From a virus (lineage: Duplodnaviria; Caudoviricetes), in IMG/VR virus record IMGVR_UViG_3300025715_000009, positions 64,001-128,000 of that record: a stretch of 64,000 nt of DNA. The stretch is one strand, 5' to 3'. The notes under the pieces are model-generated. The model was given only the letters and a program-made list of their open reading frames with translations. It had not been told where the DNA came from and made no database searches. Shown here piece after piece: positions 1-64,000 of the stretch. Within the stretch, counting starts at the first letter, position 1. The number at the start of each line of letters is the position of its first letter. Made by a program: the position numbers and the translations under genes.

Positions 1-255
1 ATTAGAAAATGGTCCTTGAGAAAATGGATTCTGTTTAGGAATATCAGCAGTTCCAAACATATCATAATTTTTTCTTTTCTCTGGATCTGATAAAACAGCA
101 TATGCTTCTTGAATCTTTTTAAATTGTTCTTCTGAAGATTTGTCACCTGAGTTTTTATCTGGGTGATATTTCAAAGCTAACTTTTTAAAAGATTTTTTTA
201 TTTCTTCTTGGGTTGCTTTTTCATCCACTTGAAGAGTTTTATAATATTCTTTCAA
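1..255 (-). CDS. dnaJ: DnaJ-family J-domain protein, N-terminal part (runs off the window)
   Basis: Manual translation from TTG at 255: MKEYYKTLQVDEKATQEEIKKSFKKLALKYHPDKN...FKKIQEAYAVLSDPEKRKNYD. HPD motif present. Not in the ORF track. Confidence 0.9.
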   Translation of the reverse strand, partial: MKEYYKTLQVDEKATQEEIKKSFKKLALKYHPDKNSGDKSSEEQFKKIQEAYAVLSDPEKRKNYDMFGTADIPKQNPFSQGPFSN

Positions 256-873
256 TTACACAACCTCGTCTACTAATCCCCACTCAAGACATTTCTCAGC
301 ATCTAACCAAAGATCATGTTTTAATATTTCATCAAGTTCTTTTTCTGGAATTTTTGTTTTATCTCTATAAATCTGTTTTATCCTATTCATAAGATTTTCA
401 CTATTCTTCATATCATCTTTCAATTCTTCAAATTTTCCCCAATGAACAGATGACAATTGATGAATAAGCATATAACTTGTTTTGGTTATTAATCGTTTTG
501 CACCAGCTACAGATAATAGAGTAGCAGCACTTGCAGCACCACCTTCTACATATGTCCAAATTGGAATTGGATTTCTTGATATAAGATCATATGTCGCAAA
601 TGCACTTAATACACTTCCACCATAACTGTGAATGTATAATTCAATATGATCATCATTTTTTGATCCAGGCATATACTTGGATGGATTTAAAGCAATAAGC
701 TTATAATTCATTTCACGAATAAATTTATTAAGCTTAAACATCGTGTTTTGATCAATCTCCTCATAGAGATAAATTTTGTTGTCAAAAACCTCAATATTAG
801 AAGTGATATTCTTTATTTCATCTTCCATTTTAGGTGTTTGGTTTTTTTTAACTCCCCAATTCAAATTTAGCAT
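256..873 (-). CDS. clpP: ClpP-like serine protease
   Basis: HSYGGSV, AASAA (Ser), MLIHQ (His), DLWLDAEKCLEWGLVDEV. Likely start ATG 873 after GGAG. Confidence 0.9.
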   Translation of the reverse strand: MLNLNWGVKKNQTPKMEDEIKNITSNIEVFDNKIYLYEEIDQNTMFKLNKFIREMNYKLIALNPSKYMPGSKNDDHIELYIHSYGGSVLSAFATYDLISRNPIPIWTYVEGGAASAATLLSVAGAKRLITKTSYMLIHQLSSVHWGKFEELKDDMKNSENLMNRIKQIYRDKTKIPEKELDEILKHDLWLDAEKCLEWGLVDEVV

Positions 874-1318
874 GTCTTTTATCCCACTCCTTTTCTCTTT
901 TATTTTTACATTTTTCACATAAAGCTGAATCCCAACCATTTACACGAGATATGTTGCCTTCTAATCCACACTCCTCACAGGTATGACAAGATCTGTGTTC
1001 ATACTCATCCATAAGATCTTGCATTTCTCTTGTTGCACCGTAAGAATAAACTCTCAATGATCCATATTTTTCTTTTAACTGAAGAACACGAAATCCTTCT
1101 TCTTTGTTTTTTAAAAGATCTTTTGCTCTTTCATTGATTGGAATTGAGTTTAAATAATCTTGATACATTTTTTCTAATTTTTCAGACAACTCCCAAATTA
1201 AATCAAACCACCCATTTCCACACTCAAAACCAAAAGCCATTAAAGAATCTGTTAATGGAAGATTTGTCTTATAAAAATCAAATCTTTGTGTAAGCTTTTC
1301 TTCAAGTTCTTGTTTCAT
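848..1318 (-). CDS. Phage hypothetical protein with C-terminal CxxC pairs
   Basis: GWFDLI...QLKEKYGSLRVY...CEECG...LCEKC. Confidence 0.6.
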   Translation of the reverse strand: MKQELEEKLTQRFDFYKTNLPLTDSLMAFGFECGNGWFDLIWELSEKLEKMYQDYLNSIPINERAKDLLKNKEEGFRVLQLKEKYGSLRVYSYGATREMQDLMDEYEHRSCHTCEECGLEGNISRVNGWDSALCEKCKNKREKEWDKRHAKFELGS

Positions 1319-1479
1319 TTTTCTCTCACTATAAAATATCGTATGTCTTTACAAGGGATTATATTATTAAATATACAATGTAATTTACACCTGGAATAAG
1401 ATTCTGTTTCTATATAATATATGCAATCTTTGCAGGTCTTTCCTAATAATAAAGCTTTAGCATGTAGGTAATCATTCAT
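1315..1479 (-). CDS. Small Cys-rich protein with AKxLL N-terminal tag
   Basis: Manual translation MNDYLHAKALLLGKTCKDC...; 54 aa; fills the gap and overlaps both neighbours. Confidence 0.75.
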   Translation of the reverse strand: MNDYLHAKALLLGKTCKDCIYYIETESYSRCKLHCIFNNIIPCKDIRYFIVREK

Positions 1480-2722
1480 ATAATGAGTTAAATAATTTTT
1501 CTGTTTTATCTAAATTATTCAAGTGAGATTGCAGTTTATATTTTTCTAAAAATGCCTTGAATACAACTACATCAAAATGTTTTTTATTATATAAAGAATC
1601 AAAATTGATATCCAAATTTATTAAATTAGGATTGTTTTCAATGTTTACTATGCTATAAAATTGTTTAAATTGCTTTATCTTATCCTCTTTGTTTTTTAAT
1701 AAAGAAGAGATTGTTTTAAATAATTGCAAATCATTCATTCCAAAAACTTGTTCTGCCCATTTTTGGGCTGTTATTTTACCTACACCTTTTATTCCAGGGA
1801 TGTTGTCTGTAATATCACCAGCAAGAGCTTTAAACACTGCTACATTATAAGTAGTAGGAGCAGACATAAAAACATTCTTTTTAGGATCAAATTGTTTAGC
1901 AGTGGGAAATCTTTGAACAATTTGTAAGAGGTCAGAATCATTTGATATAATAATCATCTCTGATCCAAATTTATGAGCATTGGCTGCTGCCCAAAATAAG
2001 ATATCATCTGCTTCATACCCTTCTTTTGTAAATTGATAAATTGGCAAGAATGAAATAATTTTTCTTAAATTACTCATTGCTTGAAATAATACCTCATAAT
2101 CAGATTTCATTTCACGGTTTGATTTATACTCAGGATAAATCTCTTTTCTCCATGAGATAGAATTTTTCATATCCCATGTAATAAAATAATGACCTTGGAA
2201 TTGTTTAAAAAACGATATCAATTTATTAAAGAACAAATGATATGTCATACCTTCAAGGAAAGATTCTCTTCCTTCTGTTGGATTGTTTTTATTAACAATG
2301 TTTTGAGCAGAGTGAAAACAAATATGTGCTAAATTATTACCATCAATCATTATTACTTTATTCATGTACTCCCCTTTAAATCTTTGGATGATGCATTTTT
2401 TGCCATGTTCTTGACAAAGATTGATTGTGTGTTCTGTTCCCTTAGATTGTCCATCCCAAAAAGCAAAGATTAAGTCTGCATTTCTTACTATTTTAATATT
2501 TCTTAAGAAGCCAGCTTGTTTGCCATATCTATTCCAGTCAGGGTAAAAAATCTGTTTTTCTATTTTATTAATTGTTGCAAATCTCTCTCCTAAACGATCT
2601 GCTCCTTTTGCCCCTCCTGATATTACAAGATCAATATCTTCTATTTTAATATTATCTGAAATAACTTTTTCTAAAAGAGGATAATCATTAAATGTTCTTG
2701 AACCAACAATTGCTATTTTCAT
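1472..2722 (-). CDS. SLOG (YspA/DUF2493-like) domain fused to 5'-3' exonuclease (T4 RNase H/FEN-like)
   Basis: N-term IAIVGSR..SGGAKGAD..RN..AFWDGQSKGT; C-term IDGNN, YPEYKSNR, EADD, SNDSDL, GDITDNIPGIKGVG. Confidence 0.85.
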   Translation of the reverse strand: MKIAIVGSRTFNDYPLLEKVISDNIKIEDIDLVISGGAKGADRLGERFATINKIEKQIFYPDWNRYGKQAGFLRNIKIVRNADLIFAFWDGQSKGTEHTINLCQEHGKKCIIQRFKGEYMNKVIMIDGNNLAHICFHSAQNIVNKNNPTEGRESFLEGMTYHLFFNKLISFFKQFQGHYFITWDMKNSISWRKEIYPEYKSNREMKSDYEVLFQAMSNLRKIISFLPIYQFTKEGYEADDILFWAAANAHKFGSEMIIISNDSDLLQIVQRFPTAKQFDPKKNVFMSAPTTYNVAVFKALAGDITDNIPGIKGVGKITAQKWAEQVFGMNDLQLFKTISSLLKNKEDKIKQFKQFYSIVNIENNPNLINLDINFDSLYNKKHFDVVVFKAFLEKYKLQSHLNNLDKTEKLFNSLYE

Positions 2723-3835
2723 TTTAATGGTGGAGTTGCTCTTTCTATTCTACTAAAATCAAGATTTAATTTTTTAAAAAAATCATTATATAAGATCCAA
2801 GCAGTTTTTATGTCGATACTTGGATTTTCAAGCATTTTTTTATATTTTTTCACCATTATAAGCTCATCGACAGTTTTCATTAGGTCTTCAGCTTTTTCTC
2901 TTGCTTTAAACACTTGTTTCCTCTAACAATTTAATTTTTGCTAAAATCCAATCTGGAGTTAGTGAATTTAATTCTTCAGGTGTTATATTAAAAGTTGCTT
3001 TAAAATCATTATATACAAAATATACAGTAAAAGGATCTAAAGTAGAATTAGATAATGCCTGCTTGTACTCTTTTAATACAATGTTTTTTCTCCAATCTTT
3101 TTTAAACGCCTCTGTTATGCTTGCCATATCTAACTCCTCAACTGCCTTTATTTTAGATAGAGGATTCGCCTGTTCAATTTCTCTAAGCATATAAACCACA
3201 GAATGCATTGTGTCTGGATCTAAATAAAGATTTTTAGAAAAAAATGATAATAAACGCTCGGCTTTCAAATGTTGCTCTAAATCCTTCCAAAAGTGTTTAA
3301 AGTTGGGCATCTTTTAATTCCCACTCAATATAATTATTTTTTATGACTGGTTTAAAAGATCCTCTAATAATAGCTCGGCAATCAGAATCAGACAATTGAA
3401 TTTTTGATCCTGGTTTAACAAAATACATATTTTTTGAATTTGTGTTTTCTTGAATAATTTTATAGCCTTGTTGCATCCTTAAGATTATTTGTTGAGTAAG
3501 ATCTTGAACAGATTGCTTTTCAAATTCTGCAGCTTCATCAGCCATTTTTTGCAGCTTATCCTTAATCTCTTTTATCCTCTCTTCTTTATCATATTTAAAT
3601 TCTATTAATTGCTCCCAATTATGATAATGATCGGCCATCCAAGATTCTAAATTTAAAGCATAAATATTTACTTTTTCTCCTTGTTGAGAAAATATTATCC
3701 TCTCCCCATCTTGATATTCATAACTATCTAATGTCTTTATTACAGATATGGGAACAGACCCAGGTCCATGTAAATAAACATGAAGATTTCCGCCTGGGTC
3801 TGCTTGTTGTAATAATTCTATCAGATCTTTTGTTT

Positions 3836-4225
3836 TCATCTTAGCTTTAAATCACCAGTAATTTTATCAATTTTTATTGCCTCATCTGGTCCAATAGCAA
3901 GAGCAGTTGTGGTTTTATTGCCTGCAAATTCAGTCATACCATTATCAATGATAATAGCATATGGGATGTTTGCTTGTCTGGCTTGTTCAGCAAGTTGATA
4001 AATCTGATCTTCTGTCTCAACACCAACTACTACTTTGGTAAATGCTCCTTGCATCCATGCTTCCATTTCAGGAGTAAATTGAGTGTTATAGTTTTGATGT
4101 TCTGACTTCTCGCTCTTTTTCATACGATCGAAAAATACTTTCATAGAGGCATGGCTGGCCTGGGCTGCTTCTTTCCCGCGACGCATATTAAGATCAGTTC
4201 GAATCACTATTACCTGTTTTACCAT
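3836..4225 (-). CDS. pth2: Peptidyl-tRNA hydrolase, Pth2 family
   Basis: KQVIVIRTDLNMRRGKEAAQASHAS, KVVV, IIDNGMTE, TALAIGP, IDKITGDLKL. Confidence 0.9.
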   Translation of the reverse strand: MVKQVIVIRTDLNMRRGKEAAQASHASMKVFFDRMKKSEKSEHQNYNTQFTPEMEAWMQGAFTKVVVGVETEDQIYQLAEQARQANIPYAIIIDNGMTEFAGNKTTTALAIGPDEAIKIDKITGDLKLR

Positions 4226-4697
4226 TCTTGCCTCCCATTACATTATTCATAAACCCAAGAAAAAACTGTTTAGTCATATTAAGATAATCTTGATAATAAA
4301 CCCTTGAAATACAATAAGCCCACCAACTTATCCAAGATAAAATACTAAACAATACAATATATTGATTGCTTATAAATAGAATACCAGCACAACTTAGAAT
4401 AATTAAAAATGCCATAAAATAAGACAATTCCCAAGATACAATGACTGGTTTATGATCAAATTTTTGATTATTAGTAGCAAAGAAGGAAAAAATATTTTGC
4501 ATTTTTTTGTTTTGAAAAAGAGCAATTCCTTGAAAAAGAAATGTTGTAATTGCTAATAATATAACAGTAAATTGATCAAGTATAAATGTTCCAGACATTA
4601 ACAACTCAAGAATGAGATATATTGGCATTAAAGTCGATAGCATAATATGTTTAGATAAACCATGTTTAAAAACAAACCAGGAAATAAGAATATTCAT
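4194..4697 (-). CDS. Membrane protein, unknown function
   Basis: Several hydrophobic segments. Confidence 0.55.
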   Translation of the reverse strand: MNILISWFVFKHGLSKHIMLSTLMPIYLILELLMSGTFILDQFTVILLAITTFLFQGIALFQNKKMQNIFSFFATNNQKFDHKPVIVSWELSYFMAFLIILSCAGILFISNQYIVLFSILSWISWWAYCISRVYYQDYLNMTKQFFLGFMNNVMGGKNGKTGNSDSN

Positions 4698-5566
4698 TGA
4701 ACCTCCATTACACCGTTGTTAAAAGAAATATGCTTACAATTGAACCCGGCAGCTTGTTTATGACCACCACCACCATATTTCTTGGCTATTTCTGATACAT
4801 CAATATTGCTTGTTGTATATATGCTTATATCATATCTATTACCATTCCATGTCCAGGCAATCATAATATCATGGATAAGAGGATCATAATATCCTGTGAA
4901 AAATTGACTATTTTTGAGGAATGTGTTGGCCACTATTGCTTTTTTACCTTCAAATATTACATCATGACAAAGATTTGATGCCCCTTTATTGTAAATATTT
5001 TTCATACACTCCCAAGCAACGTTTCCATCTTTAATGACATCATCAATCCAATTATTGTCTGATTCTATCCACTTAGACCATAGTTTAAAATTGTCATCAT
5101 AATATGGATCTGTTTTAAAAAGATTCATACCCTGTTGAAATGGCATTATCTCCTCATTCCACTTTTTAATATCCTTATTATCCCAAATATCATATCTTCC
5201 TAATAATTTAACAAATTTAGGCATTGTTTTTCTTATAAAGAAAGACCAAGAGAGTTCGCAAGCAGAATTATCCATTGAAATAATACCATCAACCATATAT
5301 TTTTCTAAACCAATGGAAGTCTTGTGATGATCAATTAAAATGGTTTTAAATCTTTGCATAATAGAAATCATCTTGTCTTGTGGTTGAATAGACACATCCA
5401 TAAAGACCAACTCATCTGTTTCTGCCCATTGATCAAATGGTAGATCATCGCCATAGTTCATAGGAACCATTTCATACGGAAATTTCATTTTATCATAATA
5501 ATAACGAGCAATAGCTCCTGAGCATTTACCATCTAAATCTGCCACATGATATATTATTCTAATCAT
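4694..5566 (-). CDS. DHH/DHHA1 phosphoesterase
   Basis: YHVADLDG, FMD, IDHH, GGGGHKQAAGF. Confidence 0.9.
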   Translation of the reverse strand: MIRIIYHVADLDGKCSGAIARYYYDKMKFPYEMVPMNYGDDLPFDQWAETDELVFMDVSIQPQDKMISIMQRFKTILIDHHKTSIGLEKYMVDGIISMDNSACELSWSFFIRKTMPKFVKLLGRYDIWDNKDIKKWNEEIMPFQQGMNLFKTDPYYDDNFKLWSKWIESDNNWIDDVIKDGNVAWECMKNIYNKGASNLCHDVIFEGKKAIVANTFLKNSQFFTGYYDPLIHDIMIAWTWNGNRYDISIYTTSNIDVSEIAKKYGGGGHKQAAGFNCKHISFNNGVMEVQ

Positions 5567-5765
5567 TCTTTAACTCCTCTAATTTATTCTTAATTGAATT
5601 CATATAATTTATTACGTTTGTCATTAATTCTTCTGCTCCTGTCCAATCTTCACAGGTATGATACTTTTCACGAAAATAGCGATAAGCGGCGCATTTTTCA
5701 TGTATCATGCAATTGTCGCATGTTTTGTCTTGTAATAAATTTTTAGCTTCTTGATCTACTGTCAT
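5559..5765 (-). CDS. Small CxxC protein with AKxLL tag
   Basis: MTVDQEAKNLLQDKTCDNC. Confidence 0.7.
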   Translation of the reverse strand: MTVDQEAKNLLQDKTCDNCMIHEKCAAYRYFREKYHTCEDWTGAEELMTNVINYMNSIKNKLEELKND

Positions 5766-6788
5766 TTCAAATAATCCTTGACTAATTTACTATTTTTATA
5801 TAATCCATGAATATACAATTCACCATTTTCAAGCCATTGCTTAGATTCACCATCTAATTTATTGTTTTTATACAAACCACATACCCATAATTGTCCATTT
5901 TCAAACCACTCTTTATATTCACCATTTAATTTACCATCTTTATAAAGTCGATAAATCCATAATTGTCCATTAGAATACCACTCTTTATATTCACCATTTA
6001 ATTTACCATCTTTATAAAAACAATATTGTTGTGATAACCCATTATCAAACCACTCTTTATATTCACCATCTAACTTATCATCTATCATATAATATTGTAC
6101 TGCCATCTGACCATTGTTATGATACAAAACCACTTCTTTTCTTAATAATAAAGCTTTAGCCTGTTGATCAATTGTCATTTCAAATAATCCTTGACTACTT
6201 TGCCATTTTTATATAAGCAATGAATAAACAATTTTCCATCTTCAAGCAATTGCTTATATTCACCATTTAATTTACTGTTTTTATAAAAACAATGTATCCA
6301 TAATCTTCCATTTTTATACCACTCTTTATATTCACCATCAAATTCACTATTAACTCTATAATACTGTTTTTTTATTTTTCCATTTTCATGATAAGTAATT
6401 ACTTCTTTTCTTAATAATAAAGCTTTAGCCTGTTGATCAATTGTCATTTCAAATAATCCTTAATCATATCATCATCTTTATATAAACAATGTTCTATCAA
6501 TCTACCTGTTTTATCCCAATGTTTATATTCACCATCTCTTTTTCCATTTTTTATAAAATAATGTTCCCATAATTCACCATCTTGATACCACACTTTATAT
6601 TCACCATTTAATTCATCATTTTTGAAAAAACAATGTATCCAAATTTGTTTATTATTATAGTATAGTTTATATTCACCATCTAACTTATCATCTATCATAT
6701 AATATTGTGCTAATTTTTGACTATCATCATAATAATCTATTATTTCCTCTCTTAATAATAAATTTTTAGCTTCTTGGTCAATTGTCAT
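5762..6788 (-). CDS. Array of three MORN-variant (YwqK-like) repeat proteins: 5762-6178, 6175-6447, 6444-6788
   Basis: Repeats GEYKEW(Y/F)xNGxL...YKxGK; shared MTIDQxAKxLLLR start and KDYLK end; ATGA overlaps. Confidence 0.85.
6132..6461. repeat. 61-bp identical direct repeat (6132-6192, 6401-6461) spanning MORN gene junctions
   Basis: acttcttttcttaataataaagctttagcctgttgatcaattgtcatttcaaataatcctt occurs twice. Confidence 0.85.
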
Positions 6789-6831
6789 GTTTTAATTCCA
6801 CAATAATACAACTTGCTATCCACATCAAATT

Positions 6832-8124
6832 TCATACATCTCTCCCTTCTTGATATATATGCTTAATGATTGGAAAACGTAAGCTATATGATCCATCTTT
6901 ATTTTTACTCTCTTCAAAATATTTAACACATATGGTCTTGCCTACAATCATCTCAGGATGATCTCTATACAGTCTACGTTGCTCAAGGTCAAATCCTGAT
7001 CCTACTCCTACAATATTACCTTTATGTAGGATATTAACACGACTGAGCATCTCCTCTTCAATTTCTAACCCAGTTTCTTTAGAGATCACCCTAAATGGTC
7101 CTGTTTCAATCCCTTGAACTATATATTCAGCATCTTGCATCTTTTTAACCTTTAAAAGATCATTGCTCCTCTTACCTTTGTATATGTCGTCTTTTCGAAT
7201 AATCAATCCTTCCCATCCTCTCTCTTCTGCTTCATTTGACATTTTATTGAGGTGGTCAATATCTTGGATGGGGATTTGATCTACAATTGATAGTGTCCCT
7301 AATTTAAGAGATAGAATCTTAAGTTTTATATCTTGCATTCTATCCACCCTATCAGAAAATAGTTCTTTTCCCTCTCCTCGATGAAAATCTTTAACAGGGA
7401 TAATGTCAAATATTTTATACATAGGATGATCTAATGTAAAATCTTTTCTCCTTATTTCTTTCATTACAGAATCAAAATGTTCATTACCATTTTCATCAAC
7501 AATACATATTTCTCCATCTAGAACATATTTATATCCAAGATTTAATTTCTCTAGATCAGAAATAACTTTTCCTAATGTATCAAATTCTTTCCCTTGACGA
7601 GACATTAATTTCCAATTTACTTCATCTTGAGGGATGGCAAGGCATCTTACACCATCCATCTTACGTGATGCATACCACTTATCTTTAAAGTCAATTTTAT
7701 CGGCTTGATCTTCAAAGTTATTTGCAAGAGCTACATTAAATTCTGGGATAAGATCAGGATAAATAGAATTGATTGTTTTGGCATCAATTCTAACTTTGAG
7801 ATTTTTATCAATGATATTATAGATCAATGTCTTATATTCTGGATTTGCAGAAACAAATCCATTTACTGCAGAAATTGCTGTATGACCTGTAATTCGTCTA
7901 GAAGAGAGTGCCCATAAAAGAACAATAAGATCAGTATATGCTTCACCAATTAAATCTTGTCTTTTTTCACAATTTTCAGAAGAGACATAAAATTGAATAT
8001 AAGGATTATATACCCACTTTAATAATTCTTGGCATTGTGGATATTTTTTTAGAACTGCTTTTTTATCAAGAGTTGAATTGCTCTTATTTAAATCATTAAT
8101 TAGATCCTGCATGTCTTTTAACAT
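6832..8124 (-). CDS. ATP-dependent DNA ligase
   Basis: KMDGVR (motif I), LDGE, FDI, EGLIIR, LLKVK, VGSGF, SLRFP. Confidence 0.95.
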   Translation of the reverse strand: MLKDMQDLINDLNKSNSTLDKKAVLKKYPQCQELLKWVYNPYIQFYVSSENCEKRQDLIGEAYTDLIVLLWALSSRRITGHTAISAVNGFVSANPEYKTLIYNIIDKNLKVRIDAKTINSIYPDLIPEFNVALANNFEDQADKIDFKDKWYASRKMDGVRCLAIPQDEVNWKLMSRQGKEFDTLGKVISDLEKLNLGYKYVLDGEICIVDENGNEHFDSVMKEIRRKDFTLDHPMYKIFDIIPVKDFHRGEGKELFSDRVDRMQDIKLKILSLKLGTLSIVDQIPIQDIDHLNKMSNEAEERGWEGLIIRKDDIYKGKRSNDLLKVKKMQDAEYIVQGIETGPFRVISKETGLEIEEEMLSRVNILHKGNIVGVGSGFDLEQRRLYRDHPEMIVGKTICVKYFEESKNKDGSYSLRFPIIKHIYQEGRDV

Positions 8125-8170
8125 TTATTACTCCTCTAAAATTCTTATTTGTACACTATCTTTATATATT

Positions 8171-9203
8171 TCACTCGTCAAATATATTCCATATTTTATA
8201 TTCATCATTTAATTTATCATTTTTATAAAAACCTTGTCTAGATAACTGATCATCTTCCCTCCATTCTTTATATTCTCCATCCATCATATCATCAATTAAA
8301 TAATAATGTTTATGAGTTTTTTCTGGTGTAAAATAAACAATTGCTTCCTCTCTTAATAACAAAGCTTTAGCTTTTTGATCTATTGTCATCTATTTTCTCC
8401 GAAAGATCTTTAATAAACTTTCCATTTTTATATACTTGGTAGACAATTAACTTACCATCTTTATCCCATATTTTTATTTTACTATCTCCTTTGCCATCTT
8501 TATAAAAACAATGTACACATAATTGTCCATTATCAAACCACTCCTTATATTCACCATCTATTTTGTTGTCTATCATATAATATTGTTTAGACACTTTTCC
8601 ATTTTCATGATAAGTAATTATTTCCTCTCTTAATAATAATGCTTTAGCTTCTTGATCAATTGTCATCTTAAATAACCCTTGACTACTTTATCATCTTTAT
8701 ATAATTTATGAATTGTTAAATGACCATCTTTATCCCAAAATTTATATTCACCATCTTTTTTACCTTGTTTATAAAAATAACGGCACCATATTTTACCATT
8801 TTCATGCCATCTTTTATATTCACCATTTAATTTACCATTAATTAAATAATACTTCTCTTTTATTTTTCCATTTTCATGATAAGCAGTTACTTCTTCTCTT
8901 AATAATAATTCTTTAGCTTGTTGGTCTATTGTCATGAAAATAATCCTTAATTAACACACCATCTTTATAAAAACAATATTGAAATAATTGTCCATTTTCA
9001 AACCATCTTTTAAATTTACCATCTTTTTCACCGTTTTTATAAAAACAATACACCCATAGTTGTCCATTTTCATGCCATTGTTTATATTCACCATCATATT
9101 TATCATCTATTTTATAATATTGTGCTGACATTTGATCATTATTATAATAAGCAATTACTTCCTCTCTTAATAATAAATTTTTAGCTTCTTGATCTACTGT
9201 CAT
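8171..9203 (-). CDS. Array of four MORN-variant repeat proteins: 8171-8389, 8367-8666, 8663-8935, 8913-9203
   Basis: Same MT(I/V)DQxAKxLLLREE start and GEYKxW repeats. Confidence 0.85.
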
Positions 9204-9212
9204 AATTTAATC

Positions 9213-9395
9213 CTATGTAATCTCTCCTATATCAAAAAATTGGCACTCCTCAATTCCTCCATAACATAAATAAAAATCACTTGGCATTACTTGACCAATA
9301 TCAACTTTATAACAGTTGTTTTCATAATAAAATCTACATGCAAGACAAGGTGTTTTGTTTAATAATAAATTTTTAGCGACATCATTTATTTGCAT
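9213..9395 (-). CDS. Small CxxC protein with AKxLL tag
   Basis: MQINDVAKNLLLNKTPCLAC. Confidence 0.65.
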   Translation of the reverse strand: MQINDVAKNLLLNKTPCLACRFYYENNCYKVDIGQVMPSDFYLCYGGIEECQFFDIGEIT

Positions 9396-10366
9396 TCTTT
9401 AAACCCATAAAGAAATGCTGCTTGTGATAATAGTTTATCATATCATATATTCTTTGCAGCTTAGATTTACTTTGTTTATAAATATTTAATTCAATAATTT
9501 CTGCCATATCCCATTTTGCTTCTTCAATGTTAATATTAGAAGCAAGAATAAATAATTGAGCATTATCCGAATATTCCGGGTTAGCTAGAGCTTTTAATAG
9601 TAAATTTCCATTGGGGGAAAAATTTTCTCTAAATGCCTCATTTTCAATAATCTTTTTTTCGAATGGTGTCATCTGAAATAGATCGACCATCTTGGCGTAA
9701 ATGATCTTGTCATGATTTGAATTATGGGTTAGTGCTTGAAAACGATCAGCTAGAAAAGAGATATGAAATTGATAATGGAGGAAAGCTGCTAGATTAATTA
9801 CCCAATTATCTAAATAATAATAGATTGATAGTTTCATTTTATCCCCATTTCTTTTTTTAAAACATTTAAATCTAATATTTCATCATCATCTCTTGCTGTG
9901 TTGTTTTTAAAATTTCTATTAAATTTTTTTATAATAATATTATCAAACCTTGTATCAGACTTGGATAAATTCACATCTTTTTTAACATATACTACTTTTA
10001 AAAGTTTTTGAAAAACATTTAAAATATCATATTCATCAGAGATATTATTTTCCCATAAATAGTTTATAATATCACGAGTATTAATTATATGATCACTATG
10101 AAGAACACTTTCATCTCCAAATTTTTCTTTTTTATTTATATAACCGTCTTGATATCCTATTACAAATGCAGCGTTTTTAGAATGATGGGTTAACATATCA
10201 GCAAGTCGACTTTTATAAGAAATATAATCATTTTTTGATATATTAGATTTTTTTTGTACAAGTTCTGATATTGTCCCAATATTCATACTTAAGCCAAGAG
10301 CATGAGTTCGCGTCATATTACAAACATTCATGATATGTTCAATAAATTTGTTTGAAGCAATCACAC

Positions 10367-10903
10367 TCATAGATCATACCTCACTTGTAAGAAATCCAAA
10401 ACAATTTCAATTCTCTTGATCATCAGCTCTTGAATTTTGTCAGCAGTGATATGATCTTTAAGCATAGAAAGAATTGTCCTTGTTTCCTTGTAATATTTTT
10501 TAATAAATGAAATATGAACATTATCTCCTTCAAGATACATTACATTATGAAGGCGATCAGCTAATTTGACAGTAAGAGCAGCAGGTGTCATTTTGATCAT
10601 CTTAGCCCCAAGATATAATCCTTTGTCCATTTCCTTGGGTTTTTGAGATGTCAATTCTTCAACAATTGAGGCTACTCTATCACCAAACAACTCTTTTATC
10701 TCCTTAAGAGTAGCAGAAGTATCTTCAAGAACATCATGTAGAAGACCAGAAACTACTAGTTCTTCATCACCAGTAAGCTGTTCTAGGAGTCGAGCTACTG
10801 CTTTAGGGTGAGTAAAATAAGGCAGATCAGTAAACTTCCTAATCTGACCAGCATGCTTTTCTTGAGCATATTCATAAGCCTTAATTACTCGTTCTTTAAG
10901 CAT
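10367..10903 (-). CDS. HD-domain (p)ppGpp hydrolase-like protein (small alarmone hydrolase)
   Basis: AYEYAQEKHAGQIRK..PYFTHP, LLHDVLEDT, VKLADRLHN. Confidence 0.9.
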   Translation of the reverse strand: MLKERVIKAYEYAQEKHAGQIRKFTDLPYFTHPKAVARLLEQLTGDEELVVSGLLHDVLEDTSATLKEIKELFGDRVASIVEELTSQKPKEMDKGLYLGAKMIKMTPAALTVKLADRLHNVMYLEGDNVHISFIKKYYKETRTILSMLKDHITADKIQELMIKRIEIVLDFLQVRYDL

Positions 10904-11277
10904 AGACTTCTCCTAAGGAAATTATACTATATAATTCTATATTCTAAACTATATCTACTTCTTCAAACATACCTCTTTCAAGATAAGCATTATATGAAAC
11001 TGGCATCTCCCATGGCATTCTTATAATTTTGCCATAAAATTCATCTTCATAATATAGATTTTCGAATATAGCGGCTTGCCCATTTAATCCAGCATAGATA
11101 CATTTCCTAGGCTGTCTATCCATCCAGCATTTCCAAAGCCAAATATCTTTATAGTCCGTACTCATAGAGTAGTCTGGCTTGTTCGGATCAAATAAGAGGA
11201 TATGGCCTGTAAATTGGTAATATTTACCTTCTTCGAAATGATTTATCACAGATTTAACTCCTTCTAAGTAAATATGC

Positions 11278-11284
11278 AAGATAA
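11278..11284 (+). promoter_or_regulatory. AAGATAA putative late-promoter element (first of 15 gene-proximal copies)
   Basis: Other copies on + at 16350, 18996, 23808, 25961, 30044, 35484, 36805, 46710; on - at 18973, 23789, 25912, 53752, 55935, 59391. Each is immediately upstream of a start codon. Confidence 0.7.
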
Positions 11285-11289
11285 ATGAT

Positions 11290-11954
11290 ATGAGTACAAG
11301 TGGAAAAATAATCTTCAAGATTGGTAAAACAGACTACCCTTTTAGGACAGCCTCTGATGGGTATGAAAATGGGATACATAGTTTTCTCTCATCTATTAAA
11401 ATCCTATGTACATCAGAATTAATATCTTGGGATGAATTTTATAACTTTATTAAACAATATGCAACTAGTTATGGCATTAGATTTCTTGGGCTCTCTGGTG
11501 AATATGATTTAATTACAAAACTGCCTAATATTAAAATAACAGATTTGTTTGATCCATTTGGCGATGGTTATTTAGAAAGAGATGAGTATGAAGATAGTGA
11601 TGTATTTTATACATATGAAGTTGGATATAAATTAACTTATATGCTTTTACATGGTAGATTAATAAAATTTCTTAATCTAAGTAAAGAAGAATGTCAACAG
11701 AAATTGATAAATTATGTATTTACAGGTGATATAGACTTATGAAATATTTTGTATCAGAAAAAAATGGCTATAACTCTACTATCTTTTATTGCCCAGTTGG
11801 TGATGGGTATATTGGTGTAGAATATAAGAAGAATGGTAATTATGTAGGTACGTTTTTTGATTTTGAAATTAATTATGATCGAGAAATAAAAGATCTACCA
11901 GAAGATGTACAACAAAAAGTTATATTTTATTTATTCCGATTATATTGGGTCTAA
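11290..11954 (+). CDS. Two plus-strand hypothetical proteins (11290-11742, 11739-11954) with C-terminal hIxxhF tag
   Basis: Ends QQKLINYVF and QQKVIFYLF; ATGA overlap; AAGATAA upstream. Confidence 0.65.
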
Positions 11955-12314
11955 ATCATAACGTTCAAAATAATTACATAGACTTTCACCATTTTCAACC
12001 ATTTTTCCAGCATCAGTTGATATTATTCCACTTAAAACCAATAAACATGAAAGTTGAGAATTCTTGCCTTTGAATCTACATATTTCACAAATATTATCAT
12101 TTAACAAAAGTCTTTTTACTAACTCTACGTCGTTCATCTTTAAAGGAATATCTCCTTTTATCTTTTTGTTTATGTTTTTCTTTTTTAGGAGTTCCAAACT
12201 CTTTATTTATATAATCTTCAAAACATCTACGACATTTATTATCATTATTTAATTGACAATTATGAATATAACACCATTTGTCCAAGAGCATTAGCTTGAT
12301 CTTTTTTATTTCAT

Positions 12315-12686
12315 TCATTTAAACTCCCAGTCATAAGTGAGAGCATCATGGCAGACTATATTCTTATTTAATATACGAACTATATCCTTATTTTTGACTC
12401 CATATTTTTGAGCCATCTCCATAAGACGAAGTTTACATTCTGCTACATTATCCTTCATTAATTCCACACCATAGATAGTTTCTAGAGCGGTTGTAGGGTT
12501 ATGGTTATATTTTTCTACTTTATAACGATATACCTCTACTAGAAAATTACCATTACCAGCAGATGGATCACAAAAGGTTTTATCTTCTTGCCATACCTCT
12601 TCTGGTAGTTTATCTAGTATTTCATCTACTAGGGGGAGAGGAGTAAAAAATTCACCATTATGTTGTTCTCTTTTTGTTTTTTTCAT
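12315..12686 (-). CDS. Amino-methyltransferase SAM-binding module (motifs X/I)
   Basis: GEFFTP, FCDPSAGNGNF, IYGVE, NIVCHDAL; no NPPY. Confidence 0.8.
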   Translation of the reverse strand: MKKTKREQHNGEFFTPLPLVDEILDKLPEEVWQEDKTFCDPSAGNGNFLVEVYRYKVEKYNHNPTTALETIYGVELMKDNVAECKLRLMEMAQKYGVKNKDIVRILNKNIVCHDALTYDWEFK

Positions 12687-13855
12687 TAATATTCTGGTAT
12701 GTTTTTATCAATAAAAACCCATTCTTCGTGAGAAAATCCAAATATTTTTTTAAGATCTTGATCAGTATAAGATTTAGTAAAATCAAGATCTGGAATTATT
12801 GCCAATTCACCTCGGTCAATATTATTATGAATTTTATAAATAGAAAGACAAAATCTTGGAATTTTAAGTCTTAAATAAGAAAGCCTATTTTTTGATTCTT
12901 TTTCTGTTTTATCACCTATGCTAAATGCTTTTTCTTTTATTTTTGAAATAGTTAAATTATTTGGAACAAATGTAAAAAAATCTGGGGAATCAAACAAATT
13001 TGGATCATTGTAGTTTACGTTGCCTCTAATTTGAGAAAAGTTGATATAAAAACTCCCAATTCTATTTTTTATATCTAAAAAAGAGCCATTTTTTTCTATG
13101 AATTTAGAAATTTTTTCTTTTATAGAAAAATATAAAGGGTTATTCCCATATTTGTTAATTCTATTAATATCGCTCATTTCCCATTCTTCATTTCTCATAT
13201 AGTCTTTAAGAATAAATGAGTCATGAATCTTAGATTTATCAACAAAAATTATAGCAATCGGAGTTGCTAGTTTTGCATTTTTGAATATTTGATTGGGATT
13301 TCTAATTTCAATTCTATATACAATTCCTTGCAAAGCTTGTTTTAATCTTTTTTCTATTGTATTTCTGCTATCTGGTTTTTCATTTATTAAAAACGAAGCA
13401 GGTTCAATTATAACAAATTTATCAAAATTTTTAATAGCATGTTCTAGATATTCAAGATGAGTACCATCTTTATAAGGAGGATTTAAAACACCGGTTATTT
13501 TTCTTTCATTTGCTTTTTTTATATCATTCATAATTTTATTATATTCCTTATAGGAATTATCATAAGATGAAATATGCTTATCTTCTGCATGTTTATCATT
13601 ATGAATAGTCCATTTTGTAATCTTTTCATAAACTTCTCCAGGAACTAAAACTGTAAAACCTCCAGCTTTTGAGTGTTTTGCACAATGATAAAGTGATCCA
13701 TGCTTGTCTATTCCAACAATATAATTTTCGTCAGAAATATCCAACACATCAAATATGTGCTTTATAAGCCATAGGGGATCAAAATGGATGTCTTTATTAA
13801 ATTGTGCCTGCCAATTCTCCGCTGATTGGATTCTTTGTTCAAAGTATGCATTCAT
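12686..13855 (-). CDS. Eco57I-like adenine methyltransferase catalytic/target-recognition module
   Basis: LNPPY, IEPASFL, F..A...T.IIF; no recognisable motif I. Confidence 0.7.
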   Translation of the reverse strand: MNAYFEQRIQSAENWQAQFNKDIHFDPLWLIKHIFDVLDISDENYIVGIDKHGSLYHCAKHSKAGGFTVLVPGEVYEKITKWTIHNDKHAEDKHISSYDNSYKEYNKIMNDIKKANERKITGVLNPPYKDGTHLEYLEHAIKNFDKFVIIEPASFLINEKPDSRNTIEKRLKQALQGIVYRIEIRNPNQIFKNAKLATPIAIIFVDKSKIHDSFILKDYMRNEEWEMSDINRINKYGNNPLYFSIKEKISKFIEKNGSFLDIKNRIGSFYINFSQIRGNVNYNDPNLFDSPDFFTFVPNNLTISKIKEKAFSIGDKTEKESKNRLSYLRLKIPRFCLSIYKIHNNIDRGELAIIPDLDFTKSYTDQDLKKIFGFSHEEWVFIDKNIPEY

Positions 13856-13872
13856 ATAAGCATTATATTTCT

Positions 13873-16278
13873 TTAAGAGTTATCTCTAAAACTTAATTTT
13901 AATTTAGAATTCCACCCAATTTTAGAAATAATTTCTTTGTCAAAAAGATCTTTAAGAATTTCAATAGATATTCCAGTAAAAAGCTCAAAATCATGTGGAT
14001 CTATTTTTAATAGATCATCAACACTCTTTGGTTTATCCATTTCTATAAGAACTCCAATTTTAGCAAAAAGATTTCTAATTTTATTTCTAAGTTTAGCATC
14101 CTCATCTTCAGAAATCCACTTCCCAGATGATGGATCTTTATAAGTTGAATTAAAAACTTTGCCTTTAGAATTTCCATCTCCAAAAACAATAACGTCATCA
14201 TTTTTATCAGCTGAAATTAGAACACATTCTGTATTCAAAAGTTTTTTTGAAAGAAAATCAAAATCATCTTTAGTAAAATTAGAAAATTTAAACATTGGAT
14301 CATCAAGTCCAATGCTTTTTCTCATATTATCACTTGAAAGAATTTCATCAATCAAGATTTTCATGTCATTTTTAATCCACTCTGATCCCTGAAGGCTCAA
14401 AACATTCATGTTTCTCAAAATCTTTTTCTGAAGAGTTTCTTCTGCATCTAATTCAGGATAAATCATCATAGCATACAAAAGACTAATTGCTGCGATCTTG
14501 AGTAAAACGCCCTTTGGACAAATAAGAGCTGTTTCTCTTATTAAAACACCTTTAAGAGTATTATTACATCTACCCCTAATCTGATCAAACAACTCAGGGC
14601 TTGATATGTTCTTAGCAATAAAAACTGCGGAGAGCTTATCAAGAGTGACTGCCTGAGCCAAAGAGTCTGATGTCCAGATCATAGTCTTATCATAGAGAGA
14701 GTGAAAATCATTAAGCTTCTCTTCAGTTGAGCCCTTAATTTTATCTCCGTTTTTTCTAAAAAGATCCGTTTTATAATCAGAAGTCCAACAAATCATTTTA
14801 TATCCACATTTCCCATCAAGAAGTTCTACAATAAGCTGTGCAGCTTTCTGACTTGGAACATATGAAAGAACATGATCGAATCTACTATGAGATCCAAAGC
14901 AAAACGCCAGAGATTTTTCATGAACATCTTGAGGATCAAAAATGTTATAAAAAGCATAAAGTATAGCTTCTCTATATTTCAAAACATTCTTTCGTGAAAT
15001 GGGATCTTTTTCTACTGTAAAAAGCTTATCCCAATTAAAATTTTCAGAATCATTATATTGACCTTTTTCTTTTAGAAAAGTAACTGCATCTTCAAGAAAG
15101 TCCTTTGTAAAAATTGTCTGACGATAATCAGGAAGATTAAGAAGTTGCTTATAGGCATGAAGTTCTTCATCTGTGAGTTGAACTGTATTATACTCATTGG
15201 CAACTCCAATCATAAATTCATTATATGGAGTTGCACTAACAGAAATAACAAACTTTGGTTTTATTACAGACGTAATAAGTTTTTGAGAAAGAATGCTATC
15301 AGCCTCTCTATGATATTCATCAATCACAAGAGCATCAAACTCATAATTTGAGATAAAATCAATAAACTCCTTTGACTTTACATTCTTCATTTTAGCCCAA
15401 GAAGCAAAAATAACAACCTTCTCATCACTTTCAAGAGCATTCTTAAGATTATCATCGACTTTCAGATTTCTAACATTAACAGCTTTCCAACTATAGAAGT
15501 CATTATGCTCATTGAAAACCTTATTAAACGAACCCCAACCGTCAGGAGAAGGAGTAATAATAAGAATTTTCTTAATGCCTTTTTTGTTAGCTGCTCTGAG
15601 CATATCATCTATTTTCTTAAGAGAAAGAGCAATTATATAGCTTTTACCAGATCGAGTTGGAGAAACTAAAAATACATTTCCTACATTATCAATTACAACT
15701 TTGCTGGCAATAGCTTCTGATTTCTCATTCTGATAATCATAGAACTTGTCTGATCGTGTGCGAATTTTATCATGCTTCATATATCCGTATCTGATAAGAA
15801 TAGCGTGCATAATATCTTCAAATTCTATATTTGCAAATGAATCAGCACCAAGCTTGGAAGAGGGAAGGTTTTCATTTTTAAAATATTCTCGAGAAGTCTG
15901 GAATCCCAAAACTTCAGTCATGATCTTATGAGTTGATTTATCTTCTTGAGGATTATCTGAATAGGGAACCCTAATAACAGCAATCATAATTTCAATTGCA
16001 TCAGGGTGATTCTTGTCTCTTAGATATCCACCATCAGTTTCTTTCCAGTCTTTACCTGCCCACCCAAGCTTTGCAGTCATGACTTTTTTAGAAATATCAT
16101 CTTTAGAAGCTTTGGTATACAGCCAAGAATGAGGTTGATTTTCAGACACCAAATTGATGATTTTTGGGCGCCCATTCTTAATAGCTTCAAAATAAAGACT
16201 CTCAAGAGTGTCCTCACAAGTTAATCCATCAATCTTTTTGAGAAGTTTTCCAAAAACTCTTCTACCATGTCTATTCAT
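13873..16278 (-). CDS. SF2 DExH helicase (restriction-subunit-like)
   Basis: SPTRSGKS, VIDEYHR, SVSATP, QIRGR. Confidence 0.8.
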   Translation of the reverse strand: MNRHGRRVFGKLLKKIDGLTCEDTLESLYFEAIKNGRPKIINLVSENQPHSWLYTKASKDDISKKVMTAKLGWAGKDWKETDGGYLRDKNHPDAIEIMIAVIRVPYSDNPQEDKSTHKIMTEVLGFQTSREYFKNENLPSSKLGADSFANIEFEDIMHAILIRYGYMKHDKIRTRSDKFYDYQNEKSEAIASKVVIDNVGNVFLVSPTRSGKSYIIALSLKKIDDMLRAANKKGIKKILIITPSPDGWGSFNKVFNEHNDFYSWKAVNVRNLKVDDNLKNALESDEKVVIFASWAKMKNVKSKEFIDFISNYEFDALVIDEYHREADSILSQKLITSVIKPKFVISVSATPYNEFMIGVANEYNTVQLTDEELHAYKQLLNLPDYRQTIFTKDFLEDAVTFLKEKGQYNDSENFNWDKLFTVEKDPISRKNVLKYREAILYAFYNIFDPQDVHEKSLAFCFGSHSRFDHVLSYVPSQKAAQLIVELLDGKCGYKMICWTSDYKTDLFRKNGDKIKGSTEEKLNDFHSLYDKTMIWTSDSLAQAVTLDKLSAVFIAKNISSPELFDQIRGRCNNTLKGVLIRETALICPKGVLLKIAAISLLYAMMIYPELDAEETLQKKILRNMNVLSLQGSEWIKNDMKILIDEILSSDNMRKSIGLDDPMFKFSNFTKDDFDFLSKKLLNTECVLISADKNDDVIVFGDGNSKGKVFNSTYKDPSSGKWISEDEDAKLRNKIRNLFAKIGVLIEMDKPKSVDDLLKIDPHDFELFTGISIEILKDLFDKEIISKIGWNSKLKLSFRDNS

Positions 16279-16371
16279 CTTTATAACCTCTAAAGATATT
16301 ATACCAAAAATTTCTCTTTTCTAAATTAAATAATTCATTATTTTTAATAAAGATAATATAAAGGAGAGTAT

Positions 16372-16734
16372 ATGCAATTTAATAAGGTACTATCTGAAGT
16401 AAAAATTTCTATATTAGCAAATAGTTTAAAAAGCAATAATCCTGTGTTTGATAAATCAGACTCTGACATCCTTAAGGCAATTGGTAGTCTTACAGATGAT
16501 ACTGGTAAACCTATTGTAGATATCAACTTGGCTAATTCATATGTAAAAAAACTTGGTCTTAACCCAACAGATCCAAAAGTAGCAAAGGTTATTAACTTGG
16601 CAGTTAAATATAATGCTCAAGCTCAACAATCAAATCAAGACATATCAAAAATAGAAGCAGAAAGAGCACAACAAAGAAATGCTAGAAGAAGTGATCTAAG
16701 TGGACAAATAGCAGCCAAAGGTTGGGTTCAATAA
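16372..16734 (+). CDS. Putative internal head protein (CTS-like N-terminus)
   Basis: MQFNKVLSE start; AAGATAA and AAGGAG upstream. Confidence 0.5.
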   Translation: MQFNKVLSEVKISILANSLKSNNPVFDKSDSDILKAIGSLTDDTGKPIVDINLANSYVKKLGLNPTDPKVAKVINLAVKYNAQAQQSNQDISKIEAERAQQRNARRSDLSGQIAAKGWVQ

Positions 16735-17076
16735 AACAAGAGTTTAATCTTATTAAACAAAGACTTGCCTTCAAAAATACGTGAAAAGATATAAGAATAA
16801 CGGTACCAGTTTTTCATCCCATTAACTTTTTTTACAGTAATACAGTTAGTATAATCTCCATTATTGGTAAGTCTCCTGGCTGTGTCATATACTATATCCC
16901 ACTTGAATTTACCTAAACCATAAGTGTAATACTCTTCATACACCTGTTCTTCTTCTGGAGTGGTATAAGACATATCTAGAGCTTTTTCAAGATGACGTTC
17001 ATAGAGCTGAGACAACTTATTACCAATAAAACATTTGATCATAATAACTCCTGTAAACATTATACTACATTCTCCA

Positions 17077-18327
17077 CTATTCTAAATTTAATAAACCCTT
17101 CATTTCTTCTCTCATCTCCAAAGAATTTTTAGCAATTCTAAGAGCATCACGTACAGGGTCGAATCCAGGATCCAAAGCCAAAGCTTCTGACCAAAAGATA
17201 ATTGCTCTCTCAATATCACCCCGGGTATATCTCTCTAACCCAAGTACATATAACTCATCTACTTTATTGGCCCTTTCTGCTCTTCCCATATCTCCTAACC
17301 TAAATCTAGCCTGTATGGATAAGTGATTAAGAGAGGAAAGTTGAGTAGTAAGATCAAGAGTATAATTTACAAACAAAGTCATAGGATTAAAATCAATTGC
17401 AGTTCCTACTGTTAATCTGGGATTGGCTCCTTTAACCTGTAAGCCAGAATGTATAGAGAAGAAATCAGTGAAAATGAAATTCATTCCAACTGACCAATAT
17501 TCTTGTTCACTCTTAGAAATATCTACTAGATTAATAGGAAAAGAGATATCAGATGAAAGAGTAAGAGGGCGAATTGGAGAGTAAGCAAGACCAAAAGTAA
17601 AAGTAGTTGGAAGAGGATCGCCTTGAATAGGAGGACCAAAATTCTTGAGAGCAAGACCAACAGACATATTTTTGGATCTTGAGGCATAATATTTAAGAAA
17701 GTTAAACTTGGTTAACATGCCGAAATCTGCCATCAGAGCAAGAGCAGATTGATCAAAACCCGATCCTGCTTGGACAATATCATTAGCATCAGCAAAATCT
17801 GGAAAAGATTGATAAGCAAGCTTGATATTTGCTCCAATAGCAATACCATAAAAATAATAACCAGGGAAAAGATGAAGTGATGCATTCCCAATCAATAAAG
17901 CTTCAGAATAATAACCAGAGGAGAGACGATCTCCATAATCATTATATTCACTAAACGGAAGATAAAGCCATTTTCCACCTAGAGCAAAACCAATATGATC
18001 AAGACGTTTTGTAAAGATTACACTTTCAAGTCTAGAATCAGCAATCCAATTATTATGATAAAGTGAGAGTTCAGTAAAATCTTGAATACAAGAAGCTGAA
18101 GGATTAAACTCAAGAAAAGATGAATCAGTAGATACAGCTGTATAAGCCATACCCATTCCCTCTGCTAGCCCACCAGATGGAATACGAGTGATAAGCATAC
18201 GATTTAATCCGGCATTTAAATCAATGTTTAACAAAGAAGATAGGAAGTCATATGCTGATGGACTTTGAGCATATACCAAAGAAAATAAAGAAAAAATGAA
18301 TCCAAGATATAATCTTTTCATACCCAC
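17077..18327 (-). CDS. UPF0164/PorV-like outer-membrane beta-barrel with C-terminal TPR
   Basis: Signal peptide (VYA|Q), IPSGGLAEGMGMAYTAV..D.S..NP, alternating beta-strands, TPR LYVLGLERY..AIIFWSEALALDP. Confidence 0.75.
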   Translation of the reverse strand: MGMKRLYLGFIFSLFSLVYAQSPSAYDFLSSLLNIDLNAGLNRMLITRIPSGGLAEGMGMAYTAVSTDSSFLEFNPSASCIQDFTELSLYHNNWIADSRLESVIFTKRLDHIGFALGGKWLYLPFSEYNDYGDRLSSGYYSEALLIGNASLHLFPGYYFYGIAIGANIKLAYQSFPDFADANDIVQAGSGFDQSALALMADFGMLTKFNFLKYYASRSKNMSVGLALKNFGPPIQGDPLPTTFTFGLAYSPIRPLTLSSDISFPINLVDISKSEQEYWSVGMNFIFTDFFSIHSGLQVKGANPRLTVGTAIDFNPMTLFVNYTLDLTTQLSSLNHLSIQARFRLGDMGRAERANKVDELYVLGLERYTRGDIERAIIFWSEALALDPGFDPVRDALRIAKNSLEMREEMKGLLNLE

Positions 18328-19018
18328 TCCTGGAAAGATTATACTATATTATATAAAATCTCTAAACCCAGAGTTGAAATATCTCTTGTTTAAAAACAAT
18401 TTTTAACATATCCCTAGAATCTATTTCAGTAAGACCCATTACACCAGTACTTTTAAATTTATTATTAAAATCATATGTTAAAACATTTCTATATATATTA
18501 AAAGATACACAATGTGGAATCCCATCTTTTATATCTCTAATATAGTGATAAGTAATATTAGATCCCCAATCATATAAATAAGTCTTACCTGCTTCTAACA
18601 CTTAAATTTTCCCACTTGGCTAATAGTTTTTTTAATAATTCCATATCTCTTTGAATAGTGTGATCAAAATTTATTCCAACATTAAAAAACGTACCTTTTA
18701 TCTGCAGATCATGTTTAATTTTTTCTATTGATGAATCTATTATTCCAATATAGTTTTCATATTCTGGATCATTTTCGTTTTTTGCTATAGCTATTAATAA
18801 CCACTCATTGCCAGATGTTAATTGAAAAAAGAAAGATTCATTATTCATATCTTCTTCATAGTGTGAAAATTTTAAATTAGATATTTTTAACACTTTCTGT
18901 AATACATAAAAAGGAAATGGATATTTAAATATCTGTTTAATGGTCTGTCTCATTAAATTTATAGTCATAATCTTATCTTTCTATTTCAAAGTAATAAGAT
19001 AACTGTATAGGAGATAAT

Positions 19019-21262
19019 ATGCAAATTACTACTAAATTAGAATTCGATAATATAATGTTAGACCCACTTACTAACATCTCTACGACAATTGAGTTCCCAG
19101 GTGGAACAGTAGATTGGCAATTAAATATAACCAAACCCTGTACTATCTTTGGAAATAATACAATAATCGATGTATCAGGTGATGGTCATGATAATGCTTT
19201 AGTTATAACAGCAGCAGTTGATATATCAGACCTGACTGTTTTAAATTCAGAAAAAACTGCGATATTAATTAACAATGTTGATGGGGCAAGATTTGAAAAA
19301 ATTAGGACAGGACACTCTAACTATGGTTGGCTTATAAAAGACAGCAAAAATTTAGAGTTCGAAGAGTGTGAGTCTTATAATAATAATATAGGTTTTGAAC
19401 TACAGGGCTCCTCTTCTATAATGGGAAATATTGATTCTTATCAAGAATTAGGTCTTAATATTCAAGGAGAAGATCCTTCTGGATTATTAGCAAACAAAAA
19501 ATATTATTTTAAAGTTAATGATAAAGAGTATGAATTAACAACTTCTAATTATATCACTTTTAATAATCTCATACAACAATTAAATGATTCAAAGAGGACA
19601 AGTGATGGACAATTATTAAAAGCAGAATTTTTGGTAACACTTACTAATAATGATGTTCGTATTACATCTTTAACTAACTCATCTACTTCTTTAGGAAGAG
19701 GGACAACCGGCAAGGATTTATTTAGATATATTACAGGTTTTGATACTCATGAACAATTAAATGTAGAATGTTTAGATAATATAATAATTGGTGGTACTGC
19801 TAGGCTTCAATCTAAATACTGGATATTAAAAACATTTGAAAGAAATTATTATATATGGTATAATTCTGCTGCGTCTGAAACTGCTCCATATGTTGGAACA
19901 AACCCAAATATACCAAATCATACTGGAATAGAAGTAAGGATACTTGATAATAATAATTCTTCAACAGTAGCACAAAAAACAAAAGATGCATTAGAAACAA
20001 TAACATCAATAAGTGATTTTCTTGTATCTATTAATAATAATATTCTAACAATCTTCTTCTGTCAAAGCGGTAATGCTCCTGAATCCGAACCAGGCAATAT
20101 AGGATTTACATTAACCAAGACAGATGGAGCAGTTGATGGTATATTTGATCTTCCATTTGGTAATACCTTATTAGAAGATAGAACAGATAGATGCCAATAT
20201 AACACAATATTAAATTCTTTATTTTATAAAAATGCAATTGGTATAAAATTAGTAAATGCAAATAATAATGAATTTACTAATTGTCAAGTTTATCAAAACA
20301 GTAATATTGGAATTTGGCAATTAGATACCTCTCATGATAATATTTATCGTGGAGAAATTTATGAAAATATAAGATACGGAGCAAGAAACACTGATCGTGA
20401 TCACTTGTTAGATTTATCATCTTGCTGGTGGGGTGATTTAACTGGGCCGTCTGGATCTGGTAGAGGTGTTGGTGATAAAATAAGCAATTATATTAAAATC
20501 GATCCATGGCTTCAATCTGGTACTGAACCTGAATTAACTTATCCTATTACAAGAGGATTTATATGGAATATGCTGGGCTACCCTCAAGTAGCAGTAGAAC
20601 TAACCGAAGATCAAGTATCTCAATGTATATCTTTGGCTCTAGAAAAATTCCACTATTATTGGCAACCAGAACCATATTATCATTATATGAGTATAGGTGA
20701 AGGACAATATGAATTAGAGTTGCCAGTCAATATACCCAAAGAGAGTATAATAGAGGTAATTTATGCACCGCAAGCTGATATCTTCGCACAACTGTCTGGA
20801 TCAGGAGAATCATTCTTTTTGACATATTATATGCAACAATCTGGCGGAACATTCTTGGCTGACTTCTATGTGGCAATGTCTTATAAAGAAACATTTGAAA
20901 GAACATTAGGTATAGTTCCATCATATGAATTTTTATCTCATCCTGACTCTAATGGTGTGATGAAAGATTATATACGACTTTATCCTCGACCATCAACTAA
21001 TGCAATTCGTGTTGGATTAAAAGTATCAAGACAATTAAGTGAGAGTGAAGTTGATCAAGATATGTGGATAAGAAAATATGCATTAGCTTGGGCTAAACAA
21101 ATGCTTGGTCAAATTCGTTCCAAATTTTCTTCTGTACCGGGGCCAACTGGTGAAATTTCTCTCAAAGGTAGTGAGTTAATATCTGAAGGAAAAGAGGAGC
21201 AAGAAAAGTTAGAGATGGATTTAATAAAAAGGTCAGAACCTCTTGGTTTTATTACAGGTTAA
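19019..21262 (+). CDS. T4 gp13-like neck protein with long N-terminal beta-helix extension
   Basis: C-term MLGYPQVAVELTEDQVSQCISLAL ... WIRKYALAWAKQMLGQIRSKF; N-term NxxGI beta-helix repeats and WWG..GP. Confidence 0.8.
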   Translation: MQITTKLEFDNIMLDPLTNISTTIEFPGGTVDWQLNITKPCTIFGNNTIIDVSGDGHDNALVITAAVDISDLTVLNSEKTAILINNVDGARFEKIRTGHSNYGWLIKDSKNLEFEECESYNNNIGFELQGSSSIMGNIDSYQELGLNIQGEDPSGLLANKKYYFKVNDKEYELTTSNYITFNNLIQQLNDSKRTSDGQLLKAEFLVTLTNNDVRITSLTNSSTSLGRGTTGKDLFRYITGFDTHEQLNVECLDNIIIGGTARLQSKYWILKTFERNYYIWYNSAASETAPYVGTNPNIPNHTGIEVRILDNNNSSTVAQKTKDALETITSISDFLVSINNNILTIFFCQSGNAPESEPGNIGFTLTKTDGAVDGIFDLPFGNTLLEDRTDRCQYNTILNSLFYKNAIGIKLVNANNNEFTNCQVYQNSNIGIWQLDTSHDNIYRGEIYENIRYGARNTDRDHLLDLSSCWWGDLTGPSGSGRGVGDKISNYIKIDPWLQSGTEPELTYPITRGFIWNMLGYPQVAVELTEDQVSQCISLALEKFHYYWQPEPYYHYMSIGEGQYELELPVNIPKESIIEVIYAPQADIFAQLSGSGESFFLTYYMQQSGGTFLADFYVAMSYKETFERTLGIVPSYEFLSHPDSNGVMKDYIRLYPRPSTNAIRVGLKVSRQLSESEVDQDMWIRKYALAWAKQMLGQIRSKFSSVPGPTGEISLKGSELISEGKEEQEKLEMDLIKRSEPLGFITG

Positions 21263-21265
21263 TAT

Positions 21266-24087
21266 ATGTATAAAGACATTTTAAAACCATATAAATTTTA
21301 TTATTGGAAAGAGAGTCTTGTAAAAAAATGGACTCAAGAAGACATTTGTTTTATTTATGATATTAATGATACTATGGCAGGACCACATCATTTACAATGC
21401 AATGGAATAGAAATTCAAGCAATTAAGAGTGATTTAAAAGTAGGATTAAATTACAATTATCATTATCGTACAGATGATAAAAGTTTTAAATATCTAATAA
21501 AAGAAATAAGCATAGACGATATAGACAAAAAAATGTTTTTTGATTGGTTGTTTAATAACAAAAGTGGATTACATAATTCGTTAAAATTAAAATATGAGTG
21601 GGATAGAAATGAAAGGATTTGAAAACCACCAATGGAGAATTTTTAAGTACTCTTCAAGCGTAGAAATTACTCACAAAAAATTTCCATTTATTAAAATAAG
21701 AGGAGATAAAAAATCATATAAAACAGATGCTTATCAGAGTAGAGCACAAACACATTGGAGTTTTTTTATACCAGGATGGACTTTAAATAGTCATTTTAAT
21801 TTTACTTTTACTGGTAAATTATTGCAGAGCAACACGGCAGAAATATTTGAAGAGTTAATAAAATATAAAGATTGTTGTCATGCTATATTAGATTATTTAT
21901 TTAATGGAAATTGGAAATGAACTATTTTAATCAATGGATAAAAGAAAAACATGGATACGCATATATGTATGTTATTAATATTAAAAGAGATAATTATTTT
22001 TTAGGTTTTATAATTAATTCTAAAAGAAATAATTTAGTACTTTCTTCCAGATTTAATCCTCCAGAAAATTGGTTTAGTATAGTAAAATATGATTTTGAAA
22101 AACCAAATATAAAAAACCTAGAAAGAAAAATGATAAAGGTGCTTTTTTTATGAAATTATTACAACCATATGCTTACAAAGGAATAGACATAAGATTTTAC
22201 TTTGAAAAAGGCGAACAGTTATTTATTGTATCATTACTACATGGCGACATTTTATTTAGATATGCCATAAAAGATGCTGCTTATGCTTTATTTGACAATG
22301 CTAATGAAAATGGTTATGTAAGACAAGAAGGGTGGGATGCTTATTCGGAGGAGAACAGAAGAGATATTATAAGTTTAATTTTATCTTATGATTATCTAAA
22401 TGAGGATATGCAATCCTTATTAGAGGCACAATTATCAACAATTGTTAAACAAAGTGATTTAAAAAAATGGAACAACATACAAAAGGACTTGTGGATAAAA
22501 ACAACCAAAAAATTAAATATAGATAAAAATGATATTGATAAATTTTTTAAGTTTGGTAGATTCTTTTATGAGTTTGTAAGTAAGTACAACAAGACACCAA
22601 CTATAAAAGAAATAAGAGGTTTATATGACATTTGATCAAGCATTAAAAGAAGAAGTAGGAACTGGTGATGTTCAGGGTCTTCAAGTAGGTTTCCAAAAAA
22701 AGAAACCAGTAAGAAGATTTTCTCTTAAAAAACACAATATAATAAAAAAGATGGATTATAAAATAAATGACAAAAGGTGATTTTTTAAGAATAGGGTCAA
22801 GATGCGACATTTATTATGTTGTAAATGAACCATCTCGTTTATATTTATCTCAAGGCAAATCTAAAATATGGGTTAATTTAAAACCAATACTGTCATCTTC
22901 TAATCTTGCAAACACAATGTATGATAACATAGAAAAAATGAGACAAGAAAGATTATTAGAAAAAGAAGAAGTTATTAAATGGGTTTTTTCTAAACATAGA
23001 ACTCAAGAAGATAATAAATATTCTGATTTATCGAGGTTGAAATGAGATTTGAAGATGTAGATCTAAATAAAGCGTATTATACTCCAACAATAAGATATGC
23101 ACCATTATCTATATATTATAATTTTAATATTGAAAATGATGAACATATATCGTGTGATATGATGGAGATGTTAATAAAAGATTTAGCAATATATCCTGGT
23201 ATGGTTTTTACCAGATCTGAAAATTATGATTTACGAGAGGCATCAGACGAAATTAGGCAATCATTTATTAAAGCAATTTTTGAAAGACGTTTAATATTTA
23301 ATTAAACAAATCTTTAATTATATCATGTTTATAATGAGAAAAGAAATTATCACAGGCTTGTTGGATTAATTTTAAACTATCTTGAGCCTCATTAAATAAT
23401 TCTTTTAGTGTCCCATCCCATACGCCTAACATATCATATAATGATGGTCTTTCTTGTCTATCGTAAGACAATGACCATTTTAATTCATATTCGAACTCAG
23501 AACCGTTTAATTCATAATATATTTCTTCTGGATTTTCATTCTCCTCATCTTCACTTAATTCATCTATTGCTTCTTTTTGTTGTTCAAACCACATTCTTGT
23601 ATCATTCATGGTATCACGAATTGTTTCTCTGTTTATTTTTTCATCAAGAGCGAAATAATAATTTTCTATAAAGAATTTTTGAAACATGGCAGTTGAGAAT
23701 CTATATCCTGTATATACATTATAATCAGAAATATATTCTAAAAATCTTGATTCTGTTTCTTGTTCAATATCTTCTATTTCCATAATCATTATCTTGTAAA
23801 AATAAGCAAGATAAATTATGGAAAATTTAAAATCTGGTCAGTTTATTAAAATTTATCATGAGTATATGTATCATGTGTTTTTATTACAAAAACATAAATA
23901 TAATAATGTATGGGAAGTATTATCAATTTGGCAATCACCTGATGGATTTAAAGTAGCAATTAATCATCAGACAGTTGATATATCAAGTTATAATTTTGAG
24001 TTAATGCAAGATAGAAAATTATATCATTTCTATGATTGGTTATTTGATACTATATTTATAGATCCTAAGGCAATTATGTTATTATAA
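21266..24087 (+). CDS. Cluster of small hypothetical proteins (21266-21622, 21594-21920, 21911-22153, 22150-22635, 22767-23045, 23042-23305, 23818-24087; 23298-23783 is on -), most ending in a hIKxhF tag
   Basis: Tightly overlapping ORFs with ends such as ERKMIKVLF, EEVIKWVF, QSFIKAIF, HDIIKDLF. Confidence 0.65.
22625..22780 (+). CDS. Small basic protein with CTS-like N-terminus
   Basis: Manual translation MTFDQALKEEVGTGDVQG...KR*. Confidence 0.6.
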   Translation: MTFDQALKEEVGTGDVQGLQVGFQKKKPVRRFSLKKHNIIKKMDYKINDKR

Positions 24088-24088
24088 T

Positions 24089-24119
24089 AAAAAGCCACTC
24101 TTTCGAGTGGCTTTATTTT
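24089..24119. terminator. Bidirectional intrinsic terminator
   Basis: aaagccactc-tttc-gagtggcttt, flanked by A/T tracts between convergent units. Confidence 0.85.
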
Positions 24120-24237
24120 ATCTCCTTCGATTTGGGATATTTAGGCTCAACGAGCTCGATCGTTTATAGAATAAACTTCACAATAATCCCACCTCCTATA
24201 ATTGTCAGGATATGATGACTACAAAGCGAAAAACTAC

Positions 24238-24355
24238 GCTTAAGAACCAGGAAATGATCCTGGCTACTTGAACTCATCCTATTATTCTAATCTATGCCGG
24301 CCTATAGATAATAATAGGAATCACAGTCCCTGCTTTACCTATAAGCTATCTTAAA
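24238..24355 (-). ncRNA. tRNA-His(GUG)-like RNA with about 45-nt hairpin insertion
   Basis: Acceptor TTTAAGA/TCTTAAG + C, TA, D-arm GCTT-ATAGGTA-AAGC, GGGA-CTGTGAT-TCCT, T-arm CCAGG-ATCATTT-CCTGG. T loop degenerate, no CCA. Confidence 0.5.
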
Positions 24356-24431
24356 AAGTTTCTCTTTATGTATCATCAAATATATCTTTCTTTAAAAATG
24401 ACAAATTTTATCAGATATTTTTTAATTTCTT

Positions 24432-25046
24432 TTAGTACAAAATGTTCCAACTTTTTCTATGTATTGAACATAAACCATATTGATGTATAGCTTGTCTATG
24501 CTCTAATGTGCCATATCCTTTATGTTTAGCAAAACCATAATTTGGATATTTATCTTCCATTAAAATCATATATCTATCTCTTGCTACTTTAGCCATAATA
24601 GATGCTGCTGCTATTTCTTTATAAACATCCTCTCCTCTTACACAAGTTTCAAAATTAGAATTGTTTGGGAATGGATTCCAATTACCATCAAATATAATTT
24701 TATCAGCTTTTAGTCTCATTATAATTTTAAAAATAGCTTGTTTTTCTACATTTAATATACCATGTTTATCAATTTCATGTGATGAGATTAATTGTATATC
24801 AAAGTCAGCATACTTTGGTATCTCTTTAAATAACGCCTCTCTTTTTTTAGATGAGAGTTTTTTACTATCTTTTATGTCATTTAATAATGAGAGTGGAATA
24901 TCATCGTGTAGTATAACACCGCCTACACCTAATGGACCTGCTAAACTTCCCCTACTTTTTTAAATTCTCTCTTTTTAGCCCGAAGGCTAACCAACCTCGT
25001 CAAGCCCTAAAATCTTGAGATGGTGAACAAGAAAATCTTTTTCCAT
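24432..25046 (-). CDS. rnhB: Ribonuclease HII interrupted by a 36-nt coding gap (24954-24989); 192 aa if the gap is skipped
   Basis: GGAGG SD and ATG 25046: MEKDFLVHHLKILGLDEVG [gap] RGSLAGPLGVGGVILHD..IKDSKKLS..KRE..IIFDGN..IAAASIMAKVARD..YGFAKHKGYGT..IHRKSW; one frame throughout. Confidence 0.92.
24954..24992 (-). other. Candidate translational bypass element (take-off GGU, UAG, UUCG hairpin, landing AGU)
   Basis: GGT TAG CCT TCG GGC TAA AAA GAG AGA ATT TAA AAA AGT; stem TTAGCC/GGCTAA with cUUCGg loop. Confidence 0.75.
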
Positions 25047-25887
25047 AAATTTCCTCCAACTTTAAATAGTAATCTTCTATGTCCAACAAAAAAATAAATT
25101 CTTTTTGAATATTTTTGGCATAATTCTTTGCTGCTTTTTCTTTAGCTAAAATTTCTCCACTTTCTAATGCTTGTTTATACCAAAAATGAGAACTTTTTAT
25201 TTCAAAAAGATATTTATCTGTTTCAAAATCAACGAAATAATATCGTTCTTTATCATCAAGAATATATTTTATTCTTGGACCTTGCTTTACATTTAAATAT
25301 GCTTGTTCACATGATTTTATAAATTTTAATTCTTCAAATGATTTGTAAATTATTTTTTCATTAAAAATAGTAATATATTCTCCTGTTTTAAATGATGATG
25401 TTGATTTATATTGAACATGATCTTTATATATAGCTTTTTCAGATTGAAAATAATGTGAACCATATTTTTTTATCATTGTCTGTTTTATTTTATCTTGAGC
25501 TATTTTTGATCCTCCGCCGTTTTTAACACCATATTTTTTTAAACAAGTATCAACTATTTTATTTTTTACTGAATCTAATTGTGTAGTATTTTCAACACCA
25601 TATTTTATCATATTATTTTTTTTAATAATATTTTGAGTTTCTTTTAATTGACTTATGTTTTTAACACCATATTTTTGTATAGTTGATTCTATACGACTAC
25701 AATTAATACACAATTCATCAAATTTTGTTTTATAAAGTGTTTTTAATCTTGAATCAAATGTTTTTTTACATTTTTTACAAATACATTGAACCATTGTATT
25801 GCTGTTAATTTTTATACTATTAATATAATAACTGTGATTTAATTTTATTAAATCTTTTTTATTAAACATAATATTTCCTATATTCAA
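25000..25887 (-). mobile_element. Putative free-standing homing endonuclease (Zn ribbon, KYGV repeats, C-terminal PD-(D/E)xK/TnsA-like domain)
   Basis: CKKC..CINC; KYGV repeats; YFVDF..LFEIKS..K.AA; overlaps the rnhB 5' end by 47 bp. Confidence 0.7.
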
Positions 25888-26596
25888 ATATCGTCCCTCC
25901 TCATTAATACCTTATCTTTCTTAATTTATTATAAAATATACAAATCTTTATTTTTTTAACAAGATAAATATATGACACACCAAGATAAAATTAAAGAAGT
26001 TTTTACAAATTACGGCTATTTAATAATTGATGCTGTAGAGCCTGATGACCCAGATTTATTAAGTGATTTAAAAGATCTTAATATAAAATTAATTACATTG
26101 CCACACCCTCGTTTTATTGAAATAAAACTTGTTGGGTGTTATTCAGACATAAAACAAATTTTATCTATCCATTGGTTTCCACATGAAGGTGCTGAATTAG
26201 AAGAAACGATGGAAACTTTTATTAAATATTGAGAGGTAATATGACACCAGAAGAATTTTCAGTGAAATTAATTTTTGACTTACAAGGTGAAGAGCCATGG
26301 GTGGATAATATTCCAGATAAATTATTTTTTTTAAGCAAAAAAATACCTGGATCTAATTATTTTTGTCGTTTATTAAGAGAGTATAAAAAATTAGGAGAAT
26401 TTAATAAATCAGCAGCAGAATATGGTTTTAAAGAAGAGAAAAAAGGAAACCAATTATATCTAATTACAGATGATGGATCGATTATTCATTTTTTTGCCAT
26501 GGATAAAAGATATGAACCAGTAGTAAATAAGTTAAATTATATATTTAATCTTGATATGTTAGATCCAACATATGCGGAATTCTTTGAGGAGGAAGG

Positions 26597-27413
26597 ATGA
26601 AATTTGACCAAGTGATAAAAAGAATAAAAAAAGATGGTATAAAAATACCCAAGATCAAAAAAAATACAACTTTTGATGATGGTGGATTTACAGATCAAGG
26701 ACCTACTGGGTTAGTTGGTGGAGCAGACGAATTAAAAAAAGCAAAATCAAATAAGAAAAAAGGAAAGGATTCTAATATATGAAATTTAATAAAGCTCTAA
26801 ATGAGACTGTTTTAAATAAAAACAAAAATTCTAATTTCTATAAGGATGGGTATAAATCAGGAGAGAAAGCCTGTGAATCAGTTGATTTTAATGATTATAG
26901 AAAAGCTAAAAAAAATATCTATTTTGACGATGCTATGGAATATGTTCACAGTATTTTGGATCAAAGAGATTACAATGAAATAGAAGCTGATGAGTTTTTA
27001 GATGGGGCTGAAGATGCTATTACTGATTTCATAAAGGTACAGAAAAAATGAAATTTAATCAAGCATTAAAAAATACTAAAGGTAAAGTAGACAATATATC
27101 AATAAAACCAAAAAAAGGATTCTAATATATGAAATTTTCTTTAGTGTTAGAAGAAATATCTTTATATAATACTCATCCTTATTTACCAACAAAAAAAGAA
27201 TCTATTTATGATAGAGTAGTTGGACATGAAGATGATAGGTATATTTTCAAATCAAAAAACAATAAATTTTCTTCTAAACAATTTGGTAAATTGGATCCTA
27301 ATCAATATCATTCTCCTGCAGAAACAAACGATGTAAAAGATTATAAAAGAGCAATAAATAAAAACAAAGCTTATCTAACAAAGGTTAATAAGTTTTATAA
27401 GGTTAAAATATGA
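26597..27413 (+). CDS. Four small putative internal head proteins (26597-26782, 26779-27051, 27048-27125, 27129-27413)
   Basis: Starts MKFDQVIK, MKFNKALNE, MKFNQALKN, MKFSLVLEE; junction repeat aaaggattctaatatatgaaattt near 26765 and 27115. Confidence 0.6.
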
Positions 27414-28039
27414 GTAAAAGAGAAAATTCAAGATTAAGAATGTATGATCAATACTCTCCTGATACAATCTATATGAACAGTATAGATAATGAGGTTATTG
27501 AGATTGCATCACCTCCAATCAAGGTTTATCCATTTAATATATTTAAAACAGTATCACCTGAAGATTACTCTCCTGTAGATGATATATATGGTGAGGCAGA
27601 TATTATTGATGAACAGAAGTTAATGCAATTATATGGGCATGGTATGGATGAATTTCAACCTCAAGATTTTTTTGTTGTTCGTCCTGGAGAAGTTTTTGAT
27701 AATCCAATACTCATACCTGGATATTATCAAGAACCAACTTGGACACAGGAATTACAAAGATTAGGTGTTCAAGAAGTGGAAGAGGAATTAGCAATTACTT
27801 TTAATTATAGCAGAATGATGAGTGAAAAGGGTAGCCCAATTAAAATTGGCGATGGAATACAAACATTTCGTGGTGATTTTTATCGTGTAGTTGATGCTTA
27901 TGTAGCCGATGAAACAAAGGGGTGGAAGTATATTCATTTTCATGTTATAGCTCGCAAGCCACCAACATCGTCATTAGATAATTTATTATTGCCAGATAAT
28001 CCATTTATCCCAGGTCAAAACAGAAATAATAACAGATGA
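27410..28039 (+). CDS. T4 gp14-like neck/head-completion protein
   Basis: NEVIEI, DDIYGE, LQRLG..EEELAITF, IKIGD pattern; position among structural genes. Confidence 0.6.
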   Translation: MSKRENSRLRMYDQYSPDTIYMNSIDNEVIEIASPPIKVYPFNIFKTVSPEDYSPVDDIYGEADIIDEQKLMQLYGHGMDEFQPQDFFVVRPGEVFDNPILIPGYYQEPTWTQELQRLGVQEVEEELAITFNYSRMMSEKGSPIKIGDGIQTFRGDFYRVVDAYVADETKGWKYIHFHVIARKPPTSSLDNLLLPDNPFIPGQNRNNNR

Positions 28040-29415
28040 ATTGTATAGTCAGAGAACAAATTAAAAAATTATTTAATGATCCTCCAAGAACGATGACAAA
28101 TGGTCTGTGGTTTAGTGGTTATGAAGATGAAGGTGAATATAAAAATTGGTATCCAAGTGGTAACCCATGGGAGCACAGTTTTTCTAAGAATAATAGACTA
28201 CATGGTGAATTTAAAAAATGGTATGATAATGGAAAATTACAAGAACATGGTTTTTATAAAGATGGTAAACAATACGGTAAATTTAAAATGTGGAATGAGA
28301 AGGGAGAATTAAGAGTTCACAAATTATACAAAAATAATGAAGCAATCAGGGATTATTTAAAATGAGGAATATAGCCAGAGAACAAATTATAAAATTATTT
28401 ATTAATCCTCAACAAACAATAATGAGTGGTCTATGGTATAGTGGATATGAAGGTGAAGGTGAATATAAAGAATGGTTTAACAATGGACAATTATGTAAAC
28501 ATTGTTTTTATAAAGATGGTAAACGAAATGGTGAATATAGATTGTTTCACGAAAATGGGCAATTATGGGAACATTATTTTTTTAAAAATGGTAATTTCAA
28601 TGGTGAATATAAAAAATGGTATGAAAGCGGTCAAATATGGGAACATAGTTTTTATAAAGATGATAAACGAGAAGGTGAATTTAAAAAATGGGATAAGGCT
28701 GGTAAATTAATATATCACAGATTATATCAAGATGGTAAAATAATCAAGGATTATTTAGAATGAAATATATTGCAAGAGAGCAAATTAAAAAATTATTTAC
28801 TCATCCTCAACAAACAATGATGAGTGGTTTATATTTTAGTGAATATACAGGAAAAGGTAAATATAAAGAATGGTGGGAAAATGGAAAACTATATAGGCAG
28901 TGTTTTTATAAAGACGGTAGTTTAAATGGTGAATATAAAGCATGGCATGAAAATGGACAACCATACAAACATTATTTTTTTAAAAATGGTGAATTAGATA
29001 GTGAATGTAAAGAGTGGCTTAGTAATGGTAAATTAATATATCACAGATTATACAAAAAAGGTGAATTAGTCAAGGATTATTTAGAATGAGATACATAGCC
29101 AAAGATCAAATTAAAAAAATATTTGAAAAGCCTATAAGTGAAATGCGTAGAGGATTATGGTTTAATGAATATGAAGCTGAAGGTGAATATAGAGATTGGT
29201 GGGACAACGGTAATTTACGTCAACGTCTTTTCTTTAAAGATGGTAAAATGAACGGTGAATATACTATTCGCCATAAAAATGGTAAATTATCACAACAATG
29301 TTTTTATAAAGATGGTAAAATGAATGGTGAATGCAAAGAATGGAGTGAAACGGGGCAACTAATAGTTCATAAATTATACAAAAAATGTGAATTAGTTAAG
29401 GACTACTTAGAATGA
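28036..29415 (+). CDS. Array of four MORN-variant repeat proteins: 28036-28365, 28362-28763, 28760-29089, 29086-29415
   Basis: MxxI(A/V)(R/K)xQIxKxF..GL(W/Y)(F/Y)..GEYKxW repeats; ends (K/R)DYL(K/E). Confidence 0.85.
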
Positions 29416-30544
29416 AATATTTAAATCAAGTAGTATATATTGATAGTGGTTCTTTTAAAAACAGACCTAATAAATCACCATATGTTTTTATATATAAATT
29501 TAAACAAAGAGAAGATGAATTAATTGAAATATCTTTAATAGATCTAAAGGGAAGAAAAGATTTTTTTACCGTAAACAAGTTTTGGATGAAAACTGTTAAA
29601 GATTTTAATCCACCAGAATATATGAGAAAAGAATTTATAAAAATTATTTTTAAAGAGTTAAAATGAATATCTATGATTTAAAAATAAATGATGAATTTTA
29701 TTTAAATTTCTATAACGAATCTATTTTATTTAGAGTGGCAACTCTACCATTTGAATATGGAAATTCTATATTGATTAATCTTACAAGAATATCTTTTAAT
29801 AAACAAACAAAAGAATTATCCACAACAATAAAAGCTTATACAAAAACTGCACTTAAAACTGGCAATATGAGTAAGAGTATATTTTATAATCCAAGAAAAT
29901 TATTTATAAAAGATATATTTAAGGAATAAAAATGATAGCAAGATATGAATCACTTTGCAATTTAGTAAAAAACTTTCAATGGAGTTTAGGTGATTGGAGA
30001 ATAAGAGGATTAAAAACAAGGTGATTTTCAAGCATTTTTATGCAAGATAATATATGGACGATATATTTCAAAAAGCAACCCAAATTGTTATGCAACAACT
30101 TTATAAAGAATTAAATGCTATTGTAGAAGAAGGAACTAAAATTCCAAAATCCTTGGAAGATTTAAAAAAAGATAATAATATATTTGGATTGTTAGTTGCT
30201 GATATAGTAGAAAATAAAGTTGAAGCAATTAATAGACATAAAACATCAGAATATTTTAATCCAGATAATATTTTGATAACAAAAATAAATAAAATAAGAT
30301 ATGCAAGTGAAAATATCTCTGGTGATGTTATATTAAACGTATCTGGAAGAGATGAACCAACAAATAAAAGCTTAATGACATGGTTTTATGGTGGAGAAGA
30401 TAAAGGCAAAATTTATCATCCTAACATGAGAATTGATGGAAATATTGAAGCACGAGATATAGAAATTTTAGAATCTATTCAAGAAAAATTAACTGAAAAA
30501 ATAAATGATAGAATAAAGAACATGGTAATTGAGGTAAGTAAATA

Positions 30545-31489
30545 ATGGCAGGTGAATATTTTCCAATGTTTAGAGATTATTCTCTTGCTGTAGAAAAATG
30601 GCTTAGAGAGATTGTTCGCATACCAAGAATAGATCAAATAACTGCTCTTATACAAAAAATAACACGCAGAGGAACAACTGACGGCGGAATTAATCAACTT
30701 GAAATAACTATCGATAGTAATACTTTTGAGGTAAAAGGTAAAACTTATATCAAGTTTAAACAAGGTCAAAATATAGAATTAATAGGTACATTACAAAATG
30801 ACGCTATTTATATGATAAGTAAAGTTGTAAATAATATTTTAATTCTTGATCCAGCTTATAAAATATTAAAAGCAGAACAGCCATCTCCTGCTGGTGAGGT
30901 TAAACAAAGAATTAACGTGTTTTATGCGGATATGGAAAAAGCAATATCATTGATAGCAAATCCTCTTAGAAATGGACAGTTTGATACTCCAGGTGTGGCT
31001 TATTTTATATCTAACTATCAATATTCTGTAGAAAAAAGTCGCCCAAGAGAGAACTATTATGTCAAAAGAACGAAAGATAATAATACAGGAAATATAAGTA
31101 GGGTGAATATGGTCCCTCCTTTACAGGAATATCAAGTCAGTTATACTATAAATATCTGGGCTAGATATAAACAAGAGTTGGACATGATGCAGTATCAAAT
31201 TCTTTCAGAGTTTGCACCACAAAAATGGTTTTGGATACCAGGTGCTATTTATGACGAAGAAGAAAGTAGAGGCAAAGAACACCAAGGACAATGGGCACAT
31301 TGTTTAATGGAGACCGCTTCTGATGTATCTGATCTTGAACCTGGAGATGCACAAGAAAGAACTTTGAGATTTGAAATTAGTTTTACAATTACCAATGCTT
31401 TTATTCCATTGCCATTTGAAAAAGATCAAAATTATATTGGATCTTTACAAATAGAGACGACAACACAAAAGGAAAAACCTTATATTTAA
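30545..31489 (+). CDS. Tail terminator/completion protein (gp15-like)
   Basis: YQVSYTINIWARYKQELDMMQYQILSEF, SDLEPG..RTLRFEISFTI; directly upstream of the sheath. Confidence 0.6.
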   Translation: MAGEYFPMFRDYSLAVEKWLREIVRIPRIDQITALIQKITRRGTTDGGINQLEITIDSNTFEVKGKTYIKFKQGQNIELIGTLQNDAIYMISKVVNNILILDPAYKILKAEQPSPAGEVKQRINVFYADMEKAISLIANPLRNGQFDTPGVAYFISNYQYSVEKSRPRENYYVKRTKDNNTGNISRVNMVPPLQEYQVSYTINIWARYKQELDMMQYQILSEFAPQKWFWIPGAIYDEEESRGKEHQGQWAHCLMETASDVSDLEPGDAQERTLRFEISFTITNAFIPLPFEKDQNYIGSLQIETTTQKEKPYI

Positions 31490-31500
31490 GGAGAAATAGA

Positions 31501-31659
31501 ATGGTTAAAATTAAGAACAAAACGTATCAACCACTGCCACTACTGATTGATGACAAAACTATCATTGTACCTGGTAGAATGTCAATTGATGTACCAACTG
31601 TGACAAAACAAATGATTGCCTTGAAATCCAAGGGTATGTTGCAAATTATTAAAAAATAA
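31501..31659 (+). CDS. Small protein upstream of tail sheath
   Basis: AAGGAG SD; MVKIKNKTYQPLPLL...GMLQIIKK*. Confidence 0.7.
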   Translation: MVKIKNKTYQPLPLLIDDKTIIVPGRMSIDVPTVTKQMIALKSKGMLQIIKK

Positions 31660-31673
31660 GGGGGAATTATAAT

Positions 31674-34466
31674 ATGGCACGATTTTTAATTTCGCCTGGA
31701 GTAATTACACGTGAAGTTGATAATTCACAATACGCAGCAACAAATCCTGGACTTGGTAATATCGCTGCTCTTGTTGGTTATGCAGAGAAAGGACCTTTTG
31801 AGCCTACATTAGTTACTGGAACACAGAACTTTGTAGAAAAATTTGGTAAGACTCTTGCCAATGCTCCATACCTTGCTCAAGCAGCCTACAAATATTTTGA
31901 AGAGAACGATACTCTTCTTGTAGTGAGAGCAGGTAATAATCAAGATCCAGAAGCTTATCCAAATGCTGCACAATACTCCAGTCTAAAAGTACGACTCAAT
32001 CCAACAAATCAAAACGCAACTGCTGGTTATCAAAAATTTGTACCAACAGCTGATGTACAACCAGGGATGTTTAGTAGTGGGGCATCTTATGGTTTCAAAG
32101 TTTTGGCAGACTTTAGAGCATTTAAGACACCAAAATATCTTGAAAAATGGAATGGTATGGCTGTAGAAACAGCAAACTCTTTAGGTCCATCTCCAATGAC
32201 AAGTATATATGAGACTGTCTTTAAAACAGCTTTCACATCTTCATCAGCTTCTGCATTTGAAGCTAATTACAAGAGAAAGCATTCTGCAGGATCAACTGCT
32301 GAATACTATGGTACAGGTACAAAATCAGGTTCAAGCTTTGGTGATACAGTTTCTGCAACTTTATATAAATATAGAGATAACGATACATATGCTGATGATC
32401 CAACTGACTTTATTGTGTTAAATGGTAGTTATGCCGCTAATGCTGTTGGTAGTGTAAATATTCTTGATGGAAAAGATTTCAGTACAACAAGTGGAACATT
32501 GGTTATTACTCTTGGTGCAGTAGCTTATACTGTTACATTAGATGAAGCATTTGCAAATGCTGATGCTCTTGCTGCTGGAATCAATACAGCACTAGAAACT
32601 GCTGATGATGGCACTGGTGTTGTTGATATTTCTAATAGAATAGAAGCATCAGTTCTTAAACAAACAGCAACAACTGCTTATTTAAGATTAGTTAAGAAAT
32701 CAAGCACAAATACTGGATTTACTCTTGGTGGAACTGCATTAGCAACACTTGGATTAACTTCAGGAGAATATCTTGATTCAAAAGGCATAATCGGTACTTG
32801 GCATGCTGAAACTGTTTTATCTGGAACACCACAAACATTTAGCGGTGTGTTTAGTTATACATTACAAAAAACAGAAGCTGCCGCTCTTTCATTTGAAGAC
32901 TATGCAGAGATCAGTGTAGCCGCTCCTCTTTCAGGAACATGGACATTGAGCGATATTGCTTCTCAAATTCAAACAGGATTAAATACAGCTTTTACTGCCT
33001 ATAACCATCCTCAAGCAAGAGGCATAGCAGCAGTAGCAGGTGATGGTAAGATTACAATTACTGCAAGTGATTTAGCATCTACTATGGCATCAATAGTAAA
33101 AATTGAAGCACCATCATCTGGTAATTCTTTGATTACATTGCTTGGTGGAGTAGAATCACCAGTTAATGGTCTTTCTCCATCTTCAGTTGGTGAAGCAGTT
33201 TATACAATCAAAGCTAAAGAAAAAGGTTCTTATGGCCAAAAACTTATTCTTAGAACAGAAGAAAAGAGAGTTAATTTAGGACCGGAACAAGTTATTTATC
33301 ATAATATCTATGTTCTTTTAGATGGTTACGAAGTTAGAACATATCAAAAGATTAATTGGACAAATCCAGAAGATGCTAATTTCTTCCTTACAAGAATGGC
33401 AAGTGATCCTTATGTTTCAATTGATGCTGAAGATGAAGATGGCGATGAAATATTTGCTCAACTTCCAAATGGTGATTGGGCATTAGGTCAAAGTGAATTA
33501 CCAAATGGTGTAACAACACAACAAGCTGAAATTGTTTCTTATACAGTAGGAACAAATGGTTGGACAGAATCAAATGGTCTTATAACTTCTATGTCTGCTG
33601 ATTTAAAGAAAGCATTAGAGAAATTATACAATCCTGAAGTTTATGATTTCAATCTTGTAGCTGCTCCAGGTTCTGCTGATCCAATAGTACAAAATGCAAT
33701 TCAAGATCTTTGCGAAAGCAGAAAAGATTGTTTTGGAATTGTTGATGCAGCTCCATTTGGATTAGGACTTGGCATTAAAGAAGGACTTAATAGTGTTGTA
33801 GATGTAACATCATCTTGTAACACAATTAATTCTTCTTATGTTGGAGTTTTCTGGCCATGGTGTCAAGATTATGATGCTGATAATGAACAATATGTATGGC
33901 TTCCACCATCAGTCTATGCTCTCAAGAGCATGGTTTATACAGATAATGTTGCTGATCCTTGGTATGCACCAGCTGGTACATCAAGAGGCAAGGTATCTGC
34001 ATTAGATGTAGAATATTCACCATCAAGAGGTGATAGAGATCTTCTTTATGGGGATACAAATATTGTTAACCCAATTGTATACTTTGTAAATGAAGGCATT
34101 ACAATTTGGGGTCAAAAAACAGGACAGAGAGTTAAATCTGCAACTGATAGAATCAATGTAAGAAGATTGATGATTTATGCTGAAAAGTTGATTGCAAATA
34201 TGGCAAGAGGATTCTTATTTGAACCACATGATTCTGCTAATTGGGCTGCATTTACAAGACAAGCAAATGCTATTCTTGAACCAATTAGACAACGTCGTGG
34301 TCTATATCAATACTCTGTTGTTTGTGACTCTTCAACAAATACAGCTGATTTAATTAATCAAAATATTATGGCTGGTAAGATTTATCTTCAACCTCTAAAA
34401 TCGGTCGAGTTTATAGAGGTTGAATTTACAATCAATGCAACTGGAGAAGTCACCGTTGCAGAATAA
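31674..34466 (+). CDS. Contractile tail sheath protein (T4 gp18-like)
   Basis: LISPGVITREVD, GYAEKGP, WYAPAG..RG, WGQKT, DRINVRRL, FEPHD, VVCD..N, EFIEVEF. Confidence 0.95.
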   Translation: MARFLISPGVITREVDNSQYAATNPGLGNIAALVGYAEKGPFEPTLVTGTQNFVEKFGKTLANAPYLAQAAYKYFEENDTLLVVRAGNNQDPEAYPNAAQYSSLKVRLNPTNQNATAGYQKFVPTADVQPGMFSSGASYGFKVLADFRAFKTPKYLEKWNGMAVETANSLGPSPMTSIYETVFKTAFTSSSASAFEANYKRKHSAGSTAEYYGTGTKSGSSFGDTVSATLYKYRDNDTYADDPTDFIVLNGSYAANAVGSVNILDGKDFSTTSGTLVITLGAVAYTVTLDEAFANADALAAGINTALETADDGTGVVDISNRIEASVLKQTATTAYLRLVKKSSTNTGFTLGGTALATLGLTSGEYLDSKGIIGTWHAETVLSGTPQTFSGVFSYTLQKTEAAALSFEDYAEISVAAPLSGTWTLSDIASQIQTGLNTAFTAYNHPQARGIAAVAGDGKITITASDLASTMASIVKIEAPSSGNSLITLLGGVESPVNGLSPSSVGEAVYTIKAKEKGSYGQKLILRTEEKRVNLGPEQVIYHNIYVLLDGYEVRTYQKINWTNPEDANFFLTRMASDPYVSIDAEDEDGDEIFAQLPNGDWALGQSELPNGVTTQQAEIVSYTVGTNGWTESNGLITSMSADLKKALEKLYNPEVYDFNLVAAPGSADPIVQNAIQDLCESRKDCFGIVDAAPFGLGLGIKEGLNSVVDVTSSCNTINSSYVGVFWPWCQDYDADNEQYVWLPPSVYALKSMVYTDNVADPWYAPAGTSRGKVSALDVEYSPSRGDRDLLYGDTNIVNPIVYFVNEGITIWGQKTGQRVKSATDRINVRRLMIYAEKLIANMARGFLFEPHDSANWAAFTRQANAILEPIRQRRGLYQYSVVCDSSTNTADLINQNIMAGKIYLQPLKSVEFIEVEFTINATGEVTVAE

Positions 34467-35418
34467 TACAGGTATAATCTTTTTCATCTAAAAGAAAAAG
34501 AAATTGTTTATTTAATAAAGCTGCATATTTTTGTGCAGCTTTATTTTTTGCATCTATTTTTCCAGATTTCAAATCTTTATAATACCAAATATGACTTTGT
34601 TTTATTTCAATTAAATATTTTTCTGTTTCAAAATCAATAGTATACTTTAAATTTTGATTATTCAACATATAATCTATTGATGGGCCATTTTTAATAAAAA
34701 TATTATTATGTTCACAAAATTTTATAAAATTTAATTCAGGTTTTGTTTGATATATTAATGGTCCAAATTTAGATTTATAGTGTTTTAATTTCCACGAATC
34801 ATTTCTTGCTTCAATTTGTCTTTTTAATATTTCTGTGTTTTGTGATAAATAATACACACCATATTTTTTTAAAAATGTATATTTTATTTTATTTTTTATA
34901 ATATTTTTTTCTTCTTCTGTTTTATTTTGTTGAGTTCTAGAAATTTTATTTCTAATTTCTTGTTTTTCTAATGCTGATTTATTTTTCATAGTTTCATACC
35001 ATTTTTTATTTCTTTTCTCCCAGTCTAGCGATTTTATCATTTTCTTTGTCATCTCTTGACGTTTTTCTGGTGATAAACTGTTCATTGCCTGTTTTGTTGT
35101 TTCTGATATTTTTTTATTTAGTTCTTGTCTCTTTTCCTTAGACATTTTATTATGAACTTCTTGCACTGTCTTTTTTCTAATACAGGAAGTACATAAATCA
35201 TATTTTCTGTTTTTAAAGTTTGACCAAATCGCAGTCTCTAAATTACCACAACTGCATTCAAATACAATCTTATCAGAAGATATAATAATATAAAAATCAT
35301 TAATTAAATAAGATGAAATGTTTTTTCTTGTTTTCACTTTTAAATTGTTTTTAAATTCAATCTTATCTTTTCCAAAGAAAAACTCACCTTGTGATGTAAT
35401 AAATTTTATTAATTTCAT
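34450..35418 (-). mobile_element. Second putative free-standing homing endonuclease, paralogue of 25000-25887
   Basis: Closely matching C-term domain ELNFIKFCE..GPSI..YTIDFETEKYLIEIKQSHIWY..KAA; 17-bp convergent overlap with the sheath gene. Confidence 0.7.
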
Positions 35419-35775
35419 AAAATCCTTTTTGTTGGTTGTATAAATATATTTAATATAAATATGCTTTTAATTTAATAAAAGAGAAGATAATTTCATGGAA
35501 ATATATAAACTTTTATTAGATAATGCTTTTTTAGGAAATGATATTTTTAAACAAGAAATGAATGGTGAACTATTCGATTATTTATCTAATATGTTAGATC
35601 AAGATTATCAAGCCACATATGTTAATGACGTTTCTTTAATTGATGGAAAATTAGTTTTTCAATTACTTGTCAATGATTTTACTCAAACAAAAAGTTGGAA
35701 TACCGATCGTGATCCGTGGATCGAAATAATATTTGATCTTAAAAAAGAAAAGTTTATTATTACAGGCATACAACA

Positions 35776-36801
35776 ATGAAATATATAGCCAGAGAACAAA
35801 TAAAATATTTATTTGGTAATCCAAAACATGTAATGCAAAATGGTCTATGGTTTAGTGGTTATGAAGACGAAGGTGAATATAAAGTATGGCATGATAATGG
35901 TCAATTACGTTTACACTGTTTTGTAAAAAAACTTAAAAAACATGGTGAATATAAATTATGGAATAAAACTGGTGAATTAATATGTCATAGATTATACAAA
36001 AATGATAAAGTGATCAAGGATTATTTAAAATGAAATATGTAGCAAGAAAACAAATTTATGACTTATTTCTTTCTCCAGAAAACACATTGTCTCATGGTCT
36101 ATGGTTTAGTGGATATGAAGAAGAAGGTGAATATAGAGAATGGTATAAAAATGGTCAATTATCAGAAGTTGCATTTTTTAAAAACGGGATAGCACATGGA
36201 GAATGTAAATTATGGGACAAAGACGGTAATTTAACTAATCATTGGTTGTTTGATAATGGTGAAGTAGTAAGGGATTATTTAGAATGAAATACGTAGCTAG
36301 ACAACAAGTTAAAAAATTATTTAAGAATCCTCTAGAAGCTATGGCTAATGGTTTATGGTTTAGTGGTTATGAGGGTGAAGGTGAATATAAAGTTTGGTAT
36401 AATAACAATAAACTGTTTGTACATTCTTTTTATAAGAATGGTGAATTAGATGGTGAGTTTAAACAATGGTGGAGAAATGGTGAATTTATATATCATAAAT
36501 TATATAAAAATGGTGAAGAAATTAAGGATTATTTGAAATGAAATACGTAGCAAGAAAACAACTAAAATCATTATTTAATAATCCTTTCGAAGCCATGGAA
36601 GAAGGCTTATGGTTTAGTGGATATATGGGTGAAGGTGAGTATAAAGAGTGGTATGAAAATGGAAAATTATGGGTACATTGTTTTTATAAAAATGGCAAAA
36701 AAAACGGTGAATATAAAGAATGGTGGAAAGATGAAAATGAACTATATGCACATTTATTATTAAAAAACAATGAAGTGGTTGAAGATTATTTAAATAAATA
36801 G
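35776..36801 (+). CDS. Array of four MORN-variant repeat proteins: 35776-36033, 36030-36287, 36284-36541, 36538-36801
   Basis: MKY(I/V)ARxQhxxLF..GLWFSGY..GEYxxW; DYL ends. Confidence 0.85.
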
Positions 36802-36816
36802 GACAAGATAATTATT

Positions 36817-38526
36817 ATGCAAATAAAAAATTTTAGTTTATTATTAGAAAGTGGAATAAGAATACCACCAGGAACACACGCAGCAAAAATAGTTCATCAC
36901 CAAGATTTGGATGGTGTTTTTTCTGCTATTGTTGTCTATAATCAACTTATCAAACAAGGTATAAATCCAAGAAACATAACAACTCATTGGATACAATATA
37001 GCGAAGATGATAGCTCCTATATTCAAAAATTGAAAAAATCAAAAGGTCAAATGGTAGCATTAGTAGATTTTGCTAAACTACCAGAAGGAGCAGTTAAACC
37101 AGATTTTTGGACAGATCATCATCAATCAACAAAACATATATCTGCAGGCGGGGGAAAAGTAGGAGCAACAGAATTTAAAAGCGATACAGATCATTTAGTT
37201 TTATTACATACAGAAAATTTAGTTGATAGATCAACTGTAGAAGTTATCAATCGTATAGATAGCGCATCTTTTACTAATATAGAAGATATTCTTACTTTAA
37301 AAAAGGATTTTAAAGAGAAGGGTAGATTAGAGCGTTTAGCAATTATTTGTAATGCATTATTAGTAGAATCAGGCATACTGAACGATAATACTTTATTGGA
37401 AAGTTTTATAAAATCAACTAAACCATCAATTGTTTCTTTTTATGTTAATATTCTTGAGTATAATAGATTAAATGAAATACAATTACAAGCAATAAAAGAA
37501 TTGAAAAAACCAGAACCTGACTGGGATTTAGTTGAGAAAGCACGTCGAGCTATGCCAAATTTAAAAGCAAAAAAACGTATATATAAAGGTGCTTCTGTAA
37601 ATGAAGGAGCTATTGAAGATTATCAGGAATTAAAAGACCTAAGATCTAAAAAAAGAACACCAAAAGAAGAAGAACGATACCAAGAATTAGTAAATAAACC
37701 AATAGAGAAGATAAAACATGCAAGACATAGTGCATTACAAAAAGAAAAGGGAAAAGATACGACATTTGAAAAAAGAGGATCAACTCTTATCCAAAATAAT
37801 CCAAGATTACAGAGATATATTTGGACACAGTTGAACACAGCTGGCATAAAATATCCATTTGTTATTAAACGCTATCCGACGTTTATACAAGTAGCAGTTA
37901 ATCCAGATTTGCCAGATGAAATACGTGATAAAATTGATTTAGGAGCAATATCCAACTTAGTGATGAAACAAATAAGATCCAAATTTGAAAATAAGTATAA
38001 TGCATGGGCATTTGATATTATTGAAGGAGATAGTGGTGGACATAAGGGTATAACCAACATCTCATCTCTCGGAACATTAGGTATAATGAATAAGGCAGAT
38101 CGTGATGAGTTAAAATATTTCGAGTCATTAGAAGGAAGAATCAAAGCATTAAAGAAAATCAACAAAGACATGAGTGATGAAGATAAAGAAAAATTATCTC
38201 AAGCTCAAGAAATGTTAGATAAAAAAGAAATACAAGAAGTAGATTATGATAAATTAAAAAAATTGTTATCTTCACCAATGAGAAGATTAATGCCACAGCA
38301 TTTTGCCAAGATGCAAGAATTAAAAGATAAAAAAGCAGAAAGAGCATTAGAAAGAAAGAAAATAATGGATGAAATTGTTGAAGAATTTATTAATCAATTT
38401 GAATTACGCTTTGGTGCATCCAAACAAGAACCAGTTATGAGTAAAAATAAAAATGTAAAACTAACTGGTGGCAAAAAAGAATATGAGTTTGAATCATTAA
38501 ATACCATCTTGGATGAATTATTGTGA
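36817..38526 (+). CDS. DHH-family phosphoesterase-like protein, possibly virion-associated
   Basis: HHQDLDG, LVDFA, WTDHH, IDSA, SGGHKGITN. Confidence 0.7.
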   Translation: MQIKNFSLLLESGIRIPPGTHAAKIVHHQDLDGVFSAIVVYNQLIKQGINPRNITTHWIQYSEDDSSYIQKLKKSKGQMVALVDFAKLPEGAVKPDFWTDHHQSTKHISAGGGKVGATEFKSDTDHLVLLHTENLVDRSTVEVINRIDSASFTNIEDILTLKKDFKEKGRLERLAIICNALLVESGILNDNTLLESFIKSTKPSIVSFYVNILEYNRLNEIQLQAIKELKKPEPDWDLVEKARRAMPNLKAKKRIYKGASVNEGAIEDYQELKDLRSKKRTPKEEERYQELVNKPIEKIKHARHSALQKEKGKDTTFEKRGSTLIQNNPRLQRYIWTQLNTAGIKYPFVIKRYPTFIQVAVNPDLPDEIRDKIDLGAISNLVMKQIRSKFENKYNAWAFDIIEGDSGGHKGITNISSLGTLGIMNKADRDELKYFESLEGRIKALKKINKDMSDEDKEKLSQAQEMLDKKEIQEVDYDKLKKLLSSPMRRLMPQHFAKMQELKDKKAERALERKKIMDEIVEEFINQFELRFGASKQEPVMSKNKNVKLTGGKKEYEFESLNTILDELL

Positions 38527-41500
38527 TAAGTTTTAAAGATTTAGAAATAAACAATGTTTACTCATTTTTAATGAATAAAGAGTTTTCATTGTTTTATGTG
38601 AAAAATATAAATAAAAAAAATGTAAATACAATGTTTATAAAATATCATAAAAATAAATTTGATATATATGATGAAACACTTGATCCTAATGAATTTAATC
38701 ATCCAAGTTTAATATTCAAAAGACATGAAAAAACAGATTTTAAAATTATAATAAAGATGATTTTCAACCCACAGGGATTTATATGATATATTTTGATGAA
38801 AAAGAATTATTACCAATAATTAGATATACTTTTATTTTTACAAAATCAGAAAGTATAGGTGATATATGTTTTATTGATTATTATTCTGGTAGATATGATT
38901 TATTTAGACAAAAAAATATTGCTTTTAAAAATACAATATCTTATAAATATGCCGAAGAAGCAACTGATGCTCACTTACAAAAATTGATTAGAATAGTGTT
39001 TCATCCACATATGAGGCTAAAATGAATCTATTTGAATTATTACAAAAAGAATTAAAGGTTAATACCAAAGAATTATATAAAGTAATACCAACTGCTAGCA
39101 TAACTTTTCATTTAGAAATGGCTTGGGATGAATTAAGCCATAGAAAGAAAGCTGAAGAAATAGCTACAAAACATAAATCTGGCATAGCCAGTGGAAAAGG
39201 ATTGGCTGGATCTCATGACAAAGCAGCTAATTTAGAAGTTCCATGGATTAATTTAGAATTTCATAAAAATGATACAGAAAGAAAATTTTTACAAAAAGAC
39301 ATGATACAAAACATGTTATGTAGAATAGATGCAATAAAAGAAAATAATATCAAACTTGATAAAAAAGAAAGTCCTAATACTAAACTGGTAGTTTTAAATA
39401 ATGTTATTGAAATGATGTTAGGCGGAAAATATTCTTCAGTCGATGATGAAAAAGATTTGGAAGTTTTTGATAAAACTCCAGACTCAAAATATTATACATT
39501 TGAAAACTTTCAAAAGCATTTATATGCCCAAGCAAGTAATTATTTAAACAAAACAATTGTTTTAAATAAACAGAATGAAGGATATCCTGATTTCTCATTT
39601 GATATTAATATTTTTAAAAATGTTTTTCTATACTCAAATATAAAAGTAATTCACCCAACAGAATTTGAGAAAACTGGCAAATCTCACCTATTCATGAAAT
39701 AAAAATCTTTAAAATTAAAAGACAAATGCACCATTTCTTGACCACATGCCATCATAGTAAACATTTCGTTTTCATATAGGTCAGGATGTTCATCCCAAAC
39801 AAGACAGAGTTTGTAATACTCATATTCATCAACAACAAAACTGAAATCAAATAATGGATCTTGAACATCTGGGATAGATTTTATTTCTATTCCTAGATCC
39901 TTGAGTTTTGTTATTGTATCATTGAATACTTGAAGTTTTTCTTGCATACAAGGATATTTATCCATGTAAGTAAAGTGTTGATCCTCTTCTCTAATCCAAA
40001 GAGTCCACCCTTGTTCACTTACATATGAACTAATGTTTAGAGTATGATCATGGGGAGTAAGATCATTGGTTAGTTTATCAAAAGCTTGAAAATCTTCAAT
40101 AGAAGCAAAATGAATAAGATGGTTAACATCATCAATGGATAGATAAGGTAAACCACTTTTGAGTAATGTTCTTTTATATGCCCAAAATGCTTCTTTTAAA
40201 TTCATGCTTGAATTATACTCCATTATATACTTTTTCTAAACTCTATAGTAGTAATATATTTATTCTATATTTATACGTTCACATGGTGAACTCCAGAGTT
40301 CATGTAGTGAACAGCCCTGTTCATTTAATAAACAGCCTAACTTAGTAATGATTTAGCAAACATTACTAATGTCTCATCATTAATTGGGTGGAATTTAAAA
40401 TCAGTATATTCTTTTTGAGATAGTTTAAACCATTCAATATAATCCTGTGGATAGGCAAGAAAATAGGCCATTTCATCTTCTTTTAGAATAGATGGGACAG
40501 CAATTCCACACCCCCAATATCCTTGGAAATTAGGATCACTTTCTCTTGGACCTATATTATCCAACTCATAAGAAACGCATCCATCATGATGCCTATAGCC
40601 TGCTTTTACTGTTCCATTATACCAACCATTATGTTTTTCAATATAAACAACAATTCTATCGCCTATATTGAAATGATCAAATGGTCTTTCATAGGGTAGA
40701 ACAATCATATTTAATCCTTGATATATTCAACAAATTCTACATTATAGAGAGAAAAATCCTTGGTTTTATTTGGTAGTTTGATGCGAACAATATGTTCAAT
40801 ATATTCTACTGCATCAAGTGTAAGATCTTCAAAATCATATTTATTACCATGGGTGGTACAAACACGAATCATAATATCCTCCTAATAATACATATCAAAA
40901 ATCACCTTGTTATCAAGATGTGGAATTCGAGATTTCGGAATCCAAAGCTCTACATCAATCATTGATGATCTTGTAAGTTCATATTTTACTGATACAACTT
41001 CTAGTTCACAATCTTTAACAACAACAAGATCGCCAACAGATGGCTTAAATTCCATATCTTGTGAACCAAGACGAGTTTTAAATTTATCCAGATTTGTATG
41101 AAAGTTAATGCGCATTATTCCTCCACATAAACAAGAATAACAAAATCCCCAAACCAACGCCAAGTCCACTTTCCTTCAATACAACCATCCTTGATCTTGT
41201 CTGCATGCTTAGCAAGAACATTGGTGGGAACCAGATAAATTCCATTATCATCTTCAGCCCAAAAGAGGCGAGAATCAATTGGTTCTTTGATCTTGAGTGT
41301 AGCATCAAAAACCTTGTTGACATGCCAATCAATTTTATATGTTTCTTTCTTATAAGGTAAAGCTACTGCAAGACCATGAACATATGGGACAAGACCCTTC
41401 TTTTTTTCATAATCAAAGATAGAAATCTTGAATTGTGATTGCCATAGAGCAAGAGCAATAAACCAACACACCATACCAGATATAATTGTGGGGAAAAGAA

Positions 41501-41664
41501 TCCACAGCTTACCTGGTCCAAAAGCTGAATCAACAGTCTTTGTCCAATATTCAGGGCTATTAAATAATGCCCAAGACATCCCGAGTGTCATTACAAAAAC
41601 TGCAACAAATGACACAACTAGAACAATAAGAAATCGAAAAAGATTCTTATACCAAAAAACAGGC

Positions 41665-42210
41665 CTAGTTTTCATTCATAACCTCCTCAAACAAATCATA
41701 AATCCAAGGATCACACCACTCTGGAGATTTACTTACTCCAATTCCAACTATATCATTAGAAATTATACCACAAGTGCCTTGACCTCTAATGATTTTTTTA
41801 TACCCCATGCGTCTTTTTTCAAATTTTCCTATTTCATGATCTGGCCATAACCACTCACATCTACCCCACCCCTGACGAAAACAAAGTTCAACATTGGGAT
41901 ATCTCCATTCAAATATAGAGCTTTTTCTATATTTGTAATAATTAGCCCAAGTCCCTTCATTTAATTCCTTGGGGTCATCATAGTTGATACGATCTTCATA
42001 TACTACATCTGAGTGGAAGTCAACATTGATAACCTTGTCAACTTTATATTTATTAAGATGAGAAAGAATCTCTTCATGTGAAGAACATAGAAAAATAGGC
42101 TTTTTTAAGGATTTAACTTTTTGAAGAAAATTACGGGCATTAACTTGAGAGAGTTGTTTTTCATATTTATTTGCCCAATAATCAAGATCAATAGACAGAT
42201 AAGTTTTCAA
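41665..42210 (-). CDS. UPF0489/arginase-fold-like protein
   Basis: YLSIDLDYW, SHEEI, NVDFHSD, NEGTW, SPEWC. Confidence 0.55.
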   Translation of the reverse strand: MKTYLSIDLDYWANKYEKQLSQVNARNFLQKVKSLKKPIFLCSSHEEILSHLNKYKVDKVINVDFHSDVVYEDRINYDDPKELNEGTWANYYKYRKSSIFEWRYPNVELCFRQGWGRCEWLWPDHEIGKFEKRRMGYKKIIRGQGTCGIISNDIVGIGVSKSPEWCDPWIYDLFEEVMNEN

Positions 42211-43079
42211 AACAGAAGGCTCCCCTTATCATCCCACTTGGTATAGAGCTTACAATTCTCTCTAAGAATAAGATATTTGATTTCTTCTTTGTCAGATGAT
42301 GTGCTCATGCAATCATCATCAACTACTACGGACATCTCATCAATAGAATATCTAACCGCCCCAAAGGGAAGCCTTTCAAGACGCCGCCCATGAGCTAAAA
42401 TATACTGATTTAGAAGAGTAAAGAAAGAAGGATTAACCTGATGGTTATTAATCCACTTATCCTGAGGAGTATCATTACCAGAAGTATATAGCTTACGAAA
42501 GGTGATCTGATCAGCCCCAAGAGACCTACAGACTTTAAAGATATGCTTAATATCAATGTTGTTATATTCGTCTGTCATGTTGAGAGAAAGACGAAGATTA
42601 AAATCATAACGCTTGATTTCAGAGCAGATATGAGAAATGTCTACTTTGATATTATCAGGAGTGCCATTATATTCTGCATTCTTGTCATCATCGAAAAGAG
42701 AGGAGAGGGATAGAGAGATGGTGTTGATACGAACATCATTACGCATCCAGCGTAGAGATTCATCATTGATAAACACACCAGAAGTCTGAAGTTCAAGCAT
42801 CCTAAAGGGCTTTTCAAGACCCTTATTCATCTCACCAACCATTTCAATAAACGACTGATTGGCCATGGGCTCACCATCACCAGTGAACATTAGAGTGTTG
42901 CAACCATTATCTCTGGCAAAAGCAAGACGCTCTTTATAATCAGTCTTATATAGATCTCTAAAACGCTTATTATCTTCTATCTGATTAGTATAGTCTCCTC
43001 TATGCATCTTGGAGACACAGAATTTGCAGTTGTTAGGGCATCCAGCAGGAACACAAACTGACAATGACTGAATCTGCAT
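42207..43079 (-). CDS. Radical SAM protein
   Basis: CPNNCKFC (CxxxCxxC), FTGDGEP, LQTSG. Confidence 0.9.
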   Translation of the reverse strand: MQIQSLSVCVPAGCPNNCKFCVSKMHRGDYTNQIEDNKRFRDLYKTDYKERLAFARDNGCNTLMFTGDGEPMANQSFIEMVGEMNKGLEKPFRMLELQTSGVFINDESLRWMRNDVRINTISLSLSSLFDDDKNAEYNGTPDNIKVDISHICSEIKRYDFNLRLSLNMTDEYNNIDIKHIFKVCRSLGADQITFRKLYTSGNDTPQDKWINNHQVNPSFFTLLNQYILAHGRRLERLPFGAVRYSIDEMSVVVDDDCMSTSSDKEEIKYLILRENCKLYTKWDDKGSLLF

Positions 43080-43461
43080 AGAGGATCCTCCTATACAGAT
43101 TATATAATATAATCTTCTGTTCTAAATTAAGAATGGATTTTTATAGTCATGTCTATCAAGTAATAACATGTGAGCAGCATTTTTCATTAAAATATCTTGA
43201 ACAAATTGATAAACAAATTCTGCTGATTGTTCACTACAATGTAGTTTTTCTGCTATATATGATAATGAGCATGGATTGGTAAATTCTGATAATCGGAAAC
43301 GATATATAGAGTTATTAAGCATTATTAAGACATGTTCTGTTCCTGCTTCTGGGAAATATATATCACACCCATCTTTATAATTAGCTACACCAATAAAAAC
43401 GCATTGACCACCTATTTCAACTTTATGAATTATACCTTTAAATGGAGATGTATCAAGGATT

Positions 43462-43944
43462 TTATATTCCATATTCTACTACTGTTATATTTAAGTTTGG
43501 TGTTACTGATTGAATAATTGAGACGATCTCATCCCAATTTCCTCTTGCTAATCCTGCTCCTATTTTTGGTATGCCTACTTTTTTACCAGCATATTCTTTA
43601 TTTAATTGGGAAAATATCTTTTCCACTGCATCTAAATTTACCAATTGTCCAGATCCACGATAATCATACTGAGTATAAGCATTGATAATTGTAAGGTCTT
43701 GATTTTTATATCCTGATCCATCTGGAACTTGCAAAATGATTTCTACTTTTGAGTATGTTCCAAGTTTTGATCTATCAGCATATTTAGTTTTTTTATCTAC
43801 CTCATATGCTTTAGGCCAATTTAATTTTATTTGTTTGGCTATACCCGCTCCCATTGTGCAGAAACAATTACACCCATGAACAATTATATCAAATTGACCT
43901 TTTTTGGTCAAGAGAATAAGATCCCCTCTTTTAGTCTGGATCAT
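43462..43944 (-). CDS. Macro domain protein
   Basis: GDL, IVHGCNCFCTMGAGIA, INAYTQ, IPKIGAGLARGNW. Confidence 0.9.
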   Translation of the reverse strand: MIQTKRGDLILLTKKGQFDIIVHGCNCFCTMGAGIAKQIKLNWPKAYEVDKKTKYADRSKLGTYSKVEIILQVPDGSGYKNQDLTIINAYTQYDYRGSGQLVNLDAVEKIFSQLNKEYAGKKVGIPKIGAGLARGNWDEIVSIIQSVTPNLNITVVEYGI

Positions 43945-45779
43945 CAGCTTTTTCTAAAATTTGAATTTGTTCACGAATTGCCTTTACAGCCAATTCATTA
44001 AAAGTTATATCCTGCCTATGGGCTTCTTTAGCAAGCTCTAAAAACAGATCGTCTGGGATGTCTACATCTATTTTTCTTTGAACAGTAAACATATCATTAA
44101 ATGCTTGATTATCAACAACTTTAAGAATAACATCTTTATGAGTAAGAACATCACTCAACTCTTCGGTAATAAATTGAAGATTTGATTTGCTAGTAATCAT
44201 TACTACTTTAACATTGTCCATCTTCTTCCTCCTTGCAGATAATATAACCACCATTTTCAAAAACAGATTTAATTTCACATTTTATGCCATCACATTTGCC
44301 AATATGAACTGACCCATTTACTGTTTTACCAGATATAATATATCCATATTTATTACAAAGAGCTGTTAGCTCCTGTGTGAACTCTTCTAAATTACTCATT
44401 TTTTACCTCTTAATTATATATGCTTTTCTTCAAAGAATTTTACCCACATCGGTTCAATGGTCATAAGCACATGATTTTGTTTTTCAACCTGACCAGTTAT
44501 GTCATAATAATTCTCTCCAATTTTGGTAATAACATGATCACTGTCATAATATGGTTCTGCTTCTGGATACTCCTCTTTTAATATCTTGTAAAAATCATAA
44601 CATCCACCTTGTGTAAAGATGACAACACTATTTGGGTGTGATTCTCTTATCTGCTCAATAAAGTTAAGTATTTCCATCTAACACCTTATTTACTGCTCTT
44701 GAAATAATATCAAAATCATTATTAAAAACATATACTAATCCACATTTGCTTGGGGTATCAGAATCAAATTTATCAAAAAGTCTATCAAACCACTCAGAGC
44801 GATATTCCCACTCCTCTTCTGATATCCCTTCTTCTGGATCTGTATTATTCCAATAATCAAATGATGGGAGAGAGTAGAGTTGCTTATAAACATTGGGGAA
44901 CTTATATTCACTTAATCCAAAAAATTGGATAACAATATCTCCTTCATTTTGATATACCACACAGCTAAGATCAATATCAAATGGTTCGCCTTTATTTGGT
45001 GAGATTCTGGCTGCTGGAATAATTTTCATGAGCTCACTAATTTTTTGGAATTTATTCTCTTTTGTAATATCATGTAGCCCCTTGGCTATAAAATTAATGC
45101 CATCTAAGGTGTAATCTTCTGATAAAAGTTTATTTAACCATTTTAGAAGTTCATCATATCCTTTATTCCATCTCCAGGCATAATAAATTTTTGTAGACAT
45201 AATTACCCCCTAAAAAAAGTAAATGGAATTGACAAGAAAATAATTGCACACCCTATAAACAATGTCATTATGCCTAAACCAAGAGACAGAATAGCAGTCC
45301 CAGAAATAATAAAGCTTGAAAAGATAAAAACACTTGTTAATTCTCTTGATCTATATGACATAATCTCCTCCAATTATACTAACCCATTCATCGCTTCTAA
45401 AACATCTGTCATAGTATCTATACTCTCTTTTTTCAAAGAAGAATAGTATTTTATATAATTTAAAGCAACTTGTTTAAAAGTAATAAAAACTTCATAGTTA
45501 TTAGAAATACAACACATATCATAGTGTAAGCTTTTGCTAATTATTATTGTTTCTTTAAATTGTTTTCTAAATTTTTTATCTCTTATAGAAATTTGTTCAG
45601 TACTATCAAACACATCAAAAATAGTTTCTGCTTTAAACATTTTTTGATAAGAATTAAATGTTCTTTTATCCAAGAAAATAATAGAACAAAGATCTTTAAT
45701 TTCTTGGACAAGTTGATTTCTAAATTCTTTAACCCCTTGAAGAGTTTCTTCTACTTTTTGTAAATTTTGTTTTTCATCA

Positions 45780-46247
45780 TCACTTAACAGCATCATCTTC
45801 TCCAAATTTGAAATCATCTTTTATCCACTGTTCTAATGTTTTGGCTTTTTTCAAACCAGCCAATTGTTCTTTAGTAAATCTTATGCCTGTATCTCCTGAA
45901 GATAAAGCTACTAATTTAGATCCTCTTTCTTCACATGTTTTTTTATATTTTCTCATGCTTGCTACTGGAAAAATGTAAAACTCATCCATATAGTGGTCTG
46001 TTATAGCAAACACATCTCCAATAAAAGAATTTATGCTTTTAATTGATACACCACTTCTTTTCACATCTACTTTAATAATTTCATCATTATTATATATATA
46101 AAAATCTCCATTCTTTAAATCAAAATATGTTGTATACTCTGGAAAACTTCTTGTTGATCTATATTCAACATTATGTTTCTTTAATAGATTAGAAAATTTT
46201 ACTTCTGCTTCTTGACCATAGGTAAGTCTTTCTTCAAATTCTTTCAT
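45780..46247 (-). CDS. PD-(D/E)xK-like nuclease
   Basis: GQEAE..GDFYI..KVDVKR. Confidence 0.4.
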   Translation of the reverse strand: MKEFEERLTYGQEAEVKFSNLLKKHNVEYRSTRSFPEYTTYFDLKNGDFYIYNNDEIIKVDVKRSGVSIKSINSFIGDVFAITDHYMDEFYIFPVASMRKYKKTCEERGSKLVALSSGDTGIRFTKEQLAGLKKAKTLEQWIKDDFKFGEDDAVK

Positions 46248-46720
46248 GATTAAATCCCCAATAGGGGTTGCCGAACCCCCATATCCCCAAATAAATCATT
46301 TGTCTTTGTAATAATAAATTTTATACGAACACTACTCAAAGTAAATGTATTATTTCTGCGAGTAATAGAAACATCATTTATTACCTTCTCTTCATTCTTT
46401 CCAACATAGAAAAGTTTAAGTGTTCTATTATCATAATCATAAAGCATAATTGTATCATTTATAGGTTCTACATTGATTACATATAAAATAAAAGTATTTC
46501 CACTTTGATAAATAAGGCTAAGTGTTGTATTTCCTTCTTGTTTAAGTAAATCTCTCATCAGTTTATAATATAGTTCAGTGTTCTCTTTTAATTCTTTTAC
46601 ATCATTTGAAGTCATATCCCAACAATAAAGTTCAGGATAATTTTGAGCAAAGGCTAGGCAAGAAATAAAAATAAATAGTAAAACAAGAAGCTTTTTCATT
46701 TATCCTCCAAAGATAATAAT

Positions 46721-46990
46721 ATGTACATGCTAAGAATCAATTATTCAGGGGCTCCTCTTTTGTTCGAGGTGGAAATAGGTAAAGATACAGCCACTATTAT
46801 AAAGGAGTTGTCCAATTACTTTAAAAAAAGGTATGAGTCTACACAAGAATTTAAAAAACAATGGCTCATCTCCTCTACTACAAACATACCCAAGACAACT
46901 GACTTTGGTCATTTATTATACTCACAAGATTTAGCAATCTTACAAGCGCTCATCATCAAATATGTGTTTAATGATTTAAAGATTACTTAA
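46721..46990 (+). CDS. Isolated plus-strand protein with hIKxhF tag
   Basis: AAGATAA 4 nt before ATG; ends QALIIKYVFND. Confidence 0.6.
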   Translation: MYMLRINYSGAPLLFEVEIGKDTATIIKELSNYFKKRYESTQEFKKQWLISSTTNIPKTTDFGHLLYSQDLAILQALIIKYVFNDLKIT

Positions 46991-48469
46991 TCTTTTTGCC
47001 AAGGCCAACAACCAAGAGCCAAGCGTATAATCAATAACATAACAACAAAAATCCCAATAGCTATTATTATTCTACTGATCATTTGGTGTATAGTTCCATG
47101 TTTCTTTAACTTGTTCAATTGCTTCTTTTAGTATCTTACCAGTTGTTCCAACATATTGAACACCATCTTTCCACCATGCAAAACAAGTCATGCCATCAAT
47201 AAAACCCTCCATGTATTCATCCATATTATACTCCTTCAAGATTATCAATTACTACTAAAATTGTTGCTGGATTTACGCCAGTTTTTAACAATTTTCGCGC
47301 TTTTTCTAAATAAGAAAAATGTGATCCTCCAGTCCAATCATGAACACCATCATGAATTTCATAATACCATCCACACTCATCTGTGTGGTTATAATGACAT
47401 AATTTAGCATGTAGAGAAAATGCTAATAGATATTCAGGACAAAGAGATTCAATATCATGAGCTTCTTTTTTAAGTTTTTCTAATTCTTTTTGTTTTTCAT
47501 TAATCTCTTGTTGTAATTTTTCCATATAATTCATACCACACCTCCTATATTAGATACACTCTCTTAATCTTTTCCATTTTTCAGCTGCTTTATTTTTATC
47601 ACTATCAAAATTAAAAGTTAACTTTATAATAAAAATTCTATTATCGTGAAAATCAAAATAAAAGCTTTTTTTATCTCTAATTCCAGATGTTCCATCAATT
47701 AAATATTCTGATAGTTGATTAAAAAATTTTTTGTCTTTTCTTGACCCATTAGATCTTGTATAAAAAAATATATTATTATCATTAAATTCTATTGCTTTTA
47801 TTAATTCTTTTCCATTTAATAAATCTTTAGCCGCTAAAGCATAGTCCATTTTAATGCCTTCGTTGTTTTTTCTCAAAAATTTCTTGTGTTTGTATAAACA
47901 AACATAAAATATTTTCTTCTACTTTGAAATATTTTGCAACTACAATATATACTATATCATTTAGATAAACACATTCATTGATACTCGGAATATATTCTGG
48001 ATATTCTTGATCAAGAAAATTTTTCACAACATCATCGTTTTCTTGAACCACTGCATAGCTTGCAATAAATGGTTTCCCAAGAAGACAATTTTTAGCTTTT
48101 ACTGCATCATTCATTATTCACCTTCTGGGAAAACAACTTCATATATAGTCTCTTTGCCACCAAATTTCCAAAATGTTCGTTTATATACTATATTGCGCTC
48201 AATAAGAACAGGAGCTATCTTTACTGCATTTTCTGGTATAGCCATATTGCTTACTTTTGATCTGATATTATTAGCTGTAATAAAATTACCATCATGATCA
48301 ACATAATATCCATTGATTGCAATAAGCTCATGCTGTACTTTTTCATCTGAGTAAATAACTTTTTCATTTGATGCAATAAGACCACCAAACATTATACCCA
48401 GAGCAAACATAATTGGAAGAAAGAGTGGACTTTCCGTAATTATAGATCCTAAAGTTCCAATTATTACAC

Positions 48470-48862
48470 ATATAACAATAATAATTATTAAGCTACCCAT
48501 TATTCCTCTCCTGCTTTAAAATTATATACAGGTCGCATAGTAAGATGAATATCTACCGTATACTTAATATATTCTTTTATCTTTTCAGGATCTTTGTAAG
48601 CCATAGGAGACCCATCAAAAATTGAAGTTGAAATGTAAGAAGACTAAACATCCCTCCTATAATACCAATTAAAGAAAATATAACAATAATAATTATTAAG
48701 CTACCCATTATTCCTCTCCTGCTTTAAAATTATAAACAGGTCGCATAGTAAGATGAATATCTACAGTGTCCTTAATATATTCTTTGATCTTTTCAGGGTC
48801 TTTGTAAGCCATAGGAGACTCATCAAGAGTTGAAGTTGAAACACAAGAAGACCAAACCTCCT
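48470..48862. repeat. Imperfect tandem duplication (period 208 bp) of the rtcB 3' end plus the start of the next gene
   Basis: About 48470-48654 matches about 48678-48862 with scattered substitutions. Confidence 0.9.
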
Positions 48863-50909
48863 TCATGCTATCCTTGAAATCTTCCATTTTGAGAGTTCGC
48901 TTTGCTTCTCCTCTACCCATAGTTCTGCCAGCTCCATGAGGAGCTGAGCAGTTCCAATCATCATTACCTTTTCCTTTACAGATAATAATGCCGTCTCGCA
49001 TATTCCAAGGGATAATCAGATCATCACCTGCATAAGCAGCTACTGCGCCCTTTCGAATGATTGAGTGTTCAATATCTACATAGTTATGAAGAGTCTCAAT
49101 TCTCTCAAGCTTGTTAAAGTTCTCCTTGAAGAAATCTACAGCAACAGTCTTGAGTATGATTTTACGAGAGAGGCATGCAAATTCATGAGCTGCTTTAGTA
49201 GCCTCAATATAATCTTGCATAGCTTGTCCAGTAATATATTCAAGCCCATTTACTGAACCTTGAGACTTGTTTGTTTCCTTTTTGGCAATATTCTGATAAA
49301 AGTTAGCAATCTTTAATCCAAAGTTTCTTGAACCAGTATGAACAGTAAACCAATAGTCTCCATTATCATCAAGGTTAAGCTCCATGAAGTGGTTTCCACC
49401 GCCTAAAGTTCCACATGATGCAAGAACATAGTCAAGCTTCTGAGCAGTTGAGTGAGCAATTCGAGTGATGAAATCAAGATCAATCTCTTCAATCATCTTG
49501 TGAGGCTTTTGTCGAATATCAAAACCAGCAGGGATATTTTGTCTAATGAATTTATCAAGGTGATCCATTTGAAGACCAGAAATTTTTCCAATCTTTACAG
49601 ATGCTACACCACAATTATGAACAAATACACCAGCAGAAAGTGCAAAATTATGAGAATCATTATCTACAGTGAGACAATAGACTGGGATAATATCGGTTTT
49701 AATTCTAATTGATGTTACCTTATGATTTAAACATTTATGATTCTTGAAATAAAAATTTGATCTAAATTTTCTTCCACACTTCTCACAGGTAATATATATA
49801 GGATTATGAGATTTAATATGTTTGTTATAGTTTCCACTTCCAAGAATGGTTCTACCACAAATATCACACGTGTATGAAGTAGGGTTTTTATTGTATTCTA
49901 TTAAATATTTTTTCCCCCTCTCACCATTCTTCATGAATGGAATTTTATCTATGAATTTTTTTCCTTTTCTCTTCTTTCCACCTTCTATAACAGCATTTCT
50001 AAAATTGTCATTCTTCCAGTTTTTCTTCATATTATCTGAACCCATTTTTGCAAAAAACTTTGGATTTTTCCTATGTGCTGCTCCAAATCCACTTATTCCC
50101 AATTCATTTATTTCTTTGGCGTGAGATGCATGAATTTTCCAATGGGCTTTCCAATCTAAAATTTCTATATTTGATGGATTATTATTATATTTATTAAAAT
50201 CCTTATGATGACGAATCCCCCTTGAGTTATAAATGCCATTTTTGAGATTATATTCATCTGAAAGATAATGAATATATTTCCACTTATTTGACAGTGGATC
50301 ATAAACAACATAATATTCTGACAATTTATTTCTCTTATCTCTAAGTAAGAGATCTTTGTCTGATATTTCTGATGATTTTTTAATATAAAGAGGCATTAGA
50401 GATAATCCCTCTGTTAAATCTTTTGCAAGAATTTGATTGTTTTGTCTATCATAGAAAATATGATCTGGTGTACACTCGATAATTTCACCATTATCAAGGG
50501 TTATTTCTACTATTTTCATAGATTCACCATATTGAGAAACATCTGTTATTTGTGAAATAATTACTTCTGAATTGCTATTTATTGAAAAACAATAATTTAT
50601 TTTTCCAGATTTATATTCTTCTAAAAGCTGTATGAACGAAATATCTCTCCCATCAGCAAGACGGACTTTTGTATTTCCAGAAAAACAAGAGATATCAACA
50701 CCTACGACATTGGGAACAATCTTGTCAGAATAAGTAGAAGTAAACCCAATTACAGATCCTGCACCTGCATGAACATCTGGCATTATACGGATCTTGGATC
50801 CTTCAAATGCTTGGCAGTTGACGAATGAGTAGATTTGAGAAATAGCTGTCTGTTCTATTTCATCATTATATACATGAGCTTCTGAATACTTTCCCTTAAT
50901 TATCTGCAT
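48708..50909 (-). CDS. rtcB: RtcB RNA ligase containing an intein
   Basis: MPDVHAG..IGFT, VGVDIS|CG, GTLGGGNHF, HTGSR, HNY, RKGA, HGAGR, DESPMAYK. Confidence 0.95.
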   Translation of the reverse strand: MQIIKGKYSEAHVYNDEIEQTAISQIYSFVNCQAFEGSKIRIMPDVHAGAGSVIGFTSTYSDKIVPNVVGVDISCFSGNTKVRLADGRDISFIQLLEEYKSGKINYCFSINSNSEVIISQITDVSQYGESMKIVEITLDNGEIIECTPDHIFYDRQNNQILAKDLTEGLSLMPLYIKKSSEISDKDLLLRDKRNKLSEYYVVYDPLSNKWKYIHYLSDEYNLKNGIYNSRGIRHHKDFNKYNNNPSNIEILDWKAHWKIHASHAKEINELGISGFGAAHRKNPKFFAKMGSDNMKKNWKNDNFRNAVIEGGKKRKGKKFIDKIPFMKNGERGKKYLIEYNKNPTSYTCDICGRTILGSGNYNKHIKSHNPIYITCEKCGRKFRSNFYFKNHKCLNHKVTSIRIKTDIIPVYCLTVDNDSHNFALSAGVFVHNCGVASVKIGKISGLQMDHLDKFIRQNIPAGFDIRQKPHKMIEEIDLDFITRIAHSTAQKLDYVLASCGTLGGGNHFMELNLDDNGDYWFTVHTGSRNFGLKIANFYQNIAKKETNKSQGSVNGLEYITGQAMQDYIEATKAAHEFACLSRKIILKTVAVDFFKENFNKLERIETLHNYVDIEHSIIRKGAVAAYAGDDLIIPWNMRDGIIICKGKGNDDWNCSAPHGAGRTMGRGEAKRTLKMEDFKDSMKEVWSSCVSTSTLDESPMAYKDPEKIKEYIKDTVDIHLTMRPVYNFKAGEE
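49614..50687 (-). mobile_element. Intein (358 aa) with HNH endonuclease and C2H2-like fingers
   Basis: Block A CFSGNTKV, block B CTPDH, end HNFALSAGVFVHN|C; HHKDFNKYNNNPSN; CDICG..HIKSH, CEKCG..HKC. Confidence 0.92.
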
Positions 50910-51231
50910 CTTCCATTCCTTTTACAAGATTTTTAATTGTTTCTGCTTCTTCAATTTTATTATCAAGTGCATTATAATATTTATCACTCATATAAGAATA
51001 TGAACTTTCTTTTTTGAGATTTTCTATTTCTTTTTCAATCATATCCAAGATATTTTCTTTGGTCATTTTTTCTCCATACTTGCCTTTAATATAGCAAGAT
51101 CTCTAACAACAAGGATGTTTGCATAGATTAAACCAAAAACATAGCTTGTCCAAACCGGCAAATGAAAATATGCTGTAGCAAATGTGATAAAAAACGCTGA
51201 AATGGCAAATCTACTAAAGAAAATAATCAGA

Positions 51232-51624
51232 TTAAGAATCACTTAAATGCTCCTTTTTAACCTCTCCACAATACTTACAAGTATAAATTGTAATTATATC
51301 AATGTCTATATTGTCTTGTTTTAGTGAATATTGTTTAGTCTGTTCCCAAAAGTGAAGACATTCAACTTCACCACAGATTGAACAAATTTTCTTATTGTCC
51401 TTAATCTCCCATTTATGATTGCAAGTAATGGGGATAGTTTTAATCTCTCCACATCTTAGGCAAGTTTGAATCCCTTTTTCAAAATTGTTTTCCCATTGAT
51501 GAATACAAGTAGGTAAGCCAACAAATTTTGCCTCATTACACTCTATACAAAATTGATAACCGCGATCATCTACGGCGGACCAATATTTGTGTTTACAGCG
51601 TAATAGCTTATTAATAAACTTCAT
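51232..51624 (-). CDS. Zinc-ribbon repeat protein
   Basis: Four CxHx(x)W...CxxC(G/N)E units. Confidence 0.6.
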   Translation of the reverse strand: MKFINKLLRCKHKYWSAVDDRGYQFCIECNEAKFVGLPTCIHQWENNFEKGIQTCLRCGEIKTIPITCNHKWEIKDNKKICSICGEVECLHFWEQTKQYSLKQDNIDIDIITIYTCKYCGEVKKEHLSDS

Positions 51625-52139
51625 TCTGAAAAAATGCTCCCATTGCTATCAATGATTACTACTTTCTTACAAGAAGGGCATCTAAACTTGCCGCTCTTGC
51701 TTGCCTTAAGCTTATGAAAACAAGCTGGGCAAGATAGAACAGCTGGAAAGATAGGATTGAGCCCAGACTTGAAATAAGAAACAGCATTGCTGATGTTATC
51801 AAACTTGTTAAAGAAAGTAGAAAATCCCAGGAGTTGGAAAACCTCAAAGACTCTTGGACTTACATCAGTAAGAGCCATTTCTCGCCCAGGGGTTTTAGAG
51901 ACTGCCCGGAGGATCCCACTAAATGCGCCAATTCCAGTTGAGGCAACATAAGAGATTTTTGCCATGCTAAAGATAAACTTGTTGTATGAGCTATTAAGCA
52001 GAAGCTGAACTCGCTTGGTGAAAAAATCGGAGTTATAGGTGCTCAGCTCACCACTCATATGAACAATTACGATGTCCTCAAACTCTTCAAGCCTAAGGTC
52101 CAAAAGCTTATCCTTCACATCATAAAAACCATTAATCAT
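51621..52139 (-). CDS. STAS-domain anti-sigma-factor antagonist with C-terminal zinc ribbon
   Basis: MSGEL, ISYVASTGIGAF, VFEVFQLLGF; CPAC..GKFRCPSC. Confidence 0.85.
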   Translation of the reverse strand: MINGFYDVKDKLLDLRLEEFEDIVIVHMSGELSTYNSDFFTKRVQLLLNSSYNKFIFSMAKISYVASTGIGAFSGILRAVSKTPGREMALTDVSPRVFEVFQLLGFSTFFNKFDNISNAVSYFKSGLNPIFPAVLSCPACFHKLKASKSGKFRCPSCKKVVIIDSNGSIFSE

Positions 52140-52175
52140 AGAGGTCCTCCTGATAAGATTATATACTTATTTTAT

Positions 52176-52509
52176 CTACTCTAAATTGCTTTTCCACCAT
52201 CTGCATGTTTTTTCTTTGGGTGGTTTTTTTAATCCAGATTGAGCATAGCACCACCCATAAGATTTAGCTACAATAGAAGTAAATCTTTTTGAGCAATTAT
52301 CACACGTATGGTTTAATAATAAATTTTTAGCTAATTCTAAATCGTCCATATATTTTTTGCCAAAAAGGACATGTGTTTTCTGCTGGTTGTTGTTCATAAA
52401 CAAAACACCATCTTTCTGGATCGCTAGAAAATGCTACATGTATTTTCCTGCAACAATTTTCACATGTGTTTTCTAATAATAAATTTTTAACAATAGTTAT
52501 TTCGTCCAT
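52176..52509 (-). CDS. Two small CxxC proteins with AKxLL-type tag (52176-52349, 52327-52509)
   Basis: MDDLELAKNLLLNHTCDNC; MDEITIVKNLLLENTCENC. Confidence 0.7.
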
Positions 52510-52877
52510 AATAGAAATGGTGTAGTAAAGGCGTCTTGATATTCTAGTCGATCATCAATATGAAGATCTAGTTTTAAGTCTTGGGCAATTTCTGCTTTTG
52601 CTCCCCACCAAATAGAATCAGCAAATGATGGTCTATTATACTTATCATATTCCCAAGGATAACCTTTTTCTAGCAAATAATCTGTTGTACTAATTATTTT
52701 AGTAATTTTAATGGGATTGATTTTTAATTGTTTTAATTCTTTTTCTGCATCTTTATGAGATGATCCGGTCATGATATAAATATCATGACCTTGTAAAATC
52801 ATGTCATCAATATAATTCTTGAATTCCTTGGGGCTTTTGTCTAGGGTGCCGTGTAAATCGATACTGATTCTCATCAA
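52497..52877 (-). CDS. HAD-superfamily phosphatase-like protein
   Basis: ISIDLHGTLD, IMTG, K, HIDD. Confidence 0.65.
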   Translation of the reverse strand: MMRISIDLHGTLDKSPKEFKNYIDDMILQGHDIYIMTGSSHKDAEKELKQLKINPIKITKIISTTDYLLEKGYPWEYDKYNRPSFADSIWWGAKAEIAQDLKLDLHIDDRLEYQDAFTTPFLLWTK

Positions 52878-53213
52878 ACTCTCCTAAAAGGATTTTTTTA
52901 GCCAATAGCTCTAATCCATCATCTATATTATATACCTTATATAAAGCATATATCCCAGCCAAGGAAATTCTCCAGAAATTTCCTCTTTCCATATAATGAT
53001 CAGCTTCAATTCCAGATCCATCTCTATTGATTAGATTTTCATTCCATTTTTCTTTCTCCACCCCTTTTAAAAAAAGTTCATATATCTTTGTAGGTCTTTG
53101 AAAAAGAGTTTTAAAATATCTTGTAGGAATCCAATTATACCCAAATTTATCATATATCAACTTTATTGATTCTGCATCGAGGCTTATTTTATATGGCATG
53201 GTTTCTAAAGTAA

Positions 53214-53738
53214 TCATCTAAATCTAATTCCTAACGCCAATCCAAATATATACGGCGAACCCATATCAAATTCTACGCTTTCTGTATGGTCTGCATTAAG
53301 ATTCAATTCCATTCCACCAAAATGAGCTCCACCTGAAAAATCAAAAAACATAATTTTAAAAAAATTGAATCTAAATCCTCCACCAATATATGGATAAACA
53401 GCAGAATCAACACCAAACACAGTGTTTAAAACAACACCACCACCTGCATAAACAGACATAGATTGAGATAGTGGAATCATAATCCTACTAGATAGATCAA
53501 ATGTATGAACAGTTCCACCCTCAAAAACAGGTTCATGTCCATAAATATATGGAATATATTGCCAATCACTATTGGCATACATCATAGACATATTAAATAT
53601 CTTATAGTTAGTTTCTAGTCCCCACCCCGGAACTAGGGCAATCCCAGAAAACAAACCTACTCCTGTTTTAATGCCTACTTGAGAATAGGCAGAGAGAGCA
53701 AGACAAAATAACATAAAAATAATAAAAACTTTTTTCAT
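53214..53738 (-). CDS. Secreted 8-strand outer-membrane beta-barrel-like protein
   Basis: Signal peptide (AYS|Q), YAGGG, YIGGGFRF, terminal ALGIRFR. Confidence 0.6.
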   Translation of the reverse strand: MKKVFIIFMLFCLALSAYSQVGIKTGVGLFSGIALVPGWGLETNYKIFNMSMMYANSDWQYIPYIYGHEPVFEGGTVHTFDLSSRIMIPLSQSMSVYAGGGVVLNTVFGVDSAVYPYIGGGFRFNFFKIMFFDFSGGAHFGGMELNLNADHTESVEFDMGSPYIFGLALGIRFR

Positions 53739-55046
53739 TTATACCCCTGAATTATCTTGGCTAATTCCACCCATTCTCTACTTTTTCATCAAGATATTCC
53801 ATAGCTGCATCACATAGATCTGCTCCAGCTATTTGATTTCCAATCTTTATACCCTGAAAAGTAGAAATAGAAATTTCTAATTCTGGAAATTCTTGAGCAA
53901 TGATCTGACCAATCATCCCCCACCCAATTTCCTGCTTAATTCTTAACTGTTTTACTCTTTTTGCGAGTTGAGGATTTTTCTGCATTGCTTGAATGAACTT
54001 CAGTTTTCCCATTTTCACCTGCCTTCACCAAATGAAGCTTGGTGTTTGATTTATTAACGTGTTCTCCACCACACCACCCACAATTAATCCTTCTTCCTTT
54101 GGTAATCATCTTGTATGAGATAAAGAAGACCTTTTTACAATAAAGACAAGTTGCCTCTTTGATAGGATTAAGAATAGCCATAAGTCCTCCTATTAAATTA
54201 TACTAATAAAAGTTGTTTTGCTAAAATACAATTTAAATCATTGAGTATTTTTTTATCTATTACTTCTTGAGCATCATACATGGGCATTACAAATCCGTTG
54301 ATATCTACTTTTTCATCAATTAGTAATAATTGGCCATGATTAGATTCTATTACAACTACTTCAGATGGGAAATCTAAAACCTTGAAAAAGATTTTTTGAT
54401 CTGATTCAAAAAACCACTTGTCTTTGAGGAAATAATTTATATTATCAATTAGAGTCATAATTTAATATGTCCTTTTCATTCCAAACAACACCATCATAAT
54501 CAAAAATATTCTCAAGCATATTATTAAAATAAACAGAATCAGATACCATTATTTTTGTAGAGCATGAAAATTGTTTTACAAAATTATATATATAAGGTAT
54601 TGAATTATTTATATAATATTTAGGGAAATAAATATAATTTGTACCATATAAAATAGAATTAATTATTACCTGAATTCCATCAGAATAAGATGTTTTTGAT
54701 GTAAGATGATTACCAGCTATTGCCGTAGCAAGATTCATAGGTTCTAGGAAACTAGTAATAGAAAAACAAGTGGAGATATGGGGCAAATCTTCTTTATTAT
54801 TGGAAATTTGACGGATGATCTCCAAACCCGTCTTGGTATTTTCTATATTAACTATCCAAGATTTGTTCCGGTCTAATAATGATATTGCCTCTATTGCTTC
54901 AAAAACTGTATCTTGTTTTAAATCTACAATTCGTGTTGAACAAAGAGGGTGATCATCTAAAGAATAAATAGCATTATAAAGACGACATGCTAAGAAATCG
55001 TTTTTTTGTTCTTTGGATAAATCTGGTTTCCAAAGCCAGTTTTCAA

Positions 55047-55247
55047 TCATTTATTGGCTTCTTTAATCTCTTGTTGGATAGTATCCAGGTTTTTAATCAT
55101 CTCATCCCACTCTTCAAGAGTTAGATTGATTCCTTTATTGCCTGGTCTCTCTTCGCCTTCATATTCATACCATTGGCGAATACTAATATACATTTTACCT
55201 TTAAATTCACTTGGGGTGATTTTTATATTACGGCTTCCTATATTCAT
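55047..55247 (-). CDS. PC4/YdbC-like ssDNA-binding protein
   Basis: SEFKGKMYISIRQWY..PGNKGINLTLEEW. Confidence 0.85.
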   Translation of the reverse strand: MNIGSRNIKITPSEFKGKMYISIRQWYEYEGEERPGNKGINLTLEEWDEMIKNLDTIQQEIKEANK

Positions 55248-55272
55248 ATTTTCTCCTTATAATATATATGCT

Positions 55273-55298
55273 AAAAAAAGAGCCGCATTAGCGGCTCT
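55273..55298 (-). terminator. Intrinsic terminator
   Basis: agagccgc/gcggctct stem followed by a U-tract on the - strand. Confidence 0.8.
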
Positions 55299-56324
55299 GA
55301 ATTTAATTTACTGGTAAAAATTCTGGACATCTATATATTACAATTTCCATTTCATTATCATTTTTATCATTAATTTTATGAATCAAATTTCTTGTAATTG
55401 TTTGCTGTATATGACAATCACGATGATTTTGACATAAAGAACAAGCTCCAGTTTCTTTAGCAGAGAAACTTATTTTAACCATTTTTCTGTTCAGCTCTTA
55501 TCTTTTGATCAATTTTTTGAAATAAACGTGTTTCAGTTTGTCTCAAAATGGATGTAATTTGATCGCCAAGAGTTGTTTTACTGGCAGATGCTATAATTGT
55601 CTGGAAGGCAGATCTAACTACTGATTTAACAAGATTAAAATCTTGATTTTTAGACAATTCTATTTTGTCTTGTCTTTTAATTATTGAAGTTGATTTTCCA
55701 CCATAAACATATTCTCTGGCCGCCTTAGTTTTATTTAATGGTTCAAGTTTAGCATCCCCAGTATTAGTTGGTTGAACATTAGAATATGGAGCCATAATTT
55801 GATTGAAAGCCTCAATTAAATCTTTTTCCAATGATTCATAGAATTCTTGTTCTGATAAAGAAGCCAACTTATTAGGTAATTCTGGGTCTTGAAGGAAGTC
55901 ATCTATATTTCTTTCCATTGTAATCTCCTTTTAATTATCTTGTTATTTCTTTAAAGTCTAATGAATTAATGGCATTAATTATTGCTTTTTTTGAATTTAA
56001 TTTTATCCCCATAAAATCTTTACCATATGCTGTATTATATTTACCACCCCATAATAATCTTCCATTAACACATACATTTTATTATTAAATTCGATATAAA
56101 TTTTATTGCTATCTACTTCTGGATATATAATTCTTGCATATGTGTAATTTAAATCAGGATTGTGTGATGGAACAACTGTAATTAAATTATAATGTAAAAA
56201 AACTCTTACATCTTTATCAGCATCTTGAAATATTTTACCTGCAGGTGCATGATTAAAAACAAAATGTTCAAATTTTGAAATTTGAAAACACTTTTTTATT
56301 AAGTGTTTAAATAAAGATTCAACA

Positions 56325-57146
56325 TCATTCATCTTTCATCTCTTTTCTAATTTTTTCATACTTGTTCAATTTGTCAAAATAGCCAAATTTTTCTAATAAT
56401 TTATATACAACATTATTTATAGATTTATTTGGGTGTGATGCTTTTATATCAATTAAAAAATCAGCTTCTTCTCCTTCAAAAGCTTCTTTTCTAAATGATT
56501 TAGCCATTTTGTGTCCAATATATATACTGTCTAAATCAGCTTTTATTTCTTCTTCTTTTAAAACTATTTTTTGTTGTATATCATTTTTATCTACTGCAAT
56601 ATCATTCTCTTTTAAATAATCTTGAAGCATATCAAGCTCTTTTTTATCTCTTTCATATTCTGATATTCTTAGATCAATTCCATCCATAAAAAATTTACTT
56701 ATTTCTAAAGCATAAGCTACTGGAACTTCAATACTTTCTTTCATTGGTTTCTTTATCCATTTATCTTCTAATAAATCATATATTGCTTCTGCTGCCATTA
56801 TATTCTTATCATTAATAGTCAAATAATAATTAACTGGGTGATTCTGCCACAAATTACCATTTGGAAGAATTTTGGCTAATTTACTAATTTCATTTTCTGT
56901 TGCATCAAGAACAACATTAACATCGATATCACTAAATTCTGTATATTGATAACCTGTAATAGAACCAATAACACACATCTTCTTAATTTCAAAATCATCA
57001 TCAAGCCATTGATTAAAATTATCCATTATCATCTTTCTTAACTCTTTTTTTAATGTCATCCCATTAAAAACATCTTTACATAAATCTTGATGAACAGGGT
57101 CAAGAGCTGATTCTATTAAATTTTGTAAATCCATATTATACCTCAC
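56325..57146 (-). CDS. Pol-beta-superfamily nucleotidyltransferase
   Basis: IGSITGYQYTEFSDIDVNV, PVNYY, YDL...WIKKP, NNVVYKLL. Confidence 0.75.
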   Translation of the reverse strand: MRYNMDLQNLIESALDPVHQDLCKDVFNGMTLKKELRKMIMDNFNQWLDDDFEIKKMCVIGSITGYQYTEFSDIDVNVVLDATENEISKLAKILPNGNLWQNHPVNYYLTINDKNIMAAEAIYDLLEDKWIKKPMKESIEVPVAYALEISKFFMDGIDLRISEYERDKKELDMLQDYLKENDIAVDKNDIQQKIVLKEEEIKADLDSIYIGHKMAKSFRKEAFEGEEADFLIDIKASHPNKSINNVVYKLLEKFGYFDKLNKYEKIRKEMKDE

Positions 57147-58992
57147 TTACAGTTCTTTTTAATCGTTTATATTCTTCTGGCACATCATCTCCTTGAAGCC
57201 AATAATATTCTTCTAAGCTTACACCATACTCATCTTGAATTCTATCTTCTTGTTCTTGCCATTTTAAATCAACTAATTCAGAATTTAAATCAGCAGCTGA
57301 AGTTCTATTTGAAGAAATATTCACTGGTTGAGCGGAGAAGACATAATCTTTATTATGACAATAGATGGCATAAGCAATTACTAAGTCATCATTATTACCA
57401 TTCATTGCTTCTGCTCTACCACTATCATGCCACACAAATGTTTTTATTTCCTCAATTAACCTTTCAGAATATATTCTTGTATATTCATTTTCAAGATCTT
57501 TAAAATAAGCATCTGTCAATAATACTCTTGATTTAGGCGTTGTCTCCCATGATACATATCCATTACCTTTTCTTTTAACATACACATTACTATAAGGATC
57601 AACTTTAGATCTAAACACTTCATTAAACACAGCAGGCCCAGGATGATTTGTTTCAATCATAACATAAGCATTATTATAATATCTTGCTACTTTTTTGATT
57701 ATTTCACCCATAGTATCAGTAGGAATTTGACCTTTATATTCTGCTACTTGTTCTTTTTTATATACATCAATTACTTGAAATGTTGAATAATCCTTGCCAT
57801 GGCCTGTTGCAGTATCTGCAGTAAGCATATATTGACCACCATCATATCTATCTCTCCAACACCAAAGACCTTTTATTGGATGTTCTATTATTTCTGATGG
57901 CAGAGTATCTACCCATGTTGGTGTTCTTTTCCATTCTTCAAGTCTTTCAAGAGTTTTAATAGTCACAACTGTTTCTCCAGAACCAAGAAATTCTGCTAAT
58001 ATTTCTTGATTAAAGTCTCTTTCATGTTTAGCATTTGCTCTTCTTTTCCAAAGCCATGGAGCGGATTTTGCATCACCTTCATATGATAATTGTTTTCTTT
58101 TTTCTGACTCAATAAAATTTTCTAATTCTTCTTGAGATATTGTTTTATTATTTATTTTTTCTAATAATTCGTCAAGCCAAGGATTAGAACGATTAGGATA
58201 ACGCCACCATGGAATATATATTGGATAAAACTCATTTAACCCCTCTATTGCATTTTTATATGTTGTGTGATACCAGTTTCCTACACCATTAGTTGTAGAA
58301 ATAATTATACAATCTCCACCTTTGTCCAATGATGGTTCAAGAGCTTTCCAAATGTCATCCATCCACATATTGAATGCTGCTTCATCAACAATTATTAAAG
58401 ATGGAGTATCACCACGACCAGCATCTTTAGTTGTTGATTTAACAATAATTTGTGATAAATTTGATAATTTTAACTTTGTTTTACTGTATCCATCTCTTGT
58501 CGCTTTACATTTCAAAAATCCAGGCATATCATGATAATTGATATCAATTGTCTTTTCTTTAAAAGACATGGCATCTAATTGTGTTAAAGATATAATAGTT
58601 ATTTTTTGAGCTTTTTGAAAATTAGCTCTCCATAAAGCATATGCTCCAGATATAACAGAGGCACCTACCTGCCTGGATTTACGGAATATAACTTTACTAT
58701 GTTCTTGAAATGATTGTAAGGCTGTTTTCTGGAAATCATGTAATTTAAATGGGATGGGGCCTTTTTGTGGATCTAAAGTATAACAATAACGATCAATAAA
58801 ATAGTATGAATATAAAGAACAAAGAGTAAATTCGACCATACGATCTACTAATTCTACAGTTCCATCGTTTAATTTGACATCAATCAATTCACCAGACCAT
58901 AATTGTGAAATTAATTCTTCATATGGAATTAATATATTATAATGAGAATATTTTCCTTTTAATAATGCTTTAGCATGTTCTTCTCGTGTCAT
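57136..58992 (-). CDS. terL: Terminase large subunit (T4 gp17-like)
   Basis: FKLHDFQ, KSRQVGAS, IIVDEAAF, ISTTNG, QE..AEF, ADTATG..DYST, NDDLV. Confidence 0.95.
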   Translation of the reverse strand: MTREEHAKALLKGKYSHYNILIPYEELISQLWSGELIDVKLNDGTVELVDRMVEFTLCSLYSYYFIDRYCYTLDPQKGPIPFKLHDFQKTALQSFQEHSKVIFRKSRQVGASVISGAYALWRANFQKAQKITIISLTQLDAMSFKEKTIDINYHDMPGFLKCKATRDGYSKTKLKLSNLSQIIVKSTTKDAGRGDTPSLIIVDEAAFNMWMDDIWKALEPSLDKGGDCIIISTTNGVGNWYHTTYKNAIEGLNEFYPIYIPWWRYPNRSNPWLDELLEKINNKTISQEELENFIESEKRKQLSYEGDAKSAPWLWKRRANAKHERDFNQEILAEFLGSGETVVTIKTLERLEEWKRTPTWVDTLPSEIIEHPIKGLWCWRDRYDGGQYMLTADTATGHGKDYSTFQVIDVYKKEQVAEYKGQIPTDTMGEIIKKVARYYNNAYVMIETNHPGPAVFNEVFRSKVDPYSNVYVKRKGNGYVSWETTPKSRVLLTDAYFKDLENEYTRIYSERLIEEIKTFVWHDSGRAEAMNGNNDDLVIAYAIYCHNKDYVFSAQPVNISSNRTSAADLNSELVDLKWQEQEDRIQDEYGVSLEEYYWLQGDDVPEEYKRLKRTVSEV

Positions 58993-59399
58993 AATTCTTC
59001 AAATAAATATTTTATAGGATAATGATAAGCTACATCTGTCATGCCTGCTTCAATTTGTAAAACAGGATAAATAAATAATATTGATAATTCTCTTAATCCT
59101 CTTATTTTACCAAAAGGAATTTCTTCTAAAGAAAAAAGTTTATGGTGGCCTATTTTATGCTTACCCATATAATCAGTAGTATATTCATTAGAATTATATT
59201 CTATGTGAAAATTTATATCCAAAAAAGATAATTCCCAAACTGCTTTAACATCATAATTTAATATTTCATGATGTTCAATTTCATGTGGTTTGCCTAATAT
59301 TTTTACCATTTTAGTATATGGGATGTTAATATTAGTTATACTCATTACGAGACCAGATTTTGTTTGTTTTTTAAATAAAGAAATCATATATTATCTTAC

Positions 59400-59427
59400 A
59401 AAAAAAGCGGCTTAGTGCCGCTTTTTT
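59400..59427. terminator. Bidirectional intrinsic terminator
   Basis: A7-gcggc-ttagt-gccgc-T6. Confidence 0.8.
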
Positions 59428-60028
59428 ACCAAACATGAATTATTTTAGTAAAATCTTCTATCATCCCTTGATTAACTATACTTATATCTGGATTTGTAAT
59501 AATAGTTAAATATTTAATTTCATAATCACCCCACTGCCAATCAGACCATTGAATAGATTTTACATTAACATTAGGATAAAAAGATAAATCAGGCAATTTA
59601 GCATCTACATAATCTGGATGAACCCAGATAATGTTTTCTGCCCAATCTAATTGTAGTGGAGCGAGCATTGCTTCAAATGGTGAATATGCCGCTATACCAT
59701 CTTTAGCTAAATAATATTCTGCATCATTCCACATATACATATCATGATGAGCATCAAAATATATAATATCAAATTTCTTTTTTTCAACCCAATGAGTATT
59801 GATTAAATTTGCCCAGTGAAAAAGAGGTTGTTGGTCTTGTTGAACTATACATCCTCTTACAAATTCATCAATTGGTAATTTTGATATAAAATCTTCAGTG
59901 TGAATCCATTTATTTGCTTTTGCTTTAAAATCTGATTTACTTACCCAATCACTATTTTCATAATGACATCCCTTATAATACGGTTTGGTAAAAAAATCAA
60001 AATCCACACTTACTAATGCTTGTTTCAC
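59426..60028 (-). CDS. UPF0489-like protein
   Basis: VSVDFDFF, IIYFDAHHD, IIWVHP. Confidence 0.55.
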   Translation of the reverse strand: MKQALVSVDFDFFTKPYYKGCHYENSDWVSKSDFKAKANKWIHTEDFISKLPIDEFVRGCIVQQDQQPLFHWANLINTHWVEKKKFDIIYFDAHHDMYMWNDAEYYLAKDGIAAYSPFEAMLAPLQLDWAENIIWVHPDYVDAKLPDLSFYPNVNVKSIQWSDWQWGDYEIKYLTIITNPDISIVNQGMIEDFTKIIHVW

Positions 60029-60306
60029 TCATATACTCCAATAAGAGCAGATTCATCAATCATTTCGTATGTCTCTTCTCCAACTTTGAATGGAGCAGGC
60101 CCTGTTTTGTGATAAATAATAATTTGCCCTGGTTTTACTTTAGAACATTCATCTCCTATCCCTATAACTTCTGCTTTTTTTAAATTCTTCATTGGTGAAT
60201 TTGTTTGCGGAAGATAAAGACCACCTGGTGTTTTTTCTAAATCAGAATTTTTAGTATCAAAATCTTTGATTAAAATTCTTGTTCCGAATAATTTTAATTT
60301 TTCCAT
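60025..60306 (-). CDS. groES: Co-chaperonin GroES-like
   Basis: GTRILIK, KTPGGLYLP, AEVIGIG, VKPG, IDESALIG. Confidence 0.88.
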   Translation of the reverse strand: MEKLKLFGTRILIKDFDTKNSDLEKTPGGLYLPQTNSPMKNLKKAEVIGIGDECSKVKPGQIIIYHKTGPAPFKVGEETYEMIDESALIGVYE

Positions 60307-60673
60307 ATTAACCCCTTTTAAAAATATAAATTGACCATTTCATTTCAATCATATGATAATTCATTTTGTTTAATCTTTTTGTATAAAATGCTATTCTTTT
60401 TGCAAAATCTTCTTCATATGCACTTATTGCTAAATATTCAGGTTTTGTTTCATCTAAATATTTTTTAATAACATTTTCTATGCTTTGTATAGTTTTAATG
60501 TTAAATGTTTTTCTTAATAAAGAATATTGTGAGATGTTTAATCTTTTTGAACTTTTATAACTTATACGAATATCAAACCATGGAATATCCAGTCGACCAT
60601 ATTCATGCCTAACTGAAAATATAATATATTCCACCTCTGGTGTTTTAACTCTTCCTATTTCTCCAAATCTTCT

Positions 60674-60722
60674 CATTGAAGTAGCCTCCTTTGCTACTTC
60701 AATGCCAATCTCCTTTATTCAT
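60674..60722 (-). promoter_or_regulatory. Start-codon-sequestering hairpin plus 7-codon uORF upstream of 60308-60676
   Basis: CATTGAAGTAGC-AAAGGAG-GCTACTTCAATG, a perfect 12-bp stem; uORF MNKGDWH* at 60722-60699. Confidence 0.65.
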
Positions 60723-60752
60723 ATTATCTCCTTTTTGTATATTAAATATGCT

Positions 60753-61616
60753 TTATTTAACTTTAATCCAAACTCTACCATTAACTTTTAAACTATTCCA
60801 CTCCTCTTTTTCTTTTCTTGCATAAAATCCAATTACACGATCATAAAAGAATATTTTCTCATACCATCTTGCCTTTGTTAATTTTCCATTTTTATCATTA
60901 ATTAAAGCAGTTCCTGGTTTATAATCTTTATCAACATGTGCTAAAACCCATCCTGATACTGCCATTGGAATTTGATGTTTGTTTGAATCTTGACCAACAC
61001 TTATACCAAAAGTATCAGAACAAACACCAACCACGCCTCTTTGTCTTCTTTTAAAACATTTTTTTATACCTGAACCAGTTTCATAATAACAATAACCTGG
61101 GATATAAATATCTTCTAATAGTGGTTGATAATCTGCAAAGTCATTCCACACAGCATTATATACTCTTGTAGCATAAAAATACCCATCATAATTAATTCTT
61201 GTGCTATTTGTAGGATTAGATGTTCCAGAATAAAATTCACCGTCAGCAGCGCTTGATTTAAGAGTTAATATTTTTGCCAAACTGCCTTTTATTCCTGCTT
61301 TCCAAATATCATTAGTATCATCCCAATAAAGTTGGGCATCATTTTCACCTTCATTAGTTGACCACACTCTTCTTACATTGTATGCTCCATCACTATTAGT
61401 TGCAGGAGTAGTTACCTTAACAGTATAATTATCAATAGATGTGCTATTTCCACCACTTAAAGATATATTAGTTATCCAACCACTAGATTGAGATATTTTA
61501 GATTGATCAATAGCAGCATCTGATGCAATATCAGCATTTGTTATTGATCCATCTTTTATATCTACACCCTCTATTGTTCCATCTTGAACATCTCTTGAAC
61601 CATGAATTTTAGCCAT
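60753..61616 (-). CDS. Tail-fibre-like protein with C-terminal peptidase-G2-like chaperone domain
   Basis: DGxI repeats; RVYNAVWNDFADY, GVVGVCSDTFG, MAVSGWV. Confidence 0.6.
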   Translation of the reverse strand: MAKIHGSRDVQDGTIEGVDIKDGSITNADIASDAAIDQSKISQSSGWITNISLSGGNSTSIDNYTVKVTTPATNSDGAYNVRRVWSTNEGENDAQLYWDDTNDIWKAGIKGSLAKILTLKSSAADGEFYSGTSNPTNSTRINYDGYFYATRVYNAVWNDFADYQPLLEDIYIPGYCYYETGSGIKKCFKRRQRGVVGVCSDTFGISVGQDSNKHQIPMAVSGWVLAHVDKDYKPGTALINDKNGKLTKARWYEKIFFYDRVIGFYARKEKEEWNSLKVNGRVWIKVK

Positions 61617-61918
61617 ATATCCTCTCTTTAAAATAATTGTTCAAAAATACTTTTTTTTGCTTCATCAAATGATTCATATATGTGTTTTGGTTTAACAAAC
61701 CAAAAAGAATGATTATCAGTAGGATCTAATTTTTTATTTTTTATAATTTCTTTACTTGCAGAAAAATATGAATAATAAATATAAATCATACCAACTCTTA
61801 TTTTTATTGCATAAGGATCATTTATATAATTAATATAATGTTTTTCTGTAGATCCAAAAATAATTTCAAATTCATCATCAATTTTAGTTACTTCACATAT
61901 ATAAACCATTTATCCCTC

Positions 61919-62555
61919 TTATATTGGAAGTCTTGCAATCTCTCTTCCATTATCTGCTGTTATAACGACCTCTCCGCCTTTAACAGATATATCCATATAT
62001 TTAGGATCATTATAATGTAAAAACTGTAAATTCTGGCTAACTATTTTTCTAACTTTATCTTGTTGTAAGATATTAGCCAATCTATTATAAATAAAATTTT
62101 TAGATGATTTCAGATCATATATACTATATGGTCCTTTACCATCTATTGAAAATGATTTTTGTGCTCCATAATCAGTCATAAGACCTTTATTTACAATTTC
62201 TATTCCCTCTATTACTTTATCAAACTTCATATTCCCTCCTATTTTCCTCCCACTCTGTTTCACTTGAAGGAACATCATACATTTTTATTGCCATATCCCA
62301 AGCATCTTTGCCATATTGTTTTATCATTAATTTTTTATATTTTACAAATGAAATACTGAAATATAAATCTATGTTTTTATATATGTGTTTAGCGCGTATT
62401 TCAAGTGGGTCCATAGGTGTTATAGCTCCACCAGAGTGAATTTGTGATGTCAATTTTCTATCATCTAAAGTTAACCATTGATCTATTTCTTTATCTGACC
62501 ACTTATTTTCTTTTTTCTTGAATAATTTTTCATCAAGAATTTTATCAAATTTCAT
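61919..62555 (-). CDS. Two putative internal head proteins (61919-62230, 62220-62555)
   Basis: Starts MKFDKVIEG and MKFDKILDE. Confidence 0.55.
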
Positions 62556-63124
62556 TAATACCCCCTAAAAACCGGAAAACCAGGTCTACTATAATCAATT
62601 TTTAATCTGAATTTATTTGTTAAAAAAATAGTTTTATCTTTACCATTATGTTTTTTACTAAGATCTATGTTTAACATATTATCTTCTTTTCTTATTAATA
62701 TATAGTCTGCACCTGGAACATCAATTAAAAAATCATCTTCTATATCATAAGCATCTCCACCTAAGGATATATCTTCAAATACGCCTTGAAGAATATATCT
62801 GTTTAAAGTAGAAGATGAGTTTATAATATCTTTTAAAAAACCTATTTGTGTTGCCATTATTCCTTCTTAAAAATAAATTTTACTATTATTCTTTTTTCCA
62901 TTCCTTCAACTAAAGAAAATCCTTCAACTGAATAATCTCGTGAACTAACGACAAAAGTTATTTGGTCAAATAATTTTTTCATAAGAATAGCATCTGCATT
63001 TTCATCTGTATATACTACTTTTCCACCTACTTTTTCTTTATATCCTTGTTTTATATCTAATACGAGATAAAGATTAAGATTGGCTAATGATGTTCCATGC
63101 CTATAAACTTGACCAATTTGAAAT

Positions 63125-64000
63125 TTACTCATTTATTTTTTTATCTATTTTTTCCATTATAGAATCTACACTTACTTTTTCTAGTAAAACTTCATTAAGT
63201 GTTTTTGTTTCTTCTTCATTAGAAATTCTACCACCAACAGTAAGTGAACTTTGATTCCAAGAATATTGATTATTAAATGTAAACCAAACATCTTTATAAC
63301 AATTATTATATCCGCCATTTTTTGCCAATGGTTTTTTTAAAATTGGTGTTTTACTATCTTCATAATAACAATTATGAACTAAATTCCCATTAACAAAATA
63401 ATTATTAAATGGTTCACAATGCATATTCCAAACAGTTGTTCCATTTTTATATTTTGAAGAATTCATTGCATTTATTGGTGTAATTTTTTTTATTTTATTT
63501 CCATTCATTATAAATTGATTAATTTCTTTTATGTCATTTGGTTCTATAATATTATTATAATGATTATCATATAAAACGAATAAGGTTTTAAAACCTTTTT
63601 CTTCAAATATTTCTTTTCTTTCTTTTTTATATTCTTCCCAATTTCTTAAATTATTCATCCATTCACATGAAACTTCAATTAATTTATTTTCATCTTTTAC
63701 TTTAAAATCTGGATTTTTTGATCCTAATTTAGTTCTAATCCAAAATTTAGCATTACCAAAAAAATCTACTGGTAAATTATTATATTTGCAATATTCAATA
63801 AATTTCTTTTCAGCTCCAGAAACATGATTATTTTCTCTATTCCCATAATTTTTCTCTACTATTTCTGGTCTTTTCATACAATTGTTTTCTGATAATTTTT
63901 TTCTTACATCTTCTCGCGTCCAAATATTGTTTAATTTTTGTCTAATTGATAATTTTTCATATGTCCCATTTTCTTTTAATGTTTGAGTAGTTTTTATATG
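63125..64000 (-). CDS. 3' part of an intein-containing gene (frame open to the window edge); host protein unidentified
   Basis: No stop in 63878-64000; C-extein CYYEDSKTP...VSVDSIMEKIDKKINE. Confidence 0.8.
   Translation of the reverse strand, partial: HIKTTQTLKENGTYEKLSIRQKLNNIWTREDVRKKLSENNCMKRPEIVEKNYGNRENNHVSGAEKKFIEYCKYNNLPVDFFGNAKFWIRTKLGSKNPDFKVKDENKLIEVSCEWMNNLRNWEEYKKERKEIFEEKGFKTLFVLYDNHYNNIIEPNDIKEINQFIMNGNKIKKITPINAMNSSKYKNGTTVWNMHCEPFNNYFVNGNLVHNCYYEDSKTPILKKPLAKNGGYNNCYKDVWFTFNNQYSWNQSSLTVGGRISNEEETKTLNEVLLEKVSVDSIMEKIDKKINE
63371..64000 (-). mobile_element. Intein C-terminal part with PD-(D/E)xK-type endonuclease
   Basis: VWNMHCEPFNNYFVNGNLVHN|C; SGAEKKF..NPDF..KLIEV. Confidence 0.8.

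Follow-up and report, generated by a model that had tools for sequence, protein, structure and literature searches.

How, if at all, a phage makes ribonuclease HII when its only gene for the enzyme is broken by stop codons inside the active-site motif is the question raised by the locus described here, which lies in a 64,000-nucleotide stretch (the window; positions 64,001 to 128,000 of IMG/VR record IMGVR_UViG_3300025715_000009) of the 388-kb genome of a giant T4-like sludge phage with a T4-type capsid. All features are on the minus strand unless otherwise noted. Direct reading bore out the first-pass annotation, which had described a GGAGG Shine-Dalgarno and an ATG followed by 19 codons ending in DEVG; the GGAGG lies at 25053..25057, 6 nt 5′ of the ATG (25046-25044). 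This first segment of rnhB (MEKDFLVHHLKILGLDEVG; 24990..25046) has GGT as its last codon and supplies LGLDEVG, including the catalytic D-E; its first nine codons (MEKDFLVHH; 25046-25020) are a cassette-derived extension, and its remaining part, LKILGLDEVG (25019-24990), is homologous to the first 10 codons of an uninterrupted, or empty, allele found in a relative. A coding gap of 36 nt comes next (24954..24989), holding in-frame TAG (24989-87), TAA (24977-75) and TAA (24962-60) codons, and the same frame then resumes at AGG 24953, as had been claimed. The second segment (24432..24953), 173 codons from RGSLAGP to a stop at 24434-24432, had been taken for an intact RNase HII; it matches Pfam RNase_HII (PF01351) with E 2.9e-26 over profile positions 8-197 of 199, and is 98% identical to the uninterrupted protein P0001. 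Once the segments are joined, an RNase HII of 192 aa with a DEaGRGplaGP-type motif is obtained, and the exact removal of 36 nt that was said to restore this motif yields the same join as an alignment of three relatives. Likewise, segment 2 proved devoid of ATG, GTG and TTG for 78 codons, the first such codon being codon 79 (95-aa open reading frame, 24432-24719). The closest cellular relatives of the phage gene are bacterial.

Contigs of run X3 (DNA) and run X6 (RNA library) have the gap without any change, and runs of 2018 and of 2022 gave contigs with the same gap allele; run X5 does not extend over the gap. The RNA-library contig spans the gap unspliced, and may derive from contaminating DNA. 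The gap-less rnhB alleles that had been expected in related phages were found in L002, L003, L004 and L107. The empty allele L002, whose protein is 98% identical, lacks both the 36 nt and a nuclease block of approximately 935 nt, with clean break points. By blastn, the sequence without counterpart in the empty allele (~935 nt; 25017..25951) comprises an endonuclease gene together with the Shine-Dalgarno, start codon and nine-codon extension of rnhB, and a contig of run X7 skips 25013-25952, showing 20 other letters instead. The start of the relatives' genes, ATG AAA, corresponds to CTC AAG in the window, where their start codon has been lost. Over the 27 nt at 25016-24990, two silent changes separate the window from L002 (7%, vs 2.2% divergence downstream), a comparison that is weak given the shortness of the stretch. 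The window allele and L002 differ by 9 synonymous and 4 non-synonymous codons, giving an omega of 0.115, a background-like value with nothing to suggest long relaxation. Of the purifying selection predicted earlier, the low omega is thus there to be seen, with the restriction that it carries little power if the insertion is recent.

Directly upstream of rnhB lies a homing-type endonuclease gene (25000..25869; 289 aa from its ATG, with an alternative upstream start TTG at 25887), the product of which has Zn-ribbon-like CxxC pairs at its N-terminus, KYGV repeats, and a nuclease domain of the PD-(D/E)XK type at its C-terminus. The protein matched Pfam DUF7487 (E 2.5e-11) and PHROG "homing endonuclease" families (5e-10 and 7e-9). 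Residues D214, E223 and K225 are nearly invariant among 33 homologs, and homologs bear the name very-short-patch-repair endonuclease or contain PF04480, PF18741 or PF08722. An AlphaFold2 (AF2) model built with an alignment reached a pLDDT of 89.5 (a single-sequence model only 36), and its top Foldseek matches were TnsA (prob 0.99) and R2 restriction-like endonuclease domains; for the TnsA chains 1t0f and 1f1z, the probability of 0.99 goes with an E of about 0.03. As modeled, the nuclease has a restriction-endonuclease-like fold with a D...E-x-K motif. Its open reading frame overlaps the new rnhB start by 47 nt in another frame (23 nt in the allele L104), the overlap in published MobA-type elements being 8-32 nt. 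Its five nearest homologs (5/5) are all found directly upstream of an rnhB gene; the search for related loci with the nuclease protein also returned one distant locus, which was left out. Nuclease presence or absence is polymorphic at one site, the empty alleles being the four gap-less ones named above. Since L109-L111 harbor the nuclease and are gap-less, the nuclease does not require the gap; L105, L108 and L200, in turn, show the gap without the nuclease. Three other DUF7487 genes in the phage genome are followed by ordinary genes, with no gaps.

The sequence at the 5′ end of the gap matches that of T4 gene 60. The proposed take-off codon GGT (Gly19; 24990..24992) has TAG as its next codon, an arrangement shared with T4 gene 60, and is GGT in 6/6 rnhB gap alleles. 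In the take-off hairpin (24975..24990), a 6-bp stem, UUAGCC/GGCUAA, is capped by a UUCG tetraloop; the hairpin contains the UAG, ends in an in-frame UAA, folds with -7.6 kcal/mol and has a tip, CC-UUCG-GG, identical to that of T4. The T4 site was correctly quoted in the first-pass annotation: AF158101 reads GAT GGA TAG CCTTCGGGCTA TCT..., making the 14-nt identity exact, and has GAG 6 nt ahead of the landing GGA. This 14-mer occurs once in the 388-kb genome of the sludge phage, where the take-off hairpin is the only one of seven GC-rich tetraloop hairpins without a T-run terminator tail. The rest of the gap is an A/U-rich tail with a Shine-Dalgarno-like purine block, GAGAG (24967..24971), 10 nt before the landing position, and with no GGN triplet between hairpin and landing position; the tails of published bypass gaps are similarly free of premature landing triplets. 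At the landing position itself, the triplet preceding the resumed AGG is AGT (24954..24956), its A being identical in the X3 and X6 contigs. Upstream, the minimum free energy fold paired the Shine-Dalgarno with codons 3-6 in a 10-bp hairpin that was not significant against shuffles, and the 136-nt region was no more stable than shuffled sequences (z = 0.44); therefore, no 5′ stem-loop is claimed.

Further rnhB alleles interrupted at the same codon (n=5) have gaps of 24, 29, 35, 45 and 50 nt, three of which change frame. All six rnhB gap alleles, the window's included, display an open downstream frame of 171-200 codons and an extended N-terminus, with 18-24 residues ahead of take-off in the other alleles and 19 in the window. 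No start codons were seen near the gap in these other alleles. An 18-nt head, GGT-TAG-hairpin-TAA, is invariant in the six alleles (18/18), whereas identity falls to 70% and 66% in the 30-nt flanks, where just 2/20 third positions are invariant. Because the head is invariant while its flanks diverge, it is, to judge by this alignment, under sequence constraint. The landing triplet is AGT in the window, L105 and L200, GGT in L104 and L108, and GGC in L198, and an AGGA stands 11 nt ahead of the landing position in L108, L198 and L200. The host genes of the three AGT alleles share only 44-68% amino acid identity and their tails and extensions are far diverged; their downstream frames are open. 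The metagenome scan was limited to the D-E-x-G context and found one allele, and more may exist. Two short rnhB gaps were also seen, in L118 and L132.

The same head interrupts other enzyme genes. A phage metallophosphoesterase has its DxHxGH motif split by it in 7 alleles, the gaps being of 22 or 26 nt and frame-shifting, the take-off codon GGT, and the landing triplet GGT in 6/7 alleles and GGA in the seventh (L017). Synonymous divergence among these alleles runs from a dS of 0.7 to above 2 with an omega of 0.10-0.18, and five of them show 0/22 differences in the gap; in some, only 11 residues precede take-off. A GT9 glycosyltransferase gene is split by the head as well, with GGT take-off and GGC landing. 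One GT9 case was seen, at L045. The 18-nt head is thereby invariant in 6 rnhB, 7 phosphoesterase and 1 GT9 alleles, and the last triplet of the gap is GGT, GGC, GGA or AGT in 14/14 cassettes seen; this triplet not being free, a codon-anticodon constraint is indicated. Searching IMG/VR for GGN-TAG-hairpin yielded 97 matches, mostly intergenic hairpins with short upstream frames and not gene interruptions, and the head motif had 3 matches in 185,579 cellular genomes, none of them an evident gene interruption. In the cultured-phage collection, a DNA search found no near relative of the rnhB locus or the phosphoesterase cassette, and the sole matches of a protein search were rnhB at <=40% identity.

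The comparative evidence supports the first-pass reading of the locus as a bypass cassette of the T4 gene 60 type, from which we infer the hop itself and whatever efficiency it has. We consider it probable, with room for doubt, that a mobile cassette of the T4 mobA/gene 60 kind has entered a new host gene, rnhB. The cassette would consist of the PD-(D/E)XK nuclease gene just upstream, its own Shine-Dalgarno, start and nine-codon extension, a copied stretch of initial rnhB codons and the 36-nt insert, the last being placed in the most conserved codons of the gene, DEVG|RG. The insert would destroy the target of the nuclease, and the carrier would therefore presumably be immune. RNase HII would still be produced, the ribosomes bypassing the insert: with peptidyl-tRNA-Gly on GGU in the P site and UAG, held within the UUCG-capped hairpin, in the A site, decoding would stall; the tRNA would unpair and the ribosome slide across the A/U-rich tail until the GAGAG block held it, allowing re-pairing at the triplet before AGG; and translation would resume to give the 192-aa RNase HII. 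Landing on AGU is suggested by the occurrence of GGT or GGC at this position in three other alleles.

AGU would pair with only two of three positions of the tRNA-Gly(GCC) anticodon, the first-position G-C pair being lost, and T4 ribosomes faced with a non-cognate landing site return, or move on, to matched Gly codons elsewhere. The T4 mutant data thus predict that some ribosomes would land here at Gly codons further along, with shortened products as the result, the next in-frame candidates being a GGA, at the cost of R-G, and a GGU 51 nt farther, at the cost of RGSLAG. It is possible, if rather unlikely, that such landings, or termination at UAG, are all that happens, and that a cassette of bypass origin persists in a dead or crippled allele of a phage that tolerates the loss of RNase HII. 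Apart from the unmatched take-off and landing codons and the behavior of T4 ribosomes, the hairpin is shorter than in the T4 and phosphoesterase cassettes, and the closest relative is without the insert, which may thus be too recent for decay to be visible. However, AGU stands at the same position in three diverged alleles with open downstream frames, a recurrence that a lethal defect would make hard to understand; the spacing of the purine block is 10-11 nt to AGU and to GGY alike; re-pairing in the P site is not monitored, and latitude in it has been reported in the literature; and the low omega against L002 belongs to the sole rnhB in the genome. Were the gap instead a very small intron, removed from the RNA by processing enzymes of phage or host that also rejoin the ends, AGU or GGY would be irrelevant to precise excision; the genome also has 59 tRNA genes. 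This reading is improbable: the tRNA-splicing endonuclease PF01974 had no match in the genome while controls were positive, a T4-type capsid and bacterial rnhB relatives speak against it, the closed UUCG hairpin is the sole structure in the folds, which contain no bulge-helix-bulge, the 14 cassettes show a restricted choice of last gap triplet, and the gap is kept in the RNA-library contig, with no joint skipping it in run X6.

Translation through the gap, whether by stop suppression, an altered code or paired frameshifts, would give an RNase HII with ~12 extra residues in its motif and is very improbable. A genome-encoded tRNA with anticodon CUA could read UAG, no stop interrupts the +1 frame within the gap, and AGU comes after an A-rich slippery run; against these stand the two in-frame TAA codons after TAG, for which no TAA-reading tRNA was found in the genome, and the likelihood that twelve residues inside DEVG|RG would wreck the active site. 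Gaps of 29, 35 and 50 nt are, moreover, unreadable in frame, not being multiples of three, and read-through is therefore excluded for them. An altered genetic code was tried and rejected, long open frames covering 85.5% under table 11 with little gain when TAG or TGA was taken as sense, and TAG ending 31/265 long frames; a double +1 shift would fit arithmetically only in L105. That the enzyme might be expressed in two pieces, a 19-aa peptide with D-E and a re-initiated C-terminal fragment assembling with it, we hold to be extremely improbable. Genes split by homing nucleases are known (T4 gp39/gp60 and the split NrdA), and there is a purine block within the gap; yet the 78 codons after the gap are free of ATG, GTG and TTG, the same being true near the gap in the other alleles, and a 19-aa peptide giving two catalytic residues seems implausible.

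For almost 40 years, long-range ribosomal bypass has stood nearly alone as a curiosity, and according to the only broad survey it is confined to the topoisomerase genes of T4-like phages. The relatives of the present locus suggest, from their sequences, that bypass is used outside the gene family where it is known. The broader proposition, to which we give an even chance, is that the take-off module (Gly codon, UAG, CC-UUCG-GG hairpin, in-frame UAA) is a portable "translational intron", brought by unrelated homing nucleases to three or more additional enzyme genes (RNase HII, metallophosphoesterase, GT9 glycosyltransferase) with gaps of 22-50 nt, nascent chains down to 11-24 residues, no gene 60 peptide signal and, given a purine block 10-11 nt upstream, even AGU landing. 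If true, the take-off signal would be modular across gap length, hairpin length, purine-block spacing, nascent chain (11-24 aa) and landing triplet (GGY or AGU); natural variants would be at hand for testing which features bypass needs; and homing nucleases would be able to colonize active-site codons without introns or inteins. Such genes are currently annotated as truncated or broken.

In T4, a 50-nt translational bypass in gene 60 goes with the MobA homing endonuclease (Manning & Atkins, bioRxiv 10.1101/2022.08.31.505936). The rnhB locus has the same anatomy: a free-standing homing nuclease gene just upstream overlaps the new N-terminal extension out of frame, cassette-borne host codons, with extra silent changes, lead to an insert at the invariant Gly codon within an active-site motif, take-off is from a Gly codon with UAG next to it, the identical 14 nt (UAGCCUUCGGGCUA), stop included, form the UUCG-capped hairpin, the A/U-rich tail carries a Shine-Dalgarno-like block, and near-identical empty alleles exist. 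Every difference from T4 that had been listed earlier (gene, in-frame 36-nt gap, 19-aa nascent chain, first-position-mismatched triplet at the landing position) was seen. The host gene is an unsplit RNase HII gene and not that of a topoisomerase II large subunit split into two genes, the nuclease is of the PD-(D/E)XK (DUF7487) and not the HNH type, the gap has 36 nt in frame vs 50 nt, the hairpin stem 6 bp vs 10 bp, and the purine block is 10 nt vs 6 nt away from the landing position; take-off at GGU goes with AGU as landing triplet, whereas codons are matched in T4-type cassettes. In published cassettes, the mini Shine-Dalgarno is 5-7 nt before the landing codon, with the exception of MGS2 (GAGG at 12 nt). 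The nascent-peptide signal of gene 60 resides in an extension of ~45 aa with conserved Y16, Q19, V22 and other residues, and no likeness to it was found in the 19-aa segment or in the other rnhB and phosphoesterase extensions. Cassettes of Topo2L clades 9-11 are associated with GIY-YIG or VSR-family nucleases and have gaps down to 20 nt (Manning & Atkins, bioRxiv 10.1101/2022.08.31.505936). The present loci resemble such metagenomic Topo2L cassettes in their differing nuclease families, variable gap length and hairpin, and loss of the nuclease with the gap kept. They differ from the published cases in that those are exclusively Topo2L with take-off and landing always matched, while the genes concerned here are rnhB, metallophosphoesterase and GT9, and three rnhB alleles have AGU. 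The mitochondrial byp elements of Magnusiomyces capitatus, reportedly the subject of work by Lang et al. in 2014, are likewise short mobile coding inserts bypassed in translation, with A/U-rich 3′ parts and some tolerance of take-off/landing mismatch. Unlike the cassette described here, byp elements are mitochondrial, make no use of a Shine-Dalgarno, have no linked nuclease and are present in dozens per genome, against the one head of the sludge phage.

On the minus strand of the window, a Shine-Dalgarno sequence read directly as GGAGG (25057-25053) precedes an ATG at 25046, from which the first segment of rnhB, the RNase HII gene, translates as MEKDFLVHHLKILGLDEVG. A 36-nt gap with three in-frame stops follows on the same strand (TAG 24989-87, TAA 24977-75 and TAA 24962-60), and from 24953 the same frame resumes as RGSLAGP and runs for 173 codons to its stop, in a second segment identified as RNase HII (PF01351, E 2.9e-26, profile positions 8-197). 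These coordinates confirm the start, the stops and the in-frame resumption described in the first-pass annotation, and inspection of the ORF agreed with its statement that ATG, GTG and TTG are absent from the first 78 codons of the second segment. No second RNase HII gene was found in the 388-kb IMG/VR genome, of which the window is bases 64001-128000, leaving the split rnhB as the sole copy.

Contigs from a 2022 activated-sludge DNA run and a 2018 metatranscriptomic library spanned the gap without any difference. Since the contigs from these two independent samples were identical, the A of the landing triplet AGT is not an assembly error, and the 36 nt whose reality the annotation had proposed to check are present in assembled contigs of both runs. 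The uninterrupted protein of a relative (P0001, MKILGLDEVGRGSLAGP...) is 98% identical to the second segment, and three more uninterrupted relatives were found at 68-81%. In alignments, precisely these 36 nt were missing from the DNA of the relatives, the junction being ambiguous by a GT; gap-less alleles, as anticipated, thus exist, including the 98%-identical L002. Compared to L002, 27 nt (25016-24990) matched with two silent changes and identity was 97.8% after the 36 nt, but homology also stopped at the start codon of the relatives, and about 935 nt (25017-25951) were present in the window only. A contig from a 2025 run carried an empty allele, devoid of both the 36 nt and this block. The comparison indicates that the 36 nt are an insertion, which arrived together with a nuclease gene.

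The ~935-nt block codes for a 289-aa protein with matches to DUF7487 in Pfam and, in PHROG, to families that carry a homing endonuclease annotation. Residues D214, E223 and K225 are nearly invariant among 33 homologs, and homologs are named very-short-patch-repair endonuclease or bear PD-(D/E)XK Pfam domains. The model of the protein (pLDDT 89.5) was most similar to TnsA and to the R2-element restriction-like endonuclease domain (probability 0.95-0.99, with weak E values of ~0.03). Each of the five nearest homologs has an rnhB gene immediately downstream, and in the window 47 nt are shared, in different frames, by the nuclease ORF and the new rnhB start. In the MFE fold of 25029-25056 (minus), GGAGG and ATG pair with codons 3-6 in a 10-bp hairpin, not significant against shuffles; given this start-site hairpin, rnhB initiation may be tied to ribosomes completing the overlapping nuclease ORF. 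In the related loci L109 (2501-3923), L110 and L111, nuclease homologs (49-55% identity) lie upstream of gap-less rnhB genes with an overlapping N-terminal extension, the motif reading GVG and GIG in place of GRG in L110/L111. Because these three loci have the nuclease without the gap, the two are separable. Three further DUF7487 genes outside the window (131459-132430, 167597-168450 and 221635-222700 of the whole-genome record C1) are each followed by an ordinary gene start, with no gap visible beside them.

The T4 record of gene 60 reads GAT GGA TAG CCTTCGGGCTA TCT..., with GAG 6 nt ahead of the landing GGA, and the head of the window gap is identical to this take-off site over exactly 14 nt, so that the match given in the annotation holds on the T4 record itself. 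The 14-nt motif occurs once in the 388-kb genome; the other six of its seven GC-rich tetraloop hairpins are followed by T-runs and are terminator-like. Given this structural and comparative anatomy, the most economical reading is that the published gene 60 mechanism applies to the window rnhB, from which we infer the hop itself. Peptidyl-tRNA-Gly would be positioned on GGU with a poorly decoded UAG, inside the UUCG-capped hairpin, in the A site; the tRNA would come off its codon, the ribosome would travel across an A/U-rich tail devoid of Gly triplets while the 16S rRNA tail, base-paired to the purine block, restrained it, and the tRNA would pair again, decoding restarting at AGG. The window rnhB differs from gene 60 in its stem (6 rather than 10 bp), in the distance from purine block to landing position (10 versus 6 nt; 12 nt in one published bypass exception), in its 19-aa nascent chain, which does not resemble the gene 60 peptide, and in its landing triplet, AGU in place of GGA.

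Truncated gene calls in relatives and one metagenome scan revealed five more rnhB alleles broken after the same Gly codon. The extra sequence amounts to 24 nt in L104 (landing GGT), 29 in L105 (AGT), 35 in L108 (GGT), 36 in the window (AGT), 45 in L200 (AGT) and 50 in L198 (GGC), with a nuclease upstream in L104, the window and L198 and none in the other three. In all six, the downstream frame is open for 171-200 codons, the N-terminus exceeds that of empty alleles by 8-14 residues, and the 18-nt head, GGT TAG CCTTCGGGC TAA, is identical; the 30 nt on either side of the head region average 70% identity before and 66% after, with 2 of 20 third positions invariant. The tails diverge in sequence, four of them placing a purine block (GAGAG or AGGA) 10-11 nt ahead of the landing, at a spacing alike for GGY and AGT triplets. 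The closest relative of L108 (89%) is likewise uninterrupted, and 70 of 80 further viral rnhB genes surveyed were contiguous across the motif. At that motif, the viral rnhB of L118 (1480-1510), with a DUF7487 nuclease 3' remnant and an N-terminal extension, reads GGG-T-AGA, placing UAG in the A site; crossing this one-base gap would take a +1 shift or 1-nt hop. L132 (1480-1510) and L133 read GGT CGA TGA CGT GGG there, a 6-nt in-frame insert in which the Arg codons flanking the stop could be read by one tRNA.

Scanning IMG/VR with GGN followed by the 14-mer yielded mainly intergenic hairpins, one topoisomerase cassette (L036) and two other kinds of interrupted gene. In seven phage metallophosphoesterase contigs (L012, L090, L047, L091, L052, L067 and L017), MIYFTSDTHFG is followed by the head (e.g., L012:606-623), the landing triplet, CAY and the remaining enzyme; take-off is at GGT and landing at GGT in 6/7 and GGA in L017, across gaps of 22 or 26 nt, which are hence frame-shifting. 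These alleles differ at 14-50% of nucleotides, with dS ranging from 0.7 to more than 2 and omega between 0.10 and 0.18, and five share an identical 22-nt gap; because of the identical gaps, high dS and low omega, these data are direct evidence for purifying selection on the gap and on the protein either side. A nuclease of another kind, bearing NUMOD3 motifs, lies upstream of some of these alleles; the others have none. The hairpin of L012 reaches 13 bp, with the landing codon at its base. The other gene, a GT9 (heptosyltransferase-family) glycosyltransferase represented by a single allele, reads GGT-head-CTA-GGC (L045:10231-10260) and would be joined as RSGAFG-DNIILTP.

Removal of the gap from the RNA by tRNA-type splicing is unlikely, as neither a tRNA-splicing endonuclease in the genome, where positive controls matched, nor a bulge-helix-bulge in folds of the region was found, and the phage is T4-like (major capsid PF07068, E 1.4e-71), with closest cellular rnhB relatives from Campylobacterota. 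RNA-library contigs contained no joint without the 36 nt, although a rare spliced form could escape contigs and the library may contain DNA. Suppression of UAG could draw on a tRNA of amber suppressor type with anticodon CUA (C1:293264-293335, outside the window), one of 59 tRNA genes called by ARAGORN together with Gly-GCC and two Gly-UCC, but can explain neither the two TAA codons nor the frame-shifting alleles; with 29, 35 and 50 nt not being multiples of three, read-through is unable to join the segments there. Re-initiation after the gap fails for want of a start codon. The standard code suits the genome (98% complete, 30% G+C), 85.5% of which is covered by long open frames, with little gain from TAG or TGA as sense. 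The tRNA region (~293-358 kb, outside the window) also holds one four-base anticodon call (tgta) and one two-base call. The nearest cellular RNase HII relatives (45-50% identity; Sulfurovaceae, Halarcobacter, Sulfurimonas, Sulfurospirillaceae) hint at the host range of this sludge phage group.

That the window allele is dead or crippled appears rather unlikely to us. In its favor, AGU is mismatched to the take-off GGU, and in T4, ribosomes facing a non-cognate landing site land instead at other matched codons, resuming unpaired only at a low level; by these rules the window allele could yield DEVG-SLAGP, the GGA-landing product lacking RG foreseen in the annotation, or DEVG-PLGV (GGU 51 nt on), both devoid of the GRG element. 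With a GCC anticodon, AGU keeps the central G-C pair and third-position wobble and loses the first pair. Speaking against a simple defect, AGU is found in three alleles that are all intact yet widely divergent in tail, extension and host gene, with purine-block spacing conserved. The last gap triplet is GGT, GGC, GGA or AGT in all 14 cassettes seen, which favors a constraint from codon-anticodon pairing over an intron sequence free to vary. Codons of the window allele differ from those of L002 at 9 synonymous and 4 non-synonymous sites, and the omega of 0.115 resembles the background among intact relatives; this argues against long-standing relaxation, although a recent insertion would leave the comparison with little power.

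The order of parts at the locus is that described for MobA/gene 60 elements: a nuclease gene, an N-terminal extension overlapping it out of frame, a homologous region brought by the cassette, and the gap. In a full-text literature search, gene 60-type cassettes were reported from topoisomerase genes and from no others, and Manning & Atkins (bioRxiv 10.1101/2022.08.31.505936) place the elements exclusively in Topo2L and write that the cassette 'remains unique'. To this, the present analysis adds a T4-identical head within long gaps, an rnhB allele series, a phosphoesterase series with a selection signal, and AGU landing variants.

Follow-up and report, generated by a model that had tools for sequence, protein, structure and literature searches.

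According to our analysis, a homing-type nuclease probably brought the RNase HII gene (rnhB) of a 388-kb sludge phage a new 5′ end together with a coding gap of the T4 gene 60 type that the ribosome would hop, a reading to which we assign a probability of roughly 0.58. The nuclease gene adjoins the 5′ side of rnhB, which a genome search identified as the only RNase HII gene and the sole RNase H gene of this phage, an RNase HI gene having been sought in the same genome and not found. Positions given below refer to the window, i.e., the whole 64,000-nt stretch of DNA that was analyzed. The layout of nuclease and gap reported in a preliminary description of this DNA is confirmed here in every detail, while the interpretation given there fares unevenly: the architecture, the hairpin, and the idea of a reusable module hold up, the tight co-inheritance of nuclease and gap does not. 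The features concerned are the following.

24954..25951, minus strand: whole block, replacing 42 nt of the related contig L116 (positions 177-218 of L116); borders from blastn
25912..25918, minus strand: AAGATAA gene-start motif, 24 nt 5′ of the nuclease start codon
25887-25000, minus strand: nuclease ORF of 295 amino acids, free-standing and homing-endonuclease-like, with a TTG start behind GAGGAGG
about 25785-25699, minus strand: zinc ribbon of the nuclease
about 25692-25438, minus strand: four KYG repeats of the nuclease
about 25386-25078, minus strand: predicted TnsA-like PD-(D/E)xK domain of the nuclease
25053..25057, minus strand: rnhB Shine-Dalgarno sequence GGAGG, inside the nuclease ORF
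24990..25046, minus strand: rnhB coding part 1, 19 codons, with the ATG at 25046 and a 9-codon N-terminal extension followed by LKILGLDEVG
24990..25019, minus strand: stretch homologous to native rnhB codons 1-10 (equivalent of the "homR" of the MobA element)
24990..24992, minus strand: putative take-off codon GGT (Gly19, of DEVG), which is GGT in 4/4 gap-bearing rnhB alleles
24975..24990, minus strand: putative take-off hairpin from RNA folding, with a UUCG loop and with the TAG as part of its 6-bp stem
24954..24989, minus strand: coding gap of 36 nt with in-frame TAG, TAA, and TAA
24967..24971, minus strand: GAGAG, which may act as an internal mini-Shine-Dalgarno sequence and is separated from the landing triplet by 10 nt
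24954..24956, minus strand: putative landing triplet AGT, which agrees with the take-off GGT at 2/3 positions
24432..24953, minus strand: rnhB coding part 2 (173 codons and the stop codon), which opens with the RG of GRG

As had been described, the rnhB Shine-Dalgarno sequence (25057-25053) is contained in the nuclease ORF and the two genes overlap by 47 nt, the nuclease stop codon (25002-25000) falling within rnhB, and the gap (24989-24954) sets in 10 nt beyond that stop, among conserved rnhB codons, where it splits those for DEVG|RG. Past the gap, the frame picks up as RGSLAGP and stays open as far as the stop codon at 24432, and this second coding part matches the Pfam family RNase_HII (PF01351) with an E value of 2.5e-26. 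The DE-x-G-[RK]-G catalytic motif is regained only with a skip of exactly 36 nt, and the two coding parts can be joined only by a ribosome hop or by excision. Reassignment of TAG was ruled out as an explanation, since among 437 long ORFs 58 end in this codon, and since two TAA codons also stand in the gap. Against its relatives, part 2 of rnhB shows dN/dS ratios of 0.08-0.24; the ratio rises to 0.62 for L124, the most distant allele, with which dS is saturated. These low ratios cannot date selection after the arrival of the gap because cassettes move between lineages, and since the gain or loss of the insert is recent relative to L116, the intact 3′ ORF is by itself no proof of function. A contig of 858 nt from a metatranscriptome library, for which DNA carry-over is not excluded, runs across the gap unchanged, and the listed contigs, which as a class drop rare forms, contain no joined, gap-less form of rnhB. 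Reads and contigs over the locus show uncovered stretches and, for three runs, contigs ending at 24922-24947, which give a hint of strain variants and no more.

The signals at the gap are those of gene 60 in part. Over its first 14 nt (24989-24976), the insert agrees at 14/14 positions with the take-off hairpin of T4 gene 60, and the T4 record carries the matching element as an annotated translational bypass region. A stop stands right after the take-off codon (GGT then TAG, 24992-24987), and the pattern of this hairpin with an adjoining GGN codon occurs once in the window, with 0.01 occurrences expected, and once in the whole genome. Folding of the whole region yielded an energy no better than that of shuffled sequences (z = 0.39), the local 6-bp hairpin alone being notable. 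From 24975 to 24957 the sequence is A/T throughout save the three G residues of GAGAG, and it holds no GGN triplet. The take-off and landing codons differ in the window and in L119 (GGT versus AGT), whereas they match in L118 and L124 (GGT/GGT). The GGG and GGA triplets shortly past AGT would pair more strongly with a tRNA-Gly; landing on them would lead to a stop after 3 codons or to a protein in which RG is missing from the GRG motif. A tRNA-Gly(GCC) is encoded by the phage itself. The 19 residues before take-off do not resemble the nascent-peptide signal of T4. A mini-Shine-Dalgarno sequence at the canonical 5-7 nt before the landing codon is absent, GAGAG sitting at 10 nt; in the comparative study of Manning and Atkins, one exception to this spacing (GAGG at 12 nt) and considerable latitude in landing-site pairing are reported (bioRxiv 10.1101/2022.08.31.505936). 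The phage also encodes a tRNA with the anticodon CUA, which could read the UAG and so compete with take-off.

The nuclease had been characterized as a KYG-repeat protein of the PD-(D/E)xK type, encoded at 25887-25000 behind an AAGATAA element of its own (25918-25912), and we find both to be correct. Of the 54 copies of AAGATAA in the window, 16 precede an ORF start by no more than 40 nt, whereas about 2 would be expected to do so. The protein matches the Pfam profile DUF7487 (E value of 2.5e-11) and, in PHROG, two families with the annotation homing endonuclease, and the residues E..D220..E229-x-K231, which include the ExK motif, are kept in 16 homologues. A sequence search of the PDB returned 0 matches; searched with Foldseek, the AlphaFold model (pLDDT 85) had TnsA (1f1z and 1t0f) and other PD-(D/E)xK nucleases as its best matches, with a probability of 1.0 and an E value of only 0.015. 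Judging from sequence and model, the active-site residues of the predicted catalytic domain are intact and the fold is TnsA-like. The nearest homologues (78, 55, 51, and 49% identity) are every one encoded immediately 5′ of rnhB, and five phage lineages carry this nuclease lineage in that position. Four further DUF7487 paralogues in the genome abut other genes, with no evident gap at them.

Four diverged rnhB alleles (those of the window, L118, L119, and L124) share an identical 18-mer, which starts with the take-off GGT. Their gaps measure 36 (window), 24, 29, and 35 nt and fall in different frames with stops in all, and both coding parts are intact in each. The gap-bearing alleles range from 80% protein identity down to a dN of about 0.5-0.6, and the hairpin is perfectly kept among alleles with saturated synonymous sites (dS of about 1). 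In 4/4 of them the upstream mini-exon retains DEVG or DEAG, and they have 8-14 extra N-terminal residues compared with gap-less alleles. One relative, L116, is 98% identical to the window and has neither nuclease nor gap. Next to the block, 14 mismatches to L116 fall within 333 nt, whereas the 360 nt beyond contain 1 (P = 3e-4), and this cluster looks, from the sequence, like a co-conversion tract left by either gain or loss of the block. Since nuclease and gap are absent from L116 together, within a tract of raised mismatch, both differ between strains as one block. The homologous 10-codon stretch inside the block is indistinguishable from native sequence: against L116 it shows 2 synonymous differences plus the change of the native ATG of gap-less relatives (L116 and L117) to CTC. 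The nuclease is sporadic at rnhB, occurring in the window, L118, and L133-L135 and missing in L116, L117, L121, and L122. Within the GenBank phage collection, neither the DNA of the locus nor that of a phosphoesterase gap region (see below) had a DNA match, tblastn recovered distant rnhB genes only (<46% identity), and no cultured relative or host came to light. Searches for related loci gave no match with a single protein query among viral contigs and none with an alignment query among metagenome contigs, and a single relative (39%) with the alignment query among viral contigs.

The same take-off module is present in other phage genes. As a marker, the 14-nt hairpin alone was discarded, being common and terminator-like, with >114 matches in viral contigs. 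The 18-mer is specific: its viral matches lie in bypass-like contexts in 8/8 cases, and its 3 matches in cellular genomes are none of them bypass-like. It splits phage metallophosphoesterase genes at SDTHFG|H and one glycosyltransferase-9 (GT9) gene. Three of these further gap genes sit behind a NUMOD3 plus zinc-ribbon protein unrelated to DUF7487; the modeled fold of the protein at the phosphoesterase loci is unusable (pLDDT 42), and its C-terminal half has no Pfam match. In the phosphoesterase family the nuclease accompanies 3/9 gap alleles and 0/5 gap-less alleles. Take-off and landing codons in the phosphoesterase and GT9 alleles are GGT/GGT or GGT/GGC; in L126 they are GGT and GGA, and it is not clearly possible for one tRNA to read both. 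The phosphoesterase alleles L140 and L149 have no extra N-terminal residues. The earlier suggestion that the bypass module is reusable across genes and nucleases gains support from these occurrences in metallophosphoesterase and GT9 genes, sometimes behind a NUMOD3 protein.

Bypassing, the cleavage target, and self-immunity are the parts that we infer, and the events may be pictured as follows. The new 5′ end of rnhB, made up of Shine-Dalgarno sequence, start codon ATG, and a 9-codon extension and overlapping the 3′ end of the nuclease gene, would have come with the nuclease block, at whose end the 36-nt gene 60-type insert stands between the Gly and Arg codons of DEVG|RG. Formation of the UUCG hairpin would accompany a stall of the ribosome after 19 codons, GGU then occupying its P site and UAG its A site, and the peptidyl-tRNA-Gly would detach from GGU. 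The ribosome would then slide across the A/U-rich remainder of the gap, land on the final gap triplet AGU with 2/3 pairs, and restart at AGG, giving an RNase HII of 192 amino acids. In co-infection, the nuclease would cut a cassette-less rnhB, possibly near the DEVGRG codons as proposed in the preliminary description, and repair would copy nuclease, extension, and gap together, the gap interrupting the nuclease target in the carrier genome and perhaps protecting it.

How closely nuclease and gap belong together bears directly on this picture. The co-inherited cassette proposed in the preliminary description stands insofar as the window and L116 differ by one block, but the linkage is loose across alleles: a survey of rnhB alleles found nuclease and gap together in 2 (the window and L118), nuclease only in 3, gap only in 2, and neither in 4, which amounts to no association (Fisher test, P = 1). 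It may accordingly be argued that a DUF7487 nuclease associated with rnhB and a separate bypass insert are two independent elements, adjacent by coincidence or by hitch-hiking in one tract, with the nuclease protected via ordinary target-site polymorphisms and the insert older or separately mobile in some rnhB lineages. That absence of association speaks for such an origin, as do the related nucleases that precede a gap-less rnhB (L133, L134, and L135) and the gaps found without a nuclease in rnhB (L119/L120 and L124), in six phosphoesterase contigs, and in one GT9 contig. So does the replacement of GRG by GVG in L134 and by GIG in L135, a possible alternative route to immunity. We nevertheless consider it unlikely, as the window and L118 share nuclease (78% identity) and gap in an identical layout, L116 has neither, both lie within one tract of raised divergence, and the phosphoesterase nuclease is found solely with the gap. 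Moreover, the MobA element has in some cases lost its nuclease and kept the bypass (bioRxiv 10.1101/2022.08.31.505936), so gap-only alleles are to be expected from decay.

Two further explanations do without efficient hopping. If the stop-filled insert of the cassette were bypassed inefficiently and the landing codon had decayed to AGT, rnhB would be recently inactivated and its intact frame a sign of recency. The mismatch of AGT with the take-off GGT, the difference of only about 2% from the gap-less L116, and the tRNA(CUA) suppressor in the genome, which could read UAG, are compatible with this, and a phage whose host supplies RNase HII may be able to do without its own. It is, however, quite improbable in our view, given that the far more diverged L119 also has AGT and yet keeps both coding parts intact and conserved, that the hairpin is unchanged across alleles with a dS of about 1, that DEVG or DEAG is held in the mini-exon of 4/4 gap alleles, that rnhB is the sole RNase H gene of the genome, and that latitude in landing-site pairing has been published (bioRxiv 10.1101/2022.08.31.505936). 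Removal of the insert from the RNA, by a micro-intron or by processing and ligation, would suit the varied gap lengths in all three frames as well as hopping does, and would make the AGT triplet irrelevant. We give it very little credence: there is no intron-like structure and no known bacterial mechanism for inserts of 21-36 nt, and the hairpin is identical to the T4 element that is annotated, and reported in the literature, as bypassed. The metatranscriptome contig that keeps the gap and the lack of a joined form point the same way, weakly, as contigs drop rare forms.

Among cases of translational recoding, the bypass in gene 60 is the textbook extreme, and Bonocora in 2011 reportedly described it together with the MobA HNH homing-endonuclease element. 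The gene 60-like architecture claimed for the window is matched by nuclease overlap, N-terminal extension, homologous stretch, and insertion in an invariant Gly. As in T4 gene 60, UAG comes right after a Gly take-off codon, with the identical 14-nt UUCG hairpin, and the insert lies within the invariant Gly of a catalytic motif; as with the MobA element, an upstream nuclease gene overlaps with its 3′ end, out of frame, the new N-terminal extension of the target, a short element-borne stretch is homologous to the target, and there are near-identical relatives without the whole block as well as decayed forms with the bypass and without the nuclease. The differences are equally plain. The target is rnhB instead of topoisomerase II, the nuclease is a DUF7487 protein of the TnsA-like PD-(D/E)xK type instead of HNH and lies in the upstream intergenic region, and the target is neither split in two proteins nor given a C-terminal extension. 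The gap measures 36 nt versus 50 in T4 with a mismatched landing triplet (AGT), and the nascent chain comprises 19 residues versus 46 and has no T4-like peptide signal. Unlike in the MobA cassette, nucleases related to that of the window occur without a gap, so the bypass is not found in every nuclease carrier. Collaborative homing offers another parallel, in which the free-standing endonuclease F-CphI acts with a group I intron of cyanophage psbA. There too a free-standing nuclease stands beside a target gene, and interruption of this gene would protect the carrier, but the protecting insert is a self-splicing intron, whereas that of the window is a 36-nt hairpin insert without splicing apparatus. 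According to Manning and Atkins, the MobA/gene 60 element is found exclusively in Topo2L, and GIY-YIG or VSR nucleases take the place of MobA in Topo2L cassettes of metagenomic clades 9-11 (bioRxiv 10.1101/2022.08.31.505936). These cassettes likewise pair the bypass insert with a nuclease family unrelated to MobA, and the association of bypass with another nuclease family is thus already published for topoisomerase genes; they are confined to the topoisomerase site, whereas in the window both the gene and the nuclease family are new. A UUA-mediated bypass of 10 nt is reported for the terminase of Streptomyces phage Hau3 (PMC10732093). This bypass and the byp elements of Magnusiomyces mitochondria are likewise short non-coding inserts in conserved genes for which a ribosome hop is proposed or shown, but their signals are different (a hungry UUA codon, no UUCG hairpin), with no sequence homology and no described link to a nuclease.

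A gene 60-type bypass beyond topoisomerase would be new, the sole comparative study that we found limiting it to one topoisomerase site (10.1101/2022.08.31.505936), and a T4-identical hairpin in rnhB and two more gene families, with other nucleases, would make the element modular and transferable. We tentatively suggest, at slightly less than even odds, that the 18-nt module of GGU-UAG plus UUCG hairpin serves as a portable "intron substitute," set by unrelated nuclease families in invariant Gly codons near the 5′ ends of genes for topoisomerase, RNase HII, metallophosphoesterase, and GT9, and working with gaps of 21-36 nt and nascent chains as short as 11-19 residues. If so, bypassing would need no T4 nascent-peptide signal and no strict match at the landing codon. 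Natural variants of the element, among them ones with UGCG loops or mismatched landing triplets and ones with short gaps or very short nascent chains, would bear on how many of the T4 signals are really required and on the origin of bypass elements. For annotation, stop-filled inserts in catalytic motifs beside homing nucleases should not be taken for pseudogenes by default.

According to our analysis, the DUF7487 nuclease gene runs into the 5' end of rnhB, whose reading frame is broken shortly after its start by a gap containing stop codons. Every position stated in the preliminary description proved correct when checked on the sequence. The elements lie as follows:

25918-25912, minus strand: AAGATAA motif, 24 nt upstream of the nuclease start
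25887-25000, minus strand: nuclease open reading frame of 295 aa, from TTG to stop
25046, minus strand: ATG start of rnhB, behind GGAGG and 47 nt before the nuclease stop
24989-24954, minus strand: coding gap of 36 nt, with TAG, TAA and TAA in frame
to 24432, minus strand: downstream part of rnhB, where the frame resumes with RGSLAGP; clear match to Pfam RNase_HII
25961-25967 and 23808-23814, plus strand: example copies of AAGATAA in the window

The upstream part of rnhB reads MEKDFLVHHLKILGLDEVG and is followed by TAG. Over its first 14 nt, the gap matches exactly the beginning of the 50-nt gap in T4 gene 60 (T4 read from AF158101); this stretch, extended by the neighbouring T and A, folds into a 6-bp stem with a UUCG loop, stop codon included. 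The remainder is A/U-rich and devoid of Gly codons, with GAGAG lying 10 nt before the last triplet. This last triplet, the presumed landing site, is AGT rather than a Gly codon. It is here that the gap deviates most from the rules for gene 60 bypassing (Manning and Atkins, bioRxiv 10.1101/2022.08.31.505936), and the mismatch adds doubt to the bypassing predicted for this gene. Neither a second RNase HII gene nor an RNase HI gene was found in the whole phage genome, which measures 388,268 bp (98% complete according to CheckV), has a G+C content of 29.7% and carries 59 tRNA genes predicted by ARAGORN. DNA of the window, which covers bases 64001-128000 of the IMG/VR virus record, is also present in activated-sludge and anaerobic-digester runs of several studies.

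Since TAG terminates 58 of 437 long open reading frames, there is no broad recoding in the phage genome. Outside the window, at G000:C1:293264-293335 in the whole genome record, ARAGORN predicts an amber suppressor tRNA (anticodon CUA, labelled Pyl), and a few long frames of the genome contain a single mid-frame TAG. Among rnhB relatives (six close ones identified by protein search, with their contigs retrieved, and one more allele from a metagenome pattern scan), the gaps differ in frame and none is free of stops, so that neither readthrough nor a single frameshift can rescue the gene, leaving only a ribosomal hop or excision. Both coding parts of rnhB are intact and conserved in every gap allele. 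Excision from the RNA is weakly opposed by a metatranscriptome library from activated sludge, in which an 858-nt contig spans 24546-25403 with the gap included and zero differences (DNA carry-over is possible); this contig would also fit a transcript shared by the end of the nuclease gene and rnhB.

The gap alleles comprise, besides the window, the related contig L118 (80% identical), with a 24-nt gap, matched GGT codons and, overlapping rnhB in the same way, a nuclease of 78% identity; L119/L120 (68% identical), with a 29-nt gap, an AGT landing triplet and no nuclease; and the much more diverged L124, with a 35-nt gap, matched GGT codons and no nuclease in the 435 nt available upstream. Synonymous sites are saturated among these four alleles (dS ~1), yet all share an identical 18-mer, consisting of GGT, the hairpin and A. 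In L116 (98% identical), L117, L121 and L122, rnhB is uninterrupted, starts with MKILG.DE.G[RK]G and has no upstream nuclease. Homology of the window to L116 ends at 25952 and restarts at 24955; between these points, a block of some 1 kb with the nuclease, a new rnhB 5' end and the gap stands in place of 42 nt of L116. Downstream of the block there are 15 mismatches, 14 of them within 333 nt of its border and a single one in the 360 nt that follow (Fisher p = 3e-4, or 0.005 with adjacent changes counted once). On the upstream side, 176 nt contain 7 mismatches. Such a gradient would be expected if repair had transferred the whole block, or removed it, between otherwise near-identical strains; together with the block boundaries, it indicates that nuclease and gap distinguish these strains as a single unit. 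In three independent runs, covering DNA and RNA libraries, contigs terminate within 25 nt of each other, at 24922-24947, just downstream of the gap. SNPs separate the window from gap-less L116 at this place, a hint that the two strain types live side by side in those samples.

The nuclease matches Pfam DUF7487 and two PHROG families labelled homing endonucleases. A Cys-rich zinc ribbon and four KYG repeats precede its C-terminal domain, in which an acidic residue, D220, E229 and K231 are conserved in an alignment of 16 homologues. The best PDB match of its AlphaFold model (mean pLDDT 85) is TnsA of Tn7 (probability 1.0, E 0.015), followed by restriction-like nucleases of R2 elements and other PD-(D/E)xK proteins; some homologues carry Pfam TnsA-N or Vsr-like domains. 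The motif residues and the structural matches thus support the proposed PD-(D/E)xK type. The phage genome encodes four more DUF7487 paralogues. Each of the three examined (G000:C1:131458-132408, 221634-222686 and 167596-168429) adjoins or runs into the 5' end of a different gene, namely two unknowns and a structural-looking protein of >780 aa, and the fourth (~363616-364098) sits in the tRNA region. The TTG start of the nuclease gene is preceded by GAGGAGG. AAGATAA accompanies gene starts in this phage: of the 54 copies present in the window, 16 lie <=40 nt upstream of the start of an open reading frame, where about 2 would be expected, and most of these are spaced 3-5 nt from it. The motif could be a promoter or an element of translation initiation. 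Relatives L116, L117, L119, L121 and L122 retain the intergenic copy at 25961-25967.

Strict co-inheritance of nuclease and gap, as had been proposed by analogy with MobA and gene 60, is weakened by the survey of rnhB relatives. The next closest nucleases (49-55% identity; contigs L133-L135) also immediately precede rnhB and extend into its start, and no gap is present in these rnhB genes. In two of them (L134:1020-1050 and L135:920-950), the near-universal G-[RK]-G motif is changed at the codon of the window's gap, GRG becoming GVG or GIG (DEAG-V-G and DEAG-I-G), which may represent target-site variation conferring immunity. Overall, two alleles have nuclease and gap, three the nuclease only, two the gap only and four neither, with no statistical association across these alleles. 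The nuclease lineage is clearly specific to rnhB and, judging by the same alleles, the gap is today neither required by the nuclease nor dependent on it. The same series of decay has been published for MobA elements, which lose the nuclease while the bypass is kept (bioRxiv 10.1101/2022.08.31.505936); unlike the L133-L135 loci, no form with nuclease and without bypass is described among them (bioRxiv 10.1101/2022.08.31.505936).

The preliminary description had also suggested that bypass hairpins could be reused in place of introns across unrelated genes and nucleases. Scanning viral contigs for the 18-mer returned eight matches, all in bypass-like contexts; none of three matches in cellular genomes was bypass-like. 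Seven of the eight fall in a metallophosphoesterase gene, where SDTHFG (SDLHLG in L126) is separated from the next His codon by gaps of 22 nt with GGT landing in six and of 26 nt with GGA landing in L126. A protein-based scan added two alleles (L140 and L149) with a UGCG loop, the others having UUCG, and also yielded five distinct alleles of this gene without a gap. Metallophosphoesterase and GT9 assignments come from Pfam, the former slightly under the curated cut-off.

L109, L126, L128-L132, L140, L149 (viral contigs): phosphoesterase gap alleles
L127:10231-10254: the eighth match, a gap of 21 nt with the same hairpin in a GT9-type glycosyltransferase gene, between GAFG and D, with take-off GGT and landing GGC

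Some phosphoesterase gap alleles lack any N-terminal extension, the nascent chain having 11-13 residues at take-off. Directly upstream of the L126, L129 and L130 alleles lies a zinc-ribbon and NUMOD3 protein of about 300 aa, without significant sequence similarity to DUF7487. With five distinct gap-less alleles compared (within L141-L150), this putative nuclease occurs only with the gap. The gene upstream of the GT9 gene encodes a GT2 glycosyltransferase, not a nuclease. These loci lend support to the wider idea of a module reused across genes, with a putative nuclease as neighbour in three of them.

Among the literature searched, gene 60-type cassettes are known only in topoisomerase II genes, where GIY-YIG or VSR nucleases sometimes replace MobA (both bioRxiv 10.1101/2022.08.31.505936), and DUF7487 is unmentioned. 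Other proposed bypasses, in the Hau3 terminase (PMC10732093) and in Magnusiomyces mitochondrial elements, differ in their signals from the gene 60 type. The likeness to MobA and gene 60 is supported for architecture, homology of the take-off signal and block transfer, and is weakened for strict co-inheritance. On these sequence comparisons, the rnhB element would be best classed as a cassette of the MobA/gene 60 kind whose host gene and nuclease family are both new, and one that matters to the fields of both recoding and mobile elements.
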